Positions 1-64,000 are shown, counted from the stretch's first letter. The stretch is 64,000 bases of DNA from an uncultured archaeon (GCA_964484305.1 CAZAEI010000002.1:11715-75714); one strand, 5' to 3'. Program-made: numbers and translations. Notes: generated by a model from the letters alone, not told the origin.

Positions 1-259
1 AACTGGATTGCTGCCATTGTGCTGCTGGCCTGCCTGGCATCGGCTTCCCTGAGCTATAGGCTGTTCCTGAGTAAGGGGCGTGTAAAGAAGAGCATTGAAG
101 GCCTAGAGAGAGAAGAGTAGGGTTAATGAAATTCTCAAGAAGATGCAAAGGGACTACTACCTCGGGAGCCTGGGAAAGTCTCAGTACGATATAATGGTGG
201 AGTCCTGCAAGAAGAGAATCGGTTCTATAGAAAGGGATATCTCCCGCCTTGCCGCATAA
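1..259 (+). pseudogene. 3' end of a gene for a TM-anchored (surface) protein, with the reading frame broken in an AG-repeat. The TM anchor is in frame 1 (1-120) and the homologous cytoplasmic tail is in frame 2 (107-259).
   Basis: Frame 1 reads NWIAAIVLLACLASASLSYRLFLSKGRVKKSIEGLEREE* (a hydrophobic helix followed by a basic stretch). Frame 2 continues REKSRVNEILKKMQRDYYLGSLGKSQYDIMVESCKKRIGSIERDISRLAA*. That tail aligns with the tail of the 1,962-aa protein (LREEKAKTTRMMALLESQYRQKIISREAYESLKNRSEQRLAELDKKI). The frames switch inside tagagagagaagag (about 104-120). Confidence 0.4.
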
Positions 260-309
260 GGCAGCCCTGACAGAAAGGGCCCGCCCGTCTAGGACAGATT
301 CCCGGCAAT

Positions 310-3300
310 CTATGCCCTCAGGGACTCCCTTATCTTCTTGTCAAGCTCGGCCAGCCTCTGCTCGCTCCTGTTCTTGAGGCTCTCATAGGCCTCCCTGGAT
401 ATAATCTTCTGCCTGTACTGACTCTCGAGGAGAGCCATCATCCTGGTTGTCTTGGCCTTCTCCTCCCTGAGCTTCTCGGTCTCCAGGCCGGCGCCCCTTA
501 CTGTCCCTGCAACCTGCCTGGCCTCGGAGAGCCTTCCGCGTAAAATCAGCGAAAGCCTCTTGTTCATCTTTCTGTAGGCAAATACAAGGAATGCTATTAC
601 AGCCAGGACAACCAGGGCGAATATGAGCAGTGTCAGTATCTCAGGTGGCAGCGCGAAACCGGTCAGGAGCTTGTTGAGGAGCTTCTCGGCATTGTCAAGG
701 AGTTCCCAAGCAGCGTAGACAGAGTCAAGGGCAGCGTCATAGAGGTTCTCCCTCAGGTAGCCCTCGGCGAGCTTTATCTCGTTCTCGGCATCGTCTAAGA
801 GGTCGTCAATCTCGCTGGTGTCGAACCCGGCCTCCTGGGCCTGCTCGGCCCTGTTCCTGAGTTCCTCGAGCTTTGCCTTGAGCCTGACGAGCTCGAAGTT
901 TATGAGGTCCTTCTTGGATGTGAATATCCTGAGCAGGAACTCCTCTTCGTCCGTGGACTCGGTGGAGTGGGCAACCACCCTGACTGTCCTCTCTCCTGAC
1001 TCCCCCCTCTCGGGGGTTATCTGGACCGTGATAATCGCGCTCTCTCCGGCCGCCAGGCTGCTTATGTTGGCGGGGTTGGTTATCACCCACTCACCAGGGA
1101 TCCCCTGTAAACCGAGCCATATGTTGTGGAGAGGGCCGCCCACTGCCTCGACCTCTATGTTGAACGGCCTTGGAAGGCCTGCCATAACGCCAATCTCATC
1201 AGGAATCCTGGTTATGTTTATCTTTCCCGAGGGACCGGCCGAGGGTGGGGGGGCTCCCTCACCCTCCCCTCCGCCACCGGGCTCCTCCGGGGGGGCCTCC
1301 CCTGTCACACTGAATCCTGCGCTGGCAGGGGCGGACGGTATGGAGGGGTCATAGAGGACTCTGACCTCCACGGTGTATCCCCCGGGTGGCTGGTGGGAAT
1401 ATATGAACAGGCCGTTTGATGGGCGGAATGTCATCTCCATGCCTGCCCCGATGTTGGGGGTTATCTGGCCGGAGTCCCAGGAGCGGTCAGGGCCCTGTAC
1501 CCAGTAGTCTATAATCACGTCCTCGTTGTCGACCTCGCCCTTGTTCCAGACCGTTATGTTGAAATACATGCTGTTGCCCGGGGCTATCTCCTCCTGGTCA
1601 AGGATGACCTCGACGTCATAGGGCCCTGAGGAGGATATCCTGAAGGCGAGGATGTCATGGGTCTCCTTTTCGCCGAGACTTACCCTCAGGAGGGCAAGGT
1701 ATGTCCCCGTAAGGACGCTGCTCAGAACCTCGGTGAGGGAATAGAAGCCCGCTGCTGTGTGGTTGAAGTCATCTATGTCATACTCCTTCCAGAGGTCGAG
1801 GTTGTATCCCTCGGTTCTGTATATGGTGAGGTTGATGCTATCAGGGTCCGCGGGCTCGTTATAGTTCTGCAGGACAACCACTGATACAGGCATGGCATGG
1901 TCAACCACGCAGGGGCTCGGTATGGCAAGCTTTCCCGTGAGCTCCATGTCTGCGGTCACGTTGAAGGTCACAGCAGTCTCGTTGCCCGTCCAGATATCGA
2001 ACTCCGGGTCGTACCAGGAGCCATTGGAATAAATCGTATACTCCCCCAGGGAGGCGTGGGAGGGTATCACAAAGATGTTGTCAGAGACCCAGCCCGTTTC
2101 ATCGGTCACATACTCCCTGCCCGAGAGCATGTAGACGCTCCTGTTGTCGGGGTCCTTGACAGTGAGGTTTACAGGGGCCCCGGCAAGGGATGCCCCGAGG
2201 TAGTCATGGGCCCGGTAGTTTATGCTCTCCCACCTTCCCTGGGTGGTGTCCGGCATGTCAAGGTAGACCACGTAGCGGGCGTGTGTCTGGAATAGGGAGG
2301 TGTTGGTGGCATTTACATCATAGGTGTCGTTGGCAAAGACATAGACCGTGTAGTTCCCTCTCTGGGTACTGTTGCCGCTGAAGTCGCCCGGATAGGTTAT
2401 CTTGTAGCAGAACATGTCACCGGGGTCATTGATTGCATAGACGCAGCCCGGGGGGAAATCCGGGTCCCTGTGGGAGAACTGCAGCTCGAGTGTGTCGTTG
2501 GTCCCGTCGGGCCTCTCCACGGTCACTATCACGTCGTCAAAATCTGCTCCTGACTGGCTGGTCACGTTGATGTACATTGTCGCGGTATCGGCCTGGGACT
2601 GCATATCAGGGATTATGCCAATCTCGATAAGGGGCTCCACAAAGGGGTTGAGGACAATCTCCAGGGTGATGTTGTCCGGGTCAGCCGATGCCTCTGTGGT
2701 GTTTATGGTATAGTTGGTCAGGAAGAATCCGGAGCCCGCATCCCCGCCCATGTCATAATAGATAGTGAGATTTGTGCTGTTCTGCTTGCTGATGTTGTGG
2801 CTGCTCCAGCCCGGGGTGGTGTGGTTGGCCCCGCCAGGGGGATAGAGCGAGAGGTTGAGCTGTATGTTTCCGGTGTTGCCTATACTAACGTTGCAGACAA
2901 TCCCTGTGTTGGGGCTCTGGGCATGCTCGCAGTGGGTGGGGTAGGCTGTCCAGGAGCCGTTCTCGGGCACGGTTATGTTCAGGTAGAGGCTCTTGTTCCC
3001 GTTGTTGCCTGAGGTGACGTTCAGGGTTCCGTTGTAGCAGCCCGGGTCGAATCCGGGGGGTATGGTCGCGTTTACCTTGACTGTCCTGAAGTCCCCGGGT
3101 GTCATGTTGAAGGGATAGCTCTGGTTGAAGCCCATGGTGAAGTTCTCGAACTCCCCGCTCAGGGTGAAGTTGACGAAGAGCGCGTCGTCGTTGCCTGTGG
3201 AGCGGAGCGTTATGTTGCCGACAAGGATGGAGGTGCCGTGCTCCATGGTCCTGTCAAAGCTGTCCTCAAGGACCTCAAGCGTGACATTGGAGGCCACGCT

Positions 3301-6198
3301 CACGTTTATGGCGGTGCTCGCATTCCTCCAGGATATCCCGATATCCTCCCAGAATATGGTTGCATTGATTGCATAATCCCCCGCATGGGTGAGTTCGGTT
3401 ATGTTGACGAGGAAATATGTCATGCAGACCTCTCCCTTGGTCAGGTTATAGCAGGACTGGTTGGTGTAGTTTATGAACCAGGTCTCTGGAAGGGAGACAT
3501 TCACATAGGAATTGAAGGCCGTGGTGTTGCCTGTGTTTGTCACGTTCACAGAGAAATCGAAGCTCTCATTGGAGAATGCGGTGACATACAAGGCAGTATA
3601 GGTCCCGGGTGTCGCGTTTATGATAAGGTTGGTCCCGGTGACTGTTATCGTGGTGTTGAGAAGCTCGTAGCCGCCGTTGTCAGAGGTGACGTTTATCACA
3701 CCCTCATAGACCCCCGGGGACTGGCCCGCCGGGATGCTCACATTCACCTGTACTGGCTGCTCCCCTCCAGGGCCCATGGAGCTTATGTCGGGCGGGGTGA
3801 AGGCTATGGTGAAATTATCCAGACCGAGTGGGGTTAGTGTTATGTTCAGGGTGTCGTTGTTTCCCAAGGACCTTACCATGAGGGTTTCGATAAGCTCGGA
3901 TGTCGCGCCGGGCGGGAGTATGCCTGTCACGTTCTCCTGGAGCACATCGAGCACCGGGTTCTCGTGGACGGTCACGGTGACGTTTGTCGTGTTCGAATCG
4001 TGGGAGCCCACCCTGTTGGTCCAGTTTGCTGTTATGTTGATTATGTAGTCCCTGGCCACTGAGTTGTTGAGAACCGTGATGTTGAAGTCCTTGGTGCAGG
4101 AGAGGTCTATGAGTATCTTTCCGCATGGCTCAAAGGTGGAGTTGGAGGACAGGTTGTCAGGAAGGTCCAGGGTGATGTTTGCCTCGTATGCTGTCGAGTT
4201 CTCCAGGTTATGGAGTGTAACCTTCAGGTTGAAGGATTCGTTGTCATAGAACATCACGTTGTAGGCCTGGTAGGTGCTGGGGTCAGGGGTCACGCTTATC
4301 TTGGTCTCAGGGGCCTCGACAGTATAGTTCTCCACGGTGAATCCCCAGCTCCCGTCCTCCCCGAAGGAGCAGTTGAGTGGGTAGAGGCCATAGTCAAAGG
4401 GTGTCTGGAAGGTCACTGTGTAGGTCCCGTTCCCGTGGTCTGTTATGTTCCCTGGAGGGACCTGGTCCCCGGCAGTGGTGCAGTTTATGTCAGTGGCCCC
4501 GGGTATCGTGATGTCCTGCCTGAAGTTTGTCACGTTCACTGTCGCATTCTCGACCCTGTAGATGCCTGTCTCGTTCCATATCGTTATGTTGACGTGGAGC
4601 TCTACTGTCATGTTGAAGGTGTAGTAGCTCTCGTTCAGGAAGGAGCCGTCCACATCATAGGTCCTCACTGTCATGTTCCAGTAGCCCGGGGTCTCGGAAT
4701 TGGTGAAGTTGTAGTAGGCTGTGTAGTTCCCGTCCCCTGAAATCGGGTCTGGATAGGCCCCGTCATCCAGGAGCTGCACGGTTACATCGTCTCCGGGGCT
4801 CCCAGGGGTTCCCATGTCGAGGGTGGCGTTGATATGGTCGACCAGGGACCAGTCGTCCCTGGTTGTGTTGGCCCCGAGAATCGCGGACTCGTTCCTGTTG
4901 TAGATGTCGTGGTCCGGCTCCGGCTCTAGGGCGATGACCCAGAACTCGGGCTCCCCCTCGGTTATGTTGATGTTGTTCATGAACCGGTCGCTGGTGTCTG
5001 TAAGCAGGTTCGGACTGTTCACGGTGTGGAAGAATACCATGACAGCCCTGTCCTGGATTGATTGGCCTGGCTGGATATCGGTCATGCTCAGGTTGATTCC
5101 TATCCTGTCGTTGTCGGGGGCGCCGCCGATGGAGGAGTTGCCTGCGATGAAGTTGACTGTCCCGTTCTCCCAGAGATGGGCATAGCCTCCACGCTCCATG
5201 CCGAACCCGGGGAACCCGTATACAGTGGAGCCGGGATCCTGGGACTGGTCAGGGGTGACCTTGTACCCGGACTCGTACGCACCTAGGACATCGAAGCCCG
5301 GAAGGCCCGCATAGGAGTCCCTGCTCACGGTAACCGAGTCGTTTATGTTGATAATCTCGTGCTCCACCACAAACCAGGTCTTGTTGGGATAGAACCTGTA
5401 GGTCTTTTTGAGATAGGTCATGTTGGTCCTGTTGCCGGGATCGTTCCAGTAGGTCTCGTAGCCCTCCTGGCGGACTGTTATCCTGGCAGGGCCCTCGGAA
5501 AAGCTTGCGTTTCCCCTCAGGTCATAGGCGAGGTCCTCGGCACCGTCAGTGGTCTGGATGAACTCCCTGGTCTTCTCGCCGGGCCCTGAGGGCTCGAGGG
5601 GGATGTCATCCTTGAGCCAGTACCTGTAGAGGCCCGAGGTGTTCTCGCTCCTGTTGGTGTCAAAGGTAAAGAAGCCGTATCGCTCCCCGGGATTGTTGTT
5701 GAAGGTTATGTTGAATTCGTCGCCGTCCCAGGATTTCTCCATAATTGTGCTGTAGGAGGCCTCTGTTTTTGGTGACTCCTGAGTATCGAAATACAGATAG
5801 AACCACCTCTCGGTGTGTTCTGCTGTCGTTCCGTTCAGGATGAATACCATGGTCCCGGCCGCATTGGAGCCCGCTTCGTAGTCCCCGGCCTTGTCGAACT
5901 GGCTCGGGAGCTCGTGAAGCACCCCGCCGCTGGCATTGACCTCGACCATCCTCGTGGAGTTCCCGTCAAGGCTGGCTGTGATGTTAAGGTCCTCAAGGAG
6001 GGAGGTGAAGTTTACATCGTACTCGACCGGCCATTCGAACCGCTCATAGTAGGAGGTGTTCACCGTGAGCTTTACCCTGTGGTGCCAGGAGCCGTTCCAC
6101 CACACATCACCATAGGCCTGGGGGACTGTCTGGTTGCTGACCATGAGCAGGGCTAGGAAAGCCACTGCAGCCAGTGTATATGCCAGCCTTCTCATCAT
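310..6198 (-). CDS. 1,962-aa TM-anchored surface glycoprotein. It has a signal peptide, a DUF2341-like N-terminal domain, CARDB/S-layer-like beta-sandwich repeats, a PEG-rich linker, a helical region, a TM helix and a cytoplasmic coiled-coil tail with a SHOCT-like motif.
   Basis: The ORF is long and uninterrupted. SD GGAGTGAT lies 2 nt upstream of ATG 6198 and 5 nt upstream of ATG 6195, so the second ATG may be the true start. N-terminus MMRRLAYTLAAVAFLALLMVSNQTVPQAYG. The WWNGSWHHRVKLTVN...WFYLYFD block resembles DUF2341. NxS/T sequons are dense. The C-terminal TM is LTLLIFALVVLAVIAFLVFAY followed by RKMNKR. The tail is ...QYRQKIISREAYESLKNRSEQRLAELDKKI. The start lies 9 nt after the stop of the upstream gene. 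Confidence 0.9.
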   Translation of the reverse strand: MMRRLAYTLAAVAFLALLMVSNQTVPQAYGDVWWNGSWHHRVKLTVNTSYYERFEWPVEYDVNFTSLLEDLNITASLDGNSTRMVEVNASGGVLHELPSQFDKAGDYEAGSNAAGTMVFILNGTTAEHTERWFYLYFDTQESPKTEASYSTIMEKSWDGDEFNITFNNNPGERYGFFTFDTNRSENTSGLYRYWLKDDIPLEPSGPGEKTREFIQTTDGAEDLAYDLRGNASFSEGPARITVRQEGYETYWNDPGNRTNMTYLKKTYRFYPNKTWFVVEHEIININDSVTVSRDSYAGLPGFDVLGAYESGYKVTPDQSQDPGSTVYGFPGFGMERGGYAHLWENGTVNFIAGNSSIGGAPDNDRIGINLSMTDIQPGQSIQDRAVMVFFHTVNSPNLLTDTSDRFMNNINITEGEPEFWVIALEPEPDHDIYNRNESAILGANTTRDDWSLVDHINATLDMGTPGSPGDDVTVQLLDDGAYPDPISGDGNYTAYYNFTNSETPGYWNMTVRTYDVDGSFLNESYYTFNMTVELHVNITIWNETGIYRVENATVNVTNFRQDITIPGATDINCTTAGDQVPPGNITDHGNGTYTVTFQTPFDYGLYPLNCSFGEDGSWGFTVENYTVEAPETKISVTPDPSTYQAYNVMFYDNESFNLKVTLHNLENSTAYEANITLDLPDNLSSNSTFEPCGKILIDLSCTKDFNITVLNNSVARDYIINITANWTNRVGSHDSNTTNVTVTVHENPVLDVLQENVTGILPPGATSELIETLMVRSLGNNDTLNITLTPLGLDNFTIAFTPPDISSMGPGGEQPVQVNVSIPAGQSPGVYEGVINVTSDNGGYELLNTTITVTGTNLIINATPGTYTALYVTAFSNESFDFSVNVTNTGNTTAFNSYVNVSLPETWFINYTNQSCYNLTKGEVCMTYFLVNITELTHAGDYAINATIFWEDIGISWRNASTAINVSVASNVTLEVLEDSFDRTMEHGTSILVGNITLRSTGNDDALFVNFTLSGEFENFTMGFNQSYPFNMTPGDFRTVKVNATIPPGFDPGCYNGTLNVTSGNNGNKSLYLNITVPENGSWTAYPTHCEHAQSPNTGIVCNVSIGNTGNIQLNLSLYPPGGANHTTPGWSSHNISKQNSTNLTIYYDMGGDAGSGFFLTNYTINTTEASADPDNITLEIVLNPFVEPLIEIGIIPDMQSQADTATMYINVTSQSGADFDDVIVTVERPDGTNDTLELQFSHRDPDFPPGCVYAINDPGDMFCYKITYPGDFSGNSTQRGNYTVYVFANDTYDVNATNTSLFQTHARYVVYLDMPDTTQGRWESINYRAHDYLGASLAGAPVNLTVKDPDNRSVYMLSGREYVTDETGWVSDNIFVIPSHASLGEYTIYSNGSWYDPEFDIWTGNETAVTFNVTADMELTGKLAIPSPCVVDHAMPVSVVVLQNYNEPADPDSINLTIYRTEGYNLDLWKEYDIDDFNHTAAGFYSLTEVLSSVLTGTYLALLRVSLGEKETHDILAFRISSSGPYDVEVILDQEEIAPGNSMYFNITVWNKGEVDNEDVIIDYWVQGPDRSWDSGQITPNIGAGMEMTFRPSNGLFIYSHQPPGGYTVEVRVLYDPSIPSAPASAGFSVTGEAPPEEPGGGGEGEGAPPPSAGPSGKINITRIPDEIGVMAGLPRPFNIEVEAVGGPLHNIWLGLQGIPGEWVITNPANISSLAAGESAIITVQITPERGESGERTVRVVAHSTESTDEEEFLLRIFTSKKDLINFELVRLKAKLEELRNRAEQAQEAGFDTSEIDDLLDDAENEIKLAEGYLRENLYDAALDSVYAAWELLDNAEKLLNKLLTGFALPPEILTLLIFALVVLAVIAFLVFAYRKMNKRLSLILRGRLSEARQVAGTVRGAGLETEKLREEKAKTTRMMALLESQYRQKIISREAYESLKNRSEQRLAELDKKIRESLRA

Positions 6199-6207
6199 TT
6201 ATCACTC

Positions 6208-8034
6208 CTATTTCCTGTCTCCCTCTTTGCTGTTCTTTTTCACCCCAGTCTCGCCCCTAGACTTCCCCTTGGGGATGAGCCTCCTGACCTTCTCAAAGGC
6301 CTTCCTGCTTATCAGGCCCCTCATAAGGGAGTCCTCGAGTTGCGAGAGCAGGCTCGCCTGCCCGTCGCCAGAAGGCTTCTCGGGCCTGGGTTTGGTGGAG
6401 CCCTCTGGTAGGGGCTTTGCTTCTGGCTTCTGCTCGACCGGCTTCTCACCTGGCAGGGTCCCTGCCTTCTCAGGCTTCTCACCGGTAGGCGGTGCCTTGG
6501 AGGGCTGCGACTCAGGGGACTTGGCCTCACTTGTCTCATCAGGCCCCCCGCCCGCTGCAGGTGCTGACATGGGAGGCGCGGGTTCGCCGGCCCTGGCGGT
6601 CTCACCCGGAGAGGTTGCCTTTTCAGCCCACTCCCGGGGGCTCGGGGCGCCGGGGGTGGCCTCGGATATCTTATTGTCAATTTCCCTGAGCCTGCCCAGG
6701 TTTATCTGCTTGGTCTTCTGGTATTCCTTTTCGGGGAGGGCCCCTGCCTTGAACTGCTCGTCCAGCATGGCTATCAGTCCCTCGATTTCGGTCTTCTGGG
6801 ACCCGAGCCTCTGGACATCGGGGCTTGTCCCTGCCCCGGTCTTTATTGAGGCCAGCTCGGTCTCTGTGGTGTCCCTGAACAGCTCGAGGTCGCTCTTCTC
6901 GGCATACTTCTGCATCTTTATGTTGATATCGTCCAGGGATTTCATCATCTCCTGGGAGAGCTCGTCCAGGGTGTCCTGCTTGGCCTTGTATAGCACGAAC
7001 TCGTCCAGGCGCTTGTTGAGCTCCATGAATATGCCGTCTATCTTGTCGGCAATCCTGCTTATCCTCTTTTCCCTGTTCTCGATTTCAAGGAGCCTCTTGG
7101 CAGCCTCCTTGGAGAAGTTGACAATCTTCTCAAGGCTTCCCAGCCTCTTGAGGACATTCTCTATCTGGCCCAGCCTCTTGAGCATGAGCGAGGTCATCTC
7201 ATCCAGCTTGTCGATTCTGGCCCCGTGCACCTTTATTGAGGCGTCCTCCTCCCTCATGGCCTTGAGGAACCTCTGGGGCCTCATGTCTCCCAGGGACTCG
7301 TCAACCCCGGTCACCCTTATCTCGGACTCGCTGAGCCTCCTGTCCAGGCCGGACACGTTGGAGCGGATTTCCCCCACCTCCTCAGTGAGCCGCTGCATGC
7401 CCTCCCTTCCTGTGGAGCGCTCGTCCTTCATGGAGTCAAGGTAGGCCCGGACCTTTTCGAGCTGTACCTCGATCTTGTCCACCCTGGGCGCGACCTCTAT
7501 TCCCTGGGGCTTGATTTCCTTCAGTGTCTTGGTTAGTATATCCTTGATTTCATCCGCAGTGTACCTGAGGGTTCCGGGCTTTCCCCCTCTGGCAGCGCCC
7601 GGGGCCTTCTCGGGCTTCACCTCCCCGACCTCGCCGGCGATGTCTGTGAGGGGCTGGGGTATTCCTGCGTATTCCGTGGACTCGGCCTCTGGTGTTGTGA
7701 CTGGAGGGGCTGTCTCGGCAGAGGGTGCGGCAGGGGCTGTTGGAGGTGCTGATACAGCTGGGGCAGGCTCGGGTTCCTTGGCCCCCCGGGCCTTCCTAGG
7801 CTTCTCTGATTTCTTTGCGGGCTCTGGCTTCTCCTTCTCGGCCTTCTTGGCCTCGCTCTTCTCGAGCCTCTCTATCATTTTATTGAGCTCCTCGAGCTTC
7901 TTCTGGTTCTTGCCCTTCACCTCATTGTAGTGCTCCTCGGTTATGCTGGCCTCCCTGTAGGCCTCCTCGAGTGTGGAGAGCAGTATCTCGATATCCTCCT
8001 TGTGCTTCTGAAGTTCCGTAAGGGTTTCTTTCAT
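6208..8034 (-). CDS. 608-aa cytoplasmic coiled-coil protein with P/A/E/K-rich linkers and three SHOCT-like motifs. No signal peptide or TM is visible.
   Basis: SD GGAGGTG lies 5 nt upstream of ATG 8034. Heptad-like, charged sequence runs through the centre. The motifs are ASITEEHYNEVKGKNQKKLEEL, GALPEKEYQKTKQINLGRL and GLISRKAFEKVRRLI, which resemble the G-x-I-[ST]-x-x-E-[YF]-x-x-x-K consensus of SHOCT (PF09851). The antisense ORF 6134-7444 is a shadow ORF. Confidence 0.85.
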   Translation of the reverse strand: MKETLTELQKHKEDIEILLSTLEEAYREASITEEHYNEVKGKNQKKLEELNKMIERLEKSEAKKAEKEKPEPAKKSEKPRKARGAKEPEPAPAVSAPPTAPAAPSAETAPPVTTPEAESTEYAGIPQPLTDIAGEVGEVKPEKAPGAARGGKPGTLRYTADEIKDILTKTLKEIKPQGIEVAPRVDKIEVQLEKVRAYLDSMKDERSTGREGMQRLTEEVGEIRSNVSGLDRRLSESEIRVTGVDESLGDMRPQRFLKAMREEDASIKVHGARIDKLDEMTSLMLKRLGQIENVLKRLGSLEKIVNFSKEAAKRLLEIENREKRISRIADKIDGIFMELNKRLDEFVLYKAKQDTLDELSQEMMKSLDDINIKMQKYAEKSDLELFRDTTETELASIKTGAGTSPDVQRLGSQKTEIEGLIAMLDEQFKAGALPEKEYQKTKQINLGRLREIDNKISEATPGAPSPREWAEKATSPGETARAGEPAPPMSAPAAGGGPDETSEAKSPESQPSKAPPTGEKPEKAGTLPGEKPVEQKPEAKPLPEGSTKPRPEKPSGDGQASLLSQLEDSLMRGLISRKAFEKVRRLIPKGKSRGETGVKKNSKEGDRK

Positions 8035-8058
8035 ATCAACACCTCCATATCCTTTCTA

Positions 8059-8076
8059 TCAGTCCCTGAAGGGACT
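8059..8076 (-). promoter_or_regulatory. GC-rich hairpin CAGTCCC-TTCA-GGGACTG (minus-strand reading) in the about 100-nt junction between the giant gene and the coiled-coil gene.
   Basis: A perfect 7-bp inverted repeat is read directly. It lies 13 nt upstream of the SD GGAGGTG of the 8034 start. The stem core GTCCC...GGGAC matches the hairpin family at 53.1, 58.8 and 63.2 kb. Confidence 0.5.
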
Positions 8077-8134
8077 GCGTGCACTCCAGTGCAACAGCTC
8101 CTTAACTTCCTGTTATGCAGCTTTGTCATCTGCA

Positions 8135-11100
8135 TTAGCCTCCCAGCTTCCTTATCCTGTTCTTCACCGAATCTATGTAGGTCTTTGACATGGTGAACAT
8201 GGTCTGGCTTATCTTGTCCCTGGCCAGCTTGAGCTCGAACTCTATGTCCGTGGTATCGATGCCGCGGGCCTTTAGCTCCTTGGCCTTCTGCATCAGGGAC
8301 GTGACCTCGGTGTCGTACCTTATGTACTCGTCTATGTCCTTGTCGCTCAGCCTGCCTGTGTCGTGAAGGAGCGGCCTGAACTCTATGAAGTATGGCTTGC
8401 CGTGGTTGAATTCGGCGTTCTGGACCATGCCGGTCCCGGTCCTGAGCTTGGTCGTGGTCGAGGCATACTGGAAACCGTACTTCTGGGTGACCCTCCTGAT
8501 GTCGCCTGTGTACTTCGTCCTCATCTGCACCTCTGTGGATATGTTGGCCCTGATGGCCCCCTTGAAGTCCATGAGGACCTGGGATATCAGCCAGAGGCCG
8601 ATGCCCCACTTTCGGAACTCTCGGCAGCCCCTCTCCAGGGCCACGTAACCGCCCTTGCCACCGTACTTGGGCAGGAGGCGGTGGACCTCGTCATAGACTA
8701 TGAAGAGCTTTATCTTTGGAGATTCGGGCCAGGGTATCTTGAACATGTCAGCTATGGTCTTCCTGACAAAGATGTCGAGCTGCGCCGGCTCCATCTTGTC
8801 TATCAGGACGACCGTTATCTCTCCCGGGTTCATGTAGTTCCTGATATCGATAGCGGTGTTGGGGTCAGTGATTCTCGTTATCCTGCCCTTGTAGCGCCTG
8901 GCATCCCCGGGCTTGAGACCGAACCTGGGGTAGAGCTTCAGCATCCTCTGGTCCCTGCAGGGCCTGAGGAATCCCGTCCACTGGCAGGTCGGGTCAAAGA
9001 CAATGACGGGGATGTTCCTCTTGAGCATCTCCTCGACCACAATCATGGAGGAGACCGTCTTGCCCGCGCCCGTGGAGCCTGCGGAGATGCCGTGGGTCTG
9101 GAGCTGGGTCATGTCAAAGTAGGCAAGCATGTCGGTCTCCGCAACCTTGCCCACCACAAAGGCGTTCGGGCCTGCCTGGGGGAGCTTCTTGAAGTCCATG
9201 GGGAAGATGTACCTGGTCTTCTTCTTTTTCTTGAGCTTGATGTAGCGGTAGCCGTACCTGCCCCCATAGGCCGCGGGCACGACAAAGAAGAGGATTACAT
9301 AGGTCAGCCAGTTCCAGAATATCGCGCGGAGGGCCGCTATCACGGGCGGGAGCTCGGTCACGTCAAAGGCGTCGGCGGCGAAGGCGAACTTGTTCCCGTG
9401 CCAGTATGTCACGTTCGCCTCTATCACATACCTGTCATATGGGGTGTCCGAGGGTATGGTTATGTTCCTCCTAAAGGTAAGGCTCTGCTCCACTGCAACG
9501 GTCTCCTTGAATATCGTCATTATCTCGTCTGTGTTGAGGTTCTTGATGGTGTACTGGACAATGATGTCCTCTATGGTGGCTGTCTCTCCCATGTTGACGA
9601 GGGTGACCTCGTACCTGAACTCCTCGTTCGGGGCCACTGACTTGGTGAGGGACTTTACCTGGACGTCGAGGAGCGGGCTCGGTATCTTCTCCACCTTGAT
9701 GGTTACAGGGGTCCTGTGGGTTATGCCGAAGCCCTCCACATTGGTTATGATGTCCCCGGTGTAAACCCCGGGCTGGGTTGTCGGGAGGGTGTAGAGCTTT
9801 ATCTTGCTCACACCCACAGACCTGCCTGATATGGATATGCTCGGGCTCTCTATCTGGACCATGTCCCATATCAGGCCCTCGACAGTGAAGTTGGCTGTTA
9901 TGGAACCTGCGCGGTTGTTTATTATCTCCATGGAGTGTATCTCGTACTCGCCCTGGGAGAGGGTCACATAAATCAGGGTGGTCTTGACCTCGATTGGCCC
10001 GGAGACCGTGACGGCCTCTGCTGCGGCTCCGCCCCCACCCCCGCCTCCGCCCTCCTCGGGCTTCGGCACTTCGGGTATCACAATCGGGCAGTCGCCCGGG
10101 CATCCCGCATTGGACTCCCCCTTGGCTGACTCGCACACATCGTCGCCGCATATCCATTCGGCCAGGACAAATGCCCCGTTCAGGCTGCTCATGTTGGCTG
10201 CTATCGAATAGAATGTCGAGTTGACCGTGCTGGCAATGGCGACCCATGTTCCCTGGCAGCCCTCCATTGGAACCCAGTCGTCGCACTGGTATATGCCGAG
10301 GTTCTGGAGCATGAAGTCCGAGAGCTCGCACTCGCCCTCAATATAGCACTCCTCGCAATCAAGCTCCAGGCTCGCATAGCTGTAGTTCACGGGCTGCGTG
10401 TATATATAGTAGCCCTTGAGGGATTTCTGGGGCATCTTGACCCCCGGTATCTTGCCGAAGAGCACGGGGTTGTAGACATCATAGACCAGCTCTGAATCGT
10501 AGAGTATGACGGTCTCGTTCCTGAAGGTGATGTTGATGTCATAGGCCCTCATGTCAAGGGTCTCGTTGTAGTGCCCTGTCGCTCCCTCGGTGGTGAAGTT
10601 GTAGGCCTCGTATGATGTCCCTGCAAGCAGGAAGGTGAAGTTCAGGTGGAAGTGTGGCTTGTGGAGCTTCTCCATATTCACGGAGTCGCCTGACCACATC
10701 ACGCCCGGGAATATCTCAAAGCTCTTATCAGAATAGTTCCAGTTCCCGGAGAGGTCCCAGGCAGTGGCATTGACATGGTAGATGCCGACCTGGCTTGTGT
10801 AGTTCATGGCCACCACGAACCTGTAGAGGTCGCCGAGCTTCTCAACAAAGGTTGCGTTGAAGTCCATGGTGGAGTTGTCAGGGAATGTTACCTCCAGCTC
10901 TGCGCGCTCGACCCCGCCTGAATCGGTCGCGTTTATGTAGATATAGGCAGTGGAGTTTGCCGGGACCCTGGGCGGGACCTCGATTGCGACTTCCGGGGCA
11001 ACCCGGTCTATATAGATGACTGCCTTCATCTCGATGTCATGGAGCCATATCGAGGCATTCACATAGAGGGCACTCACATTGAGGTCATAGCCCTTGTTCT

Positions 11101-14100
11101 CGCTTATGTTGGGCGCAGAGAAGTTCAGGTGCCAGAGGCCTGTGTAGTTGGAGTAGTTGGCCGAGGTTATGTTCAGGTGCCAGCTCCCCGTGGCATTGAA
11201 GAGTGTGAGGTTGAACTCCACGCTGTGGTTCAGGGGCTCCCCTCCATAGGTCACGTTCACCTCAACCTGGATTGCGTCGCTGGCTGTGACGTTCTTTGTC
11301 GGCTCTGCCTGGGTGGGGTGGGTCAGGTCAAGGGAGAAGGGGAAGGCATTTACCGTCACCCAGGTCTCCTGGTAGGTGGGCTCGCCGGCAGAGAGGTTCT
11401 CGGTCCTTATCAGGCTCTGGTAGGTGGTGATGTCATCGATATGTGGGAGTGTGTAGTTGACCATTATCGTGTCAGAGCTTGCTATGTCCAGGTCGAGCTC
11501 GTCCTTGTCCAGGGGTATGTAGGGGGTGCCGTTCCCGGACTGGATGACCTCGAGAATGAGCCTTGCGTTGCCTGTATTATGGACAGTGATGTAGCCCATG
11601 TTGCCGCTCGTCTCATGGCTCAGGTTGATTGTGATGTCCTCGGGGTCGTGATACCAGGAAAGGTTTATGGGAACAGTCAGCACTATGAAGACCGTGTCGT
11701 TTGAGCCGCCCGCCTCAAGGGCCTCCACGGTGCCTGCATACTCACCTGCCTTGTACAGGGGCGGCACCGTTATGGTGATGTTCACCAGCTGGCCCTGGCC
11801 GGGCTCAAGAACAGAGATGTTCAGGGGATTGAAGCCCACGGTGAAGTTCTCGCACACCTCTCCCCAGATGCAGCTGTAGGTGATGTTGGTGGCGTTGACA
11901 TTGCCGATGCTGTAGATGTTCATGGTCTTGTTCCCTGTGCCCCCGCTCCTTACAAAGTAGGGCAGAGTGGACTCGAGTATGTCTATTGCGGGGTTCGGCT
12001 GGACCATGACCAGGATGGAGGTGAGGTTGGTTCCGTTGGTGTAGCCATTGAGCTCTGTCCAGTTCGCTGTCAGGTTCACGGTGTAGTTGCCTGGCCATGT
12101 TGATGTGGCCACTGTCACCCGGCTCTCGTTGGACTTGGTCTCGTGCTTGAGCATGTCACTGAAGTTGAAGGTATCCGGGGCGGCTGACCATGAGCCTGGG
12201 AGCCCCAGGGTGACGCTGAGGTTGAAGAGCCTTGCCCAGTCCGGCATGACAGTGAGGTTGAAGTCAAAGTCCTCTGAATCAGACAGGGTTATCCCTGTTA
12301 TGTTGACCTCGCTCACATTGGTTGTCATTATCAGGTGGGTGGTCCCTGCGCCATAGAGCTGTATCATTGACGTGCACCCGCTCAGGCCCGCAGTGTCATT
12401 GGCGCAGATGTAGAGGTCGTGGTAGCCCTCAAGGCTCGAGTTGTATGTGGCGTGGTAGAAGGGTTTTGCAGTGCCGTTCATCTGCTCTGTGTAGGCGCTG
12501 ACATCCAGGACAGAGTAGTTGAGCCTGGCGTCATAGGAGGCGTTGCCGTCCATGGTCATGTTTATGTGCTGGTAGCCCGGGAGGGTGAAGGAGGCGCCCC
12601 CTGCCACGGCGTCTATGGTGGCGCTCTGGCCACTGGGGATGGAGATGTTGTCAGCCACGAGGAGGCTGTTGACGGCCAGGTTGAGGCTTATCTCTGTTCC
12701 GTTGTTGTTCTCGATGGTAATGTTGAAGTAGAGCATGCTTGCGTCGTAGAGGCTGTTCACCTGCTCGGTGTAGTTGAACCCGGAATCGCTCGTGGCGCTG
12801 TGTATCATCTTTGATTCATTGATGTATCCACAGTCGGTGGGCCTCACCACCCTTATCCAGGCGTCACTGACCTCGAAGTTGTCGGTGATGTTTGCCGATA
12901 TGCTGACGTTCTCATATCCGGCCTCGAATACAAGGGGCGTGGCATTGACATCATCTATAAGGGGCGGGGTGTCGGTCACATTGAGCCAGAGGTCTGTTAT
13001 CCATTCCTGGGGGTCTGCTGTCTCGTTCCTGAGAATGAGCTTCACGTAGTACATGCCCTTGGGTTTGGCAACCGGGACAATATAGCTTATGGTGGTGTTC
13101 CGGCTGACCTGCTTGCCGAGTTCGAAGTACTCCGGGTCTGCCAGGACCATGTCAGAGCCGTTCTCGGTCCTGTAGACCTTTATGGCAATCCTTGAGTTGC
13201 CTATATTGGTTGTGGTTATGTTGCCTATCGCTGCCGAGGCGTTCAGGAGTGCGAGTATGGGGTTCTCATAGCTGGAGAGGCTCCCGGGGGTCCTTGTCCA
13301 GCTCGTGTTCTCGGGTACATTGACCGTGAGAATCATGTCATCGGGTTCGGTGTTGCTGGCCGAGGCCCTGACCACGGTCCAGTAATCCCCGGGGGGCTGG
13401 CCTGCGGGAATGTCTATGTAAAGGCTTGAGGAGAACTGGTAGCCCGCCTCAAGCCTGCCCCAGGCAGCGGGTATGATGTCGACCACGCACTCCGGGCATT
13501 CTGAACTGAGGTTGCCCCCGACCATGGTTATGTCTATGTCATCCACGGCATCATTTCCAGAGGAATAGACCGTGAAGTTGCCGACATAGTAGAGGGTACT
13601 CTCGTGCGGGACGGTGTTGGTCAGCTCATCCTCCACTATGTCCAGTATGGGGTTTGAGGACACGAAGACGTCGCTCCAGTTCAGGGTGGAGTTCAGGGTA
13701 AGGTCAGGGTCTGTCCAGTTTGCGTATATCATCACCCTTATGAGCATGGGCGGCGTGCCCGCAGGCACGTCCACTGTGAGGGGCCAGGTATAGGTCTCGT
13801 TGACAGAGAGGTTGCCTATATCCTGGTAGGTATCATTTATCACCAGGGTGTCATTGGGGTCGTCCATGCTTCTGAGTTCTACATAGTATCCCGTGGGCGG
13901 GCCGAGGTTGGTGAAGTTGACGCTCAGGTTGAACTGTGCCCCATGGGACTGGGTTATGCCTGACATAAGTATGGTCTTGTTGAGCTCTATCAGGCCTGTT
14001 ATCTTGCCCCAGACATCGAATGTGCCTGCATAGAGGCTGGCGTTGTTGTATTCAGGTCCGGTGTCCTGGGCCCATATCCATACATGGTAAAGACCGCTCA

Positions 14101-17100
14101 AGACTGGAACATAACTGACCCTGTAGAGGTCTCCCCCGAGGCTCTCGTTGGTCATGGTCACGTTCTCATGTGTCTGGTTGGGGAGAAGTATGTCAGCCCA
14201 TACCTTGTTGATGCCCACGTCATCGGTCACGTTGGCTGTGATGTTGGTGTAGTTGAGGTTGGCCTCGATGCTGGTGTCGGGGACAATGGATGTGTTGGTT
14301 ATGACAGGCAGGTTGACATCCCGGATGGTGATGATGCCCTGAGCCTCTGAGATGCCGGCCTGTATGAGCCGGCTGGTGTTGTCTGTGATGTTGCACTTGA
14401 AATTGAGGTTGCCCTTCTGGCCCGGATCAAAGGTATGGTTGATGTAGCCGGAGGGATTGGTGGTGAAGTTGTTTATGAATACCCAGGGCAGGCCCGCGGA
14501 CTCCCAGTAGTAGTAGAGCTCTACATCATAGTCCTCCACGGGCCCCCCGCCGGCTGCCTCGGCGTACCTTACCTGACAGAACACGTCAAAGGGAACCGGA
14601 TACGGGAGAAGGGTGTAGTTTGCAGGGGAAACATAGTAGACATCAACAACAGCCTCGATTGTAATGAGCACGGAATTGTTGCCAGCGGCATAGTACTGCT
14701 TGGTGGCATTGGATGTGATGGTCCTGTTGCCCGCCTCCTGGCCTGTCAGGGGATAGTTGGGATATGTCTGCATGTCAGTGAGCATCCCGGTCTCGTTCCA
14801 CCACTCGACATCGCACCCGGAGATGACCGAGCCTGCCTCGTCTGTTATGTTGACGTCCAGGTCGACCGTGCCTGTCTTGGGGTGCTTGCTCTCGTCCACA
14901 GGGGAGGTTATGTTAAGGATGAGCACACCTATAACATCGAGGTAGGTCTCGACTGTGTCTGAATCGCTTATGCCCGCCTTGGTGGCGTTGATGTGTATCG
15001 TGTAGTTCCCTGGCGCGATGTTGTCTGTCACATTGTAGGTTATGTTGCAGCGGCCCCACTGGTCTGTCGTGCAGTTGCGTATGAAGCCCGAGTTGTTGTA
15101 GAAGCTGACATTGGCGCCGGAGGCGTTGCCTATCTGGGCGTCGTTCACGTGGACGCAAATCTCGGTCTCGTGGGGGTCGTAGCTATCGTTCCTGTATATG
15201 GTTCCATAGCTCTTGGTTATCTCGTCTATTATGAGCTGCCTGTTAACCGTTATGTTGCTCATGCGCTCTCCGGCAGAGACATTGTAGTAGAGGACATCGT
15301 CATCTGATATCTTGCAGGATATGTTGTAGGGGCCAGCGTCCTCCCATTCTGTGTACCAGTACCACGTGGCGTTGCCCTGCCAGTCTGTGTCGTCACTGGC
15401 GTTGTACACGCCGTTCTTGTAGAAGTCCACGTTGTAGCTCTCTATGGACTGGCCGGTATTGATGTCAGAGACGTGGCAGGTAATCCAGGTGTTCATTGCC
15501 CCTGCGTCGAATTCTGTCCCGTTGGGGGGCCACATGGTGTCTATACCTGCCCATCCGTATATCAGGATATCGGTCTGGTTGGTTCCCTTGTCGTGATGCG
15601 TCTTGGTGGTGTTTATCCTGAGGATGTCAGGGCCGAGCTCGTAGGATTCGCCTATATACCAGCTCCTGTCATAGAAACCGAGGCTGCCGTTATCGGTGGT
15701 GTTTATGAGGTCCCAGGACTCGTTCTGCCAGGTGAGAGTGGAGTAGTTTATATAGGTCCCGCAGTCGTCATTGACCGTTGCGTTGAGCGTGTATGTCAGG
15801 TTGCGGTTGAGGACGTCCCCATCCACGGGTGTTGTATAGTTCGCATAGAGCTGGCCAAAGACCTGTAGGTTTTTCGTGCTGCTGTTCAGGGGCTGATAGC
15901 AGGAATCCAAGGTCTCCAGCTTCCATTTCTGGATTCCTGCAGGTGTGGCACATCCCGGATTGTGATTCACGTCGCAGTATCCTGCCCCGGTGGTGGTGCA
16001 GTCATAGAAGACCGTGAAGTTCTCGTAGTCCTCGGTGATCCAGAACCCGGTGTCCACTCCGTCCGGGTATTTGTCGAAGGCTGCGTCCGTGTCCTCAATC
16101 CTGATGTTGAGGAAGGCGTTCTGGGCACCCACCCTCCTCACCGTGGTGTTGCTCGCGGGCAGGCAGTCTGTGCCGTCGCAGAGGTAGACCGTGACGTTGT
16201 CCTCCTGGAGATAGAACTCATGCACGCCCGCTATGTAGTGGAGGTAGAGCGAGAACCTGGCGCTTGCGTTGCCCCCTGAGCCGTTTGTCACTGCTATGGA
16301 TATCTGCTGACTCCCCGGTGGGGTGAAGTCGAGTCCTCCCTGGCGCCTTGCGTCGTAGCTCGCGTTTTCGCCGGGGGCAACGCTGAGATTCTGGGCCACT
16401 GTTATGCCGTTCACCTCGAGGTCGAAATAGAGCGTGCTCCCGTTCTCGTTCTGGAGCGTGACATTGAACCTCTCCACATCATAGAACGCATCGATGTAGT
16501 GGCTGGTAGAGAAGCTCTGGTAGAGCATGGATTGGTTCAGGTAGGTTGTGTAATTTGCCTCCCCGGAGCCCCCCTGGCCGTCCGTGACAGTGAAGTTTAT
16601 GTCCTGGCCCCCTGGCAGGGTGAATGACGCGCCGCCTGATATGGCGTCCACTGTAGCGTTCTGGCCGTCCTGGACGCTCTGGTTGTCTGCGACCTGGACC
16701 CCGTTGACAGAGAGATTGAAGTACATCACAGTGCCGTTCTGGTTATGTATGGTTATATTGAAGGTCTCGAAGAAGCCTGCCTCGTCAGTGGTCTCGGTGT
16801 GGTTGAAGCCCGAATCTGCCTGGCCAGAGGCATCGTGTATGGGTGCCTCGCTCCAGGAGGTGTTCTTGAGCTGCAGGGAATCATCGGTAACGGTCTTGTT
16901 GCTGTCGTCAGTGAAGTTGAACTCGTCCTTGGAATTGAACCTGAACTGGTTCCATCCCATATCTGCGCAGGCAAAGTGCTGGTCGAAGTGAACCTCGTCA
17001 TCCCCGAGGTCATACTCCCAGGTCTGGTTAATCAGGAGCCATTCATCCCAGTCTCCCTGGGAATCGTTCCACTGCCTCTTCCAGAGCGTTATGTTGTTGT

Positions 17101-20100
17101 AGTTGCTGTCGGCGTCTGTTATGACAACCCAGACGTAGAAGTTCTCGCCCCAGCCGCCCAGCTCCTTGTCGATTCCCGCGTCCTGGATGTCCGGGGCCAG
17201 GGCAATGAAGAAGGCGTCTTCCCTGAGGGTCTGGTTGGGACCGTAGTATTCCTTGTCTGCATCCATGGTTATGTTGTACCAGTCGGTCCGCTTATATGTC
17301 TCTGTCCAGGTGTAGTTGTACCACCCCTGGCTCTGATTGGCCTGGTCCTGGTTTTCTGGCCACTGGGTTGTTTTCCTGCTGAACACCCACTGGACTGTTG
17401 AGTTCTCAACAGGGTTGCAGTCATCTTCTATGTAACCCACGACATCGAGCGGGGTTCCCCAGAGAATCCCCTGGCCGTGCGGCTCATGGATTGTCATTAT
17501 CAGGGTTGAGTTGAGGTAGACCGTGTATTCAGTGGAGTTTATGGGCTTGTAGCAGACATCCTCCTTGAGGCCTCCCACGCCGGCCTTCCAGTAGTGGGGA
17601 CCGACCTTGTAGTCGCACTCGGGCTGCGGCACCTCATCCATGAAGTCATATAATATGTAAGCAGAACCATTGTCAAACTCGTACTTACCCACATCCCAGG
17701 TATCCAGGGAGTGATTGGTTGTCACCCAGAAGGTCGCGTTTGTTGCGCCAATGGTGCCGGTCTCTGCGTAGTTATTGGTGTCGTTGTCCCATACCCTCAT
17801 AATCAACTGGTAGTTGTCAGAGCCGTTCCTCCATATATAGGCCTCGTGTCCCTGCTCGAGCAGCATGTAGGCATTGTCCCTTTCTATTGTGAAGTTGCCG
17901 GGCCCTGTCTCATTGGTGAAGGGCGGGCTTCTGTTGTCCGTGGCCTTGAAGTAGAACTCCCAGTCATCTATGTTGCCGCAGTCTATGGGGTCATCCCTCC
18001 AGGAGAGGTTGATTATCTCTCCCACAGCCGTGTCGGCTATGGTGGAGTTCTTGGGAACCCCCCACAACGAATCTGACTGCTTCTTTGCGTAGAGCTTTAC
18101 CTCAACCTCATCATAGTCCTCATCCGTGAGGTTCACGCTGAAGTGGAACCGCTCGCCCCAGCCCCCGGGGTTTGTCAGTGCAGTCTCCTGGGTCAGGACA
18201 GGCTTGGTTACCACCTCGAAATGGGATTCCCATGTGGTTGCGTTGCTGTAGTGGTAGGCCATGGAGGAGTACATGGTGTTGTTGTACCACCTCGCCTTCA
18301 TGCCGGTGGTGTTGCGCTTGCATCTGTAGTATATCGTGCCCTCTATGGTGTAGTAGAGGCAGGGATAGACATCACTGTCATCCACATGGGTGAAGTTGAA
18401 CGTGACATTCACCCCTGTCTTGGTGTCCCCGCAGTCGTCCTCGACAAGGCCCTTGGTGGATATGTTCTCGACCCCGCGCTCGTACTCCTCATCCTGGCCA
18501 GGCTCCTCTATGTCCCCGTAGAGGCTTCCCCATATCTCCAGGGTGTAGTTCTGGCTGGTGTTCACAGCCGCGTAGCAGGAGTCTGTTATGCCTGCCTTCC
18601 ATTCCTGGGGCCCTACCTCATACTTGGGGCCTGAGCAGCCTGGGTTGAAGTAGAGCAGGGCGTGGCCAGATGTGTTGGTCTGGTTCAGGTTCCCTCCATC
18701 AAAGACTGAGTTGTTGTAGGTGGTCCAGAAGGTTATGTCCGTCCCTGTAAGGACATGACCCACCCTCACGGTGTCGTTGGTATAGACCGTGTAGGTGGCC
18801 AGGTGGTTGGAGGAGGAGTCGTCCCTGTCTATAACAGACTCGTTCCCGAAGCTGTAGGTTATCATGGCCGTGTCTGCGGTGAGGTTGGGGCCTGTGATGT
18901 TGTCAGTGTAGTTGACATTGGTCTCGTCGTCTATCATGAAGTGGAAGCTGTTGTCTGTCCCCATGTCTGAGCAGTTGAACTCTGTCCCGTCCAGGGCGTC
19001 ACCCACGGTGAGGTTGCAGTAGTCCCGGCCCCCCCAGATTGTTGTCCAGTTCTTCTTGTAGTAGCTTGAGCCGCCGTCTGTGGAGACCCAGAGCTCGCAC
19101 GTCACGTTGTCCTGCTGGGTGTCCCATATCTTCACGCTGTAGGTATAGACCCCTCCCCAGGGACCCTCGCCGGGCGTGACATTCACCTCGCTTATGGCCG
19201 GCGGGGTGTTCTCGAGATAGAACCAGTCATCCCAAAACGAGGAATTGTCAGGCCTGTAATAGGTCTTGCTCGCATTTATCCTGACATCGTACCAGCCTCC
19301 CTTGTGGAATGATGTGTCCAGATCGTAATTATACCAGCCGTCTCCCTCATCCGCCGGCGTGTGGGAATCCCAGCTGCTGGTGGGGTGCTTGAACTCTATC
19401 GTGGTTGTGGTCTCGTTGACAAGCTGACTGCAGTCGTCTGTCACGTTGTACCTGCTGTAGAGCATATCCCCCACCGTAGAGGAGTTGCCCTGCTGCGGGG
19501 TATCGATGGTGGAGTTGAGACGGCCGTACACAGTCAGGGTGGTGGAGGAAGAGTTGCCTGCATAGTTCTCATAGCATTCGTCAAGCTCTATGCCGCCCTT
19601 CCAATCATGGGAACCCACCTCGTAGAGCGGGTCGCAGCTCGGGTCGAACCATATCCTCATGTAGCCGTCGCCTGAGGTCTGGTTCGCATGGCCGTCGTCC
19701 CAAGTGCCTGTATCAGAGCCGTTAAAGGTTACCCATATCTTGCCGTCAACGCCTGCAACAACGTTGGTGTAGCCCTTGTCCAGGTCCGAGAAGTACACGT
19801 TAAGGTAGGCGGTCTCCTGACCCTCCCTGTCCACCTCATCATCTGACGCGCCCGCATAGGTATAGACCCTGTCCTTGCCCATGTCCCAGTTCTCGGTAGT
19901 GGTCTCGTTGGTGTCGTTCCACTTGTCTGTGACGTTAATCAGGTAGTAATTGGTGCCCTGTTCGCCACAGTTGAATGTGTGCACAAAGGTGAAGAGCTGC
20001 TCATTGGGGTTGTTGCGTATGGTGTAGTTTATCAGGGTCCAGTTGTCCACGCCCACGCTCTTCCATAGGGTTATGTTCACGGAATCCGAGGCCCCCTCGT

Positions 20101-23100
20101 CATCCTCGAAATAGTAGTGGAAGGTGTGCTTGGCCCCCCAGCCGCCCCCTATCGGGTCTATGGTGTGGGGGTTTGTCCACCACCTTATGGACGGCACCTG
20201 GGTCAGGACAAAGGACTCGTTGTCCACCAGGGCGGATGAGCTGTTGTAGAAGTTCTTAGTGGCATAGAGGGTGGTGTTGTAGACGTTCAGGCAGGTGCCT
20301 GCCCAGTTTGAGGTGTTGTCAGGCCCCCAGAAGGTGCAGTTGTACCATCCACGGGTTCCTCCTGACTCGAACTCGTCCTCGATTCCGCCCCCGTCGTTGC
20401 CTGTATCGTCGCTGCACTCGAAATTGCATGCCGGGGATATCGCCTCAAAGGTTACGGTGGCGTTGTTGACCCCGCCAATCTCTCCGGCGCATTCGTCATA
20501 CACGCGGCCCCTTATGGTGATGTTGTCGAGGCTTCTCCTGTAGTGCTCCCCATCGGGTATGGTCAGGGTATAGTTAAGGGGGCTGGTCCATATGTTTACA
20601 GTGAAGTTGTCCGAGACATTCTCTGCATAGCAGCCCGGGTTGGAGGGGGTGCCCTCGATATAGCCCCTCCAGAGCTGGGGTCCTGTATCGTACTTGGGGC
20701 TGCAGCCCGGGTCGAACTCATAGGTTATGTAGCCCTGGGGATTTGACTGGTTGACGGGGCTGCTTATCCAGTTGCCTGTCATGTTTGTTATATTCACAAT
20801 TGACCTCTCGTTGGGTATGTTGGCGTACTGCTGCTTGACAAGGTCGTATATCCTAAGCTGCAGGGTAATGGTTCCGCTTGGCCTGTAAACCCATGAATCG
20901 TTGCCCTGAACGTATTCAATACTTGCGTCGTTCTTGGTCATGGTGTAGTTCCTGGGGCCGATCTCATCGGTGTCGTCAGGCCCTGGAGGGTCGTCTGTGG
21001 CATTGAACTTGAACTCCCTCACCCTGGTCAGGTTGTCGCCCAGGCCGTTGGCGCAGTCAAAGTTGTCTATTGTGAATGTAAGGGTGGTGTTGTCGCAGGG
21101 CTGGCACTCCTGGTAGGGGTCTTCCCCGTTGGGGGCTATCAGTGGGGACCCCCAGCTGGCATCCCCGTACTTCCTCTCATAGGCATACACCCTCACTGTG
21201 TCGCCATCCTCGTCCGAAACATTGACCGAGTAGTTGAAGGATTCCCCCCAACCCCCGCCTGCCGGGTCAACGCCGTAGCCTGCAAAGACCAGGACAGGGG
21301 CGGTCTCCACGCTGAAGGTGTGGTAGTCATAGCTGTGGTTTGTGTTGTAGTAGGTCCTGTTCGAGGCCATGGTGACGTCATACCATCCCGCCTTCATGCC
21401 GCTTGAGTTGAACTCGCAGCTGTACTGGCCGTCCCCGAGCGTCTGGGTATCGTTGCAGTAGTATTTGTCACCATAGAGCTCGCTCTCTATGATGAAGTAG
21501 ACACTTGCATCGCTCACGTTGCTGCCGCAGCTGTCCTGAATCGTGGCGTTGAGGGTTATGTTCACCCCCTTGTTGAACTGGGTGTAGTCAGGATAGGTTA
21601 TGTTGTTGAGCAACTCGTCCATGATTATCAGGGTCAGGTTGTGGCCGGTTGTGTTCATCTCGTAGTGGCTGTCTGTCACGTTGGCCCACCACTCCTGGGG
21701 CCCGATGGAGAAGGAGCAGTCCGGCTCGAAGAGGTAGTTGGCGTGGCCTGTCTGGTTGGTCTGGTTCAGGGTGACGTTAAGGGAGCTGTCGTTGTAGGTC
21801 ACCCAGAAGGTCACGTTGACTCCGGGCGGGAACCAGTTCTGGAGCGTGTAGTTGTCTGTGTCATTGACCAAGACCGTGAGGAGCTCTGTGTCGCCGGTCA
21901 TGTTGACCGTGGTCCCGTTGGGGGTGATGAAAGCTATGGAGGTGTTGGCCACCTCGAGTGTGGGCCCTGTGTAGTTCGTGGTGTTGAAGTAGTTTGAGGG
22001 CTCCCCGTTCTGGATGTAGAACATGTAGGTGTTCTCGCCGATGTCGTCCCCGGTGAAGTCCCGGAGCTCGACCCAGCAGGTCTGGCCCACCACGCCGCTT
22101 GGGTCGTGGAGGGTCATGTTGCCCCTGAAGACCCAGCCCTGGCCGTCGTACCTGTTTATGTACAGGGAACAGTTGACAGTATCAGAGTCCGGGTCTGTTA
22201 TGTTCACAGAGAAGTTGAAGGGCCTGGTCCAGCCGTCTGCCTGGGGGACGACCTGCTGCTGGGACCAGGTGGAGTTGAGGTTCTCGAGCTGGAACCAGTC
22301 CTGGAGGTGGGTCCTGTTGTCATTGAAATAGGCCCTGGAGGAGTTGAGCTGGATGGACCACCATCCCTCCCGGTGGTCTGTGGAATCCCAGGTGCAGTTG
22401 TAGTAGCCCTGGGTGGGGTCGGTCTCGTTCTCCACCGGGGTGCAGTCGTGCCAGATTCCATAGGGTGATATCACCTGTATGGTTATGTAGGAGTTGTTGA
22501 TTATGGCCTCGTCCGGCCTGTCCAGGGAGCAGTCCGAGGTGGTGTTGAGCCTTACCGGGACGGGGTCGGTGACATTGAAGGGCTCCTGGTAGGCGGGGAG
22601 GTCGATGTTATTGAGGAGCTGGCCGTAGACGTTGAATGCCTGTGATGTGGAGTTCTCAACATCATAGCACTGGTCATTCCAGACCCCACCTATCCACTGC
22701 TGGGCACCGAACTTGTAGAAGCAGTTCGGATTGAAGTAGAGGTTGAGGTAGCCCTGGCCGTTAGTGGTGTTCGTCCATTCTGTGTCGAAGTCGCTTCCTG
22801 TGGAGGTTATCCAGAATGTCCCGTTGACTCCCTGGGGGACAGGAACATTGCCGGCATCGGTATCGTTTATCAGAACCTGGAATAGCTCGACCCCTGGGCC
22901 GCCTGAGCCGTTCCTGTAGACATCCACGCCATATCCCTGTTTCTGGATAACGGTGACATTATCACTCTGGACCGTGAAGTTCTGGGGGCCGAGCTCCACG
23001 CCGTAGCCGTCCTCGTCTGTGGCATTTATCTTGAACTGGCTGTGCCATCCGCTGGGTGATATATCCCCGCAGTCAAAGGTTGTTATGGTGAATGTGGCAT

Positions 23101-26100
23101 CGTTCTGCCAGTTGGTCCCCTGGCATGAGTTGTAGTCAAGGAGCCCCCATTCATCATTGGGTGTGGCCCTCTTCCAGAGGGTGACATTCATGACATCGTT
23201 GTCAGCATCCTTGCACTGTGCAAAGAAACTGAAACCGCTCTGGTAGCCCCAGCCGTCCACGCTTGGGTCGACGATTGGATTGATATACTGAAGCTGTGGC
23301 CTGGTTCCCACGGTGAATGAATCGTTGGCGTAGAGCGTGACCATCTCATAGTACTGCTTCCAGGCCTGGGCAGTGGTGTTGTAGTTGGGTGGTGTCTGGG
23401 CTGTGTCCGAGGCGCTCCTGTTGTGCGTGTAGTGTCCGTCTCCCTCGTCATCTATGGTGGAGTTTGTTATGAAGTAGTTGGCAGGCCCGTCGAGGGTTAT
23501 GTTTTTTTCATTGGCCCCAGCCACAGGGTCAAGACACTCGTCAAAGAGGCTGAAGTTGAAGGTTATGTTTATCCCTGCTTCCTGGACATAGGGGGCGAGG
23601 TCTATGGGGGAGTGAATCGTTCCGTTGAGGAAGGTCCTGAGGGTTATGTTGAGCAGGCTGGAGTTCTCATCCTTGTATCTCTGGTTGTTGTGCACAAAGA
23701 CCCTCCATTTCTGGACCCCAATATCATATTCACAGTTCGATGTTGCGTCATCATCCCCGTCAGGGTGGAAGCTGTAGTTGAAGAACCCATAGTTTGTGTT
23801 CTTGGGCGGGTTGCCGGGGTCTGTCACGTTCTCCAGGTTGGCATGGTCCTTGGTTATGTAGACCGTGCCGTTGGCCTCGCCGCCCGCCAGCTCCTGGAAG
23901 TTATCATCCACGTTCTTTACCTTTGTCGAAAGCACGTAGTACGCAGAGCCGTTCCTCCAGAGCCAGGCACCGTCTCCGTCATATACCGTTATGTTTATGT
24001 CGTTCTTCTCCACGGTGTAGTTGAAGGGCCCGACCTCGTCAGAGTAGCTCACCCCCCCGCTCCTCGGGTAGTTGGCCTGGTCAGAGCAGTTTGCCTTGTA
24101 CTGCCATGTCCCGAGGTGGTACTCATAGCTGTAGACATAACTGTCATAGTAGTAAACCAGGCTGTTGTTGCAGCTGGAGCACCAGGACATGCCAATCTCT
24201 GTCCAGTCATCCCAGCCAGAGCCCGTCCACATCCTCCTGTAGAAGTATACATTGACGTTGTCGCCGTCAGGGTCAGTGACCCTGACTGACAGGTTGCGCG
24301 GTTCCATGTAGGAGCCATTGGCCCCCGTATCACCGTCATAGTCAGTGCTGTTCATTGTGGGCTCTGTCAGGACAGGCTCGCTCTCTACGAAGAATCCGGA
24401 TGTGCTCTCGGCATATTCATGGGTCTCGTTCACGTCATTGTAGTAGTCCTTGCCTGCGATAATCATTACAGTGTATTCCTGGGCCGGCAAGCCGGAGGTG
24501 TTCATGGAGCAGTTGTACCATCCCTGGCCCTCCTCGGACTTGTAGTCGCAGGTGAAGTTCTGTCCGGTGTCCTCATGGATTGCCGTTATGTTCAGCCGGC
24601 TGAGGTCAACACCTGTCACGTTCCTTCCGCAGGAGTATTCGGTTATATTGAACCTGAAGGTTACATTGGTTCCGTTAAGGTACTCGATGCCCAGGGGCTG
24701 CTCAACCTGAATGGCCAGCTCTTCATAGATATAGATGGTCAGGTTGTGGCCGGTTGTGTTCATCTCGTAGTGGCTGTCTGTCACGTTGGCCCACCACTCC
24801 TGGGGCCCGATGGAGAAGGAGCAGTCCGGCTCGAAGAGGTAGTTGGCGTGGCCTGTCTGGTTGGTCTGGTTCAGGGTGACGTTAAGGGAGCTGTCGTTGT
24901 AGGTCACCCAGAAGGTCACGTTGACTCCGGGCGGGAACCAGTTCTGGAGCGTGTAGTTGTCTGTGTCATTGACCAAGACCGTGAGGAGCTCTGTGTCGCC
25001 GGTCATGTTGACCGTGGTCCCGTTGGGGGTGATGAAAGCTATGGAGGTGTTGGCCACCTCGAGTGTGGGCCCTGTGTAGTTCGTGGTGTTGAAGTAGTTT
25101 GAGGGCTCCCCGTTCTGGATGTAGAACATGTAGGTGTTCTCGCCGATGTCGTCCCCGGTGAAGTCCCGGAGCTCGACCCAGCAGGTCTGGCCCACCACGC
25201 CGCTTGGGTCGTGGAGGGTCATGTTGCCCCTGAAGACCCAGCCCTGGCCGTCGTACCTGTTTATGTACAGGGAACAGTTGACAGTATCAGAGTCCGGGTC
25301 TGTTATGTTCACAGAGAAGTTGAAGGGCCTGGTCCAGCCGTCTGCCTGGGGGACGACCTGCTGCTGGGACCAGGTGGAGTTGAGGTTCTCGAGCTGGAAC
25401 CAGTCCTGGAGGTGGGTCCTGTTGTCATTGAAATAGGCCCTGGAGGAGTTGAGCTGGATGGACCACCATCCCTCCCGGTGGTCTGTGGAATCCCAGGTGC
25501 AGTTGTAGTAGCCCTGGGTGGGGTCGGTCTCGTTCTCCACCGGGGTGCAGTCGTGCCAGATTCCATAGGGTGATATCACCTGTATGGTTATGTAGGAGTT
25601 GTTGATTATGGCCTCGTCCGGCCTGTCCAGGGAGCAGTCCGAGGTGGTGTTGAGCCTTACCGGGACGGGGTCGGTGACATTGAAGGGCTCCTGGTAGGCG
25701 GGGAGGTCGATGTTATTGAGGAGCTGGCCGTAGACGTTGAAGGTCCTGTTCCCCGGCCAGAACATTTCACTGTCCGGGTTATAGCAGTCATCGTTCTCTA
25801 TCCTTGTACTGAATATGTGATAGCCGAACTTGTGGGAGCAGTTGGTGTCCAGATAGTAGTTGAGGTGGCCTGTATCATTGGTCTGATTATACAGGGGATT
25901 TCCCCAGTCCCATTCGTTTGATGTGACATAGACGGTTCCGTTCACGTCAGCTGGAAGGGCAAGGTTGCCCCTGTCGGTATCGTATACGTAGTAGCTTATG
26001 AGTATGGTATCTGTTCCCTGCCTGACCGTGTCTGTGTTGTTCTGGGTCCTTGCCTGATAGTTTACGCTGTCCTTCTGGACAGTGAAGGACTTTATGTCCG

Positions 26101-29100
26101 ACTCGTCAGTGAAGTCGTGGGTGTCTGTGGCGTTGAACTTGAAGTTGGAGCTGCCTATGTCGCTGCAGGTGAAGGTGTCAACCACGAATGTCATTACGGT
26201 CGGGTTGTACTGGTCACTGGAGCACGGAGCGCATTCCTTTGTCTGGAGATGGGTGTAGTCGCTCTCGCTGAACAGCTTCTTGTAGAGGCGGACGGTGACG
26301 TTGTTTCCGTCCAGGTCATAGACATCCACGGTGAAGTTGAATGTTCTTCCCCAGCCCTCTGAGAACGGCGTGACCCCGGTGCCTGTTATGGAGAGGACGG
26401 GGTCTGAGCCTATGTAGAACGTGTCATTGAAGGTTTCCGATATGTTCGCATAGAACTCTCTGCTCGCGTTGATGGTCATGTTATACCACCCGTATACCCA
26501 TCCGGGGTTGTTTGTCTCTGCCGCAGGTATGGTGCAGTTATAGATTCCCGGGTTGGAGGTCTCGGCTGCCTGGCAGTAATAGTCAGAGTATCCGCTCCTG
26601 TGGATATAGAAGCTCACGTTGGCGTCGCTTACAAGGCCGCACCCCGAGGCAAGGTCCGTGAGGTTTGCGCTCAGCAGGACGGGATCAATGCCCTTTCTGA
26701 AGCTCTTGTTGAGCGGGGTTATGAGGTCAGGGGTGAACTCAGAGGTTATGGTTATGTTCCATGTCTCTGAGGAGTTGGATTCCTTGTAGTACTGTGATGA
26801 GGTGGTAAGGCCCACCTTCCAGAGCTGCTTGCCCACGCCATAGGTACAGGAGCCGTCTGGGTTGAACTCGTATTTGATGTATCCTGTGTCATTCACCTGC
26901 CTCGAGGTTCCGGAGTCCCAGGACCCCGGGTCAGAGGCGTTGGTGGTTATCCAGAACCTGCCCTCGGGGTTGTTGGTGCTGGCTGGCGGGTGCGCGGGGT
27001 CGTCCTGGTCCCAGACATATATTATCAGGGTTTTGTTGTCATTGCCCACCCTGTTCACAGTGGTCTCGTTGCCCTGGGTGTGCGTATAGTTAACGTCATC
27101 CTCCTCTACAGTGAAATTGACTGGTGTGGTGTTGAACCACCATTCATCATCCTCTGTTGCATTGAACATCACAGAGAGTATCGTGCTTACGTAACCCGGG
27201 CCGAACTGGTGCTGGAAGAAGGCTGTCCAGTTTATGCCGCTTCCGCTGTCGCTCCCCGCCCCAAGGGGGTTCCATGAACCCTGTGCCGGTTCCTCTGTCC
27301 TGAAGTAGCCGTAGACTATTACCTGGTCATAGTCCTCGTCCGTCACATTGACCGTGAAATTGAAGGTCTCTGACCAGCCCCCGACCCAGGGGATGGCCAC
27401 AACCCCGGACATGCAGGGCTCGGTCTCTACCCAGAAGCTGGTCTCTGTCTCGACATACTCCAGTGTCAGGCTCTCGCTGGCGTGGTCTGTTTTGGAGCTG
27501 TTGACAGTGAGATTGTAGCCCATGGGCTCCATATCAGAGGTGTTGAAGGAGCAGTTGTACCATCCGGAGCCCTCCTCGGACTTGTAGACGCACTCATACA
27601 GGCTCACATTCCTCATCTGGTAGGTCACGCCCGCGCCTGTTATTACATCCTGGCAGTCATCGGTTACATTGGCCCTGACGGTCACGTTGGTTCCCCGGAG
27701 GTGCTCGGTTCCGTTGGGTATCTGGACCTGGTTTGTCAGGGAACCCGTTATATAAACAGTGTAGTTGTCTGTGGTGTTCTTATTGATGTAGCTGGAATCC
27801 GTGATCCCGGCCAGCCAGGTCTGGTTCCCCACACCGTACTTGGGACCGCAGCCCGGATCAAAGGAGTCGGTCGCATTGCCTGATGAATCCGTGGTGGTTG
27901 TGTTGCCGCTGTCCTTGCTCGTGCCGGAATAGGTAATCCAGAAGGTCACGTTCACGCCCTGGGGGTAATTCCCCCTGTCCTCGTCATAGACATTGACTAT
28001 GAGGTTCGTGTAATCCTGTCCGCTCCTCTGGACAGAGCCCTCTGAGCCGCCCGTGTGGTTGCCATGGATGAAGGTGACGGTCACGTTGTCCTCGGAGAGT
28101 GCCGGCCCTGTAAGGTTGTCTGTCTCGTAGAGATTGAAGGTGTCGTTTATCCTGAACCTGAACTGGGTCGGGCCCATGTCATCAGAGATGAAGTCGCTGA
28201 CCAGGATTGTGCAGTTGCCTGTCCACTGGACCACGTCGTAGCCGCGCTCCACCCAGCCCGAGCCCGTGGTATTTGTGTAGAGGGTGCAGACAGTCTCGTC
28301 AGCCTCCGGGTCGTCTATGGTTATATTGTACATGTAGGTGGCGCCCCAGCCCCCTGACATGGGGTCTGCGGTGGCCTGGCTAGACACCGGGTCGCGGTTC
28401 TCCAGCCAGAACCTGTAGAGCCATGATGTCTCGTTCGAGTTGTATGTGCCCCTCTCAGCCGTGATATTGATGGTCCAGTTGCCCTCTGGCTGGCTGGTGG
28501 AGTTCCAGGTGCAGTTGTAGACGCCGTTGGGCTCCTCATTCCAGCCGGAGCAGTAGGAGTCGTTGAGGGGTTGGTATATCTCTACGGTGTTGGTGACTCC
28601 GGATATGTTGCTCTCGCAGTCCCCGAAGACCGTCCAGTTCATTAAGATGTCGTCAGTCACATTGAACTCAGACATGTTGGGCGGCTGGTCGAGGGAGAGC
28701 TTTAGCTGGCCCAGGATGTCAAAGTAGTGCTGGGTTGTGTCGTTCTCGTCATCATAGCACTGGTCGTCCAGGGCCCCTGAAAACCAGTACTGGGAGCCCG
28801 TGGGGTAATCGCAGGTCGCGTTGAAGGTGTAGTTCAGGGCCCCTGAGATGTTGGTCTCCCTGGGATGGCCTGAGTCCAGAAGCCCTGTGGTGCTATTTAT
28901 GGAGACCCAGAAGGAGCCGTTCACACCCGCACCCACGTCCCCTCCCCTGTCGGTGTCGTTGACAAAGATGGAGAAGAATATGGTCTCATCGCCCTCCCTG
29001 CTGACTTGGGAGGCCGAGGTATAGTATGAATAGAGGCTGACGTTGTCCCTCTGGAGATGGAAGAGCTGGGACTGGGTCTCGTTCGAGTAGTTGTATGTGT

Positions 29101-32100
29101 CATTGGCCACGAACCTGAAGTACTGGATATTTTCCAGGTAGTCCTGGCAGGAGAAGTTGTGGTGGAAGGTCACGTTGCTCCAGGTGCAGCCCGAGACGTC
29201 CGTGGAGTCTATGAATGTCCAGGGCCCGAGCGTGGAACTGGAAACCCAGAGCGAGATGTTGACGGTGTCCTCTCCGTCCTGGTCGCAGTACTCCACCTTG
29301 AAGGTGAAGTTATGGCCCCACCCGTCGGCCCCGCCGATTCCCACGTCTGTGAAGGGGTTCCTCAGCTGGGGCTTTACGACCAGGATAAGGGCATCCTCCT
29401 CCCAGTCCTGGTTCACGTCATAGGACTCGTTGGTCACGGTCATGTTTACGTCGTGCCTCCCAATCGAGCCCTCGGTGCTGTCCCAGGTAGTGTTGTAGCT
29501 CCCGTTGGCCCAGTCATTGGGAGCAGGCGGGGTCCAGAAGTTGTCTATGGAGAAGTCCACGTCTATGCCTGATATCGGACCGCAGTCATCCTCAACATCC
29601 CCCCATATCGGGACTGGGTCGCCCTTGAGGAATGGGATGACGCCAATCGGGTAGGTTATATTGGGAGTCAGAATTCCTGTTATGTTGACATTGAACTCAG
29701 AGGAGTTGGCGTTGTTGTAGCAGCTCGAGAAGGTAACCCCTGCCTTCCATTCCTGGGGGCCTGCCCAGTAGTGCGGGCCCGAGCACCCCGGATTGAAATA
29801 CATTGTGAGGTTGCCATCGTTCTTGGTCGTGTTCGTCATGAGACCGTCCTGGTGGTTCTGGGAGAACTCTCCGCCTGTCGTTGTCGTGACCCAGAAGTAG
29901 CCCGTGTTTCCCGGCATGCCCTCAACCCCGCCGGTGTAGTTGTTTATCACCCTGACATGGAGAAGGGTCTTGTTGCTGCCGTATCTCTGGACAACGGAGT
30001 CGTTGCCCTGCAGGATGCTGAATGTCACATTGACATTGGTTACTTCCACGGTGTCCGAGCCTGAGGTGGTGTCGTTCAGGTCGCTTGTGTCAGAGACATT
30101 TATCTTCCAGTACCAGGTTCCCACGTCAGCGCATGCCGTGAACTGCTCGCTCAGGGTCACGGTCTGGTTCAGGTAGTCCTGAACGCTCTGGCTGTCCTTG
30201 GGAAGCCCCCAGTCGGGGGGGGTCTTGGTCATATAGAGCCTCAGGGTTATGTTGTCGTCATCGTCAGAGACATTGATATTGAATGTAAAGGTGGACTTTG
30301 CGGGGTTGTTGCCCCAGGGCACGTTGCTGGGCGTGACCTGCTCGGCATATAGATATGGCCCTATCTGGTGGAAGAAGCCGGTGCTGTTTACTATGTATTC
30401 CGGGTTATGGAAGCCCCTGTCAACCCTGGCGTGGACGGCATACCAGCCCCCTGGGGTGCCTGCTACCTCCCTTGTGCAGTTGTAGTAGCCGTCACCCTCG
30501 TCATTCACGTCGCACTCGCTGTTGTAGGTATCGTGCGTGACATTTATAATCGCATTCGATTCGTTCAGGAGGGTTCCGCACTCATCTGAGAGGTTGGCCC
30601 TTATGGTGACGTTATCGCCGTCAAAGCAGAAGCCGCCCGGGCAGGATATGTTGGTGAAGTTGATTACAAGGTCGCCGTATATCCTCATGGTCTGTGGCGG
30701 GGAATTCGTCTCATCATCATAGCACTGGTCCCCGTATGTGCCGGCTATCCAGTTCCTGTCCCCCACAGTGTAAGAGCAGTTTGGGTTGAAGTAGAATCTT
30801 GCGTGGCCAGAGGAGTTGGTGGTGTTGGTCAGGCCGGAATCATAGCTTGTCCCGCTATAGGCCACAAAGAGGCTGGTGTTGACATCCTGGCCCACATAGG
30901 TCAGGTTGTCGCTGTCATAGACCTGGATTATCACCACTGTGGAGAGCTGGTCCAGAGACCTGTTCACCTGGGCAAGGCTGCCCTCCCTTACGTACACTGT
31001 TACATTGTCAGGCTCGACCTGGAACTGGTTTGTTGGTGTCGAGTCTGTCCCGCCCTGGGCATCGCTCGCATTGAACTTGTAGTATTTCGGTGCCTGGGCG
31101 TCCTGGCAGTTGTGGTAGGTAGAGAAGTTGAGGGTCTCGCCTGGCTCGCAATCCCAGCAGGTCTGGCTGTCTATAAGGGTGAAGGGCCCGCTTCCGGAGT
31201 CCCCCTCCCAGAGCCAGACCGTGACGTTGTCAAAGTCAGGGTCCTCCACATCCACGCTGAAGTTTGTCAGGGTACCCCATCCCTCTGGGATGACATTCTC
31301 GTTGCTCAGCATCGGGTTGTTGTTCTCATAGGAGATCAGCATGAAGTCGTGTATCTCCTCCTTGGTTCCGTTGTTGTAGTTGGGCGGGTTCGAGGCCTCC
31401 ATCACTATGTCATAGTATCCGGTTACATCCTGCTTGGTGGTCGACCAGTTGCAGGAATAGTTCCCGGTGTTCCATTCATAAAGGTTCGTGCAGTTGTATG
31501 CAATACTTTCATTGTACCTCAGGGTCACGTTCAGGAAGGATACGGATATGAAGGTGCCGCAGTCATCTGTAACATTTATCCAGACTGTTATGTTCTCCTC
31601 CTGGTGGTAGGTGGAGTTCTCGGCCGAGGCGCTGAGGACTATGTTGCCTATGACCGTGACGTTGAAGGTCCCGGACTGGTTGGTCTTGTAGCAGCCGTCC
31701 TGGGTGAAGCCCTGCCAGTACTGCTTGCCCACATGGTAGCTGCAGTTCGGGTTGAAATAGTAGGTAACCTCTCCGGTGTCATTGGTCGTGTTGGAGCCTT
31801 CCAGGAGGAAGCCCGGGCCCGCATCGGTGGTGATATTGAACACAACTGTTGCTGCCGGCGGATATGCCACCTGGTTCCTGTCTGTGTCTGTCACATTGAG
31901 TATCAGGGGCGTGGCCGAGCCGGGGCCTGTCCTGTTCACGGCGGTCTCGTCGCCATAGGAATGCTCAAGGATTACATCCTGCCTCTCCAGGATGAATGAA
32001 TTGTCATCACCCACATAGTCCCCGCTCGCGACGCTTGTGGTGTAGCTAAGGGTCCCGTCCGTGGCATTGAACTTGAAGTACATGGTCGCGGTCTCCCCTG

Positions 32101-35100
32101 TGAGGTCAGAGCAGGTGTAGCTGGCGCTCCAGTTCATGGTGGCGTTGTCGCAACTGGTGCACTGCCTCGAGGGCGTAATCTGCTCCCATTCCCCTGTGGA
32201 CTCCCTCTGCCAGGCATATGCCGTCAGGGTGTCCTCGGCCTCGTCGCTGGCGTTTACGGTAAAGTTCCTCTGGTAGGACCATCCATCCTGCCTCGGGGTC
32301 ACGTTCGCCTCCCTGAGCCTCGGTGCAATCTCGAGGTAGAATGCATGTATCGGCTCTGTAACATTCGGGTAGATATAATCCTTCTGGTCGCTGTAGTAGG
32401 TGTCTTGGGTGAGCTCGGTGGCGTTTATTGTTATGTTGTACCAGCCACCTGGCTTGCCACCCAGGGTTGACCAGTAATACCTGTAGTAGCCGCCGGGCAG
32501 GTTCTCTGCATCAAGGTATTCTATGTAGGTATCGTGCCAGGGCCTGAACTCCAAAGGGTATCCCTGGAGAAGGTCATCGCAGTCGTTTGTAAGATATCCG
32601 TAAAAGGTGACAGTATCGCCCTCTGTGTAGTTTGTATTTGACGGGTCCAGAAGGGTCACATTGAGGTCTCCCATTATGGTCATGTCATAAAGGCTTGATA
32701 CCTTGTCGTTGTAGCAGGATTGGCCAGTGACCTCTCCCTTCCACTGGTGGCTGCCCACCTCGTATTTTGGAGATGAGCACTTGGCATCGAAATCGTATGT
32801 AGCATAACCTGTGTCATTCGTGGGTTCATTAGTCCCGTCGTCCCAGTTGAACCCGCTCGTGGTAACGTAGAAGGTTATGTTCACATCATATATGAACGAG
32901 CCGTTCTCGTCCTGAAGATAGAGTATGAGCGTGTCTATCTGTGAACCGGATCTGTTCGCTACTGAGCCGTCTCCCTGGATTTCTGTAATGACGAGGTCGT
33001 CGTAGTCTATATAAAAGCTGCCGGAGGAGGTCTCGTTGCTGTAGCCGAACTCGTCAGTGGCATTGAACTTGTAATACTTGGTTCCCACCTCAGAGCAGTT
33101 GTGGTGTTCGGTGAAGTTCAGGGTGGCCCAGCTCCCGGGGCTTGAATATAGCTGGCTGTCCTTGAGCGTCCATGGGCCCGAGGCACTGAATGCCTCCCAC
33201 AGGTAGACCGTCACGTTGTCCCCGCTGTCATAGACATCTACAGTGAAGTTGTGGCCCTCGCCCCACCCAACAGAGTAGGGGTTCACGTCTGGGTTTTCAA
33301 GAAGCGGGTAGTGTATCGGCTTTACCTTAAGGAAAAGGCCTTCCTGCTCGTTAAATTTCTTGCCGTACTTCCAGCTGTAGCTTATTTGTTTTATAATTAT
33401 GCTTCCGTCTGCCTGCATCGTGGCGTCGGAATGGGAGTATACGCCTATCTGATGCTGCTGGTTGTTGAACTCGCTGCTCTCGTCATCTGTCACGGTCCTG
33501 TTCACCCAGAGCTCTCCGCTGCTCTCGTTGAAGGTGAAGTTCTGCCAGACCGGTATTACATAGCCCGTGTCTCCGGTCATGTTCACTATACTTTCGCCAA
33601 TTGTCATGTTGCTCCCTGTCCTGGTGTAGTTTATAAGGAAGTCGAGCTCGCTCAGGCTCTCGTATGGCATACCGGGGTTCTGGAAGGTATGGGTATTCTG
33701 GGAGAAGCAGCTCCTGCCTGAGCAGTTGTAGTTGGTGCTGTTGTAGTAGCTAGCCTCGCCCCTCTGGTCACTGATGGCAGCTGCAAGGAGCACGAGTGGT
33801 CCTGTCTCGGTGCAGTTCATGCTGAAGTTGAACTTCTGTGTCTGCCCCTGGGCAAGGTCGCTGCTCACGTTCCATGATATTGTCCGGTTGCCCGAGTCCC
33901 ATGAACCCCCGCCCAGGTAGTCCGGCGTGCATGAGGGTGGTATATAGAGTGTGGCGTTCCAGTCGCCTGCGGATGAGGCCTCCCCAACGTTCTCAATTAT
34001 CAGGGTGTAATTCGTTGTCGCGTTAAGTTCTGCGGACCTTCCCTCAAACGAGGATGTGTTGAGCTCGAAGCGCATGTGCTCCTCCCACTTTGTTCTCACC
34101 CTGAAGTAGAGGGTCTGGTTTGCCTGGTAGCTGCTGCTGACGTTGTCCTTCCAGGTAGAGTTCCAGTAGAACGGACCAACCTGGTCCTCCAGGAAGTGGG
34201 CCTTTATGGTATAGGAGGGGTTCTTGTAGAAGTTCACCCCTATCTCTCCCAAGTCCCAGCTTATTATCTGGCCGTTCAGGGTTCCGCCGAGGTTGATGGA
34301 GGCGTCATAGACGGTCCACCCGTAGGGCGTCGTCTCGTTCAGCCTTACGTCATAGGCAGGGACGCAGCCCTTGTTGTGGACAAAAAGCCTGACATCAAAA
34401 TCCGTGTAGTTGCTCAGGCTGGCCGGGGATTCCCTTGTAACCTCCAGTATCGGGACATAGTCGTTTATTATCGTCTTTTCATGCTCTATCGACTTTGCAT
34501 AGGAATCGGGATAGGTGTAGCTGACCGTCGTGTTAACCAGGGAGCTTCCGGTTGGCGAGCCCGAGGAGGTAAGGTTGAAGTAGAAGCTTGAGGTGGATGT
34601 AAGGTTCGCTTCTTGGTACTGGGGCGAGACTGTCCATCCGGCCGGGACAGAAACGCTTATGTTGTAGTATACCCTGTCAGCGAAGAGGTGGGATACGGTC
34701 ACGTTCAGTTCCTCTGTGGTCGAGGGGCACATGTAGTCAGGGCCCAGGACAGAGAAGGAAACGTTCCTGAACTCGAACTGCTCCCTCCTTTTTGCCTGGC
34801 TGGAGTTGTAATCAACAAAAGCATTAAGGTACTTGGTTCCGGAACCCCAGGAGCTGGTGTCAATCTCCGTGAAGTTCTCGTAGACTGTCGTGCCCTTGTC
34901 GAGGGGGACGTCTGTCTGGGTCTGGCTGTATATCACGCCTCCTGAGGAGTTGGTTATGTTCAGGGTTATGTTCACGGTGTATGAGGCATTGAGGGTGTTC
35001 TGGACCCTGACCGTTACGTTGAGGTTTCCGTCACCCTTCTCCATCCCGCTGGTTTCATCTCCTGCAATGGCCGGCTTTATGTCTATAACCGAGACAGACG

Positions 35101-38100
35101 GCCTGTAGTAGAGTTGGAGGAAGAGCGCATCCAGCATAAGGCCGTTACCACCTGCGTTCTCTATCCTGATTATACAGTAACCTGTCCCGTTGGGGGCTAT
35201 CTGATTTTGCATTATAGAAACCGGTTGCTCTTCAGCGTTGTCGCCGATGTCCTGGCTGTGCAGGACGTTGAACCAGTCCGTTCCGTTGTACGCATAGACC
35301 CTTGCCCTGGATGGGCCCGAACTGCCCTCCCAGTAGGCGGTCAGGTTCCCTATCCTATAGTCCCCGCCCTCGCATGGCCAGGCAGCCTCGACACTCTCCT
35401 CAGGCTCTTGCCCTGCTGTGAGGTCTGCCTCGAGTGAGCTGTCGTCAAGGGAGGCCCCCAGGGTGACGTCCACGGAGCAGAACTGGGTTGTGACATCGTC
35501 CTCAGAATCCCCGCTCGTGTTGTAGTGTATTGCAGAGGCCGGGCAGCCGAGGTCTAGGAATCTGTATGCCAAGACTGTCGTGATGTTCCTGTCCTCCTGC
35601 TCCTCTGTGTTGTTGACTGATACGTTGATTACGTAGCTGACCTCATATGAGGAGTTCACATAGACCTCCCAGCCTACGTCCTTGGAGTCATCTATTCCCA
35701 TTGCGCTAAGGTTCTGGGTCCTGCTCGGCAGGACCTGCCAGTCAAGCGGAACTTCAAGTGTAGCATTCACCTGTTCAGAGGCCTTCTCTGTCACCGTTAC
35801 TGTGGCATTGACCACGAAGCTCCTGTTCTGGAATATCTCATCAGGGACGTACATGGCTGTTACGTTGATTTTTGATACTGGGGGGTTCACTGAGAAGGCG
35901 TCTGTCTCGATATCGGTCCCGTTGTTGTAGTAAGCCACGTCCGAGGCATTGGCGTAGATGGTGTAGTTTGCGTAGTCGAAGCCTATTACAGACGAGTTCC
36001 AGTAGCAGCTGTAGCTCCCGCCACCCCAGTTGGTGACATTGGTGCACTCATAGGTGTTCAGGGTGTCCTGGCTCTTCAGGGTCACGTTTATGGTGGCCGT
36101 GGTTATGTCCTCGTTGCAGTCGCCCACGACATCCACGGTTATATTTATTGTCTCGCCCTTGAGGTAGTCGCCGTAGGGTATGGTGATGTTGGGCTCGAGC
36201 TGGCCTATTATGGTCACGTTGTATATTGAGGAGGAGTTGACATTGTCCTTGTGGTAATCATAGGCGTCGCTCTTGGTGTAGGCGAACCAGTTCTGGACGC
36301 CTGCCTGGTAGAATGGCGAGCATCCTGGGTTGAAGCTGAAGTTGGCGTACATGTGGGGGGCCGAGTCTGTTGTCAGTACCTTCATCTCACCGCCCTGGTG
36401 CTGGTTGGTGTAGACGCTGCCGTCTGTCGTGACGTTGTAGAATACCTGCTCGGTCGTGGAGGAGTCTGCGTACTCGCCCAGGATTATGTCGAAAACGTCC
36501 ACGAAGAGGGGTGTTGTTGCAGAGCCCTGCCTCTCGACCTGGGTGTTCTTGGGAGTGTCCTCCCTGTTTGGCGCGAAGCAGAAGGTCGTGAGGTTGACGT
36601 AGTCCGTGTGGTTCTCGTCGTAATCCTCCTGCTGGATGTTGGTGGCGTTTATCTCCCAGACGTATGCGCCCTCATAGGGGCAGGCTGACTTGACCTGGAA
36701 GGTGAGGTAGGCCTGCCCCATGGACTGGTTGTCCTTGTACTGGTCAATCCAGCTTGGGTCGTCACCGTCAAATGTCCAGACCAGCCTGTCCACACCGTTG
36801 ATGAGGTAGTGTGTGATTTTCTGAACCCCCCGGCCGTTGACCTTGGCTGTCCCGAGGATGTAGTTCCACCCCCTCGGGAATGTTACGTTGGTGCTGAACG
36901 AGAGTATCTCCCCCCTTCCGCTGTTCTCTGCCTCGAGCCAGACTGGGATGAGGACATCCAGGATGTCAGAGCGGTTTGCTGTCCTGTTCTCCCTGGTAAA
37001 CCAGTTGTAGGGGCTTGAGCAGTAGTCTGAATCCTCATCGGATAGCAGGGAGTCGCCCTGCTCCAGGTCGAGCCTGAAGTGGAGGGCCCCTCCGTGGTCA
37101 GGGAGCATGCCCATGTCATAGTTACCGGAACCGACAGCCTGGCCGTCCCCCAGATAGACAGTGGAATTGTAGTAGCCTGACCCTATGGGCCTGTAGGGGA
37201 AGCTCTGCTCACCCAGCGGAGTAACCTGGGCCCAGAAGACATGGTATTCCCCGGGTTGTATGGTCACGCCTATTGTCCCGTTACTCCAGCCCCATTCATA
37301 CCAATAGAGGTCTCCGCTGTCCCTGTTGGCGTAGTCGGGTGCTGCAGACTCGGAATATGAATGCACCGAGAACGTGGCACCTGTCTCCATCATGGACGTT
37401 GTCTCGCTTGGGTCACCCTCGAAGAATACCATGCCGGTGACGTTTACGGGGTCTTCCTCGTCATTGAAGACTATGATGTGCTGGTACCTTCCCGAGGGGC
37501 AGTTGCCCAGGTCCTCAACCATGTGGGAGGGGGCCTCGACAAAGACCTCGGGCTTGCCGTCCTCATCGTAGAGGGTTCCCATGGTCAGGTTGTCCGGGGT
37601 CAGGGTCAGCGTATGGGTTGACGTGGTCTGCGGGGATGCGCCTGTGTCCCTCTCAGAGGCGTTGAACTTCCACTCCCTGGTGGCGCTGGTGTCGTAGTCG
37701 CTGACCGAGTACTGGTGGTAGAAGAGCTCGGTCTTGCCCGTGGGCACGGTCACGTTCCTGCACTCCACCTCAGTGAAGCTGAGGCCTGCGGGCCTCTCCC
37801 AGAGGCACAGGTAGACGTCGTTGATGTGCGTGACGTTCACGCTGAAGGTGTAGTTCCTGCCCCATGGGGCGTCATCAGGGGTATCGGGGATTGCCATTTC
37901 GTTCAGAATCTGTATCGGGACCGAGAGGTGGAAGGCGTCCTCCTCGAGGTCAGTGTCGTTGTTGTGGTAACTCTTGTAGGCGAACATGGTTATATTGTAG
38001 TCACCGCCGGCCTTGCCCGAGGAGTTCCAGTCGCACTGGTAGATGCTGCCGGTCAGGTTGGTCACATATCCGGACTCCGGGCACCAGTAGGTCATTGGTC

Positions 38101-41100
38101 CGTCAAGCCTGAAGTTGACCTCCGCGTTGGAAACTCCCTGGCTACAGTCGTCGGTAAGGTTTCCCTTGAGCACTATGGGAACGGTCTCGCTCTCGGAGAA
38201 CTGCTGGAGCCCGGTTGGCTGGATGATGTCCGCGTATAGGTCCCCGTAAACGGCCACGTAGTGCTCGCTCGAGTTCTGGCTGGCGTAGCAGGTGTCGCTG
38301 GTCTGCATCTTCCATTTCTGGATTCCAACGTCATAGTCGCACTCGTCCCCGCCCGGGGGAAAGGTCTCGTTGAAGAAGCCGTCCGCATCGGTCGTTATGA
38401 GGCCGAGGTCCGAGTATGCGGAGCCGTCAGTCGTGACCCAGAGCCTGCCATACACGCCTGAAGGGACGTATTCGTTCGCGTCGGTGTCGTTGACCTTGGT
38501 AGACAGGGTTATGGTGTCTGCGGAGCGGTTTATCTCGGTGTCGTTGCCCGAGCCGCCGTACTCCACTATGACATCGTCTGCCTCCACGGTGAAGGAGCTC
38601 TCCTCGCTGTCTGTCTTGACGTCGATGTCAGATGCGTTGAACTTGAAGTTTACCGTGCCCTTGTAGGAGCAGCTGAAGTTTATGTCCGTCCAGTTCAGAA
38701 CGGTGTCGTTGCAGTCCTCGCAGTAAAGGTCCCCGTCGAGCTGCAGCCACTCCCCGCCTGTTCCCCCCGAGCTGCTGTGCCAGAGCTGGACAGTGACGTT
38801 GTCCAAGGGGTCGTCGGTGACGTTAACCGAGAAGTTGAATTTCCTGGACCAGCCCTCCGATGTCGGCACCACTGCGGGGTCTTCAAGGAGTGGGTATATG
38901 TAGAGGTAGAAGAAGCCTCCATTGCTCATGTTGGTCTTAACGGTCTCGTTCATGTAGTAGTAGTCCTTGGTCGCGTTCAGGGTGGCGTTGTACCACCCCT
39001 GCCTGTAGCCGGTTGTATCCAGGCCCTGGGGAGTCTCGGAGCACTTGTAGTAACCCGTCACGGGGCTCGTGACCGCGCTGCACTCGTCCTCGGTCAGGCC
39101 GCTCGCGTTGAACCTTACCGTGGCCCCGCCCAGCTCGGCCTGGCAGTCATCCCATATGGAGGCCTCGAACCTTATCCTGTCCCCCACGGTCTTGTTCTCC
39201 TCAAGGGGCCAGTCAAATGACACGTTGAAGTCTCCCATTACGGTGAGGTCGTACTCTGTAGAGGAGTTGTCTGCATAGCACCGGTATCCATCGGTCTCTG
39301 CCTTCCAGTTCTGCACGCCCACCTCGTACCTGGTCGGGGTGCATGAGGCATTGAAATCATAAACGGCATGGCCGGAGGAGTTGGTTGTGATGTTTATGCC
39401 GCTGTCATACTCGTAGCTGTTGGTCTCCACGTAGAATGTCACGTTGAAATCAAGCAGCTCGGTGCCGTTGCCGTCCCATATCCTCAGTATCAGGGTGTCT
39501 GTCTGGTCGCCTGACCTGTTGGCGGTTGAGTCGTCTCCCTGCTGGTATTCGAATACCACCGGGTCCTGGGTTATGGTGAAGTTCCTGTAGGAGCTGGGTG
39601 TGGTCGTGTTGGAATTCTGGTACTCGTCAGTGGCGTTGAACTTGTAGTACCAGAGCCCGATGTTGTCGCACGTGAACTGGGGGGTGAAGTTGAGGGTTTC
39701 CCAGTTTCCTGAGTTGTTGTAGTAGTCCTCGTCCATCAGTGTCCATGGGGCACCCACAGGGAAGGTTGACCTCCAGAGCTGCACGGTCACGTTGTCGTAC
39801 TCGTCATATACGTCCACGGAGAAGTTCCATTCATAACCCCAACCGCCGGACAGCATGGAAACGTTCTCGTTCTCGAGCAGGGGCGCATGGACCTGGGTGT
39901 TGACCTTCTGGACATCCGTAACGTTGTAGCTGTAGCACGTCTCTGTTGTTGAAACGTAGGCTATCCAGTCCTGTATCCCGGTGATGTAATAATCGTCAGG
40001 TAGGAAGTAGAACGTGGCATACCCCGTGGCGTTCGTCGTGTTCGTCCCGGCAGTCGTGTAGTCACCGCCCTCGCCGTTGGTGGTTACGTTGAACGTAACG
40101 GTTGATGCAGGCGAGAGGTCATATGTCTGCTTGTCGTTGTTATACAGCCTCACTATGAATTCGGCAGGAATCGAAAGGGATGAGTTGGTGTTGTTTCCGG
40201 AGATGTAGATTATGCTCACGTTATCCTTCTGTATCTGGAAGGTGTCGTCGTTGTTTACGTACTGCCCGGGGTTTATCGGGTCCGATATCTTCATGTTGCC
40301 CTCCTCGTCGGTGGCGTTGAACCTGAACTTCATCAGCTGCCCGGCATAACCGGAACAGGGATAGGTCACACCCGTCCAGTTCAGCTCGGTGTAGTTCAGT
40401 GCGCCATTGTCAGAGCAGTTTGTGCAGGACTGTGTTGAATAGTCCTGCCAGCCCTGTCCCACGACCTGGTACTGGAGCGTGACGTTGACAGTGTCCCCGA
40501 GGTTGTCTGATACGTTGACAGTGAAGTTGAAGTTGCCTGACCAGGGCCCGGACCTGGGGGTCACGTTTCCTGCCTTAAGTATCGGGGAGGTTGTCAGGTA
40601 GAAGATGTCCGGTGAGATGGTCGTGTTCTCGTAGTAGTAGGAGTAATTGGCCCACATGGTCACGTTGTAGTAGCCGTACTCTGCCTCCTGCCAGGGAAGC
40701 CAGTTGCACTTGTAGACGTTGGCTCCGATTCTGGATATTGGTGAACAGTAGTCGCCGTAGTCCGTGGTGTTGAGCATATAGCTTATCTGAGTGGAGGTGT
40801 TGACTGCCATGGGCTCTTCACAGTAGTTCTCTATGAAGCCCTGGAGGAGCACTATCTCGCCTATGGAGAAGTTCTGGGAGCCGTCAGGGAGGTCTATTGC
40901 GGGGTACAGGGAACCGTAGACGGTGAAGTTGTATGTGGAAGACTGCGTGGCTTTGTAGCAGGTGTTGCTGTCCTCCACCTTCACGTACCATTCGTGCAGC
41001 CCTACCTCGTACTCCTCGTTCTCTGTGGGCGTGGAGGCGTTGTCGCATTCCGGGAAGAAGTCGTACAGGACCTCGCCTGTGTCGTTTGCTGTTAGGAGAT

Positions 41101-44100
41101 GCCCGCTGTCCCAGGACGCCCCGCCACCTGTCCCTACCTTGGTGATGTACATGGTGGTGTTCGGCTGGGCATAGGAGCCGTTCTCGTCCATTATCCGGAC
41201 GTGCAGGGAGAGGTTGAGCAGGTCAGCGGAGCGGTTGGTCACGTTCTCGTGGCCCCAGATTACAAGGTAGGTGACGTCGTCCTCCTCTGTGGTGAACGAG
41301 CGCGCTGTGGTGGTGTTCTGGTTGCTCTCGTTATCGGTTATTATGAACCTGTACTGGGCAAGGCTTGATACGTTGCCGCAGTCGAGGGAGATAGTGAAGT
41401 TCTTGGTCTCCCAGTAAGAGCACTCCGTGCAGGTCTGGTTGTCCAGCTTGAACCAGCCAGAGCCTGTGTTGAGCTGGAGCTCCACGTCAACGGTGTCGCT
41501 CTCGGGGTCGTATACCGTCACGTTGAAGGTCCATCCCTCGCCCCAGCCCTGTGAAACCGAGGTGCTCTCCTCGCCCACGTAGCCATTGATGGTCTCGTTC
41601 TCGTACCTTGGCGGCCAGTTGAGCTCAATCTCAACCGTGAGGTTCTCGGTCTTGTTGTACCTGTAGCAGGCGTCATCGCTGCCTATGTAGCCGTACCAGG
41701 TCTGGTTCCCGTCGTAGAACTGGCCATCGGGGAGGAAGGTCACGTTTGCATGGCCTGAGGAGTTGGTCAGGGAGGAGTTTATCATGACCAGTGAAGAGCC
41801 TGCCCCGTTGGTTGTCACGTCGAACTTTACAAGGGGGGTCTCGTAGCCTGAGAATGTCCTGGAGAGGTTGTCGAGGTCGTAGACCTGCACGCCAAACTCT
41901 GTTGAGGTTGTCAGGCTCGTGTATGACTCGTTCCCGTAGACGTAGGTAACGTTTACGTCTGACTTCTCCGCCTGGAAGGTGTCGTCGTTGTCAACGTACT
42001 GCCCTGGGTTTATCGGGTCTGATATCTTCATGTTGCCCTCCTCATCCGTGGCGTTGAAGCGGAACTTCATGTAGGAGCCTGCATATCCAGAGCAAGGGAG
42101 GGTGAGGCTCCAGTTGAGCTGGGTGTAGTTGAGTGCGCCGTTGTCAGAGCAGTTAGTGCAGGACTGTGTGGTGTAGTCCTGCCAACCCTGGCCCACGACC
42201 TGGTACTGGAGCGTGACGTTGACAGTGTCTCCCTTGTTGTCGGACACGTTCACAGTGAAGTTGAACTCGGTTTCCCAGGAGGAGATTCTTGGGGTCACGT
42301 TGCCGGCCTTTAGTATTGGTGAGGTGGTGAGGTAGAAGATGTCCGGTGAGATGGTCGTGTTCTCGTAGTAGTAGGAGTAATTGGCCCACATGGTCACGTT
42401 GTAGTAGCCGTACTCTGCCTCCTGCCAGGGAAGCCAGTTGCACTTGTAGACGTTGGCTCCGATTCTGGATATTGGTGAACAGTAGTCGCCGTAGTCCGTG
42501 GTGTTGAGCATATAGCTTATCTGAGTGGAGGTGTTGACTGCCATGGGCTCTTCACAGTAGTTCTCTATGAAGCCCTGGAGGAGCACTATCTCGCCTATGG
42601 AGAAGTTCTGGGAGCCGTCAGGGAGGTCTATTGCGGGGTACAGGGAACCGTAGACGGTGAAGTTGTATGTGGAAGACTGCGTGGCTTTGTAGCAGGTGTT
42701 GCTGTCCTCCACCTTCACGTACCATTCGTGCAGCCCTACCTCGTACTCCTCGTTCTCTGTGGGCGTGGAGGCGTTGTCGCATTCCGGGAAGAAGTCGTAC
42801 AGGACCTCGCCTGTGTCGTTTGCTGTTAGGAGATGCCCGCTGTCCCAGGACGCCCCGCCACCTGTCCCTACCTTGGTGATGTACATGGTGGTGTTCGGCT
42901 GGGCATAGGAGCCGTTCTCGTCCATTATCCGGACGTGCAGGGAGAGGTTGAGCAGGTCAGCGGAGCGGTTGGTCACGTTCTCGTGGCCCCAGATTACAAG
43001 GTAGGTGACGTCGTCCTCCTCTGTGGTGAACGAGCGCGCTGTGGTGGTGTTCTGGTTGCTCTCGTTATCGGTTATTATGAACCTGTACTGGGCAAGGCTT
43101 GATACGTTGCCGCAGTCGAGGGAGATAGTGAAGTTCTTGGTCTCCCAGTAAGAGCACTCCGTGCAGGTCTGGTTGTCCAGCTTGAACCAGCCAGAGCCTG
43201 TGTTGAGCTGGAGCTCCACGTCAACGGTGTCGCTCTCGGGGTCGTATACCGTCACGTTGAAGGTCCATCCCTCGCCCCAGCCCTGTGAAACCGAGGTGCT
43301 CTCCTCGCCCACGTAGCCATTGATGGTCTCGTTCTCGTACCTTGGCGGCCAGTTGAGCTCAATCTCAACCGTGAGGTTCTCGGTCTTGTTGTACCTGTAG
43401 CAGGCGTCATCGCTGCCTATGTAGCCGTACCAGGTCTGGTTCCCGTCGTAGAACTGGCCATCGGGGAGGAAGGTCACGTTTGCATGGCCTGAGGAGTTGG
43501 TCAGGGAGGAGTTTATCATGACCAGTGAAGAGCCTGCCCCGTTGGTTGTCACGTCGAACTTTACAAGGGGGGTCTCGTAGCCTGAGAATGTCCTGGAGAG
43601 GTTGTCGAGGTCGTAGACCTGCACGCCGAACTCGGTTGGCTGGGTTGGCTGTGCCTTTGTCTCGTTGCCGTATATGTAGGTCACGTTGACGTCCGACTTC
43701 TGTAGCTCGAACGTGTCATCCTCGCCATAGTACTGGGTAACGCTGTCGGTGTATATCGTGTTCCCCTCGCTGTCGTAGGCCCTGAAGCGGAACTTCATCC
43801 ACTGGCCTGCATATCCGGAGCAGGGGTAGGTCTTGTTGAAATCAAATGTGGTGTAGCCCTCTGCGTTGTCAGAGCAGTTCGTGCAGTTGCGGGATTCCAC
43901 ATCGTACCAAGACTGGCCGAGTATCTGCTCTTGGAGGGTGACGTTGACCGTGTCATCGAGGTTGTCTGCAATCCTTACGCTGAAGTTGTGCTCCAGCGCC
44001 CAGGAGTCCTGCCTGGGGGTGGCGTTTGCCTCGGTAAGGGAAGGTGAGGTTGTCAGGTAGAATGTTTCAGGCGGCTGCTTTATCGTGAGGTTCTCGTAGT

Positions 44101-47100
44101 AGTTCGGATAGTCAGACCGCATGGAGACGTTGTAGTATCCGTAGGGTGTTTCCTGGTCGGGGTTCCAGTTGCACTTGTATACGTTCGCGCCGATGGGGTC
44201 TATTACCGTGCAGTTTGTATCGTAGCTCTCGTCCTGGTTTGACAGGTTGAACGTAACCTGGGTGGTGGTGTTCAGGGTTATGGGCTCCCCGCAGTAGTTC
44301 TGTGTGTAGCCTTGGATTAGTATCGTATCCGCCGCGGTGTAGTTCTCTGAGCCGTCAGGAAGGTCGATGAAGTTCTGCAGGGTTCCCGTGACGTTGAAGT
44401 TCCATGTGCTTGACTGGTCATCCTCGCACAGGTCCGGGTCTTCCTCGGTCGTGACTATCACGTACCAGTCGTGCGCCCCAACCTCGTACTCCTCATTCAC
44501 GAGGGGTGTGGAGGCATTGTCGCAGTCGGGGAAGAAGCTGTAGTTGATGTAGCCAGAGGCGTTAGTTGTCAGCGTGCGGCCGCTGTCCCATGTAGCCCCT
44601 GTCCCGGAACCCACCTTCGTGATGTACAGCTTGACATCCTTTCCTGCCCCTACCGTGCCGCCGATGTTCATCCTTATCCAGACCTCGGTCCAGTTGATTT
44701 CATCGATGTTTCCATCGTCGTAGTAATCGAAATCTATTCCCCTTATCCTGATGTCGCTGTTCGCGGGGGTTTCCCATGCCGCCAGGACGGTTGAATCGGT
44801 TGTCCATGCGGTGGCGTTTCCGGTTCCGCTCACTGAGAAATTGACGCTGCCGTCAATCCAGTCGGAGCCGTTCCAGAACTGGACCTGCAAATCGGGGTCG
44901 TTGTTTCCCTCTGCCGTGGAGCCCGTGTCGTTGTAATCAGAAACGTTCACTATAACCGAGATGTTGTATGTCTGGGATGGCAGCTCCGGGATGACATCGC
45001 TGTAGGTCGTCCAGCCCGTTACACCTTCATCGTCTATAAGGGGTGTATAGGCCAGTACATGAATCAGGTCTATGCCAAGGGTGTCGGTGTCTGCGTCGCT
45101 ATCCTGGTCCGTGTCCATGAAGGTGACGTTCAGCTCGCCGCCGCTTATCAGGGCCGTCACGTCCAGCGTCATGTTGGTTTCAGAGGAGGTTATGTTGCCA
45201 ACCTCGGTTGAGTAGGCATAGACGGTGAAGTTCTCCTCGGTGGCTGCTGAAGAGTTGGCTGAGACGTTCAGGTAGTAATATTCATAGCCGGCTGCTATGT
45301 CATCTATGATGTAGGTCACGTTCAGTACGGAACTGCCGGCCCCGGACGACTCAATCGAGAAGGTATACCCGTTGGCTTCGTTGATTTCCAGGGTGAATGT
45401 CTTGGTTCCGGTGGTGTTTGGGGGGTTAATAAACGTTTCCTCAACGCATGCAAAGGCAGCAGCCCCATCATTGGCAGGACCGCAGTAATTATTGAACCTT
45501 GACGTGCCTGAGGGCAGCCCGCTAAAGATTACATAGCCGTCCTTGAACGCGCAGTGCAGGACAAGCTCGTTGTCGGTGGTTGTGGTGACCGAGGGCGCGT
45601 CAATGGAGACACGTGTTCCTGTAAGCAGGTTGGTCGCGAACTGGCCCCAATCGCCTACGTTCTCGTAAAGCAGGATTATCCCGAGCTGTTCTTCTGAGCC
45701 TGTCCAGGACCATGTATAGGTCTTGGAGCCGGCGTTATCCTCGTCGTCCTGGGAAACAGCCTTAGTGTAAATCCATACTGCAGGGGCGGAAGAAGCCACT
45801 GTCCCGTCTATTGGCATTGAGCCCGATTCCTCCAATGTCCAGGTTTCGGTGCTCGGGGGGGTTATAGTTAAAGCCGGGGTGTTGTCATCAGTTGCCACAA
45901 TAGCTACCATGAGGTCTCCCACCAAGGCAGAGGCAGGAACGGTAATGACTACATCGTTTCCAGCAGAATTTTCATCAAACCCGTCAGACTCAGAATCCTT
46001 GTATGCCGGGACGGCCCCGCCTGATGTGGTCTCGTTAATCACCCTGAAGCTCTTGTCATAGGTCTGGGTGTCGGTGTAGTCGCCTGAAACAGAAACCCCG
46101 GATATTATGTCTTCGTCACCGGAGGAATCCATGGTGTAGTATGTGCTGCTTTCCTGCGCCGCCTTCTTCTGTATCTCTCCGGATTCCTGGTCTTCTGTTT
46201 CATTGTAGGTTGTTGCGTATCTTACAAGAACCTCCAGCGTCAGGTTTTCCGCGTCGGCGCTCCTGTTCGTGTTCACATTGTGGCCGGAGGCGACCTCGAA
46301 CTCGTAATCAAGGTCTACGTCGCAGGGCAGGCTCAGCGGAACATCAATCTCGGTTTTCCTGTCAAGAGCAACCGGGACTGAATAAACGTTGTAAGGATAC
46401 TTTGTTACAGTCAGCCTGAAGGGGGAATACGTGACGTTTCCCGTGTAATTGTATTCGGCGTATGTGACTGCCTGCTGGGTTATTGTCCCGTCTGCTGACG
46501 TGTTTATCTCAAAGATGGTGTTTCCAGAAGTGTCGTTCAGCTGGACTGTCGCATTTTCAATGGGAGCTCCCTCTGAATCCGAGACCGTCACGTCCAGCGT
46601 GTACTTCCTGAATAGCGTGCCGTTGTCCGCCTTCCAGTTGAAGTCCCAGGTATCGGACTGGATATTTATGAGCGAGCCGTTGCCTGACCCTGCGGAGAAG
46701 CCGTAGCCGTCTTTGTTGTTGACCTTCTTGTCGCTAGTTTCATTTACGACCGAGTCATTCACTATGAAGTCAACGTACGATGTGTATGTGGCGCAGTCGT
46801 CGCTCACGGTGAAGACATCGGTTACGTAGTTTTCTCCATTGGAGTAGTTTATCTGGATGGCCTGCATGTAATCGTATATGTTGCTGAGCGTCCTGTTATC
46901 GGTGACCGTTATGTTGCCGCCGTAGAAATACACGGGCCTCACGGTAGTGCTTGAATAAGCAGAGTCGAATGTGACAAGTCCTGTTTCATAATCAACACTA
47001 TAATTGGCCTTTGGTATAAGACTTGAAGGGATAAACCTCGTGGCACTCCAGCCTGTCACGTCAAGCATCTGGAGGTGCTCTGATTGCGTAACCGGGTAAT

Positions 47101-48460
47101 TGTCGAGCTGTATCGCATCATTGCCATCAGGAGTCTGGTCCTCTGAAGTAGAGCTGTAAAAATGGCCCGGAGGATTGTAGGTTATTCCTGTCTGGCTGTA
47201 TGCATTGCTTTCATTCAGCGCCGTACAGAGATTGTCATAAAGAACCGTCTGCAACGTAACGGGGGCTTCCATCGAGATTAGCGTCTTTGAATACTTGTAG
47301 CCATACTTTCTCACATAGAATTCATGAGGCGTGTAATCAGCTTTCCGTATATCAGTATCTGCATAAACGTGCAATCTCCTGAAATCCAGAATCTGTTCTT
47401 CTATTGTGCCATTAGGATATGTTTCATTGATGCCAACGAGGTTGCCGTAGAGATCTCTCGACATGGCTGTAGCATTTTCTATTTTGCTGCCGTAGAGGTC
47501 ACCCAGTTCTATATTGAATGAACTCTGCCTTAAGACGTATGTGTTGTCAGTGGTTCCGGAACCCTGCAGGTCCATTGTGGTCTCATCAATCACGGAGTCG
47601 ATGGCTATGAGATAATGGTTGTTCAACCCGACATCATAGGTATTGTCATAACCAAAATAGCCCCTCACCGCGCCACTGGAGTGCCAGCATTGTACACCCC
47701 TGTCTGCGTCATGCACCAGAAGATTATTGAACGGGGTTTCTGCCATCCCCATCAGCTCTATGGCGGCAAATCCGTTATAGAACGCGTAGTCATTCACGCT
47801 GGCATTGGAGCCAAAATAAAAAATACCATGATCGGGGTCTTTAGAAGCCGACTGGTAAGTAACTCTATTAACTTCACCATAAGTGTTCAAATCAGCGTAT
47901 GGGCCTGTGTCAATGGCATTAAAATCATCCGCGGTGTCTAAAATAGTTGCTACGGTATCATAGAACTTCAGGGAGTTGTCGGTACTGCTGGCACCTCCGC
48001 AAATGGCACCTGTATGGCCCGTGGTTGCTCCGTTTCCGCAATAGTTTGATGTCAGGTCAAATTCAAGAGAGCTTCCGGACTGGGGCATGCCGGAAGCGGT
48101 AAGCTCACCGAACTGTATTGTACTACCGGTATTTACTTCTATGTATGCATCATCAAGGAGAATGTGCTCGTTGGTGGACTTGAAGTACGTGGGATTGGTG
48201 CCTGACTCGTCGCCTATCTCAAGATTCACGTGGAGTTCGTAATAGTTTTGGCTCCCCGGCCTGGTTATATAGGTATCTGAGCAGGCAAGGTCGATATCAT
48301 AGAACGTACAGGCGTTGGCCTCATCAATTGCATCATCGCACGGGTCACTGCCGCCATCGGCCTCAATCCTGATTGGCGTAGTGCAGTCTATGTCTGCCTT
48401 TACCGTGACCGGGAGGTAGAGTAGAAGGAATATGAGTATCAGGAGGTATTTCTCTTTCAT
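8135..48460 (-). CDS. Giant 13,441-aa single-pass surface protein: signal peptide, tip domain, about 25 three-domain modules, CARDB-like stalk, TM helix and a C-terminal cytoplasmic HerA/FtsK-like ATPase.
   Basis: The reading frame is unbroken over 40.3 kb. SD GGAGGTG lies 5 nt upstream of ATG 48460. That ATG overlaps the TGA of the upstream gene (ACATGA), which suggests translational coupling. The ORF-track start at 48502 adds 14 aa with no SD support. The domain grammar is consistent along the whole length (see sub-features). Confidence 0.9.
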   Translation of the reverse strand: MKEKYLLILIFLLLYLPVTVKADIDCTTPIRIEADGGSDPCDDAIDEANACTFYDIDLACSDTYITRPGSQNYYELHVNLEIGDESGTNPTYFKSTNEHILLDDAYIEVNTGSTIQFGELTASGMPQSGSSLEFDLTSNYCGNGATTGHTGAICGGASSTDNSLKFYDTVATILDTADDFNAIDTGPYADLNTYGEVNRVTYQSASKDPDHGIFYFGSNASVNDYAFYNGFAAIELMGMAETPFNNLLVHDADRGVQCWHSSGAVRGYFGYDNTYDVGLNNHYLIAIDSVIDETTMDLQGSGTTDNTYVLRQSSFNIELGDLYGSKIENATAMSRDLYGNLVGINETYPNGTIEEQILDFRRLHVYADTDIRKADYTPHEFYVRKYGYKYSKTLISMEAPVTLQTVLYDNLCTALNESNAYSQTGITYNPPGHFYSSTSEDQTPDGNDAIQLDNYPVTQSEHLQMLDVTGWSATRFIPSSLIPKANYSVDYETGLVTFDSAYSSTTVRPVYFYGGNITVTDNRTLSNIYDYMQAIQINYSNGENYVTDVFTVSDDCATYTSYVDFIVNDSVVNETSDKKVNNKDGYGFSAGSGNGSLINIQSDTWDFNWKADNGTLFRKYTLDVTVSDSEGAPIENATVQLNDTSGNTIFEINTSADGTITQQAVTYAEYNYTGNVTYSPFRLTVTKYPYNVYSVPVALDRKTEIDVPLSLPCDVDLDYEFEVASGHNVNTNRSADAENLTLEVLVRYATTYNETEDQESGEIQKKAAQESSTYYTMDSSGDEDIISGVSVSGDYTDTQTYDKSFRVINETTSGGAVPAYKDSESDGFDENSAGNDVVITVPASALVGDLMVAIVATDDNTPALTITPPSTETWTLEESGSMPIDGTVASSAPAVWIYTKAVSQDDEDNAGSKTYTWSWTGSEEQLGIILLYENVGDWGQFATNLLTGTRVSIDAPSVTTTTDNELVLHCAFKDGYVIFSGLPSGTSRFNNYCGPANDGAAAFACVEETFINPPNTTGTKTFTLEINEANGYTFSIESSGAGSSVLNVTYIIDDIAAGYEYYYLNVSANSSAATEENFTVYAYSTEVGNITSSETNMTLDVTALISGGELNVTFMDTDQDSDADTDTLGIDLIHVLAYTPLIDDEGVTGWTTYSDVIPELPSQTYNISVIVNVSDYNDTGSTAEGNNDPDLQVQFWNGSDWIDGSVNFSVSGTGNATAWTTDSTVLAAWETPANSDIRIRGIDFDYYDDGNIDEINWTEVWIRMNIGGTVGAGKDVKLYITKVGSGTGATWDSGRTLTTNASGYINYSFFPDCDNASTPLVNEEYEVGAHDWYVIVTTEEDPDLCEDDQSSTWNFNVTGTLQNFIDLPDGSENYTAADTILIQGYTQNYCGEPITLNTTTQVTFNLSNQDESYDTNCTVIDPIGANVYKCNWNPDQETPYGYYNVSMRSDYPNYYENLTIKQPPETFYLTTSPSLTEANATPRQDSWALEHNFSVRIADNLDDTVNVTLQEQILGQSWYDVESRNCTNCSDNAEGYTTFDFNKTYPCSGYAGQWMKFRFRAYDSEGNTIYTDSVTQYYGEDDTFELQKSDVNVTYIYGNETKAQPTQPTEFGVQVYDLDNLSRTFSGYETPLVKFDVTTNGAGSSLVMINSSLTNSSGHANVTFLPDGQFYDGNQTWYGYIGSDDACYRYNKTENLTVEIELNWPPRYENETINGYVGEESTSVSQGWGEGWTFNVTVYDPESDTVDVELQLNTGSGWFKLDNQTCTECSYWETKNFTISLDCGNVSSLAQYRFIITDNESNQNTTTARSFTTEEDDVTYLVIWGHENVTNRSADLLNLSLHVRIMDENGSYAQPNTTMYITKVGTGGGASWDSGHLLTANDTGEVLYDFFPECDNASTPTENEEYEVGLHEWYVKVEDSNTCYKATQSSTYNFTVYGSLYPAIDLPDGSQNFSIGEIVLLQGFIENYCEEPMAVNTSTQISYMLNTTDYGDYCSPISRIGANVYKCNWLPWQEAEYGYYNVTMWANYSYYYENTTISPDIFYLTTSPILKAGNVTPRISSWETEFNFTVNVSDNKGDTVNVTLQYQVVGQGWQDYTTQSCTNCSDNGALNYTQLNWSLTLPCSGYAGSYMKFRFNATDEEGNMKISDPINPGQYVDNDDTFQAEKSDVNVTYVYGNESYTSLTTSTEFGVQVYDLDNLSRTFSGYETPLVKFDVTTNGAGSSLVMINSSLTNSSGHANVTFLPDGQFYDGNQTWYGYIGSDDACYRYNKTENLTVEIELNWPPRYENETINGYVGEESTSVSQGWGEGWTFNVTVYDPESDTVDVELQLNTGSGWFKLDNQTCTECSYWETKNFTISLDCGNVSSLAQYRFIITDNESNQNTTTARSFTTEEDDVTYLVIWGHENVTNRSADLLNLSLHVRIMDENGSYAQPNTTMYITKVGTGGGASWDSGHLLTANDTGEVLYDFFPECDNASTPTENEEYEVGLHEWYVKVEDSNTCYKATQSSTYNFTVYGSLYPAIDLPDGSQNFSIGEIVLLQGFIENYCEEPMAVNTSTQISYMLNTTDYGDYCSPISRIGANVYKCNWLPWQEAEYGYYNVTMWANYSYYYENTTISPDIFYLTTSPILKAGNVTPRSGPWSGNFNFTVNVSDNLGDTVNVTLQYQVVGQGWQDYSTQSCTNCSDNGALNYTELNWTGVTYPCSGYAGQLMKFRFNATDEEGNMKISDPINPGQYVNNDDTFQIQKDNVSIIYISGNNTNSSLSIPAEFIVRLYNNDKQTYDLSPASTVTFNVTTNGEGGDYTTAGTNTTNATGYATFYFLPDDYYITGIQDWIAYVSTTETCYSYNVTDVQKVNTQVHAPLLENENVSMLSGGWGYEWNFSVDVYDEYDNVTVQLWRSTFPVGAPWTLMDEDYYNNSGNWETLNFTPQFTCDNIGLWYYKFNATDEYQNSNTTTPSSYRNFTITQDPVVFEYQQGDDSTANRSGDQTDTLILRIWDGNGTELLDFNVTFYVETNSYEYDSGINITTNSSGHAVYDFNASCTPTRYEVGVQNWKAETDGYRCYADNSSTEYDLTVMGDFNVSFDWPLEENKTVGDRIRFEASIWDDCQAELGGATVRFNASGLTEDECSAVTSPVTGYYKCSETPQGLDTTGYRQGWYNATLNATKDYYYMNETVKTNMSNGGFFYLYIYPLLEDPAVVPTSEGWSRKFNFSVNVTDDPLDNVTVQLWHSSSGGTGGEWLQLDGDLYCEDCNDTVLNWTDINFSCSYKGTVNFKFNASDIDVKTDSEESSFTVEADDVIVEYGGSGNDTEINRSADTITLSTKVNDTDANEYVPSGVYGRLWVTTDGSAYSDLGLITTDADGFFNETFPPGGDECDYDVGIQKWKMQTSDTCYASQNSSEHYVAVYGDLYADIIQPTGLQQFSESETVPIVLKGNLTDDCSQGVSNAEVNFRLDGPMTYWCPESGYVTNLTGSIYQCDWNSSGKAGGDYNITMFAYKSYHNNDTDLEEDAFHLSVPIQILNEMAIPDTPDDAPWGRNYTFSVNVTHINDVYLCLWERPAGLSFTEVECRNVTVPTGKTELFYHQYSVSDYDTSATREWKFNASERDTGASPQTTSTHTLTLTPDNLTMGTLYDEDGKPEVFVEAPSHMVEDLGNCPSGRYQHIIVFNDEEDPVNVTGMVFFEGDPSETTSMMETGATFSVHSYSESAAPDYANRDSGDLYWYEWGWSNGTIGVTIQPGEYHVFWAQVTPLGEQSFPYRPIGSGYYNSTVYLGDGQAVGSGNYDMGMLPDHGGALHFRLDLEQGDSLLSDEDSDYCSSPYNWFTRENRTANRSDILDVLIPVWLEAENSGRGEILSFSTNVTFPRGWNYILGTAKVNGRGVQKITHYLINGVDRLVWTFDGDDPSWIDQYKDNQSMGQAYLTFQVKSACPYEGAYVWEINATNIQQEDYDENHTDYVNLTTFCFAPNREDTPKNTQVERQGSATTPLFVDVFDIILGEYADSSTTEQVFYNVTTDGSVYTNQHQGGEMKVLTTDSAPHMYANFSFNPGCSPFYQAGVQNWFAYTKSDAYDYHKDNVNSSSIYNVTIIGQLEPNITIPYGDYLKGETINITVDVVGDCNEDITTATINVTLKSQDTLNTYECTNVTNWGGGSYSCYWNSSVIGFDYANYTIYANASDVAYYNNGTDIETDAFSVNPPVSKINVTAMYVPDEIFQNRSFVVNATVTVTEKASEQVNATLEVPLDWQVLPSRTQNLSAMGIDDSKDVGWEVYVNSSYEVSYVINVSVNNTEEQEDRNITTVLAYRFLDLGCPASAIHYNTSGDSEDDVTTQFCSVDVTLGASLDDSSLEADLTAGQEPEESVEAAWPCEGGDYRIGNLTAYWEGSSGPSRARVYAYNGTDWFNVLHSQDIGDNAEEQPVSIMQNQIAPNGTGYCIIRIENAGGNGLMLDALFLQLYYRPSVSVIDIKPAIAGDETSGMEKGDGNLNVTVRVQNTLNASYTVNITLNITNSSGGVIYSQTQTDVPLDKGTTVYENFTEIDTSSWGSGTKYLNAFVDYNSSQAKRREQFEFRNVSFSVLGPDYMCPSTTEELNVTVSHLFADRVYYNISVSVPAGWTVSPQYQEANLTSTSSFYFNLTSSGSPTGSSLVNTTVSYTYPDSYAKSIEHEKTIINDYVPILEVTRESPASLSNYTDFDVRLFVHNKGCVPAYDVRLNETTPYGWTVYDASINLGGTLNGQIISWDLGEIGVNFYKNPSYTIKAHFLEDQVGPFYWNSTWKDNVSSSYQANQTLYFRVRTKWEEHMRFELNTSSFEGRSAELNATTNYTLIIENVGEASSAGDWNATLYIPPSCTPDYLGGGSWDSGNRTISWNVSSDLAQGQTQKFNFSMNCTETGPLVLLAAAISDQRGEASYYNSTNYNCSGRSCFSQNTHTFQNPGMPYESLSELDFLINYTRTGSNMTIGESIVNMTGDTGYVIPVWQNFTFNESSGELWVNRTVTDDESSEFNNQQHQIGVYSHSDATMQADGSIIIKQISYSWKYGKKFNEQEGLFLKVKPIHYPLLENPDVNPYSVGWGEGHNFTVDVYDSGDNVTVYLWEAFSASGPWTLKDSQLYSSPGSWATLNFTEHHNCSEVGTKYYKFNATDEFGYSNETSSGSFYIDYDDLVITEIQGDGSVANRSGSQIDTLILYLQDENGSFIYDVNITFYVTTSGFNWDDGTNEPTNDTGYATYDFDAKCSSPKYEVGSHQWKGEVTGQSCYNDKVSSLYDMTIMGDLNVTLLDPSNTNYTEGDTVTFYGYLTNDCDDLLQGYPLEFRPWHDTYIEYLDAENLPGGYYRYYWSTLGGKPGGWYNITINATELTQDTYYSDQKDYIYPNVTEPIHAFYLEIAPRLREANVTPRQDGWSYQRNFTVNASDEAEDTLTAYAWQRESTGEWEQITPSRQCTSCDNATMNWSASYTCSDLTGETATMYFKFNATDGTLSYTTSVASGDYVGDDNSFILERQDVILEHSYGDETAVNRTGPGSATPLILNVTDTDRNQVAYPPAATVVFNITTDAGPGFLLEGSNTTNDTGEVTYYFNPNCSYHVGKQYWQGFTQDGCYKTNQSGTFNVTVIGNIVLSASAENSTYHQEENITVWINVTDDCGTFISVSFLNVTLRYNESIAYNCTNLYEWNTGNYSCNWSTTKQDVTGYYDIVMEASNPPNYNNGTKEEIHDFMLISYENNNPMLSNENVIPEGWGTLTNFSVDVEDPDFDNVTVWLWEGDSGSGPFTLIDSQTCWDCEPGETLNFSTYHNCQDAQAPKYYKFNASDAQGGTDSTPTNQFQVEPDNVTVYVREGSLAQVNRSLDQLSTVVIIQVYDSDNLTYVGQDVNTSLFVAYSGTSYDSGLTNTTNSSGHARFYFNPNCSYTVGDRNWIAGTYGDQCYDDETNSPPQTMRIYGDLVINFTNISCPGGFCFDGDNVTIRANLSDECGTLLNESNAIINVTHDTYNSECDVNDEGDGYYNCTREVAGTPGGWYAVHARVDRGFHNPEYIVNSTGFFHQIGPYLYAEQVTPSNVPWGNNPAKSTFTFNINVSDDDDNITLRLYMTKTPPDWGLPKDSQSVQDYLNQTVTLSEQFTACADVGTWYWKINVSDTSDLNDTTSGSDTVEVTNVNVTFSILQGNDSVVQRYGSNKTLLHVRVINNYTGGVEGMPGNTGYFWVTTTTGGEFSQNHQDGLMTNTTKNDGNLTMYFNPGCSGPHYWAGPQEWKAGVTFSSCYNNANSSEFNVNITGILTPNITYPIGVIPFLKGDPVPIWGDVEDDCGPISGIDVDFSIDNFWTPPAPNDWANGSYNTTWDSTEGSIGRHDVNMTVTNESYDVNQDWEEDALILVVKPQLRNPFTDVGIGGADGWGHNFTFKVEYCDQDGEDTVNISLWVSSSTLGPWTFIDSTDVSGCTWSNVTFHHNFSCQDYLENIQYFRFVANDTYNYSNETQSQLFHLQRDNVSLYSYYTSASQVSREGDETIFFSIFVNDTDRGGDVGAGVNGSFWVSINSTTGLLDSGHPRETNISGALNYTFNATCDYPTGSQYWFSGALDDQCYDDENDTTQHYFDILGQLKLSLDQPPNMSEFNVTDDILMNWTVFGDCESNISGVTNTVEIYQPLNDSYCSGWNEEPNGVYNCTWNSTSQPEGNWTINITAERGTYNSNETSWLYRFWLENRDPVSSQATADPMSGGWGATYMYNITIDDPEADETVCTLYTNTTGSGWVERGYDVVQWTGNCTILVSDFISDDMGPTQFRFRINDTFNLYETDNLTGPALSEDNVTVTFIHGNHTGGSEGSVQRSGQDYTNLIVNVYDEDRGNYPQGVNVTFWITYSGTSKDSGNTTTTDSSGNATDSFDPGCGPKYGVGNQTWLAGITDSSYINKNTTDNYTVYITGSLTNQVQIPNGTEHLRGTNVTVRANVTDDCQDVITGAGVTYQMRNVSLYECVYKSEEGSGWYNCSFNTSDMEPMGYNLTVNSSKTDHASESLTLEYVETETSFWVETEPCMSGVVAIPWVGGWSETFNFTVNVTDEDYDQVIVYGYFRTEEPAQGSWNPLGAGSDSGSGINWTAFFQHQFGPGYVSTILSVMFNATEDDEWWFNTTPVNFTVEEDDVNYTHTQGNETTVNRVGNDNKTLIIYVWDQDDPAHPPASTNNPEGRFWITTNASDPGSWDSGTSRQVNDTGYIKYEFNPDGSCTYGVGKQLWKVGLTTSSQYYKESNSSETWNITITSEFTPDLITPLNKSFRKGIDPVLLSANLTDLASGCGLVSDANVSFYIHRSGYSDYYCQAAETSNPGIYNCTIPAAETNNPGWVYGWYNMTINASREFYANISETFNDTFYIGSDPVLSITGTGVTPFSEGWGRTFNFTVDVYDLDGNNVTVRLYKKLFSESDYTHLQTKECAPCSSDQYNPTVMTFVVDTFTCSDIGSSNFKFNATDTHDFTDESDIKSFTVQKDSVNYQARTQNNTDTVRQGTDTILISYYVYDTDRGNLALPADVNGTVYVTSNEWDWGNPLYNQTNDTGHLNYYLDTNCSHKFGYHIFSTRIENDDCYNPDSEMFWPGNRTFNVYGQLLNNIDLPAYQEPFNVTDPVPVRLNTTSDCSLDRPDEAIINNSYITIQVISPYGIWHDCTPVENETDPTQGYYNCTWDSTDHREGWWSIQLNSSRAYFNDNRTHLQDWFQLENLNSTWSQQQVVPQADGWTRPFNFSVNITDPDSDTVNCSLYINRYDGQGWVFRGNMTLHDPSGVVGQTCWVELRDFTGDDIGENTYMFYIQNGEPSNYFNTTNYTGPTLEVANTSIAFITPNGTTVNMTGDTELLTVLVNDTDNYTLQNWFPPGVNVTFWVTYNDSSLNVTLNQTNQTGHANYLFEPDCSFSIGPQEWWANVTDSHYEMNTTGHNLTIYIYEELAIQVEQPLGIEYLNGTNVTFRFNITEYSCGRNVTGVDLSRLNITAIHEDTGQNFTCDYKSEEGQGWYNCSMNTSGLPAQEYTVMIIAGKDYYNDVNETHEYAESTSGFFVESEPVLTEPTMNSTDYDGDTGANGSYMEPRNLSVRVTDPDGDNVNVYFYRRMWTGSGWDDWTEIGMSWCSSCNNSLVYYYDSYVYSYEYHLGTWQYKANCSDQANYPRSGGVSYSDEVGPFNYTVEKNDINITVYDGDGAWLWRNGSAYYVLSTKVKNVDDNFQELAGGEANGTVYITKDHANLENVTDPGNPPKNTNYGFFNYSFHPDGDDDATSNCEYDIGVQKWRVFVHNNQRYKDENSSLLNITLRTFLNGTIHSPIDLAPYVQEAGINITFNFSLFDECLDPVAGANEKNITLDGPANYFITNSTIDDEGDGHYTHNRSASDTAQTPPNYNTTAQAWKQYYEMVTLYANDSFTVGTRPQLQYINPIVDPSVDGWGYQSGFSFFAQCKDADNDVMNVTLWKRATPNDEWGLLDYNSCQGTNWQNDATFTITTFDCGDISPSGWHSQFKINATDEDGYGVELGPQNFTVQSDNVTVIQKQGYGVDVYRNGSGGPGVELFQVLINDTDAGNVPVPQGVNGTFWITSTGSDFDTEWTNTTNGQGYLNLYFNPNCFYKFGAQQWIGGVWNDQCYDVENSTSQAFNVYGQLLNNIDLPAYQEPFNVTDPVPVRLNTTSDCSLDRPDEAIINNSYITIQVISPYGIWHDCTPVENETDPTQGYYNCTWDSTDHREGWWSIQLNSSRAYFNDNRTHLQDWFQLENLNSTWSQQQVVPQADGWTRPFNFSVNITDPDSDTVNCSLYINRYDGQGWVFRGNMTLHDPSGVVGQTCWVELRDFTGDDIGENTYMFYIQNGEPSNYFNTTNYTGPTLEVANTSIAFITPNGTTVNMTGDTELLTVLVNDTDNYTLQNWFPPGVNVTFWVTYNDSSLNVTLNQTNQTGHANYLFEPDCSFSIGPQEWWANVTDSHYEMNTTGHNLTLIIMDELLNNITYPDYTQFNKGVNITLNATIQDSCGSNVSDASVYFIIESELYGDKYYCNDTQTLGDGQYSCEFNSSGMKAGWYDVTMASNRTYYNTNHSYDYHTFSVETAPVLVFAGYGVDPAGGGWGESFNYSVNVSDEDGDTVRVYAYERKYGDASWGSPLIAPNGEDPYQECQPCDNTTLTFTIDNFDCANGLGDNLTRVREFKFNATDDPPGPDDTDEIGPRNYTMTKNDASIEYVQGNDSWVYRPSGTITLQLRIYDLVKQQYANIPNERSIVNITNMTGNWISSPVNQSNPQGYITYEFDPGCSPKYDTGPQLWRGYIEGTPSNPGCYAENVSDNFTVNIWTSPLNYTLTIPDGEHYRRSLDNITIRGRVYDECAGEIGGVNNATVTFEAISPACNFECSDDTGNDGGGIEDEFESGGTRGWYNCTFWGPDNTSNWAGTCLNVYNTTLYATKNFYNSSSALVDNESFVLTQVPSIRWWTNPHTIDPIGGGWGAKHTFHYYFEDDEGASDSVNITLWKSVGVDNWTLINYTIRNNPNEQLFTFVHTFNCGEQGTNYYLINVTDKWNDTNETTTENWDMGKDRVYTYAGASDDEVDREGQETAYLNVYFSDLDKGYTNVVAGVDGKIWVTFNGSDTGTWDDGHANQTSGDGYMRIWFDPSCDPLYEVGSHDWKGGIELDECYENYAGNSSSTTLTVYGRLNSTIDTPQQGNSSTVGDMLYSRYNVTDDCSQLVNETTTTIEFKHPTSSWDSHTPADEGDGWYNYDLDTSFHKGGWYDVRINASKTYYRPDNSSFWDDWFYLENTPPAISEVNVTPGEGPWGGVYTYSVKIWDTQQDNVTCELWVSTDGGSSYYKKNWTTIWGGRDYCNLTVGDALDGTEFNCSDMGTDNSFHFMIDDETNVNYTDNITGPNLTADTAMITYSFGNESVIDRDDSSSNHLATYTVYTNDTVRVGHVLTGTDITFWTTYNNSVFDGGNLNQTNTSGHALLYFNPGCSGPKYEVGPQEWKAGITDSCYAAVNTSQNYTLEIWGSLYGDIEEPGQDEEYERGVENISTKGLVEDDCGDTKTGVNVTFNFTHVDDSDVYPCLYYTIEGTIYYRCKRNTTGMKARWYNNTMYSSMAYHYSNATTWESHFEVVTKPVLTQETALTNPGGWGERFHFSVNLTDEDYDEVEVKLYAKKQSDSLWGVPKNSTIADTAVGEIINLSWRDDPIDCGNIDDWEFYFKATDNRSPPFTNETGPGNFTIERDNAYMLLEQGHEAYIWRNGSDNYQLIMRVWDNDTNNYAETGTIGATNATFWVTTNHSLDTWDVGKYEFDNGSAYILYDFMDEVPQPECDYKVGPHYWKAGVGGLKEDVCYKPINSTEYTVYLNSTLIMTIHEPHGQGILWGTPLDVVGYIEDDCNPVENSTVQWVFSRKTTQWPENQDQANQSQGWYNYTWTETYKRTDWYNITMDADKEYYGPNQTLREDAFFIALAPDIQDAGIDKELGGWGENFYVWVVITDADSNYNNITLWKRQWNDSQGDWDEWLLINQTWEYDLGDDEVHFDQHFACADMGWNQFRFNSKDEFNFTDDSNKTVTDDSLQLKNTSWSEAPIHDASGQADSGFNHTETTDEAGFFETFNITIHNQNGTVMYFNLSVNGVQVADNQSVQDGQNATVDAISGGASFTLPGGQDINFTVTDGQGGSGEANYTTYLNQSMLYQSFSTSHYIDAFYDVERFNVTLQNENGSTLYFDLEVNGITVAQNLSVAPGENASYDARRQGGLDFTPPGSQQISIAVTNGSGGNASARFSLYLHYIAGVHEFYLQEDNVTVYLCDGTDCLPASNTTVRRVGAQNAFLNIRIEDTDAAFDKYPDGVDTGFWITEDYENFTVFYDCTTTGAGYCDVNHNPGCATPAGIQKWKLETLDSCYQPLNSSTKNLQVFGQLYANYTTPVDGDVLNRNLTYTLNATVNDDCGTYINYSTLTWQNESWDLINTTDNGSLGFYDRSWYIGESYELGPDILRINTTKTHHDKGTNQTDILIYGWAGIDTMWPPNGTEFDAGAMNTWITCHVSDINTGQSIESYNVDFYKNGVYNASDDTDWQGNATWYWYTEWEDAGPYNISCKISDDDVLYYNVSAGERMSNITVNRQLIIDEITKSYGTIYRNDSYDPHETEICVHVNDAQIGNASGANVSFYNNSGFIRNCTTDQWGRCNITYNVTDNIAPGNYTIHINATKAGISDSDTVETYLDVIGVLILNITSPVDESKHPKTGTVDLDVNITDEAGSVISGCDVEWWNETGMLTDMQTYPNYPLTGQEAGNRTITSNATKQYYAAGNNSVLITIEAVVDVYYVSPANYTLLPYPVPFDVFCQVRYAEAAGGGPVEDYDVELYYYWESAGLPWVFINNFTTNPSGYINHTFDPGQKGNLNFKCNITDNTSRLIQAGISEAQGIITIRDVNLPVITNTSIVPDTSIEANLNYTNITANVTDDVGINKVWADILLPNQTHENVTMTNESLGGDLYRVSYVPVLSGLYHVWIWAQDTGPEYNNASLYAGTFDVWGKITGLIELNKTILMSGITQSHGAQFNLSVNFTNLGPPTGYYVELRSMDDPNDTLVINDTYQDIGNLSVNETYTWPLTVDVPAGTPPMLIRVMIYANWTDPDLTLNSTLNWSDVFVSSNPILDIVEDELTNTVPHESTLYYVGNFTVYSSGNDAVDDIDITMVGGNLSSECPECVVDIIPAAWGRLEAGYQFSSSLYIDIPAGQPPGDYWTVVRASASNTEPDDMILTVNVPENTSWTRTPGSLSSYENPILALLNASAAIGNITTTNIGNSRIAIKVYRTENGSDMVLADPEYFELGKQVSRNTTISYIVPVAKPKGMYYVKLILRNETADPQEWITDLWLNVTDTPPLIDDVNATPLVFEAGYENVSISANITDNFEVSDAWIRVVRPTDCGYINESKMIHSATSDSGFNYTEQVNSLYDASMLYFNITIENNNGTEISLNLAVNSLLVADNISIPSGQSATIDAVAGGASFTLPGYQHINMTMDGNASYDARLNYSVLDVSAYTEQMNGTAKPFYHATYNSSLEGYHDLYICANDTAGLSGCTSMIQLYGAGTTHLIMTTNVSEVNITGITLSDSEDFDFNLTVMPDWARLFNLSVTLGLPGSWSAAPDTFNFSDMLKHETKSNESRVTVATSTWPGNYTVNLTANWTELNGYTNGTNLTSILVMVQPNPAIDILESTLPYFVRSGGTGNKTMNIYSIGNVNATNITYSCIWGEVCENFTVGFNPLNISVLEPGQGQLVNITITVPPLYKAGEYAGTVEALEAGGSNDTVFIVLTVPINLSWYHDPEDITINLSHETSGNMGYITVHNTGNARLILEVIQSGNGTPYIPLDKDELDLDIASSDTIMVNYTLPHIDDITTYQSLIRTENLSAGEPTYQETWVTVNAFPFSLDLTHPTQAEPTKNVTASDAIQVEVNVTYGGEPLNHSVEFNLTLFNATGSWHLNITSANYSNYTGLWHLNFSAPNISENKGYDLNVSALYVNASIWLHDIEMKAVIYIDRVAPEVAIEVPPRVPANSTAYIYINATDSGGVERAELEVTFPDNSTMDFNATFVEKLGDLYRFVVAMNYTSQVGIYHVNATAWDLSGNWNYSDKSFEIFPGVMWSGDSVNMEKLHKPHFHLNFTFLLAGTSYEAYNFTTEGATGHYNETLDMRAYDINITFRNETVILYDSELVYDVYNPVLFGKIPGVKMPQKSLKGYYIYTQPVNYSYASLELDCEECYIEGECELSDFMLQNLGIYQCDDWVPMEGCQGTWVAIASTVNSTFYSIAANMSSLNGAFVLAEWICGDDVCESAKGESNAGCPGDCPIVIPEVPKPEEGGGGGGGGAAAEAVTVSGPIEVKTTLIYVTLSQGEYEIHSMEIINNRAGSITANFTVEGLIWDMVQIESPSISISGRSVGVSKIKLYTLPTTQPGVYTGDIITNVEGFGITHRTPVTIKVEKIPSPLLDVQVKSLTKSVAPNEEFRYEVTLVNMGETATIEDIIVQYTIKNLNTDEIMTIFKETVAVEQSLTFRRNITIPSDTPYDRYVIEANVTYWHGNKFAFAADAFDVTELPPVIAALRAIFWNWLTYVILFFVVPAAYGGRYGYRYIKLKKKKKTRYIFPMDFKKLPQAGPNAFVVGKVAETDMLAYFDMTQLQTHGISAGSTGAGKTVSSMIVVEEMLKRNIPVIVFDPTCQWTGFLRPCRDQRMLKLYPRFGLKPGDARRYKGRITRITDPNTAIDIRNYMNPGEITVVLIDKMEPAQLDIFVRKTIADMFKIPWPESPKIKLFIVYDEVHRLLPKYGGKGGYVALERGCREFRKWGIGLWLISQVLMDFKGAIRANISTEVQMRTKYTGDIRRVTQKYGFQYASTTTKLRTGTGMVQNAEFNHGKPYFIEFRPLLHDTGRLSDKDIDEYIRYDTEVTSLMQKAKELKARGIDTTDIEFELKLARDKISQTMFTMSKTYIDSVKNRIRKLGG
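8681..8707 (-). other. Walker B motif LFIVYDEVH (hhhhDE).
   Basis: A hydrophobic strand ending in D-E, 116 aa after the Walker A motif. Confidence 0.8.
9056..9079 (-). other. Walker A motif GSTGAGKT.
   Basis: The minus strand reads ggc tcc acg ggc gcg ggc aag acg. Confidence 0.9.
9260..9322 (-). other. The single C-terminal transmembrane helix of the giant protein (IFWNWLTYVILFFVVPAAYGG).
   Basis: This is the only long hydrophobic segment after the signal peptide. It is followed by RYGYRYIKLKKKKKTRY, which places the C-terminus in the cytoplasm by the positive-inside rule. Confidence 0.8.
21632..22636 (-). repeat. Exact intragenic duplicate, copy 1 (1,005 bp, 335 aa), offset 3,105 bp from copy 2.
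   Basis: Identical to 24737-25741. Duplicated shadow ORFs confirm this (22029=25134, 22106=25211, 22204=25309). The first mismatches are at 21631/24736 and 22637/25742. Confidence 0.9.
24737..25741 (-). repeat. Exact intragenic duplicate, copy 2 (partner of 21632-22636).
   Basis: The protein block NVYGQLLNNIDLPAYQEPFNVTD...EMNTTGHNLT occurs twice verbatim. Confidence 0.9.
40596..41893 (-). repeat. Exact intragenic duplicate, copy 1 (about 1,298 bp, 432 aa), offset 1,734 bp from copy 2.
   Basis: Base-for-base identical to 42330-43627 when the two stretches are read side by side. Duplicated shadow ORFs confirm this (40933=42667, 40962=42696, 41099=42833). The flanks are similar but diverged. 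Coordinates are good to within 1-2 nt. Confidence 0.85.
42330..43627 (-). repeat. Exact intragenic duplicate, copy 2 (partner of 40596-41893).
   Basis: As for copy 1. The protein block GVQVYDLDNLSRTFSGYETPLVKF...ILKAGNVTPR occurs twice verbatim. Confidence 0.85.
48395..48460 (-). other. Sec-type signal peptide of the giant protein (MKEKYLLILIFLLLYLPVTVKA|DIDC).
   Basis: A basic N-terminus, a hydrophobic core and a V-K-A small-residue cleavage motif. Confidence 0.7.
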
Positions 48461-49710
48461 GTTCGCACCTCCAGCTTCTGGCACAGGGAGGCGTCCGCGC
48501 ACTCGTAGGCAACATCCTCCCTTTCAAGGGCATGCATAACGACTGCGTTTTCCGGGAGCCTGAGTGTTGTGGTCGGGACCGGTGCCTGAACGTCAAGGGT
48601 CTGGAGCTGGCCCCTGCTGAGCATCTCTGTGCCAACCCCCCTGGTTGCCTGAACTTCAGGTGTCTGGGGCTGTTCATTGCTGATTCTCTGTATATCGAAC
48701 CTCCAGCCGTCAAAAACAGAATCATCGTGCAGGTAGATGTTGTTCTCTGATGTGCTGAACACCTTGTACTTGGTCTCGTACATGGCCAGCCTGCCGCCTG
48801 CGTTGACCTTGATGGCCGAGCTGTGGTCGAGCTGGTCCTGCTCGGAAACGTTGACGTCAATCATCGGCCCGCCGTAGCCGTAACCGCCCTGCTCATCGGT
48901 GAACAGGCCGAACTGGAGGCCTGCGAGCGGCATGACCTCCCAGGGCTTCAGGATATTGATGTGCTCAAAGCTTGACACGAACCATGTCTCGTTCAGGCCG
49001 TCCCCTATCATCAGGCCGGAATGTACGATGAAGAAGCTGCCGTAATTCTCGATTCTGCTCCAGTTGTTCTCCTTGTCGGTGTCATAGATGTCGGAGAGCG
49101 TGCAGGGGTTTTCTGTGGTGCAGCGTTCATTGTTTCCGACTATCGTTATTGTGTCAGTTTCCGGGTCGTATGATATCCCGCTTGGGGTTTGGTAAACCTC
49201 ATCCCCGGATGGGATGACCTCTATGCCTGCCTGCTCCTGGGAGGGGTTCAGGAAACCCCTGCCGTTGAAGGCAACCGAGAGAGTGTGGATTCCTGAAAGG
49301 TCAGTGAGATGAATGTTTAGGGTGGCGTGGCCTGAGGTGTCTGTTAATTTTGACCCAATCAAATTGCCATCAAGGTAGAACTCCGTTTCAGCATCAGGAA
49401 GGGTATCGCCGTTATCCAGAAAGAGTGTGACGGGAAGGTCCAGGGTTTCGTTGTCATAGAAAACAGTTCTTTCGAGGGGGAGTTCGATTGCGGTGTTTGC
49501 CCGGATTTCTATGGTTCCGGCTGCCTCTATCGTTATAGTCTGAGAAGAAGGTTGGGTTATGTTCTCGAATTCTCCACCGGAGAGGTTGGCCAGGAAGTCG
49601 CCTGTGAGATTGGTGATGTTGGTGGCGTTCTGGGCAATCACCACCCCAGAGACCAGGAGCAGAAAAATGGCCCCTATCAGCACCTCTGACTGTGCAAGGC
49701 TGCTCTTCAT
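48457..49710 (-). CDS. Secreted protein of about 417 aa with a signal peptide, an Ig-like domain and a paralogue of the giant protein's N-terminal tip domain.
   Basis: MKSSLAQSEVLIGAIFLLLVSGVVIA|QNATNITN. The ATG at 49710 is preferred over the TTG at 49737 used by the ORF track. Its stop overlaps the giant gene's start (ATGA). CTTENPCTLSDIYD...LMIGDG..ETWFVSSFEHI...LQFGLFT aligns with CTTP...CTFYDIDL...LEIGDE..PTYFKSTNEHI...IQFGELT in the giant protein. Confidence 0.8.
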   Translation of the reverse strand: MKSSLAQSEVLIGAIFLLLVSGVVIAQNATNITNLTGDFLANLSGGEFENITQPSSQTITIEAAGTIEIRANTAIELPLERTVFYDNETLDLPVTLFLDNGDTLPDAETEFYLDGNLIGSKLTDTSGHATLNIHLTDLSGIHTLSVAFNGRGFLNPSQEQAGIEVIPSGDEVYQTPSGISYDPETDTITIVGNNERCTTENPCTLSDIYDTDKENNWSRIENYGSFFIVHSGLMIGDGLNETWFVSSFEHINILKPWEVMPLAGLQFGLFTDEQGGYGYGGPMIDVNVSEQDQLDHSSAIKVNAGGRLAMYETKYKVFSTSENNIYLHDDSVFDGWRFDIQRISNEQPQTPEVQATRGVGTEMLSRGQLQTLDVQAPVPTTTLRLPENAVVMHALEREDVAYECADASLCQKLEVRT

Positions 49711-49729
49711 CCCGTGCCTGTCTCTCTGG

Positions 49730-50413
49730 CTATTCAAAATACCTCACCAAAAGCTTTATTTCTCGCTCCCCTAGCTTGGAGGAAAGGGAAGCGGCAACCG
49801 TAAGTTCGCTTGTGCAGGTGGCTCCGGCAGGCACATCGCAATAATGGCTGCCGCTTCCCGCAAGAATGGAAATGCCATCCGGAAGAACCCATTCTATCTC
49901 CACATCATGGGCGTCAGTGTCTCCACGATTGGATATCTCGGCTGATAGAAGGAAGGGCTCGTTTCGGTTGGCCCTCCCGGGCATGTGTGGGCTGGTCTCG
50001 ATAACAGGGCCTGTGGCTTCTGGTTCCTGTTGTTCCTGGCCTGGTTGCTCCTGGGTCTGGTTCTGTCCTGATGTCTGGTTGGTGGGTTCTGGAAGGGTCT
50101 GGTTATCAGGAAGGGTGACGTTGGTTTCATCAAGCAGGAGTGTGATGTTTATTGTGATGTTTTCCTCTGGGAGGGTCAGGTTGGTTTCATTTATTGGAGC
50201 GCCCTCCCCTGTTTCTGATTCATTGAAGAAGACTGGCGTGTTGTTTTCTTTTGCAGGAAGGGTTGTGTTCTCTGTGATGTTTTCAGGGGACGTACTGGTT
50301 ATGTTGGCGGTCATGCCGCCGGTTATGTTGTCAGTGGCGTTCTGGGCCACAATCATTGTTGTCGGTATCAGGAGTAGAAAGAGGGCTGCGGCTAGGATTT
50401 GTGCCTGACCCAT
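49730..50413 (-). CDS. Small secreted protein of about 227 aa with a signal peptide, an N/T/E/Q-rich sequon-laden linker and a C-terminal CARDB-like domain.
   Basis: MGQAQILAAALFLLLIPTTMIVA|QNATDNIT; the leader is paralogous to that of the next gene. The C-terminus NEPFLLSAEISNRGDTDAHDVEIEWVLPDG is CARDB-like. The ATG at 50413 is preferred over 50464. No clear SD is present, and it is the first gene downstream of an AT-rich promoter gap. Confidence 0.7.
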   Translation of the reverse strand: MGQAQILAAALFLLLIPTTMIVAQNATDNITGGMTANITSTSPENITENTTLPAKENNTPVFFNESETGEGAPINETNLTLPEENITINITLLLDETNVTLPDNQTLPEPTNQTSGQNQTQEQPGQEQQEPEATGPVIETSPHMPGRANRNEPFLLSAEISNRGDTDAHDVEIEWVLPDGISILAGSGSHYCDVPAGATCTSELTVAASLSSKLGEREIKLLVRYFE

Positions 50414-50464
50414 CTGGGATTTTCTCTGCTTTAGATGAAATAGGTTCGCTATATCTGCCACCAA

Positions 50465-50614
50465 CGCCGCCCATGCTGTTGCAGTAACATGTTACTAATA
50501 GGTAGCATGGTTGTCGATTCCTATAAAATAGGATAATTAATATAGCTGAAACCCCAAAGTGTCGAATCGACACAGCGGGGGTGAGCACACGGCTTTTAAG
50601 ATTTCTATCCAAAC
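50465..50614. promoter_or_regulatory. Divergent promoter region between the surface-protein cluster and the GT2 gene.
   Basis: The gap is AT-rich and has TATA-like boxes (cctataaaatagg, ttaatatag, cttttaagattt). It contains the palindrome at 50559-50573. Confidence 0.5.
50559..50573. promoter_or_regulatory. Perfect palindrome GTGTCGA-A-TCGACAC, a candidate operator.
   Basis: Read directly. A related half-site arrangement lies at 51340-51351, and a GTGTCGA half-site lies at 51863. Confidence 0.45.
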
Positions 50615-51307
50615 ATGAAATGTGAGCCCATGCTTTCCATGATAATCCCTACATACAATGAAAGGGAGAACATTAGGCCCCCGGTGACAAGGCTCTCCAG
50701 GGTGTTGGGGGGATTGGATGTTGGTTCAGAGGTTATAATAGTTGATGATGATTCCCCTGACAGGACCTGGGAGGTCGCCCGGGAATTGGGCAGGGGCCTG
50801 AGCCTGAGGGTTATAAGGAGGCCTTACAGGAGGGGCCTCTCCTCAGCCATCATTGAGGGGCTGCGGGCAGCCATGGGGGGTGTAATCAGGGTGATGGATG
50901 CTGACCTCTCCCACCCGCCAGAGGCTATACCGGAGATGCTTGAGTGTATCAGTGGACATGATGTTGTTGTGGCGAGCAGGTATGCCACTGGTGGGAGGGT
51001 AATGGATTGGCCGGTGTCGAGGAGGGCGGTCTCCGTGATTGGCAGGCTCCTGGCCAGGCCCCTGATTGCTGTCAGGGATCCCATGTCCGGCTTCTTCCTG
51101 GTAAGGAGGGCTGTCGTTGGGGATTTGATTGAGGATATTGGCTTCAGGCCGAGGGGGTTCAAGATACTGCTGGACTTGATGGTCAGGTACAAAGAGTGTG
51201 GCCGAGGTGCCCTACAGGTTCTCGTGCAGGAAGGGCGGCAGAAGCAAGATGGGTCCTGGTGTGGCCTGGAGCTATGTATGCCATGTGGCCGGCCTCTGTA
51301 TATATAG
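50615..51307 (+). CDS. GT2 polyprenyl/dolichyl-phosphate sugar (mannose or glucose) synthase-like glycosyltransferase, with an apparent +1 frameshift near 51197-51200.
   Basis: MIIPTYNERENI, IIVDDDSPDRT, MDADLSHPPE and GFKILLDLMVRY are typical of DPM1-like GT2 enzymes. The conserved C-terminus AEVPYRFSCRKGGRSKMGPGVAWSYV... is encoded in the next frame (51201-51320). Confidence 0.8.
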   Translation: MKCEPMLSMIIPTYNERENIRPPVTRLSRVLGGLDVGSEVIIVDDDSPDRTWEVARELGRGLSLRVIRRPYRRGLSSAIIEGLRAAMGGVIRVMDADLSHPPEAIPEMLECISGHDVVVASRYATGGRVMDWPVSRRAVSVIGRLLARPLIAVRDPMSGFFLVRRAVVGDLIEDIGFRPRGFKILLDLMVRYKECGRGALQVLVQEGRQKQDGSWCGLELCMPCGRPLYI

Positions 51308-51339
51308 GATAATTGGTTAGTTATCCTAAAGGTTTATAT

Positions 51340-51351
51340 TGTCGACCGACA
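51340..51351. promoter_or_regulatory. Inverted repeat TGTCG-AC-CGACA between a TATA-like box (tttatatt) and the ATG of the wHTH gene.
   Basis: Read directly. It sits 10-20 nt upstream of ATG 51362. The TATA-like box lies about 25 nt upstream of the ATG, which suggests a leaderless or short-leader mRNA. Confidence 0.4.
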
Positions 51352-51361
51352 TATTTTAAAC

Positions 51362-51829
51362 ATGCCCAGGCTCTTTCGCTCCGGTGATGAAAAGCGGAGG
51401 GACATAAATTCCCTGCTTGTTCTTAAAAGCAAGCTCAGCCAGGAGCGGGTAAAGCTCAGGGAGGACTTCGATTCCAGGAAGGCCGACTGGATTGAGCAGA
51501 AGATGGATGACATCCTCTTCAGGCTCAGGGAGGTCGAGAAGAGGCTAGAGGGCGTCAGGAGGGAGCGGATTCATGACCTGCTCGAGTACGAGAAGCTCAC
51601 CAGCAAGTCAGGTAGGGAGAGGCCCGAGAGCCTGAGGACCCTGAAAGTGAAGAGCATGATAAAGAGCCTTCTTGAGGAGCACAAGAAGCTGGCATCATCT
51701 GACCTCAGCAGTCTCCTTAAGCTTTCCAGGACCAGGTGCAATGAATACCTGGTGGAGCTGGAGAGGGAGGGTATGGTCCAGGGAACGACAGTTCGACGCA
51801 AGAAGTTCTATAGGCTGAAGAAGCAGTGA
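51362..51829 (+). CDS. 155-aa coiled-coil protein with a C-terminal winged-helix DNA-binding domain, a putative transcriptional regulator.
   Basis: The C-terminus SSDLSSLLKLSRTRCNEYLVELEREGMVQGTTVRRKKFYRL looks like a wHTH (MarR/ArsR-like). The N-terminus is charged and helical. Confidence 0.6.
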   Translation: MPRLFRSGDEKRRDINSLLVLKSKLSQERVKLREDFDSRKADWIEQKMDDILFRLREVEKRLEGVRRERIHDLLEYEKLTSKSGRERPESLRTLKVKSMIKSLLEEHKKLASSDLSSLLKLSRTRCNEYLVELEREGMVQGTTVRRKKFYRLKKQ

Positions 51830-51833
51830 AACG

Positions 51834-51839
51834 TTTTTT
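51834..51839 (+). terminator. Oligo-T tract 5 nt after the wHTH gene's stop codon.
   Basis: tga aacg tttttt a. Archaeal terminators are typically oligo-T runs. Confidence 0.4.
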
Positions 51840-51884
51840 ATGAAAACAGAATCATGCAACTGTGTCGATTTACCTCGATAGGTG

Positions 51885-51899
51885 GCAGCAGCCTGCTGC
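51885..51899. terminator. Hairpin GCAGCAG-C-CTGCTGC between convergent genes.
   Basis: A perfect inverted repeat in the 106-nt convergent gap between the wHTH gene and MinD. Confidence 0.3.
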
Positions 51900-51935
51900 A
51901 CTACAGGATTTTGAATATTGCAAACCTGAAAGAAG

Positions 51936-52682
51936 TCAGCGGGAGAGCAGCCGCCTGATGCCGAGCATGCCCGGGGGCGAATACTCCTCCCCAACAAGGG
52001 CAGCGGCAATCCTCTTGAACTCCACTGCCGCCCTGGAGTGGGGCTTCAGGCTTACTATGGGGGTCTTCTCAAAGAGGCTCCTCTTGACATTCCTGTCCTC
52101 GGGAACCCTGCCTATCACATTGAGGTCACACATCTCCTCGATTTCCTCTGTGGTGAGCTCGAATTTGTCTCGAACCCTGTTGACCACAATACCTAGGGGC
52201 TCCTTGCCCATCTCTCTGGCCACCTTGATAACCTTGAGGGCGTCTGTCACAGCGGGTATCTCCGGGTTGGTGACAACAACCAAATCATCGCAGGCCTTGA
52301 GGACAAGGAGGGCGTCCTCCCTGAGCCCGGGAGGGGAGTCTATGAGTATTGTGCCTCTCAGGTCGCTCAGAACAGACTTGAGCCTGTAGGGCGTGGGGCT
52401 CTTGGTGATATAGTTCAGTGATATCGAGGCCGGGACAACCTTGAGGCCAGAGGGGTGGGTGTATATCGCGTTAAGAATTCCGATGTTGCCGTCAAGGGCG
52501 TCCTGGAGCCCCAGAGGGAACTGGTAGAACCCCAGCTGGAGGCCGAGGTTGGATGTGGAGAGGTCGACATCGACTGCCACCACATCCCTGCCGAAGCCTG
52601 CCATGGCCAGGGCGACATTGGCTGTGAACGTGGTCTTGCCAACCCCGCCCTTACCGGAAACGATGCCTATGATTTTCTCCAT
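51936..52682 (-). CDS. minD: Archaeal-type MinD/ParA-family P-loop ATPase.
   Basis: Deviant Walker A in MEKIIGIVSGKGGVGKTTFTANVA, with MinD-like length and motifs (DSPPG). A TATA-like cttttatat lies about 20 nt upstream. Confidence 0.85.
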   Translation of the reverse strand: MEKIIGIVSGKGGVGKTTFTANVALAMAGFGRDVVAVDVDLSTSNLGLQLGFYQFPLGLQDALDGNIGILNAIYTHPSGLKVVPASISLNYITKSPTPYRLKSVLSDLRGTILIDSPPGLREDALLVLKACDDLVVVTNPEIPAVTDALKVIKVAREMGKEPLGIVVNRVRDKFELTTEEIEEMCDLNVIGRVPEDRNVKRSLFEKTPIVSLKPHSRAAVEFKRIAAALVGEEYSPPGMLGIRRLLSR

Positions 52683-52712
52683 AACTAGAAATGATGGTAT
52701 GGATATAAAAGC

Positions 52713-53129
52713 TTAATCTGGTTTGCCATCAGCGAGCTCGAACTTGATCCCGTACTGGATGAGCCCCGAGGAACCGTCCTCGTGAATCTTCCTGAAGACC
52801 GGTCTGACCCGCATATCTATATCCACATCGTCCGGATTGCCTATCACCTGGCCGGATATCCTGGTTCCCTCATCGAGCTCGATTATGGCCACTGCATAGG
52901 GCGTGTATTTCTCGAAGCCCTCCGGGGGGACCCTGATTACGGTGTATGAGATTATACTGCCGAGGCCTGAGAACCGGAATTCCCTGATATCGCCCCTGCG
53001 CCTGCATGCAGGACAGAAGTCCTTGGGTGGGAAGTACGCTGTGTTGCAGGTGTGGCACTTCGTTCCCGTAAGGGTGTACCTGCTCTTCTGGAGCCTCCAG
53101 TACAGGGGGACGCTTGACCTGTGAGTCAT
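52713..53129 (-). CDS. DUF35 Zn-ribbon/OB-fold protein, the scaffold of the archaeal thiolase/HMG-CoA synthase complex.
   Basis: CHTCNTAYFPPKDFCPACRRRG forms a Zn ribbon and is followed by an OB-fold-like C-terminus. SD AAGGTGA lies 5 nt upstream of ATG 53129. The ORF-track extension MHAVPKGRKVSD is a translation of the hairpin repeat. Confidence 0.85.
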   Translation of the reverse strand: MTHRSSVPLYWRLQKSRYTLTGTKCHTCNTAYFPPKDFCPACRRRGDIREFRFSGLGSIISYTVIRVPPEGFEKYTPYAVAIIELDEGTRISGQVIGNPDDVDIDMRVRPVFRKIHEDGSSGLIQYGIKFELADGKPD

Positions 53130-53134
53130 ATCAC

Positions 53135-53250
53135 TCACCTTCCGTCCCTTCGGGACGGCATGCACTCATTCACCTTCCGTCCCTTCGGGACGGCATGTAC
53201 TCATTCACCTTCCGTCTGGTTTCATCCTGTTAATGACGGCATGTAATCAT
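53135..53250 (-). repeat. Three tandem hairpin plus SD units (35, 35 and 46 nt) filling the junction between thiolase and DUF35.
   Basis: The minus-strand units read (ATGAGTRC)ATGCCGTCCC-GAA-GGGACGGAAGGTGA. The third unit keeps both flanks but has a longer loop (CCGTC-attaacaggatgaaacca-GACGG). Confidence 0.85.
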
Positions 53251-54429
53251 TTACCTCTTTAATTTGGCGTCAGGGTTGGCCAGTATGCTGACCACCGCTG
53301 TTGCGCCGCTTCCTCCTATATTGAGGGCAAGACCTATGTTGACGCCGCTGACCTGCATGGGACCGTAATTGCCACGGAGCTGCATGGTCAGGTCAGCCAG
53401 CTGCCTTATGCCCGTTGCCCCCACCGGGTGGCCCACTGACTTGAGGCCGCCGGTTGTGTTTGTGGGTATCTCACCGCCTCTGGCCATCCTGCCCTCCTCC
53501 ACAAACCTGCCTCCCTGACCCTTCTCGCAGAACCCAAGGTCCTCCAGTGCGATGATTTCGTTTATGGAGAAGCAGTCATGGACCTCGGCTATGTCAATGT
53601 CCTTGTGTCCCAGGCCGGTCTCCTGGTAGGCCTTCCTGGCAGCCACCCTGGTGGCATTGAGCTCGGTAAGGCTCGCGCGGTCGTGCAGGGCAAGGGCGTC
53701 AGTGGCCTGCTGCGTACTGAGAACCCATATAGGGTTTTCAAGCTTCCTGGCAACATCCTCTGATGCCAGTATGACTGCTGCTGCGCCGTCTGTTATGGGA
53801 GAGCAGTCCAGGAGGGTGAGGGGGTCTGATATCATCGGGGACTTGAGGACCTGGTCCACTGTTACATCGTACCTGAACTGGGCCCTCTCGTTCAGGACCC
53901 CGTTTTTGTGGTTGTTCACGCTGACCATGGCCATCTGCTCCCTGGTGGTTCCGTACCGGGCCATGTGGCGCCTCGCTATGAGGGCATATAGCCCTGTAAA
54001 GGTAAGGCCTATGCTGGACTCCCATTCCTGGTCGCCCGCGCCCATGAGGGTGGCTATGGCGTCTGTCCCCTTGAGGTCGGTCATCTTCTCTGCGCCGGCT
54101 GCCATGATTACGTCATGCCTGCCGCTCTCTATGGCAATGCAGGCGTTCTTGAACGCCAGGGCCCCTGAGGCGCAGGCTGCCTCGAACCTGGTGGCCGGGA
54201 TGGGGGTCAGCCCTGCATGGTCAGCTGCCAGGGCCCCCAAGTGCTCCTGGCCGATGAACCTGCCTGCAGACATGTTGCCCACATAGAGGGCCTGGATGTC
54301 CTTGCCGTCCAGTTTGGAGTCCGCGAGGGCAAAGGCCCCTGCCTCTGTGGAGAGGTCCCTCAGGGAGCGCTCCCACTGCTCCCCGAATTTTGTGTATCCC
54401 ACGCCAACGATGGCGACCCTTCTAGCCAT
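53251..54429 (-). CDS. Acetyl-CoA C-acetyltransferase (archaeal thiolase).
   Basis: MARRVAIVGVGYTKFGE, the catalytic Cys context EAACASGALAF, and a C-terminal GGLKSVGHPVGATG block. SD AGGTGAT lies 4 nt upstream of ATG 54429. Confidence 0.9.
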   Translation of the reverse strand: MARRVAIVGVGYTKFGEQWERSLRDLSTEAGAFALADSKLDGKDIQALYVGNMSAGRFIGQEHLGALAADHAGLTPIPATRFEAACASGALAFKNACIAIESGRHDVIMAAGAEKMTDLKGTDAIATLMGAGDQEWESSIGLTFTGLYALIARRHMARYGTTREQMAMVSVNNHKNGVLNERAQFRYDVTVDQVLKSPMISDPLTLLDCSPITDGAAAVILASEDVARKLENPIWVLSTQQATDALALHDRASLTELNATRVAARKAYQETGLGHKDIDIAEVHDCFSINEIIALEDLGFCEKGQGGRFVEEGRMARGGEIPTNTTGGLKSVGHPVGATGIRQLADLTMQLRGNYGPMQVSGVNIGLALNIGGSGATAVVSILANPDAKLKR

Positions 54430-54661
54430 GAATATCACCTTCAGGGAGATTATTTAAGGGCCAGTAAAATCTTCCCATAACCCTGCCTCCGTTATAGATT
54501 TCGGCAAACACCCCTATTTCTAAAGGAATTATGTTGTAATGCCTCGGTAAGGATACCGAGTCTCCTGTTCTCTCCGCATGACTTATGTAGCCTTCCATGT
54601 CATCTCTCCATCCTGGCCAAAGCCCCTCGAATCTGTCAAGGAAGTCTTCGCGTGCACCCAT
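54422..54661 (-). CDS. Hypothetical 79-aa protein filling the HMGCS-thiolase gap.
   Basis: The ORF starts 4 nt after the HMGCS stop codon and ends overlapping the thiolase start. No recognisable motif and no strong SD. Confidence 0.35.
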   Translation of the reverse strand: MGAREDFLDRFEGLWPGWRDDMEGYISHAERTGDSVSLPRHYNIIPLEIGVFAEIYNGGRVMGRFYWPLNNLPEGDIHG

Positions 54662-54665
54662 AAAA

Positions 54666-55703
54666 TCACATCTTGAGCTTGCCCCTCAGCTTCACGTACA
54701 TGCCGTAGTCTATGTTGGTCTTTCTGGAGATGTAGTGCTCTGTGGTGGGGGCGAGGTCTCTCCTCTCGCTTATCCTGTCGGTGACTGTGAAGGAGAAGGC
54801 GTCCGAGCCTGCTCCTGAACCATATGATACCATGAATATCCTCTGGCCGGGCTCCGCTACATCCAGGGTGCTGGCCAGGCCCAGGGGTGAGGAGCCCGAG
54901 TAGCAGTTGCCAATCCTGGTGACCACAAGGCCCTGCTTGAGCTGCTCCGGGGTGAAGCCCAGGAGCTTGGCTGCTGTGGTGGGGAACTTGCCGTTGGGCA
55001 TGTGGAAGACAACATAGTCATAGTCACTGGGCTTGGTTCCGGTCTTTTCCAGGAGCATCCTGGCTGCAGAGGTCACGTGCTTGAAATAGGCCGGCTTGCC
55101 AGTGAACCTGGCCCCGTGCTTGGGGTAGTCCTCCATACCCCTCCTCCAGAAATCAGAGGTGTCTGTGGTGAAGGAGCAGGTATCGTCGAGCGTGGCCAGT
55201 GGGTCCCTGCCTATTATGAAGGCCGCGCCGCCGGCTGCTGCCGTGTACTCAAGGGCGTCACCGGGCCTGCCCTGGGAGGTATCGGCCCCGATGGCAAGGC
55301 CGTATTCAATCAGGCCTGACTTTACCAGGGCATAGCAGACCTGTATGGCTGCTGTCCCTGCCTTGCAGGCAAACTCGAAGTCCGCTGTCATCAGGCTGCT
55401 GCCCAGGCTGAGGGCCTCGGCCACAACTGTCCCGGAGGGCTTCACGGCATAGGGATGGCTCTCGCTGCCTATGTAAATCGCGCCTATTGAAGCGGGTTTT
55501 ATGCCGGCACGGAGGAGGGCGTTCTTGCCTGCCTCTGTGGAGATGGTTATGGTGTCCTCGTCCATGTCAGGGACGCTCTTCTCATTAATCATGAGGCCCC
55601 TCTTGTAGTTCTCGGCGTTCTCGCCCCATATCCTTGCAATCTCCTCAACAGAAATCCTGTATCTGGGTACGTAGGCGCCGTAACCCGTTATTCCGATGTC
55701 CAT
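54666..55703 (-). CDS. Archaeal HMG-CoA synthase.
   Basis: [29 protein letters not shown], the catalytic Cys context [12 protein letters not shown], and synteny with thiolase and DUF35. Confidence 0.9.
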
Positions 55704-55883
55704 CCCTTTTTCACCCTAGGCTTGTAATGATTCAGAATAGTATATATAGGGCACCGAAAGGCTTTTAAATGCCCGTACCCCTGTTCGACAATACAAGAAC
55801 ATGGCTCGAACCAGGGGCACCTGCGGGTTCCGAATGGTGCCTAGTGGGGCAATCTTATATTTATAAAAGCATCAATTCTGGTT
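55704..55883. promoter_or_regulatory. Divergent promoter region between the mevalonate operon and the carbamoyltransferase gene.
   Basis: TATA-like boxes agtatatatagg, cttttaaatg and cttatatttataaaagc. It also contains an imperfect inverted repeat CCCCTGTTCGA-N16-TCGAACCAGGGG and the hairpin GGCACC-N14-GGTGCC. Confidence 0.5.
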
Positions 55884-57623
55884 ATGAGCAAGACCATACT
55901 CGCCATTCATGACGGGCACACTGCCACAGCTGCCATTGTCAGGGACGGGAGGATACTGGCCTGCCTCAGCGAGGAGAGGCTCAACAGGGTAAAGGAGTGG
56001 GGTGGTGTTCCCGCGCTGGCCGTGAAGGAGGTCATGAGGATTGCCGGGGTGCAGCCCGGGGATATTGACAGCGTGGTCGTTCCCTCCCTGATAAACCCCA
56101 TAACGACCATGGAGGCCGGAAGGAGGAGCCTTCCCAGGAGGGTGTTCGGCCAGTCGTCAAGGCTCGTGCCAAAGGGTCTCCTGCGCTCTGACAGGTGGAT
56201 CAGGCCTGCTGTCGGGGTTCTCAGGAGGTTCAGGCACACCGAGGATATCAGGAGGGTCCTCAGGGACGTCGGGATAGGGAAAGAGCCCGTATTCTGCGAG
56301 CACCACCTGGCTCACGCCGCCACCGCCCACTATCCAAGGTGGTTCAGGAAGAAGAGGACCCTGGTCATAACAGCGGACGGCTCGGGTGACGCTGTCTCCG
56401 CAAGCATCAATATAGGCGACGGTCTTGAGATAGAGAGGGCCCTGAGCATATCGAACTACAATTCCCTGGGCGAGCTCTATTCCAGGGTGACAGAGTTCCT
56501 GGGCATGAAGCCACTCTCCCATGAGTACAAGGTCATGGGCCTGGCCCCTTACTCCAAGGAGGAGCACATCCAGAGGGCCTATAATGAGTTCAGAAAGATG
56601 ATGAGGATAAGCCCGAAGAATCCCCTGCTTTTTGAGAACATGAGCGGGGTGTGGAAGTGGCAGTACCTCCAGAAGCTCCAGAGGGTGTTTGAGAGGGAGC
56701 GGTTTGACAACATAGCGGGGGGGCTGCAGAGGTTCTTTGAGGAGATAGTGGTGAAGTGGGTCGGCAACATCATGGAGCACTATGATATACATGACATCTG
56801 CCTGGCAGGCGGGCTGTTCATGAATGTAAAGGCCAACCAGAGGATTCTGGAGATGCCCGGAGTGGAGAACTTCTTTGTGATGCCATCATGCGGGGACGAG
56901 AGCCTGGCCATAGGCGCCGGCCTCTGGCAGTACGTCCAGCTCTGCAGGGAGGACGGGACAAGGCCAAGGATAGAGCCCCTGGGGCCGCTCTACCTCGGGC
57001 CGGGATACACAGAGGATGAGCTAGAGGGGGCCATCAGGGGAAGCGAGCTCAGAAGGAAGTACAGGGTCGAGAAGATGGGCGACATTGACGGCTATGTCGG
57101 CGAGAGGGTCGCCCGCGGGGATGTCGTGGCGAGGTTCTCAGGGAGGTGTGAGTGGGGAGCCAGGGCCCTGGGAAACAGGAGCATACTGGCTGATGCCAGG
57201 AACAGGGATGTTGTCATGAAGATAAATGAGGCTGTGAAGAACAGGGACTTCTGGATGCCCTTTGCCCCGAGCATCATGAAGGAGCGGGCAGAAGATTATA
57301 TAGTCAACCCCAGGAGATTCCCGGCGCCGTACATGATTGTCTCGTTCGATACAACAGAGAAGGGAAGGGAGGCCCTGAGGGCGGCCCTTCACCAGTACGA
57401 CTTCACTGCAAGGCCCCAGGTGGTGGAGAAGTCCTGGAATCCCGGCTACCATAGGGTTATGAAGAACTTTGAGGACGAGACCGGGGAGGGGGGCTTCCTG
57501 AACACCTCCTTTAATCTGCATGGCTATCCCATTGTGTGCTCCCCCCAGGATGCCATAAGGACCCTGGAGGTCACGGGTCTTGAGAACCTGGCCCTGGGGG
57601 ACTGGTTTATTTCTAAGAAATAG
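55884..57623 (+). CDS. NodU/CmcH-family carbamoyltransferase.
   Basis: The 579-aa length fits the family. The N-terminus ILAIHDGHTATAAIVRDGRILACLSEERLNRVK and the C-terminal NTSFNLHGYPIV are characteristic. Confidence 0.85.
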   Translation: MSKTILAIHDGHTATAAIVRDGRILACLSEERLNRVKEWGGVPALAVKEVMRIAGVQPGDIDSVVVPSLINPITTMEAGRRSLPRRVFGQSSRLVPKGLLRSDRWIRPAVGVLRRFRHTEDIRRVLRDVGIGKEPVFCEHHLAHAATAHYPRWFRKKRTLVITADGSGDAVSASINIGDGLEIERALSISNYNSLGELYSRVTEFLGMKPLSHEYKVMGLAPYSKEEHIQRAYNEFRKMMRISPKNPLLFENMSGVWKWQYLQKLQRVFERERFDNIAGGLQRFFEEIVVKWVGNIMEHYDIHDICLAGGLFMNVKANQRILEMPGVENFFVMPSCGDESLAIGAGLWQYVQLCREDGTRPRIEPLGPLYLGPGYTEDELEGAIRGSELRRKYRVEKMGDIDGYVGERVARGDVVARFSGRCEWGARALGNRSILADARNRDVVMKINEAVKNRDFWMPFAPSIMKERAEDYIVNPRRFPAPYMIVSFDTTEKGREALRAALHQYDFTARPQVVEKSWNPGYHRVMKNFEDETGEGGFLNTSFNLHGYPIVCSPQDAIRTLEVTGLENLALGDWFISKK

Positions 57624-57624
57624 T

Positions 57625-58119
57625 TTACCCCCAAACTGATTCAGAATAAGCTTGGGAAAAGTATCTTTCAAGGTCTTCTATGGCTATCTCCCTGGCTGGG
57701 GTTGAGGGGGTGTCAGTAAGTTGTTTACGAAATTCCCTTTCGAGTATATCAATGTCTCCTCGGTCCATCTGCTTTCCCGTGTTGTTTGCCTGGATAGCAT
57801 CCTTATGAATGCCTGGGGTTTCAGTCCACTCCATTGCCATTTCTTTGAATTGGTGGGGTCTGACCAGACCGGCATTGATTCCTACCCGCAAAACCGAGAG
57901 TTCTTCGTCTTTAGACCCCTCTATACGCCTGAATTCCTGCACACGTCCCCTATATTCATCGCTAATAGCTTCACCAATTTCTGGATCTGGATGGAAAAAT
58001 CTTATTTTATATATTCTTATGTATCCTGTTTTACTGTATTTAGAATTATCTAAAAAGTCGAGATATCTGGGATTATCTGATACATTTTCCCATCCCACCA
58101 TTTCAAAGGCTTCAGTCAT
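57625..58119 (-). CDS. Hypothetical 164-aa protein encoded by a low-GC gene.
   Basis: A long ORF in a visibly AT-richer stretch. No SD and no recognisable motif. Confidence 0.5.
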   Translation of the reverse strand: MTEAFEMVGWENVSDNPRYLDFLDNSKYSKTGYIRIYKIRFFHPDPEIGEAISDEYRGRVQEFRRIEGSKDEELSVLRVGINAGLVRPHQFKEMAMEWTETPGIHKDAIQANNTGKQMDRGDIDILEREFRKQLTDTPSTPAREIAIEDLERYFSQAYSESVWG

Positions 58120-58150
58120 GTTTCAATAATAATCGAAAGCAATAAATAGG

Positions 58151-58759
58151 CTAGATGCTGTCCGATTTCAGGATTCTCACAATCTCAAAGGCCTCGGCGT
58201 GGCTTACTGCGGGGCCGAGCCCCCTGAACTGGCTGAGGCCCCGGATGGCATTGATTTTCATGTAGTCCCGGCCGTTCTGGGTAGTGAACTTGTTGAGTAT
58301 TTCTATCTTCCTGTCTATATAGCTGCTGATGTCCACATAGTAGTTGGGATTGAAGTTCAGGTAGAGGCTCGGGGACTCGTAGGCGAATATCTCCGGGACG
58401 AACCTGGCCGCCGAGAGGGTCGCATAGGCCGCGTTCCGGTGGTCCTGGTGGGTGTCCCTGACAGAGTGGGTGTAGACCCTTCTTGGATTCAAATCCTTGA
58501 TGATGGCCTCGAGTTTTTCTATCAGTTCGTGGCTCTGGGGTACTGCGGTGTCAGGGAAATCAAACATTTGGAGCTTGGCCCCGATTTTTCTGGCAGACTC
58601 CCCGGCCTCCCTGGTCCTTACCTCAGGGTCGCCTCCCCTTTCGCCCCTGCTGAGGATTACAAAGGTTACCTCGTCCCCCCTCTTGATATGCCTCATGATT
58701 GTTCCGGTACATCCGAACTCTATGTCGTCCGGGTGTGCGCCTATTGCAATGATGTTCAT
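58151..58759 (-). CDS. PIG-L/LmbE-family N-acetylglucosaminyl deacetylase.
   Basis: The AIGAHPDDIEFG motif and HQDH. The hairpin plus SD unit lies directly upstream. Confidence 0.85.
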   Translation of the reverse strand: MNIIAIGAHPDDIEFGCTGTIMRHIKRGDEVTFVILSRGERGGDPEVRTREAGESARKIGAKLQMFDFPDTAVPQSHELIEKLEAIIKDLNPRRVYTHSVRDTHQDHRNAAYATLSAARFVPEIFAYESPSLYLNFNPNYYVDISSYIDRKIEILNKFTTQNGRDYMKINAIRGLSQFRGLGPAVSHAEAFEIVRILKSDSI

Positions 58760-58765
58760 ATAATA

Positions 58766-58797
58766 TCACCTTCCGTCCCTGCGGGACGGCATACACT
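58766..58797 (-). repeat. Single hairpin plus SD unit (ATGCCGTCCC-GCA-GGGACGGAAGGTGA) between the ATP-grasp and PIG-L genes.
   Basis: It matches the core of the units at 53.1 and 63.2 kb. The SD lies 6 nt upstream of ATG 58759. Confidence 0.85.
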
Positions 58798-58810
58798 CCA
58801 TCTCCCTCGT

Positions 58811-59743
58811 TTATTTCATTCTCATTATCCTGTTCTCAAAGACACCCTCTCTCCACTCGGTTTGTGGGATGCCCTTCCCTGAAAGCATGCTGTAGAGGAG
58901 CTCTGCTGTGTTGGCTCCGGCCTCTGCAGTTATGGGCAGCCCGCCAGAGAACCTGGGATTTATCTCCACCAGCTTCATCCTGCCCGAGGTGTCTGCCTTG
59001 AACTGCATGTTTGCGGGGCCTATGAACCTAAGAATGCTGCATAGCTTTTTAATCTTTTCCTCTATTTCAGGGTGCCTCTGGGTCTCCCCCCTGGTGCAGA
59101 TGCCATCCCTGACCTCGAGCCTCTTCCTGGGGACTGCCACAACCGGGTTGCCCTCGAGGTCGCAGAGCACGTCCGCTGTGTATTCCTGGCCCGGGAGGTG
59201 CTCGCAGAATACATTGTCCCTGTTTATCAGTTCCTGGGGTATTTCCATGTAATTCTGAAAAAGGCGGGTTCCCCTGCTCCCCCGGCCCCTCCTGGGCTTC
59301 ATGAAGACGGGCCCCGGGCCGAAGGCCGCAAGCCCCTGGCGGCTGTCGGTGACGACATACCTGGGGCAGAAGGGCTCGTCCCTGACACTCTCGTAGAGTA
59401 GGGCCTTGTCGTCGCAGGTCTTGACCGTCGTGTATGGAGAGACCACGATCCTGGCATTGAAGTGAGCGGGCCGGTAGGAGAATACCAGGAGCTCCTCGTC
59501 GACCGTGGGGATGAGCACGTCTATTCTCTCCCTCTTTATGATTTCGTTTACGGCGCGCTTGAACGCGTCATGGCTCCTGGCGTGCGGGACCGTATAGAAC
59601 CTGACCCCTGAATTACCTGTCCTGACCAGGTCCTCCCTTTTCCTGGGGTTGGAGTCGCAGGCAGCCACGACAGAGCCCCCCGGAAGGAGGCTCACCACAT
59701 TGATTCCCGCGGGCCCGCCAAGGCCTGTAACAAGTATCCTCAT
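58811..59743 (-). CDS. ATP-grasp family ligase (carbamoyl-phosphate-synthase-like ATP-grasp fold).
   Basis: MRILVTGLGGPAG..., FMKPRRGRGSRG, LPGQEYTADV and LVEINPRFSGG. SD AGGTGAT lies 3 nt upstream of ATG 59743 and overlaps the stop codon of the upstream gene. Confidence 0.75.
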   Translation of the reverse strand: MRILVTGLGGPAGINVVSLLPGGSVVAACDSNPRKREDLVRTGNSGVRFYTVPHARSHDAFKRAVNEIIKRERIDVLIPTVDEELLVFSYRPAHFNARIVVSPYTTVKTCDDKALLYESVRDEPFCPRYVVTDSRQGLAAFGPGPVFMKPRRGRGSRGTRLFQNYMEIPQELINRDNVFCEHLPGQEYTADVLCDLEGNPVVAVPRKRLEVRDGICTRGETQRHPEIEEKIKKLCSILRFIGPANMQFKADTSGRMKLVEINPRFSGGLPITAEAGANTAELLYSMLSGKGIPQTEWREGVFENRIMRMK

Positions 59744-59751
59744 TGTATCAC

Positions 59752-60756
59752 CTAACCAAAGAACCATATCAGCCCGAGGCACCAGAGAGCGTAGAGGCCT
59801 GAGATGAGGACGGTCACGTCGTTCTCATAGCAGCGGCCCCTGACCTTCCTTATGGCCCGCATGGCCACGTGGGTGAGGGACCATATCTGGCGGTAGGGCT
59901 CCCTCAGGCTGTTGTCCCTGGAGGGAATGCCGAAGCACTCGGGCTTGAATATCTCCTTGTTCTTATAGATGTAGTGGAGCTCCCTGGACTTGATTGCGCC
60001 CTCCAGGATGTACGGGGCCATGATTAGAACCGCTATGCTCTGGAAGTTTCCCATCACGGCAACCACTGCGAAGAGTGCCCCCACAAAATAGGTGAGTGTG
60101 TCCCCTGGAAAGACCCTTGAGGGGTAGCGGTTGAAACGCAGGAAGGCCAGGAGTCCGGCCGCTGCGACAAGAAGGATGGGGAAGAAGACAGTGCCTTGGG
60201 TGAACCACATGAGGGTGAGGATTCCCGTTATAGCGAGAAGGGTCTCGAGGCCGTTGAATCCACCAAGGAGGTTCACGGCATTGGTGGCCACGATAAAGCC
60301 TATGGGAACCATGACCAGGGGATAGAACAGCCAGGGCATGGCTATCTGGTGACCAAGGACAGAGACCGCAACCCTGTCCAGGAGAAAGGGTATGAGCGGG
60401 AGGACTGCCACGGCTGTTATAAGGGGTTTCTTCCACCTGACAAAGCCCCTCTTCCAGCCGCTGACATCGTCTGCGTAGGCTATCACTGTTATTATGGAAA
60501 GGGAGGTTATGGAGGCCGCTGTGACCAGGATTCGCTCCAGCTGGCATGCAGACCAGTAGCTGTTCAGAATCACAAGCATGCCCAGGAGGAAGGCCGAAAA
60601 GACCACGATTCCGCCTGTCTCGGCTACCTTGGGCTTCTCCCTCTTGTTCATGTCCCTGCCTACCAGGCCTGTCCTCGTGGCCCTCTCTATCCACTTGGGC
60701 GTCAGGATGAGGGTGGCTACAAAGGCCAGGATTCCGGCCAGAGCGAGCTCGTACAT
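59752..60756 (-). CDS. Polyprenyl/dolichyl-phosphate GlcNAc-1-phosphate transferase (GT4 MraY/WecA/AglH family), polytopic membrane protein.
   Basis: Multiple TM helices, and the motifs YADDVSG and NAVNLLGGFNGLE. The start is either ATG 60756 or GTG 60765. Confidence 0.8.
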   Translation of the reverse strand: MYELALAGILAFVATLILTPKWIERATRTGLVGRDMNKREKPKVAETGGIVVFSAFLLGMLVILNSYWSACQLERILVTAASITSLSIITVIAYADDVSGWKRGFVRWKKPLITAVAVLPLIPFLLDRVAVSVLGHQIAMPWLFYPLVMVPIGFIVATNAVNLLGGFNGLETLLAITGILTLMWFTQGTVFFPILLVAAAGLLAFLRFNRYPSRVFPGDTLTYFVGALFAVVAVMGNFQSIAVLIMAPYILEGAIKSRELHYIYKNKEIFKPECFGIPSRDNSLREPYRQIWSLTHVAMRAIRKVRGRCYENDVTVLISGLYALWCLGLIWFFG

Positions 60757-60765
60757 ACAAAACAC

Positions 60766-60855
60766 CGTAACTGAAGTGTATTGTTGTTAATTAATATATG
60801 TGTTAAGGGTTTGGTTAAGTATTTAAATGTCTACTAATAAGTAGCAAGTGATATC
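60766..60855. promoter_or_regulatory. Divergent AT-rich promoter gap.
   Basis: ttaattaatatat and gtatttaaatg are TATA-like boxes between divergent genes. Confidence 0.45.
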
Positions 60856-61869
60856 ATGTTTGAGACACTATCGCGCAGCCTCAACAAGGGCACCGAGCTG
60901 GCTGCATACTCATGGAAGGGGATGAGGGACCTGAAGCCCAAATCAGTAGAACTGCCCGTCATGAGCTGCTGGCTGAGACCAGAGGTCTATTATGATTACG
61001 TCAGGGGTAAGGGCAGGGGTGTATACAACCTTCCGCCTGTCCCTAAGGAGGCCTTCATCAAGGGCAAGAATTATGACAGGGAACTTGAAAGGGACTTTCT
61101 GAGGGCAGTTGAAAAGAAGTATGGTGATTTCAGAATGATTGATGATTTTAAGGGGCCTGAAGTAGATGATACGAATTATGACCTTGTTCTGGGAAACTTC
61201 GGTGTTATAGAGCAGCATGGCTTTCACCTGCCCCTGGATTCTGACAACATAAGGATATACGGCCTTATCGGAGAGTTTCTGGGGAAGGGGGCCGTCCGCA
61301 AATCCCTAGTGTGCCACCAGGCACCATCCCTCTCATATGGGGTCACAGGACCGTATGAGATGGATTTTCCAGGAACCATAAACACCGGGCCTGAGATTCT
61401 TGAGGGGATGTGTCGCAACTATGTCTCTGAGATATCTGGTTCCCTAGGGAATTCAGGTATTCTGTTCCTTACGGCATATGCACACCCTGACCACCTTGGT
61501 GTGATAGAAAGAGTGGTTTATGGTTTTAAGGAAGGGCACTCGATTGAGTTCAAGTTTGACTTCGGACTCCTTGACCCTGAAAGGTTCGAGGTAAGAGGCC
61601 ACGCAAGCAGGAACGAAACCTCTGTTATCATGTTTTACAGGCCAGGAATGGTTGATATGAGTCAGGCTGTGGGAGGGAAAGTTGATAGGGAGTATTTTAA
61701 TAAAAGGGGCTATGTGGAGGGAGCAGAACCTGTTGGTTCGGGTGTTGATGGGGACGATGATAACAGCCCCAGACTCTCAACACCAGAATTTGGGAAGGGA
61801 TATGTGGATGGCATGGTGGATGGGATTGGAAACATGTATCAGGAAATGTCGCTCGGATATGGTGACTAA
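60856..61869 (+). CDS. Creatininase-fold amidohydrolase-like protein with an N-terminal extension.
   Basis: GVIEQHGFHLPLDSDN resembles the EQHGPHLP..TD motif, and YGVTGPYEMDFPGTI resembles yG.s..h..fpGTi. The usual NGHGGN block is replaced by TAYAHPDH. Confidence 0.5.
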   Translation: MFETLSRSLNKGTELAAYSWKGMRDLKPKSVELPVMSCWLRPEVYYDYVRGKGRGVYNLPPVPKEAFIKGKNYDRELERDFLRAVEKKYGDFRMIDDFKGPEVDDTNYDLVLGNFGVIEQHGFHLPLDSDNIRIYGLIGEFLGKGAVRKSLVCHQAPSLSYGVTGPYEMDFPGTINTGPEILEGMCRNYVSEISGSLGNSGILFLTAYAHPDHLGVIERVVYGFKEGHSIEFKFDFGLLDPERFEVRGHASRNETSVIMFYRPGMVDMSQAVGGKVDREYFNKRGYVEGAEPVGSGVDGDDDNSPRLSTPEFGKGYVDGMVDGIGNMYQEMSLGYGD

Positions 61870-62489
61870 ATTCTCTTCAGGTCCTCCGCATAGTGAGCAT
61901 CTGAATTGGTTACCATGGTGGCGCCAAGTTTTTTGCACATATCTAGGAAACCGGGTGGGGTTCTGTATGTTTCTACAAGACTGTCCTCGATGAGAACCCT
62001 TCTCTTTTTGCACTCCTTTATGATGACCTGGAGTTCTGGGGGTGTGAGGCTCACGTTTCTCAGGAAGGTCTGGGGATGGCCCCAGATATCGACCCTGGGG
62101 TGCCTGAGTGCGCCGAGGAGGGCCTGGATGAAGTCCTCCCTGGGGCCTTGGGGGAAGTCATGGAAGCTGGCAATGATAATCTCGGCCTTGCCGAGGATTT
62201 CCCTGGAGACATCCAGGCTGCCTGAGCGGTCGAGTATCTTGGTCTCGCACCCTGCCAGGATTTTGAGCCCCGGGAAGAGCTGCCTGGCCTCAATGATGTC
62301 ATTGAGGAAGTCGTCGTAGTCATATGAGATTTCCATGCGAACGTGCTCTGAGAAGCATATTAGCTTGAGGCCGTTCCGGACGGCCTGCTCGCACATCTCC
62401 ATTACGGTGTTAGAGCCGTCCGTGTAACTGGTGTGGACATGGAAGTCCCCGGTTTCAAGGCAGGCCCTGTATCTTTCCCAGTTCTTCAT
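61866..62489 (-). CDS. PHP-domain metal-dependent phosphoesterase (histidinol-phosphatase family).
   Basis: GDFHVHTSYTDGSNTVMEMCEQA..., FSEHV and TNSDAH. SD GGAGAT lies 3 nt upstream of ATG 62489. Confidence 0.75.
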   Translation of the reverse strand: MKNWERYRACLETGDFHVHTSYTDGSNTVMEMCEQAVRNGLKLICFSEHVRMEISYDYDDFLNDIIEARQLFPGLKILAGCETKILDRSGSLDVSREILGKAEIIIASFHDFPQGPREDFIQALLGALRHPRVDIWGHPQTFLRNVSLTPPELQVIIKECKKRRVLIEDSLVETYRTPPGFLDMCKKLGATMVTNSDAHYAEDLKRI

Positions 62490-62522
62490 GGTATCTCCTT
62501 CCCGGCCCGGAAGGCCAGGCAA

Positions 62523-62630
62523 TATAACAAATTAATTTAATTAGTGGTTTTAATATGTAAACTATACTCATGTTCCGTCCAAGGAACGGATTTTGCGTAA
62601 AGAGTAAATATAATCAAGCAGGTGCAGGGT
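62523..62630. promoter_or_regulatory. Divergent AT-rich promoter gap containing a degenerate hairpin unit (62567-62594, CATGTTCCGTCCAAGGAACGGA).
   Basis: ttaatttaatt, ttttaatatg and taaatataatc are TATA-like boxes. The hairpin resembles the middle unit of the 63.2-kb array. Confidence 0.4.
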
Positions 62631-63149
62631 ATGGACGCAATGGAATGCATCAGGGGGAGGGCATCGGTGAGGGGCTTCCGGGGGGATGATATTACCGAAC
62701 TCCTAATGGATGAGATTCTCGAGGCAGCCGTGGCAGCTCCGTCTGCAAAGAACTGCCAGGACTGGGAGTTCATAGTTGTGAAGAATCCTGAGAATAGGCA
62801 GAGGCTCGCAGGGGCTGCCCTGGGCCAGGACATGATAGAGGAGGCCCCTGTTGTCGTGGTGGTGTGCTCGAACCTGAAGAAAAGCAGCAGGTGCGGAACG
62901 CGGGGGGAGACCCTCTATAGCATACAGGACACGGCGGCGGCCACCCAGAACCTCATGCTCGCGGCCTGGGACAAGGGAATAGGCTCGTGCTGGGTTGGGG
63001 CCTTTGATGAGGGAAGGGTCAGGCAGGTCCTTGTCCTTCCGGAGCACGTGAGGCCCCTGGCCATAGTCCCGCTGGGCTACCCCGCTGAAACCCCCAAGAA
63101 GCCCGAGAGGTGGCCCCTCAAGGACTTTGTCCACAGGGAGCACTTCTGA
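62631..63149 (+). CDS. Nitroreductase-family flavoprotein.
   Basis: RASVRGF, APSAKNCQDWEFIVV and PLGYPAE. AGGTG lies 6 nt upstream of ATG 62631. The ORF track begins at GTG 62622. Confidence 0.8.
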   Translation: MDAMECIRGRASVRGFRGDDITELLMDEILEAAVAAPSAKNCQDWEFIVVKNPENRQRLAGAALGQDMIEEAPVVVVVCSNLKKSSRCGTRGETLYSIQDTAAATQNLMLAAWDKGIGSCWVGAFDEGRVRQVLVLPEHVRPLAIVPLGYPAETPKKPERWPLKDFVHREHF

Positions 63150-63198
63150 ATGGTTTTAAGTTTGATGGTCAATTATTGTGAATATAAAGAGGGTTTGA

Positions 63199-63321
63199 AG
63201 GAGTGCATGCCGTCCCGCAGGGACGGAAGGTGATGGGGTGTATGCCGTTCCGATGCCCCTTGTGGCATAAGAGGAACGGAGGGTGAAGGAGTACATGCCG
63301 TCCCGCAGGGACGGAGGGTGA
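63199..63321 (+). repeat. Three tandem hairpin plus SD units (35, 53 and 35 nt) immediately upstream of the 63328 start.
   Basis: GTGCATGCCGTCCC-GCA-GGGACGGAAGGTGA; then TATGCCGTTCC-N21-GGAACGGAGGGTGA; then GTACATGCCGTCCC-GCA-GGGACGGAGGGTGA followed by tatgatATG. Confidence 0.85.
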
Positions 63322-63327
63322 TATGAT

Positions 63328-63771
63328 ATGTCAAGCACCATGAAGCCGGCAGCTGCCATAATCATACTGATAATCATGGTCCTCTCGGCAGTGGGGTTTG
63401 CCATGAACAGTGCCACCTTCCAGCAGGAGCCCCCGGCCCCGGAGATACCCACTGTCATCAGGGAGCCTATTAGCCCTGACCAGCAGATACAGATTCTGAG
63501 GAGCGGCAGGGTCCTTATAGAGCATTTCTATCAGGAGAACTGCACGGACTGCCTGGACAAGAACGCCCAGCTCGAGACCTTTGCGAGCAGGCTCGAGGGC
63601 TATGTCGTCGTGAACGAGGTCGTGGGGAACGAGAGCAGGCTGGATATTATCGGGGCCGGAGGGAGGATAACAGACCTGACAGGCAAGCCCCTGGATTACG
63701 AGGGCCTGCTGGACACCTTCTGCGAGGTTGCGATAGCTCAGCCCAGGGCCTGCATCATAAGGGAGTTCTAG
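63328..63771 (+). CDS. Membrane-anchored thioredoxin-like protein (CxxC).
   Basis: N-terminal TM AAAIIILIIMVLSAVGFA. HFYQENCTDCLDKN contains CTDC in a thioredoxin-like context. A strong SD is supplied by the last hairpin unit. Confidence 0.5.
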   Translation: MSSTMKPAAAIIILIIMVLSAVGFAMNSATFQQEPPAPEIPTVIREPISPDQQIQILRSGRVLIEHFYQENCTDCLDKNAQLETFASRLEGYVVVNEVVGNESRLDIIGAGGRITDLTGKPLDYEGLLDTFCEVAIAQPRACIIREF

Positions 63772-64000
63772 TCCCTTGGCAGGAGCTTCATGAGCTTGGA
63801 GAGTTCAAGCCTTCCCTGGGCAAGCTCCCTGCTGCCGCCCCCTGAGCCGCCTGTCTTGTCCAGAATCTCTTTCAGGACCTTGCTTGCGTCCCTGATTCTG
63901 CTCATGGCTATGATGTCACCGGCCTGGTTGGCCAGGATTACGGTCAGGTTCGGGTTTATATTGAGTATCTGGTTGGCTATCTCTATTATGGTCTTTCTGT
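63768..64000 (-). CDS. Partial CDS (C-terminal 77 aa) with a DHHA1-like end, as in AlaRS or AlaX.
   Basis: The minus strand reads ...ANQAGDIIAMSRIRDASKVLKEILDKTGGSGGGSRELAQGRLELSKLMKLLPRD*. The GG.GGG...AQG motif is typical of AlaRS-type C-termini. Its stop overlaps the convergent stop codon (CTAG). Confidence 0.35.
   Translation of the reverse strand, partial: RKTIIEIANQILNINPNLTVILANQAGDIIAMSRIRDASKVLKEILDKTGGSGGGSRELAQGRLELSKLMKLLPRD

Follow-up and report, generated by a model that had tools for sequence, protein, structure and literature searches.

The genome of an uncultured DPANN (Aenigmatarchaeota) archaeon (G000) carries a family of short hairpin repeats, with at least 63 units at 48 loci and 42 distinct stems. 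The family is confined to one genus, and at sites that are otherwise conserved its units have come and gone. In comparisons with empty sites, gain appears to have occurred directly 3' of a preexisting Shine-Dalgarno (SD)–like motif, either AAGGTGA or AAGGAG. It lies on the sense strand and has a fixed orientation, and this pattern holds even within open reading frames (ORFs). We consider that the family is probably a genus-specific miniature mobile repeat of the REP/RPE-like type, which uses SD motifs as its target and restores them.

The window, the whole 64,000-nt stretch analyzed here, contains several of these units. The earlier note had proposed that the same hairpin plus SD element recurs within it, which was borne out: ATGCCGTCCCGMAGGGACGGARGGTGA has five exact or one-mismatch copies, all of one family, at 58766-58792 (−), 63207-63233 (+), 63295-63321 (+), 53135-53161 (−), and 53170-53196 (−), against none in 100 shuffles. 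A covariance model scan with filters off returned five strong matches (E 1e-9 to 1e-13) and two variant units (E 0.05 and 0.28). One single unit (58765-58801, minus strand; 44.8 bits, E 1e-10) lies between the stop of an ATP-grasp gene (58811-58813) and the start (58759) of the PIG-L family deacetylase gene that it serves (58154-58759, minus strand). Its 5' box GGAGTGT-ATG (58801-58790) is followed by the stem CCGTCCC (58789-58783), the loop GCA (58782-58780), the returning stem GGGACGG (58779-58773), and the tail, or SD, AAGGTGA (58772-58766), and then by the 6-nt spacer tattat and the ATG. Note that element sequences are unchanged in 7 to 9 independent assemblies from other samples (this unit is identical in nine, and the last unit of the array described next in seven). 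Thus, the elements are not assembly artefacts.

A three-unit array (63198-63322, plus strand) serves a gene for a 147–amino acid membrane protein with an N-terminal hydrophobic segment (63328-63771, plus strand). The 'thioredoxin-like' label formerly given to this protein has a CxxC motif (CTDC) as its sole basis; Pfam gives no match. Unit 1 (63198-63234; 51.8 bits) has the box GGAGTGC-ATG, a stem pairing 63210-63216 with 63220-63226 around a GCA loop, and the tail AAGGTGA (63227-63233). Unit 2 (63235-63286) belongs to a nested-loop subfamily with a relative elsewhere in the genome (C18:8835-8878). Its box is GGGGTGT-ATG, its stem pairs CCGTTCC (63245-63251) with GGAACGG (63273-63279), and its tail is AGGGTGA (63280-63286); as previously described, its 21-nt loop holds a small hairpin of its own (ATGCC..GGCAT). 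Unit 3 (63286-63327; 50.9 bits) has the box GGAGTAC-ATG, a stem pairing 63298-63304 with 63308-63314 around GCA, and the tail or SD AGGGTGA (63315-63321), with the spacer tatgat leading to the ATG at 63328. On the minus strand, a second three-unit array (53134-53251) lies between a thiolase stop and the start (53129) of a DUF35 (zf-ChsH2/OB) gene, in the order of a large-loop variant and then two canonical GAA-loop units.

Upstream of a nitroreductase family gene (62631-63149, plus strand), 62567-62594 had been read as a degenerate copy. It is indeed decayed, with only a hairpin remnant, but it is part of a true long-tailed ('type III') member that reaches 62630 (62567-62630, plus strand). This unit consists of the box ACTCATG, the remnant TTCCGTC..GGAACGG, and then ATTTTGCGTAAAGAGTAAATATAATCAAGCAGGTG-cagggt-ATG (start codon 62631). 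It was missed by covariance model R2 in the window scan (E > 5) and was placed by alignment with C33:9295, C11:33296, C4:22486, and C4:45544, long-tailed members that it matches end to end (box CATG, decayed hairpin, ATTTTG..AATATAATCAAGCAGGTG, 6 nt, ATG). The window also holds a member absent from the earlier note (8052-8089, minus strand; covariance model E 0.004), with the sequence ggagtgcacg-CAGTCCC-ttca-GGGACTG-atagaaaggatatggaggtgttgatATG.

Across the genome, units share one architecture: a 5' box (GAGTRC-NTG), a 6– to 8–base pair hairpin whose loop is mostly GAA or GCA, and a tail rich in purines, with a length of about 35 nt (48 to 51 nt for long-tailed forms). The box provides a conserved unpaired tag, (G)AGTRC-NTG, 5' of the stem, in which the T and G are invariant, as is the first stem C. 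Among 3-nt loops, 22 of 37 are GAA and 26 of 37 fit GNA. Stem covariation, an earlier proposal for a check, was seen, with double changes at six of seven stem pairs and 99% of stem cells paired (30 to 50% when the partner is slid). It was also seen in a non-circular test based on the flanks only: a perfect hairpin follows 18% of GTRCATGC boxes, compared with 0.33% at random C positions. The central hairpin is the sole inverted repeat; what recurs on its flanks is the SD motif, which varies in length (4 to 7 nt). We therefore rejected a DDE-type MITE, having found neither terminal inverted repeats nor a target-site duplication of fixed length.

All multi-unit loci are head-to-tail arrays of abutting units with a period of 35 to 51 nt. 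Some units are nested within the loops of others, and near-identical units are found at unlinked loci. One array has three or four units in strains whose flanks are 100% identical (short-read assemblies), a difference of exactly one 46-nt unit. This agrees with the local duplication previously suggested for the arrays; however, other members of the subfamilies to which the 'variant' units belong are found at unlinked loci, which makes the arrays mosaics and not plain duplicates.

Could the units instead be operator-like DNA sites or cruciforms bound by a co-regulating regulator, or a spacer-less CRISPR-like repeat? They are inverted repeats at gene starts, and some tails (ATTGAAAG and GTTGAAAG in the sister species, G002) resemble the 3' handle of CRISPR repeats. 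However, the 42 stems differ completely in sequence between copies, so no sequence-specific dimeric regulator could read them, and units also occur within operons and ORFs. A k-mer scan found no unique-spacer arrays in G000 or G002, and units abut directly. We consider these readings highly improbable, and a CRISPR array proper was rejected because there are no unique spacers between repeats.

The units accumulate at gene starts. As the earlier note had stated for the window, the element points the same way as the gene that follows: at same-strand junctions, 22 of 22 units are co-oriented with the downstream gene, and 40 of the 48 loci have a co-oriented ORF start 3 to 80 nt downstream. Only two or three units are intragenic, and some lie inside operons. 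Also upheld was the claim that the element supplies the gene's SD, since the AGGTGA-type tail is complementary to the 16S 3' end (GGATCACCTCCTTA) and sits 5 to 6 nt before the ATG; with type I tails, the hairpin ends 11 to 15 nt from the ATG. Most of the genes that follow have housekeeping or translation roles, with an enrichment for ribosomal proteins, EF-2, FtsY, MCM, RadA, and similar.

This arrangement invites a reading as a translational-coupling relay, in which each unit is a mini-cistron (SD, 8 nt, ATG, eight codons through the hairpin, TGA in the next SD) and translating ribosomes would melt the hairpin and then reinitiate at whichever unit or gene follows, much as engineered bicistronic designs work. 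Canonical 7/3/7 units do encode peptides such as MPSRRDGR*, whose stop codon falls within AAGGTGA; ATG, GTG, or TTG is present in 53 of 57 boxes, with an SD-like hexamer 8 nt upstream of most. Yet the mini-ORF frame, whose conservation the earlier note had put forward for checking, is not conserved. Read in the box frame, 16 of 55 distinct units have a stop in the tail, a count not clearly above those of the other frames (5 and 13). Nine units stop in the hairpin and 30 read on, the peptides are not conserved, four boxes have CTG, and 8–base pair stems and large loops break the frame. A relay is thus very unlikely. Similarly, 5' stabilizer hairpins, 'STAB-SD' leaders, and bicistronic designs have a stable hairpin, an additional SD, or both just ahead of the true ribosome-binding site, and in the canonical subfamily the mini-ORF ends inside the SD as in a bicistronic design; those devices are single and locus specific, whereas the archaeal family is repeated and polymorphic.

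Among 91 genomes of the order, matches number 48 in G000, 33 in its sister species G002, two in G001, and zero to three weak ones in other genera. Consensus flanks differ between species (GAGTRCATG..AAGGTGA in G000 and GGAGYGYATG..AAGGAAAG in G002), which indicates concerted turnover rather than site-by-site conservation. Presence or absence at orthologous junctions, which had been proposed as a sign of mobility, does differ between relatives and indicates mobility. The thiolase-DUF35 junction, which holds three units in the window, lacks any insert in about 40 relatives; in the closest of these, the site reads AAAGAGGTGA directly followed by TAATCATG. The comparison with G002 covered about 27 junctions. 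In that species, about 12 have no unit, including C13:18362, C17:15993, C25:3440, and the PIG-L junction (cactgaGGAAGATAACATG); about 12 others are occupied there too, but the stem or the number of units differs. In six comparisons of empty and filled sites, the unit stands right after AAGGTGA, AAGGAG, or similar, and itself ends in such a motif. Because an SD-like motif lies on both sides, element boundaries cannot be fixed to the base, and the case for target-site choice therefore comes from only two in-ORF cases together with those at gene starts. Normal expression signals in relatives lacking the element, and random orientation of the copies, had been named as observations that would tell against it. 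The former was found at about half of the junctions, where relatives without the element keep a plain SD; random orientation was clearly not found.

The two in-ORF cases show the same pattern. A RecJ-like gene carries a 48-nt in-frame unit (CACATGCCGTCACGGAGTGACGG...GGCGGAA) between AGGGAG and GGAGCG, which adds 16 amino acids relative to G001, where the site reads GGCAAGGAG followed by GGTTCC, and to G002, which is also empty. In a Toprim protein, a unit directly after CTGAAGGTGA adds 14 to 18 amino acids relative to five other genera, in which the site has no insert and is SD-like (e.g., AAAGAGGTGATAATC); G002 has a longer insert there.

These sites weigh on the view that the units are a host-selected, cis-acting RNA module. 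Here, a hairpin 5' of the SD would act as a leader or intercistronic stabilizer or a translation insulator that blocks 5'-3' exonucleases, keeps the SD single stranded, and is maybe read by a genus-specific RNA-binding protein, having spread via duplication and gene conversion because it is useful. Such a module would account for the fixed position relative to start codons and strict orientation, for pairing retained across many stem changes, for tails left unpaired in single-unit folds, and for the kinds of genes downstream. It would also suit the roughly 12 of 27 junctions with a unit in both G000 and G002, and the long-tail modules NCCGTAAC..AAGGCGA and CCAATATAACCAAACAGGTG, whose sequence is common to G000, G001, and G002. 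However, leader function is meaningless for in-frame units within two ORFs, and the orthologous genes of close relatives function from a plain SD, in the absence of any unit. Units at shared junctions have wholly different stems, with flanks following each species' consensus, which fits replacement better than conservation. The loops are GNA tri-loops, the DNA mini-hairpin signature, rather than GNRA or UNCG tetraloops, and in Rfam 15 the window had no match at gathering score and seven other element loci none at E ≤ 0.01 except one tRNA. We therefore regard a host-selected module as rather unlikely; within the mobile-repeat reading, a hairpin immediately 5' of an unpaired SD may additionally stabilize or insulate the leader at the RNA level. 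Note that about half of the junctions have a unit in both species and that housekeeping and translation genes predominate downstream; this runs counter to a mobile reading in that it fits a selected function too.

A mobilizing enzyme was sought among the Y1 transposases. PF01797 has one match in G000 and none in G001, G002, and four other relatives (assemblies 74 to 90% complete). No other Y1 transposase occurs in the genus sample, and this one is a typical TnpA of the IS200 type (NF033573, about 88 bits); its candidacy as a RAYT was rejected (RAYT model score 20.8, cut-off 80). G002 has no TnpA or TnpB match above cut-off, despite at least 33 units. The flanks of the resident TnpA (C17) and TnpB (C31 and C5) bear no likeness to the units, and those of TnpA bear other hairpins. 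That no candidate enzyme tied to the family was found in the genus sample is a further observation counter to a mobile reading.

Nevertheless, the units resemble IS200/IS605 elements in apparent behavior: insertion seems to be orientation specific and just 3' of a short motif, apparently with no fixed-length target duplication, and seems to depend on a folded one-strand hairpin with a preference for stable DNA-type loops. They differ in that a unit consists of one hairpin and has no separate left and right ends, in that the resident TnpA/TnpB element ends are unrelated, and in that G002 is unit rich without TnpA. A GNA loop closed by C-G is a classic, very stable DNA mini-hairpin. Such loops, together with the strand specificity, suggest that a folded single DNA strand would be recognized, as in REP/RAYT and IS200/IS605 systems. 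A more radical version, which we hold to be unlikely, is that the family represents a novel class of miniature mobile element aimed at the ribosome-binding-site motif itself and inserted by single-strand or template-switch integration through an enzyme unlike RAYT. It would enter the sense strand immediately behind AAGGTGA or AAGGAG and bring a fresh SD with it; the canonical form would also bring a start codon, as well as a stop located within the new SD. Because host translation would be preserved, it could colonize the starts of essential, highly expressed genes in a minimal DPANN genome, and the host in turn may use it as a modular, expression-tuning leader.

The preferred reading, a REP/RPE-like mobile repeat, likens the family to bacterial ones. 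As with REP/BIME/REPIN sequences, units are short (20 to 40 nt), GC-rich hairpin repeats with a conserved unpaired tag beside the stem, present in tens of copies per genome, clustered, and divided into species-specific subfamilies whose abundance varies between close relatives. REPs are at times found inside genes, notably those for replication and repair (PMC3733652), and the archaeal family has its intragenic copies in the RecJ-like and Toprim genes. However, the GTAG and CGTC repeat families are reported from bacterial phyla only (PMC3733652), whereas the host here is a DPANN archaeon and the tag is GTRC-NTG. REPs are extragenic, mainly downstream of genes or between convergent genes, and the archaeal units lie upstream; they are arranged only head to tail, a dimer type rare in REPs, and lack the inverted pairs that define REPINs. 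Their tail is a functional-looking SD, and no RAYT was found, whereas REP systems have a cognate single-copy RAYT gene flanked by repeats. Rickettsia palindromic elements (RPEs), in turn, are palindromic repeats that insert in frame into protein-coding genes unrelated to one another, in a reduced genome that tolerates the added stretches of peptide (PMC10969869); the in-frame units in the RecJ-like and Toprim proteins are comparable. But RPEs are about 100 to 150 bp, CGTC tagged, and mostly intragenic, whereas the archaeal units are 35 to 51 nt, GTRC-NTG tagged, and mostly at gene starts.

If the mobile-repeat reading is right, insertion at gene starts would be tolerated because the unit ends in a new SD, so that the downstream gene keeps a ribosome-binding site. 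In recreating its own target, a unit would also allow further units to be added head to tail, which together with slippage could yield the mosaic arrays. In practice, the arrays break short-read contigs, and the spurious GTG and ATG starts they provide can mislead gene callers in DPANN metagenome-assembled genomes. REP-type short palindromic repeats are known from bacteria, where they lie behind genes and are linked to RAYT transposases; the comparable family described here precedes genes, and it does so in a reduced archaeal genome, with the ribosome-binding site regenerated and no RAYT visible. If SD-like targeting is true, the family would be a clear case of a selfish element that persists in a tiny genome because it restores the very signal that its insertion disrupts, and a natural source of variation in translation initiation regions and of small in-frame peptide insertions.

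The hairpin repeats of the window belong to a family that, on sequence comparison, is best supported as a REP/RPE-like miniature mobile repeat. We confirmed the copies described in the earlier note. One, ATGCCGTCCCGCAGGGACGGAAGGTGA (58766-58792, minus strand), stands 6 nt ahead of the PIG-L start; three plus-strand units fill 63198-63327, their array ending 6 nt ahead of the ATG at 63328, where the plus-strand gene of a 147-amino acid CxxC membrane protein (no Pfam match) begins. The minus-strand array at 53134-53251 is a member of the same family. Near-exact copies of the ATGCCGTCCCGCAGGGACGGAAGGTGA type number five in the window, against none in 100 shuffles. The 'degenerate copy' reported before the nitroreductase gene aligns end to end, over 62567-62630, with type III (long-tailed) units; covariance model R2 of the unit gives it no score. 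A further unit, absent from the earlier list, was matched by R2 at 8052-8089 on the minus strand, upstream of a minus-strand ORF (ggagtgcacg-CAGTCCC-ttca-GGGACTG-atagaaaggatatggaggtgttgatATG). Pfam identifies an ATP-grasp enzyme, PIG-L, a nitroreductase and a thiolase with DUF35 among the products of genes flanking window units. The window (C2:11715-75714) comes from an assembly of 1.19 Mb in 58 contigs, and its closest protein relatives are metagenome-assembled Candidatus Aenigmatarchaeota (DPANN) genomes. Its loci are unchanged in seven to nine independent assemblies, and a search of other assemblies for strain variants of these loci returned identical copies only. Contigs of other assemblies that cover the region start within the arrays; the repeats thus break short-read assemblies. 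In the lowest-energy RNA fold predicted for 63180-63345 (-61 kcal/mol, z -3.9), three local hairpins give way to a long-range pairing of unit 1 with unit 3, because the two units have a self-complementary stem in common.

Units open with the box (A/G)GAGT(A/G)C-NTG, continue with a hairpin whose first base is an invariant C (stem 6 to 8 bp, loop mostly 3 nt) and end with a single A and a purine-rich tail. The tail of the window copies, A(A/G)GGTGA, is complementary to the 16S 3' end (...GGATCACCTCCTTA) and lies 5 to 6 nt ahead of the start codon, pairing and spacing that uphold the proposal that it supplies the Shine-Dalgarno (SD) sequence of the next gene. With both covariance models combined (R1 and R2), the genome holds at least 63 units at 48 loci, with 42 distinct stems; unit boundaries are ambiguous to within the repeated SD motif. 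The stem pairs covary, with two-sided changes in six of seven pairs of a 25-sequence alignment, in which 99% of cells are paired (29 to 50% after sliding the 3' partner). As this alignment was drawn from hairpin-forming copies, we added a test based on the flank only: a perfect hairpin starts from the final C in 17 of 93 GTRCATGC boxes (18%), compared with 0.33% of random C positions. GAA makes up 22 of the 37 3-nt loops, and GNA loops together 26. A GNA loop with a C-G closing pair makes a classic DNA mini-hairpin of very high stability. The tails fall into at least three types: type I, a short SD with the hairpin end 11 to 15 nt from the ATG; type II, about 30 nt (NCCGTAAC...GGAAGGCGAAGGnTATG); and type III, about 41 nt and containing CCAATATAACCAAACAGGTG. 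A large-loop subclass with a conserved loop motif (TGCAnTGGATGAACAA / ..ACAGGATGAAAC..) occurs genome-wide, for example, at C10:27360-27400, C3:59120, C27:7542, C11:35061 and window positions 53205-53242. The module ACCAATATAAC recurs in loops, leaders and type III tails.

The claim that units point with the gene they precede holds across the genome: all 22 loci at same-strand junctions are in sense orientation (chance under random orientation, 2^-22). A co-oriented ORF starts 3 to 80 nt downstream at 40 of the 48 loci. The downstream genes, named from their translations with a Pfam check of the window genes only, are mostly housekeeping. They include genes for ribosomal proteins L3, L4, L6, L31e, L44e, S3Ae and S4e, and for EF-2, FtsY, MCM, RadA, Pelota, a tRNA synthetase, PFOR subunits and HMG-CoA reductase. 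After several units (e.g., C20:4613 and C9:31884) comes a tRNA-like 5' end, and the suspected tRNA genes after some units were recognized by neither Aragorn nor Rfam. Run on the whole genome, Aragorn found only 13 tRNA genes, mostly with long or oddly placed predicted introns; this organism may have unusual tRNA genes.

A link to promoters was rejected. The spacing between TATA-like boxes and units ranges from about 45 to 78 nt, and units inside operons lack a TATA box, so the unit is not placed by the transcription start. Terminators were also rejected (no T-run lies 3' of the hairpins), as was a CRISPR reading of the units. Inspection by eye found the bulges and G.A pairs required of a K-turn or bulge-helix-bulge to be missing. 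Rfam gave no match in the window at the gathering score, and a single tRNA only across seven other element loci at an E-value threshold. The check for conservation of the mini-ORF frame, proposed earlier, was also negative. Canonical units (7-bp stem arms around a 3-nt loop) encode peptides of the MPSRRDGR kind that terminate at the TGA of the SD. Among 55 distinct units, the box frame places a stop in the tail in 16 (5 and 13 in the other frames), stops inside the hairpin in 9 and reads through in 30, and the peptides are not conserved. From the tail-stop counts per frame and the unconserved peptides, we regard the mini-ORF as a by-product of the commonest geometry and reject it as a feature of the family.

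Units turn over between species and strains. In a survey of 91 genomes from the order, R2 matches number at least 48 in the genome holding the window, at least 33 in one sister species (G002), at least 2 in another (G001) and at least 0 to 3 weak ones elsewhere, all lower bounds because 75 candidates were scored per genome. The G002 consensus differs (CGCACNGGAGYGYATG-stem-GAA-stem-AAGGAAAG), its tail addressing the same anti-SD in another pairing register. Because the box is kept but the tail is different in G002, we rejected an IS608-style 'guide-target' pairing of box CATG with tail GGTG. The proposed presence/absence check at orthologous junctions covered about 1.06 Mb of G002 and about 27 junctions, the genomes compared being metagenome assemblies 74 to 90% complete with crude ORF calls as genes. 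About 12 of these junctions have no unit in G002, among them that before PIG-L (cactgaGGAAGATAACATG). About 12 have a unit in both species, with unrelated stems and differing unit numbers; before the 147-amino acid gene, G002 has one different hairpin (AGCAGGC-agg-GCCTGCT-TAAAGGTGA). The thiolase-DUF35 junction is insert-free in about 40 relatives. The closest (86% protein identity) joins AAAGAGGTGA directly to TAATCATG, where the window reads AAAGAGGTAA-[three units, each ending AAGGTGA]-GTGATATG. Some units are nested within the loops of others, and some have near-identical counterparts at unlinked loci; the 53.1-kb array, for instance, shares its large-loop variant with an array on contig C21. 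A metagenome pattern scan returned one contig, Ga0307421_1000021 (locus L171, 1010-1185), with flanks 100% identical to C21. Its array before the S4e gene has four units against three at C21:4741-4870, and the difference is exactly one 46-nt unit, of the large-loop type.

Units also lie inside genes. In a RecJ-like (DHH) gene on the minus strand of contig C11, a 48-nt unit is inserted in frame at about C11:34595-34645 (AGG GAG [CAC ATG CCG TCA CGG AGT GAC GGG ... GCG GAA] GGA GCG) and encodes the peptide HMPSRSDGSVSNGEAE. The site is empty in G001, where GGC AAG GAG runs directly into GGT TCC, and likewise in G002. In a small Toprim-domain protein (C4:57577-58188), an in-frame unit comes straight after CTG AAG GTG A. 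Five other genera have no insert at this site, which is purine-rich and SD-like (e.g., AAA GAG GTG ATA ATC); at the same site, the G002 orthologue (contig C34) carries an in-frame insert of about 45 amino acids with three decayed units and G002-type tails. A surface protein on contig C19 is a possible third case, in which divergence is too high to judge. Since there is no selection for SD supply inside an ORF, the intragenic units point to the SD-like motif as the insertion target and not merely as a survival site. A useful role at the RNA level, such as a stable hairpin modeled beside an unpaired SD, accords with the data and may account for the half of junctions where both species retain a unit; the empty orthologous sites and intragenic copies make it insufficient as a full account.

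As a miniature mobile repeat, the family resembles bacterial REPs in size, tag-plus-hairpin layout, clustering and variation between species, and Rickettsia RPEs in its in-frame intragenic copies (PMC3733652, PMC10969869). It lacks the defining REP features that were tested, having no GTAG or CGTC tag, no inverted dimers and no RAYT flanked by units, and not lying downstream of genes as REPs do. In the literature searched we found no account of an element like this from DPANN archaea, which is not proof of absence. The genome's transposase genes are one intact IS200-type TnpA (C17:477-941, minus strand; 154 amino acids, HUH motif as HCH) and two TnpB-like genes (contigs C31 and C5; 371 to 399 amino acids). 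A RAYT model ruled out this TnpA as a RAYT, and no link of the family to TnpA or TnpB could be made, their flanking sequences and hairpins being unrelated to the units. G002 has many units, yet no TnpA or TnpB match above the cut-off. We propose that a unit would enter the sense strand in a single orientation, with an SD-like motif immediately 5' of it, and would itself end in a fresh SD. Each unit would thereby recreate the target, giving rise to head-to-tail mosaic arrays. Such SD-targeted entry with a new SD would explain the strict co-orientation, the kept SD-to-ATG spacing, the mosaic arrays and the in-frame intragenic copies.
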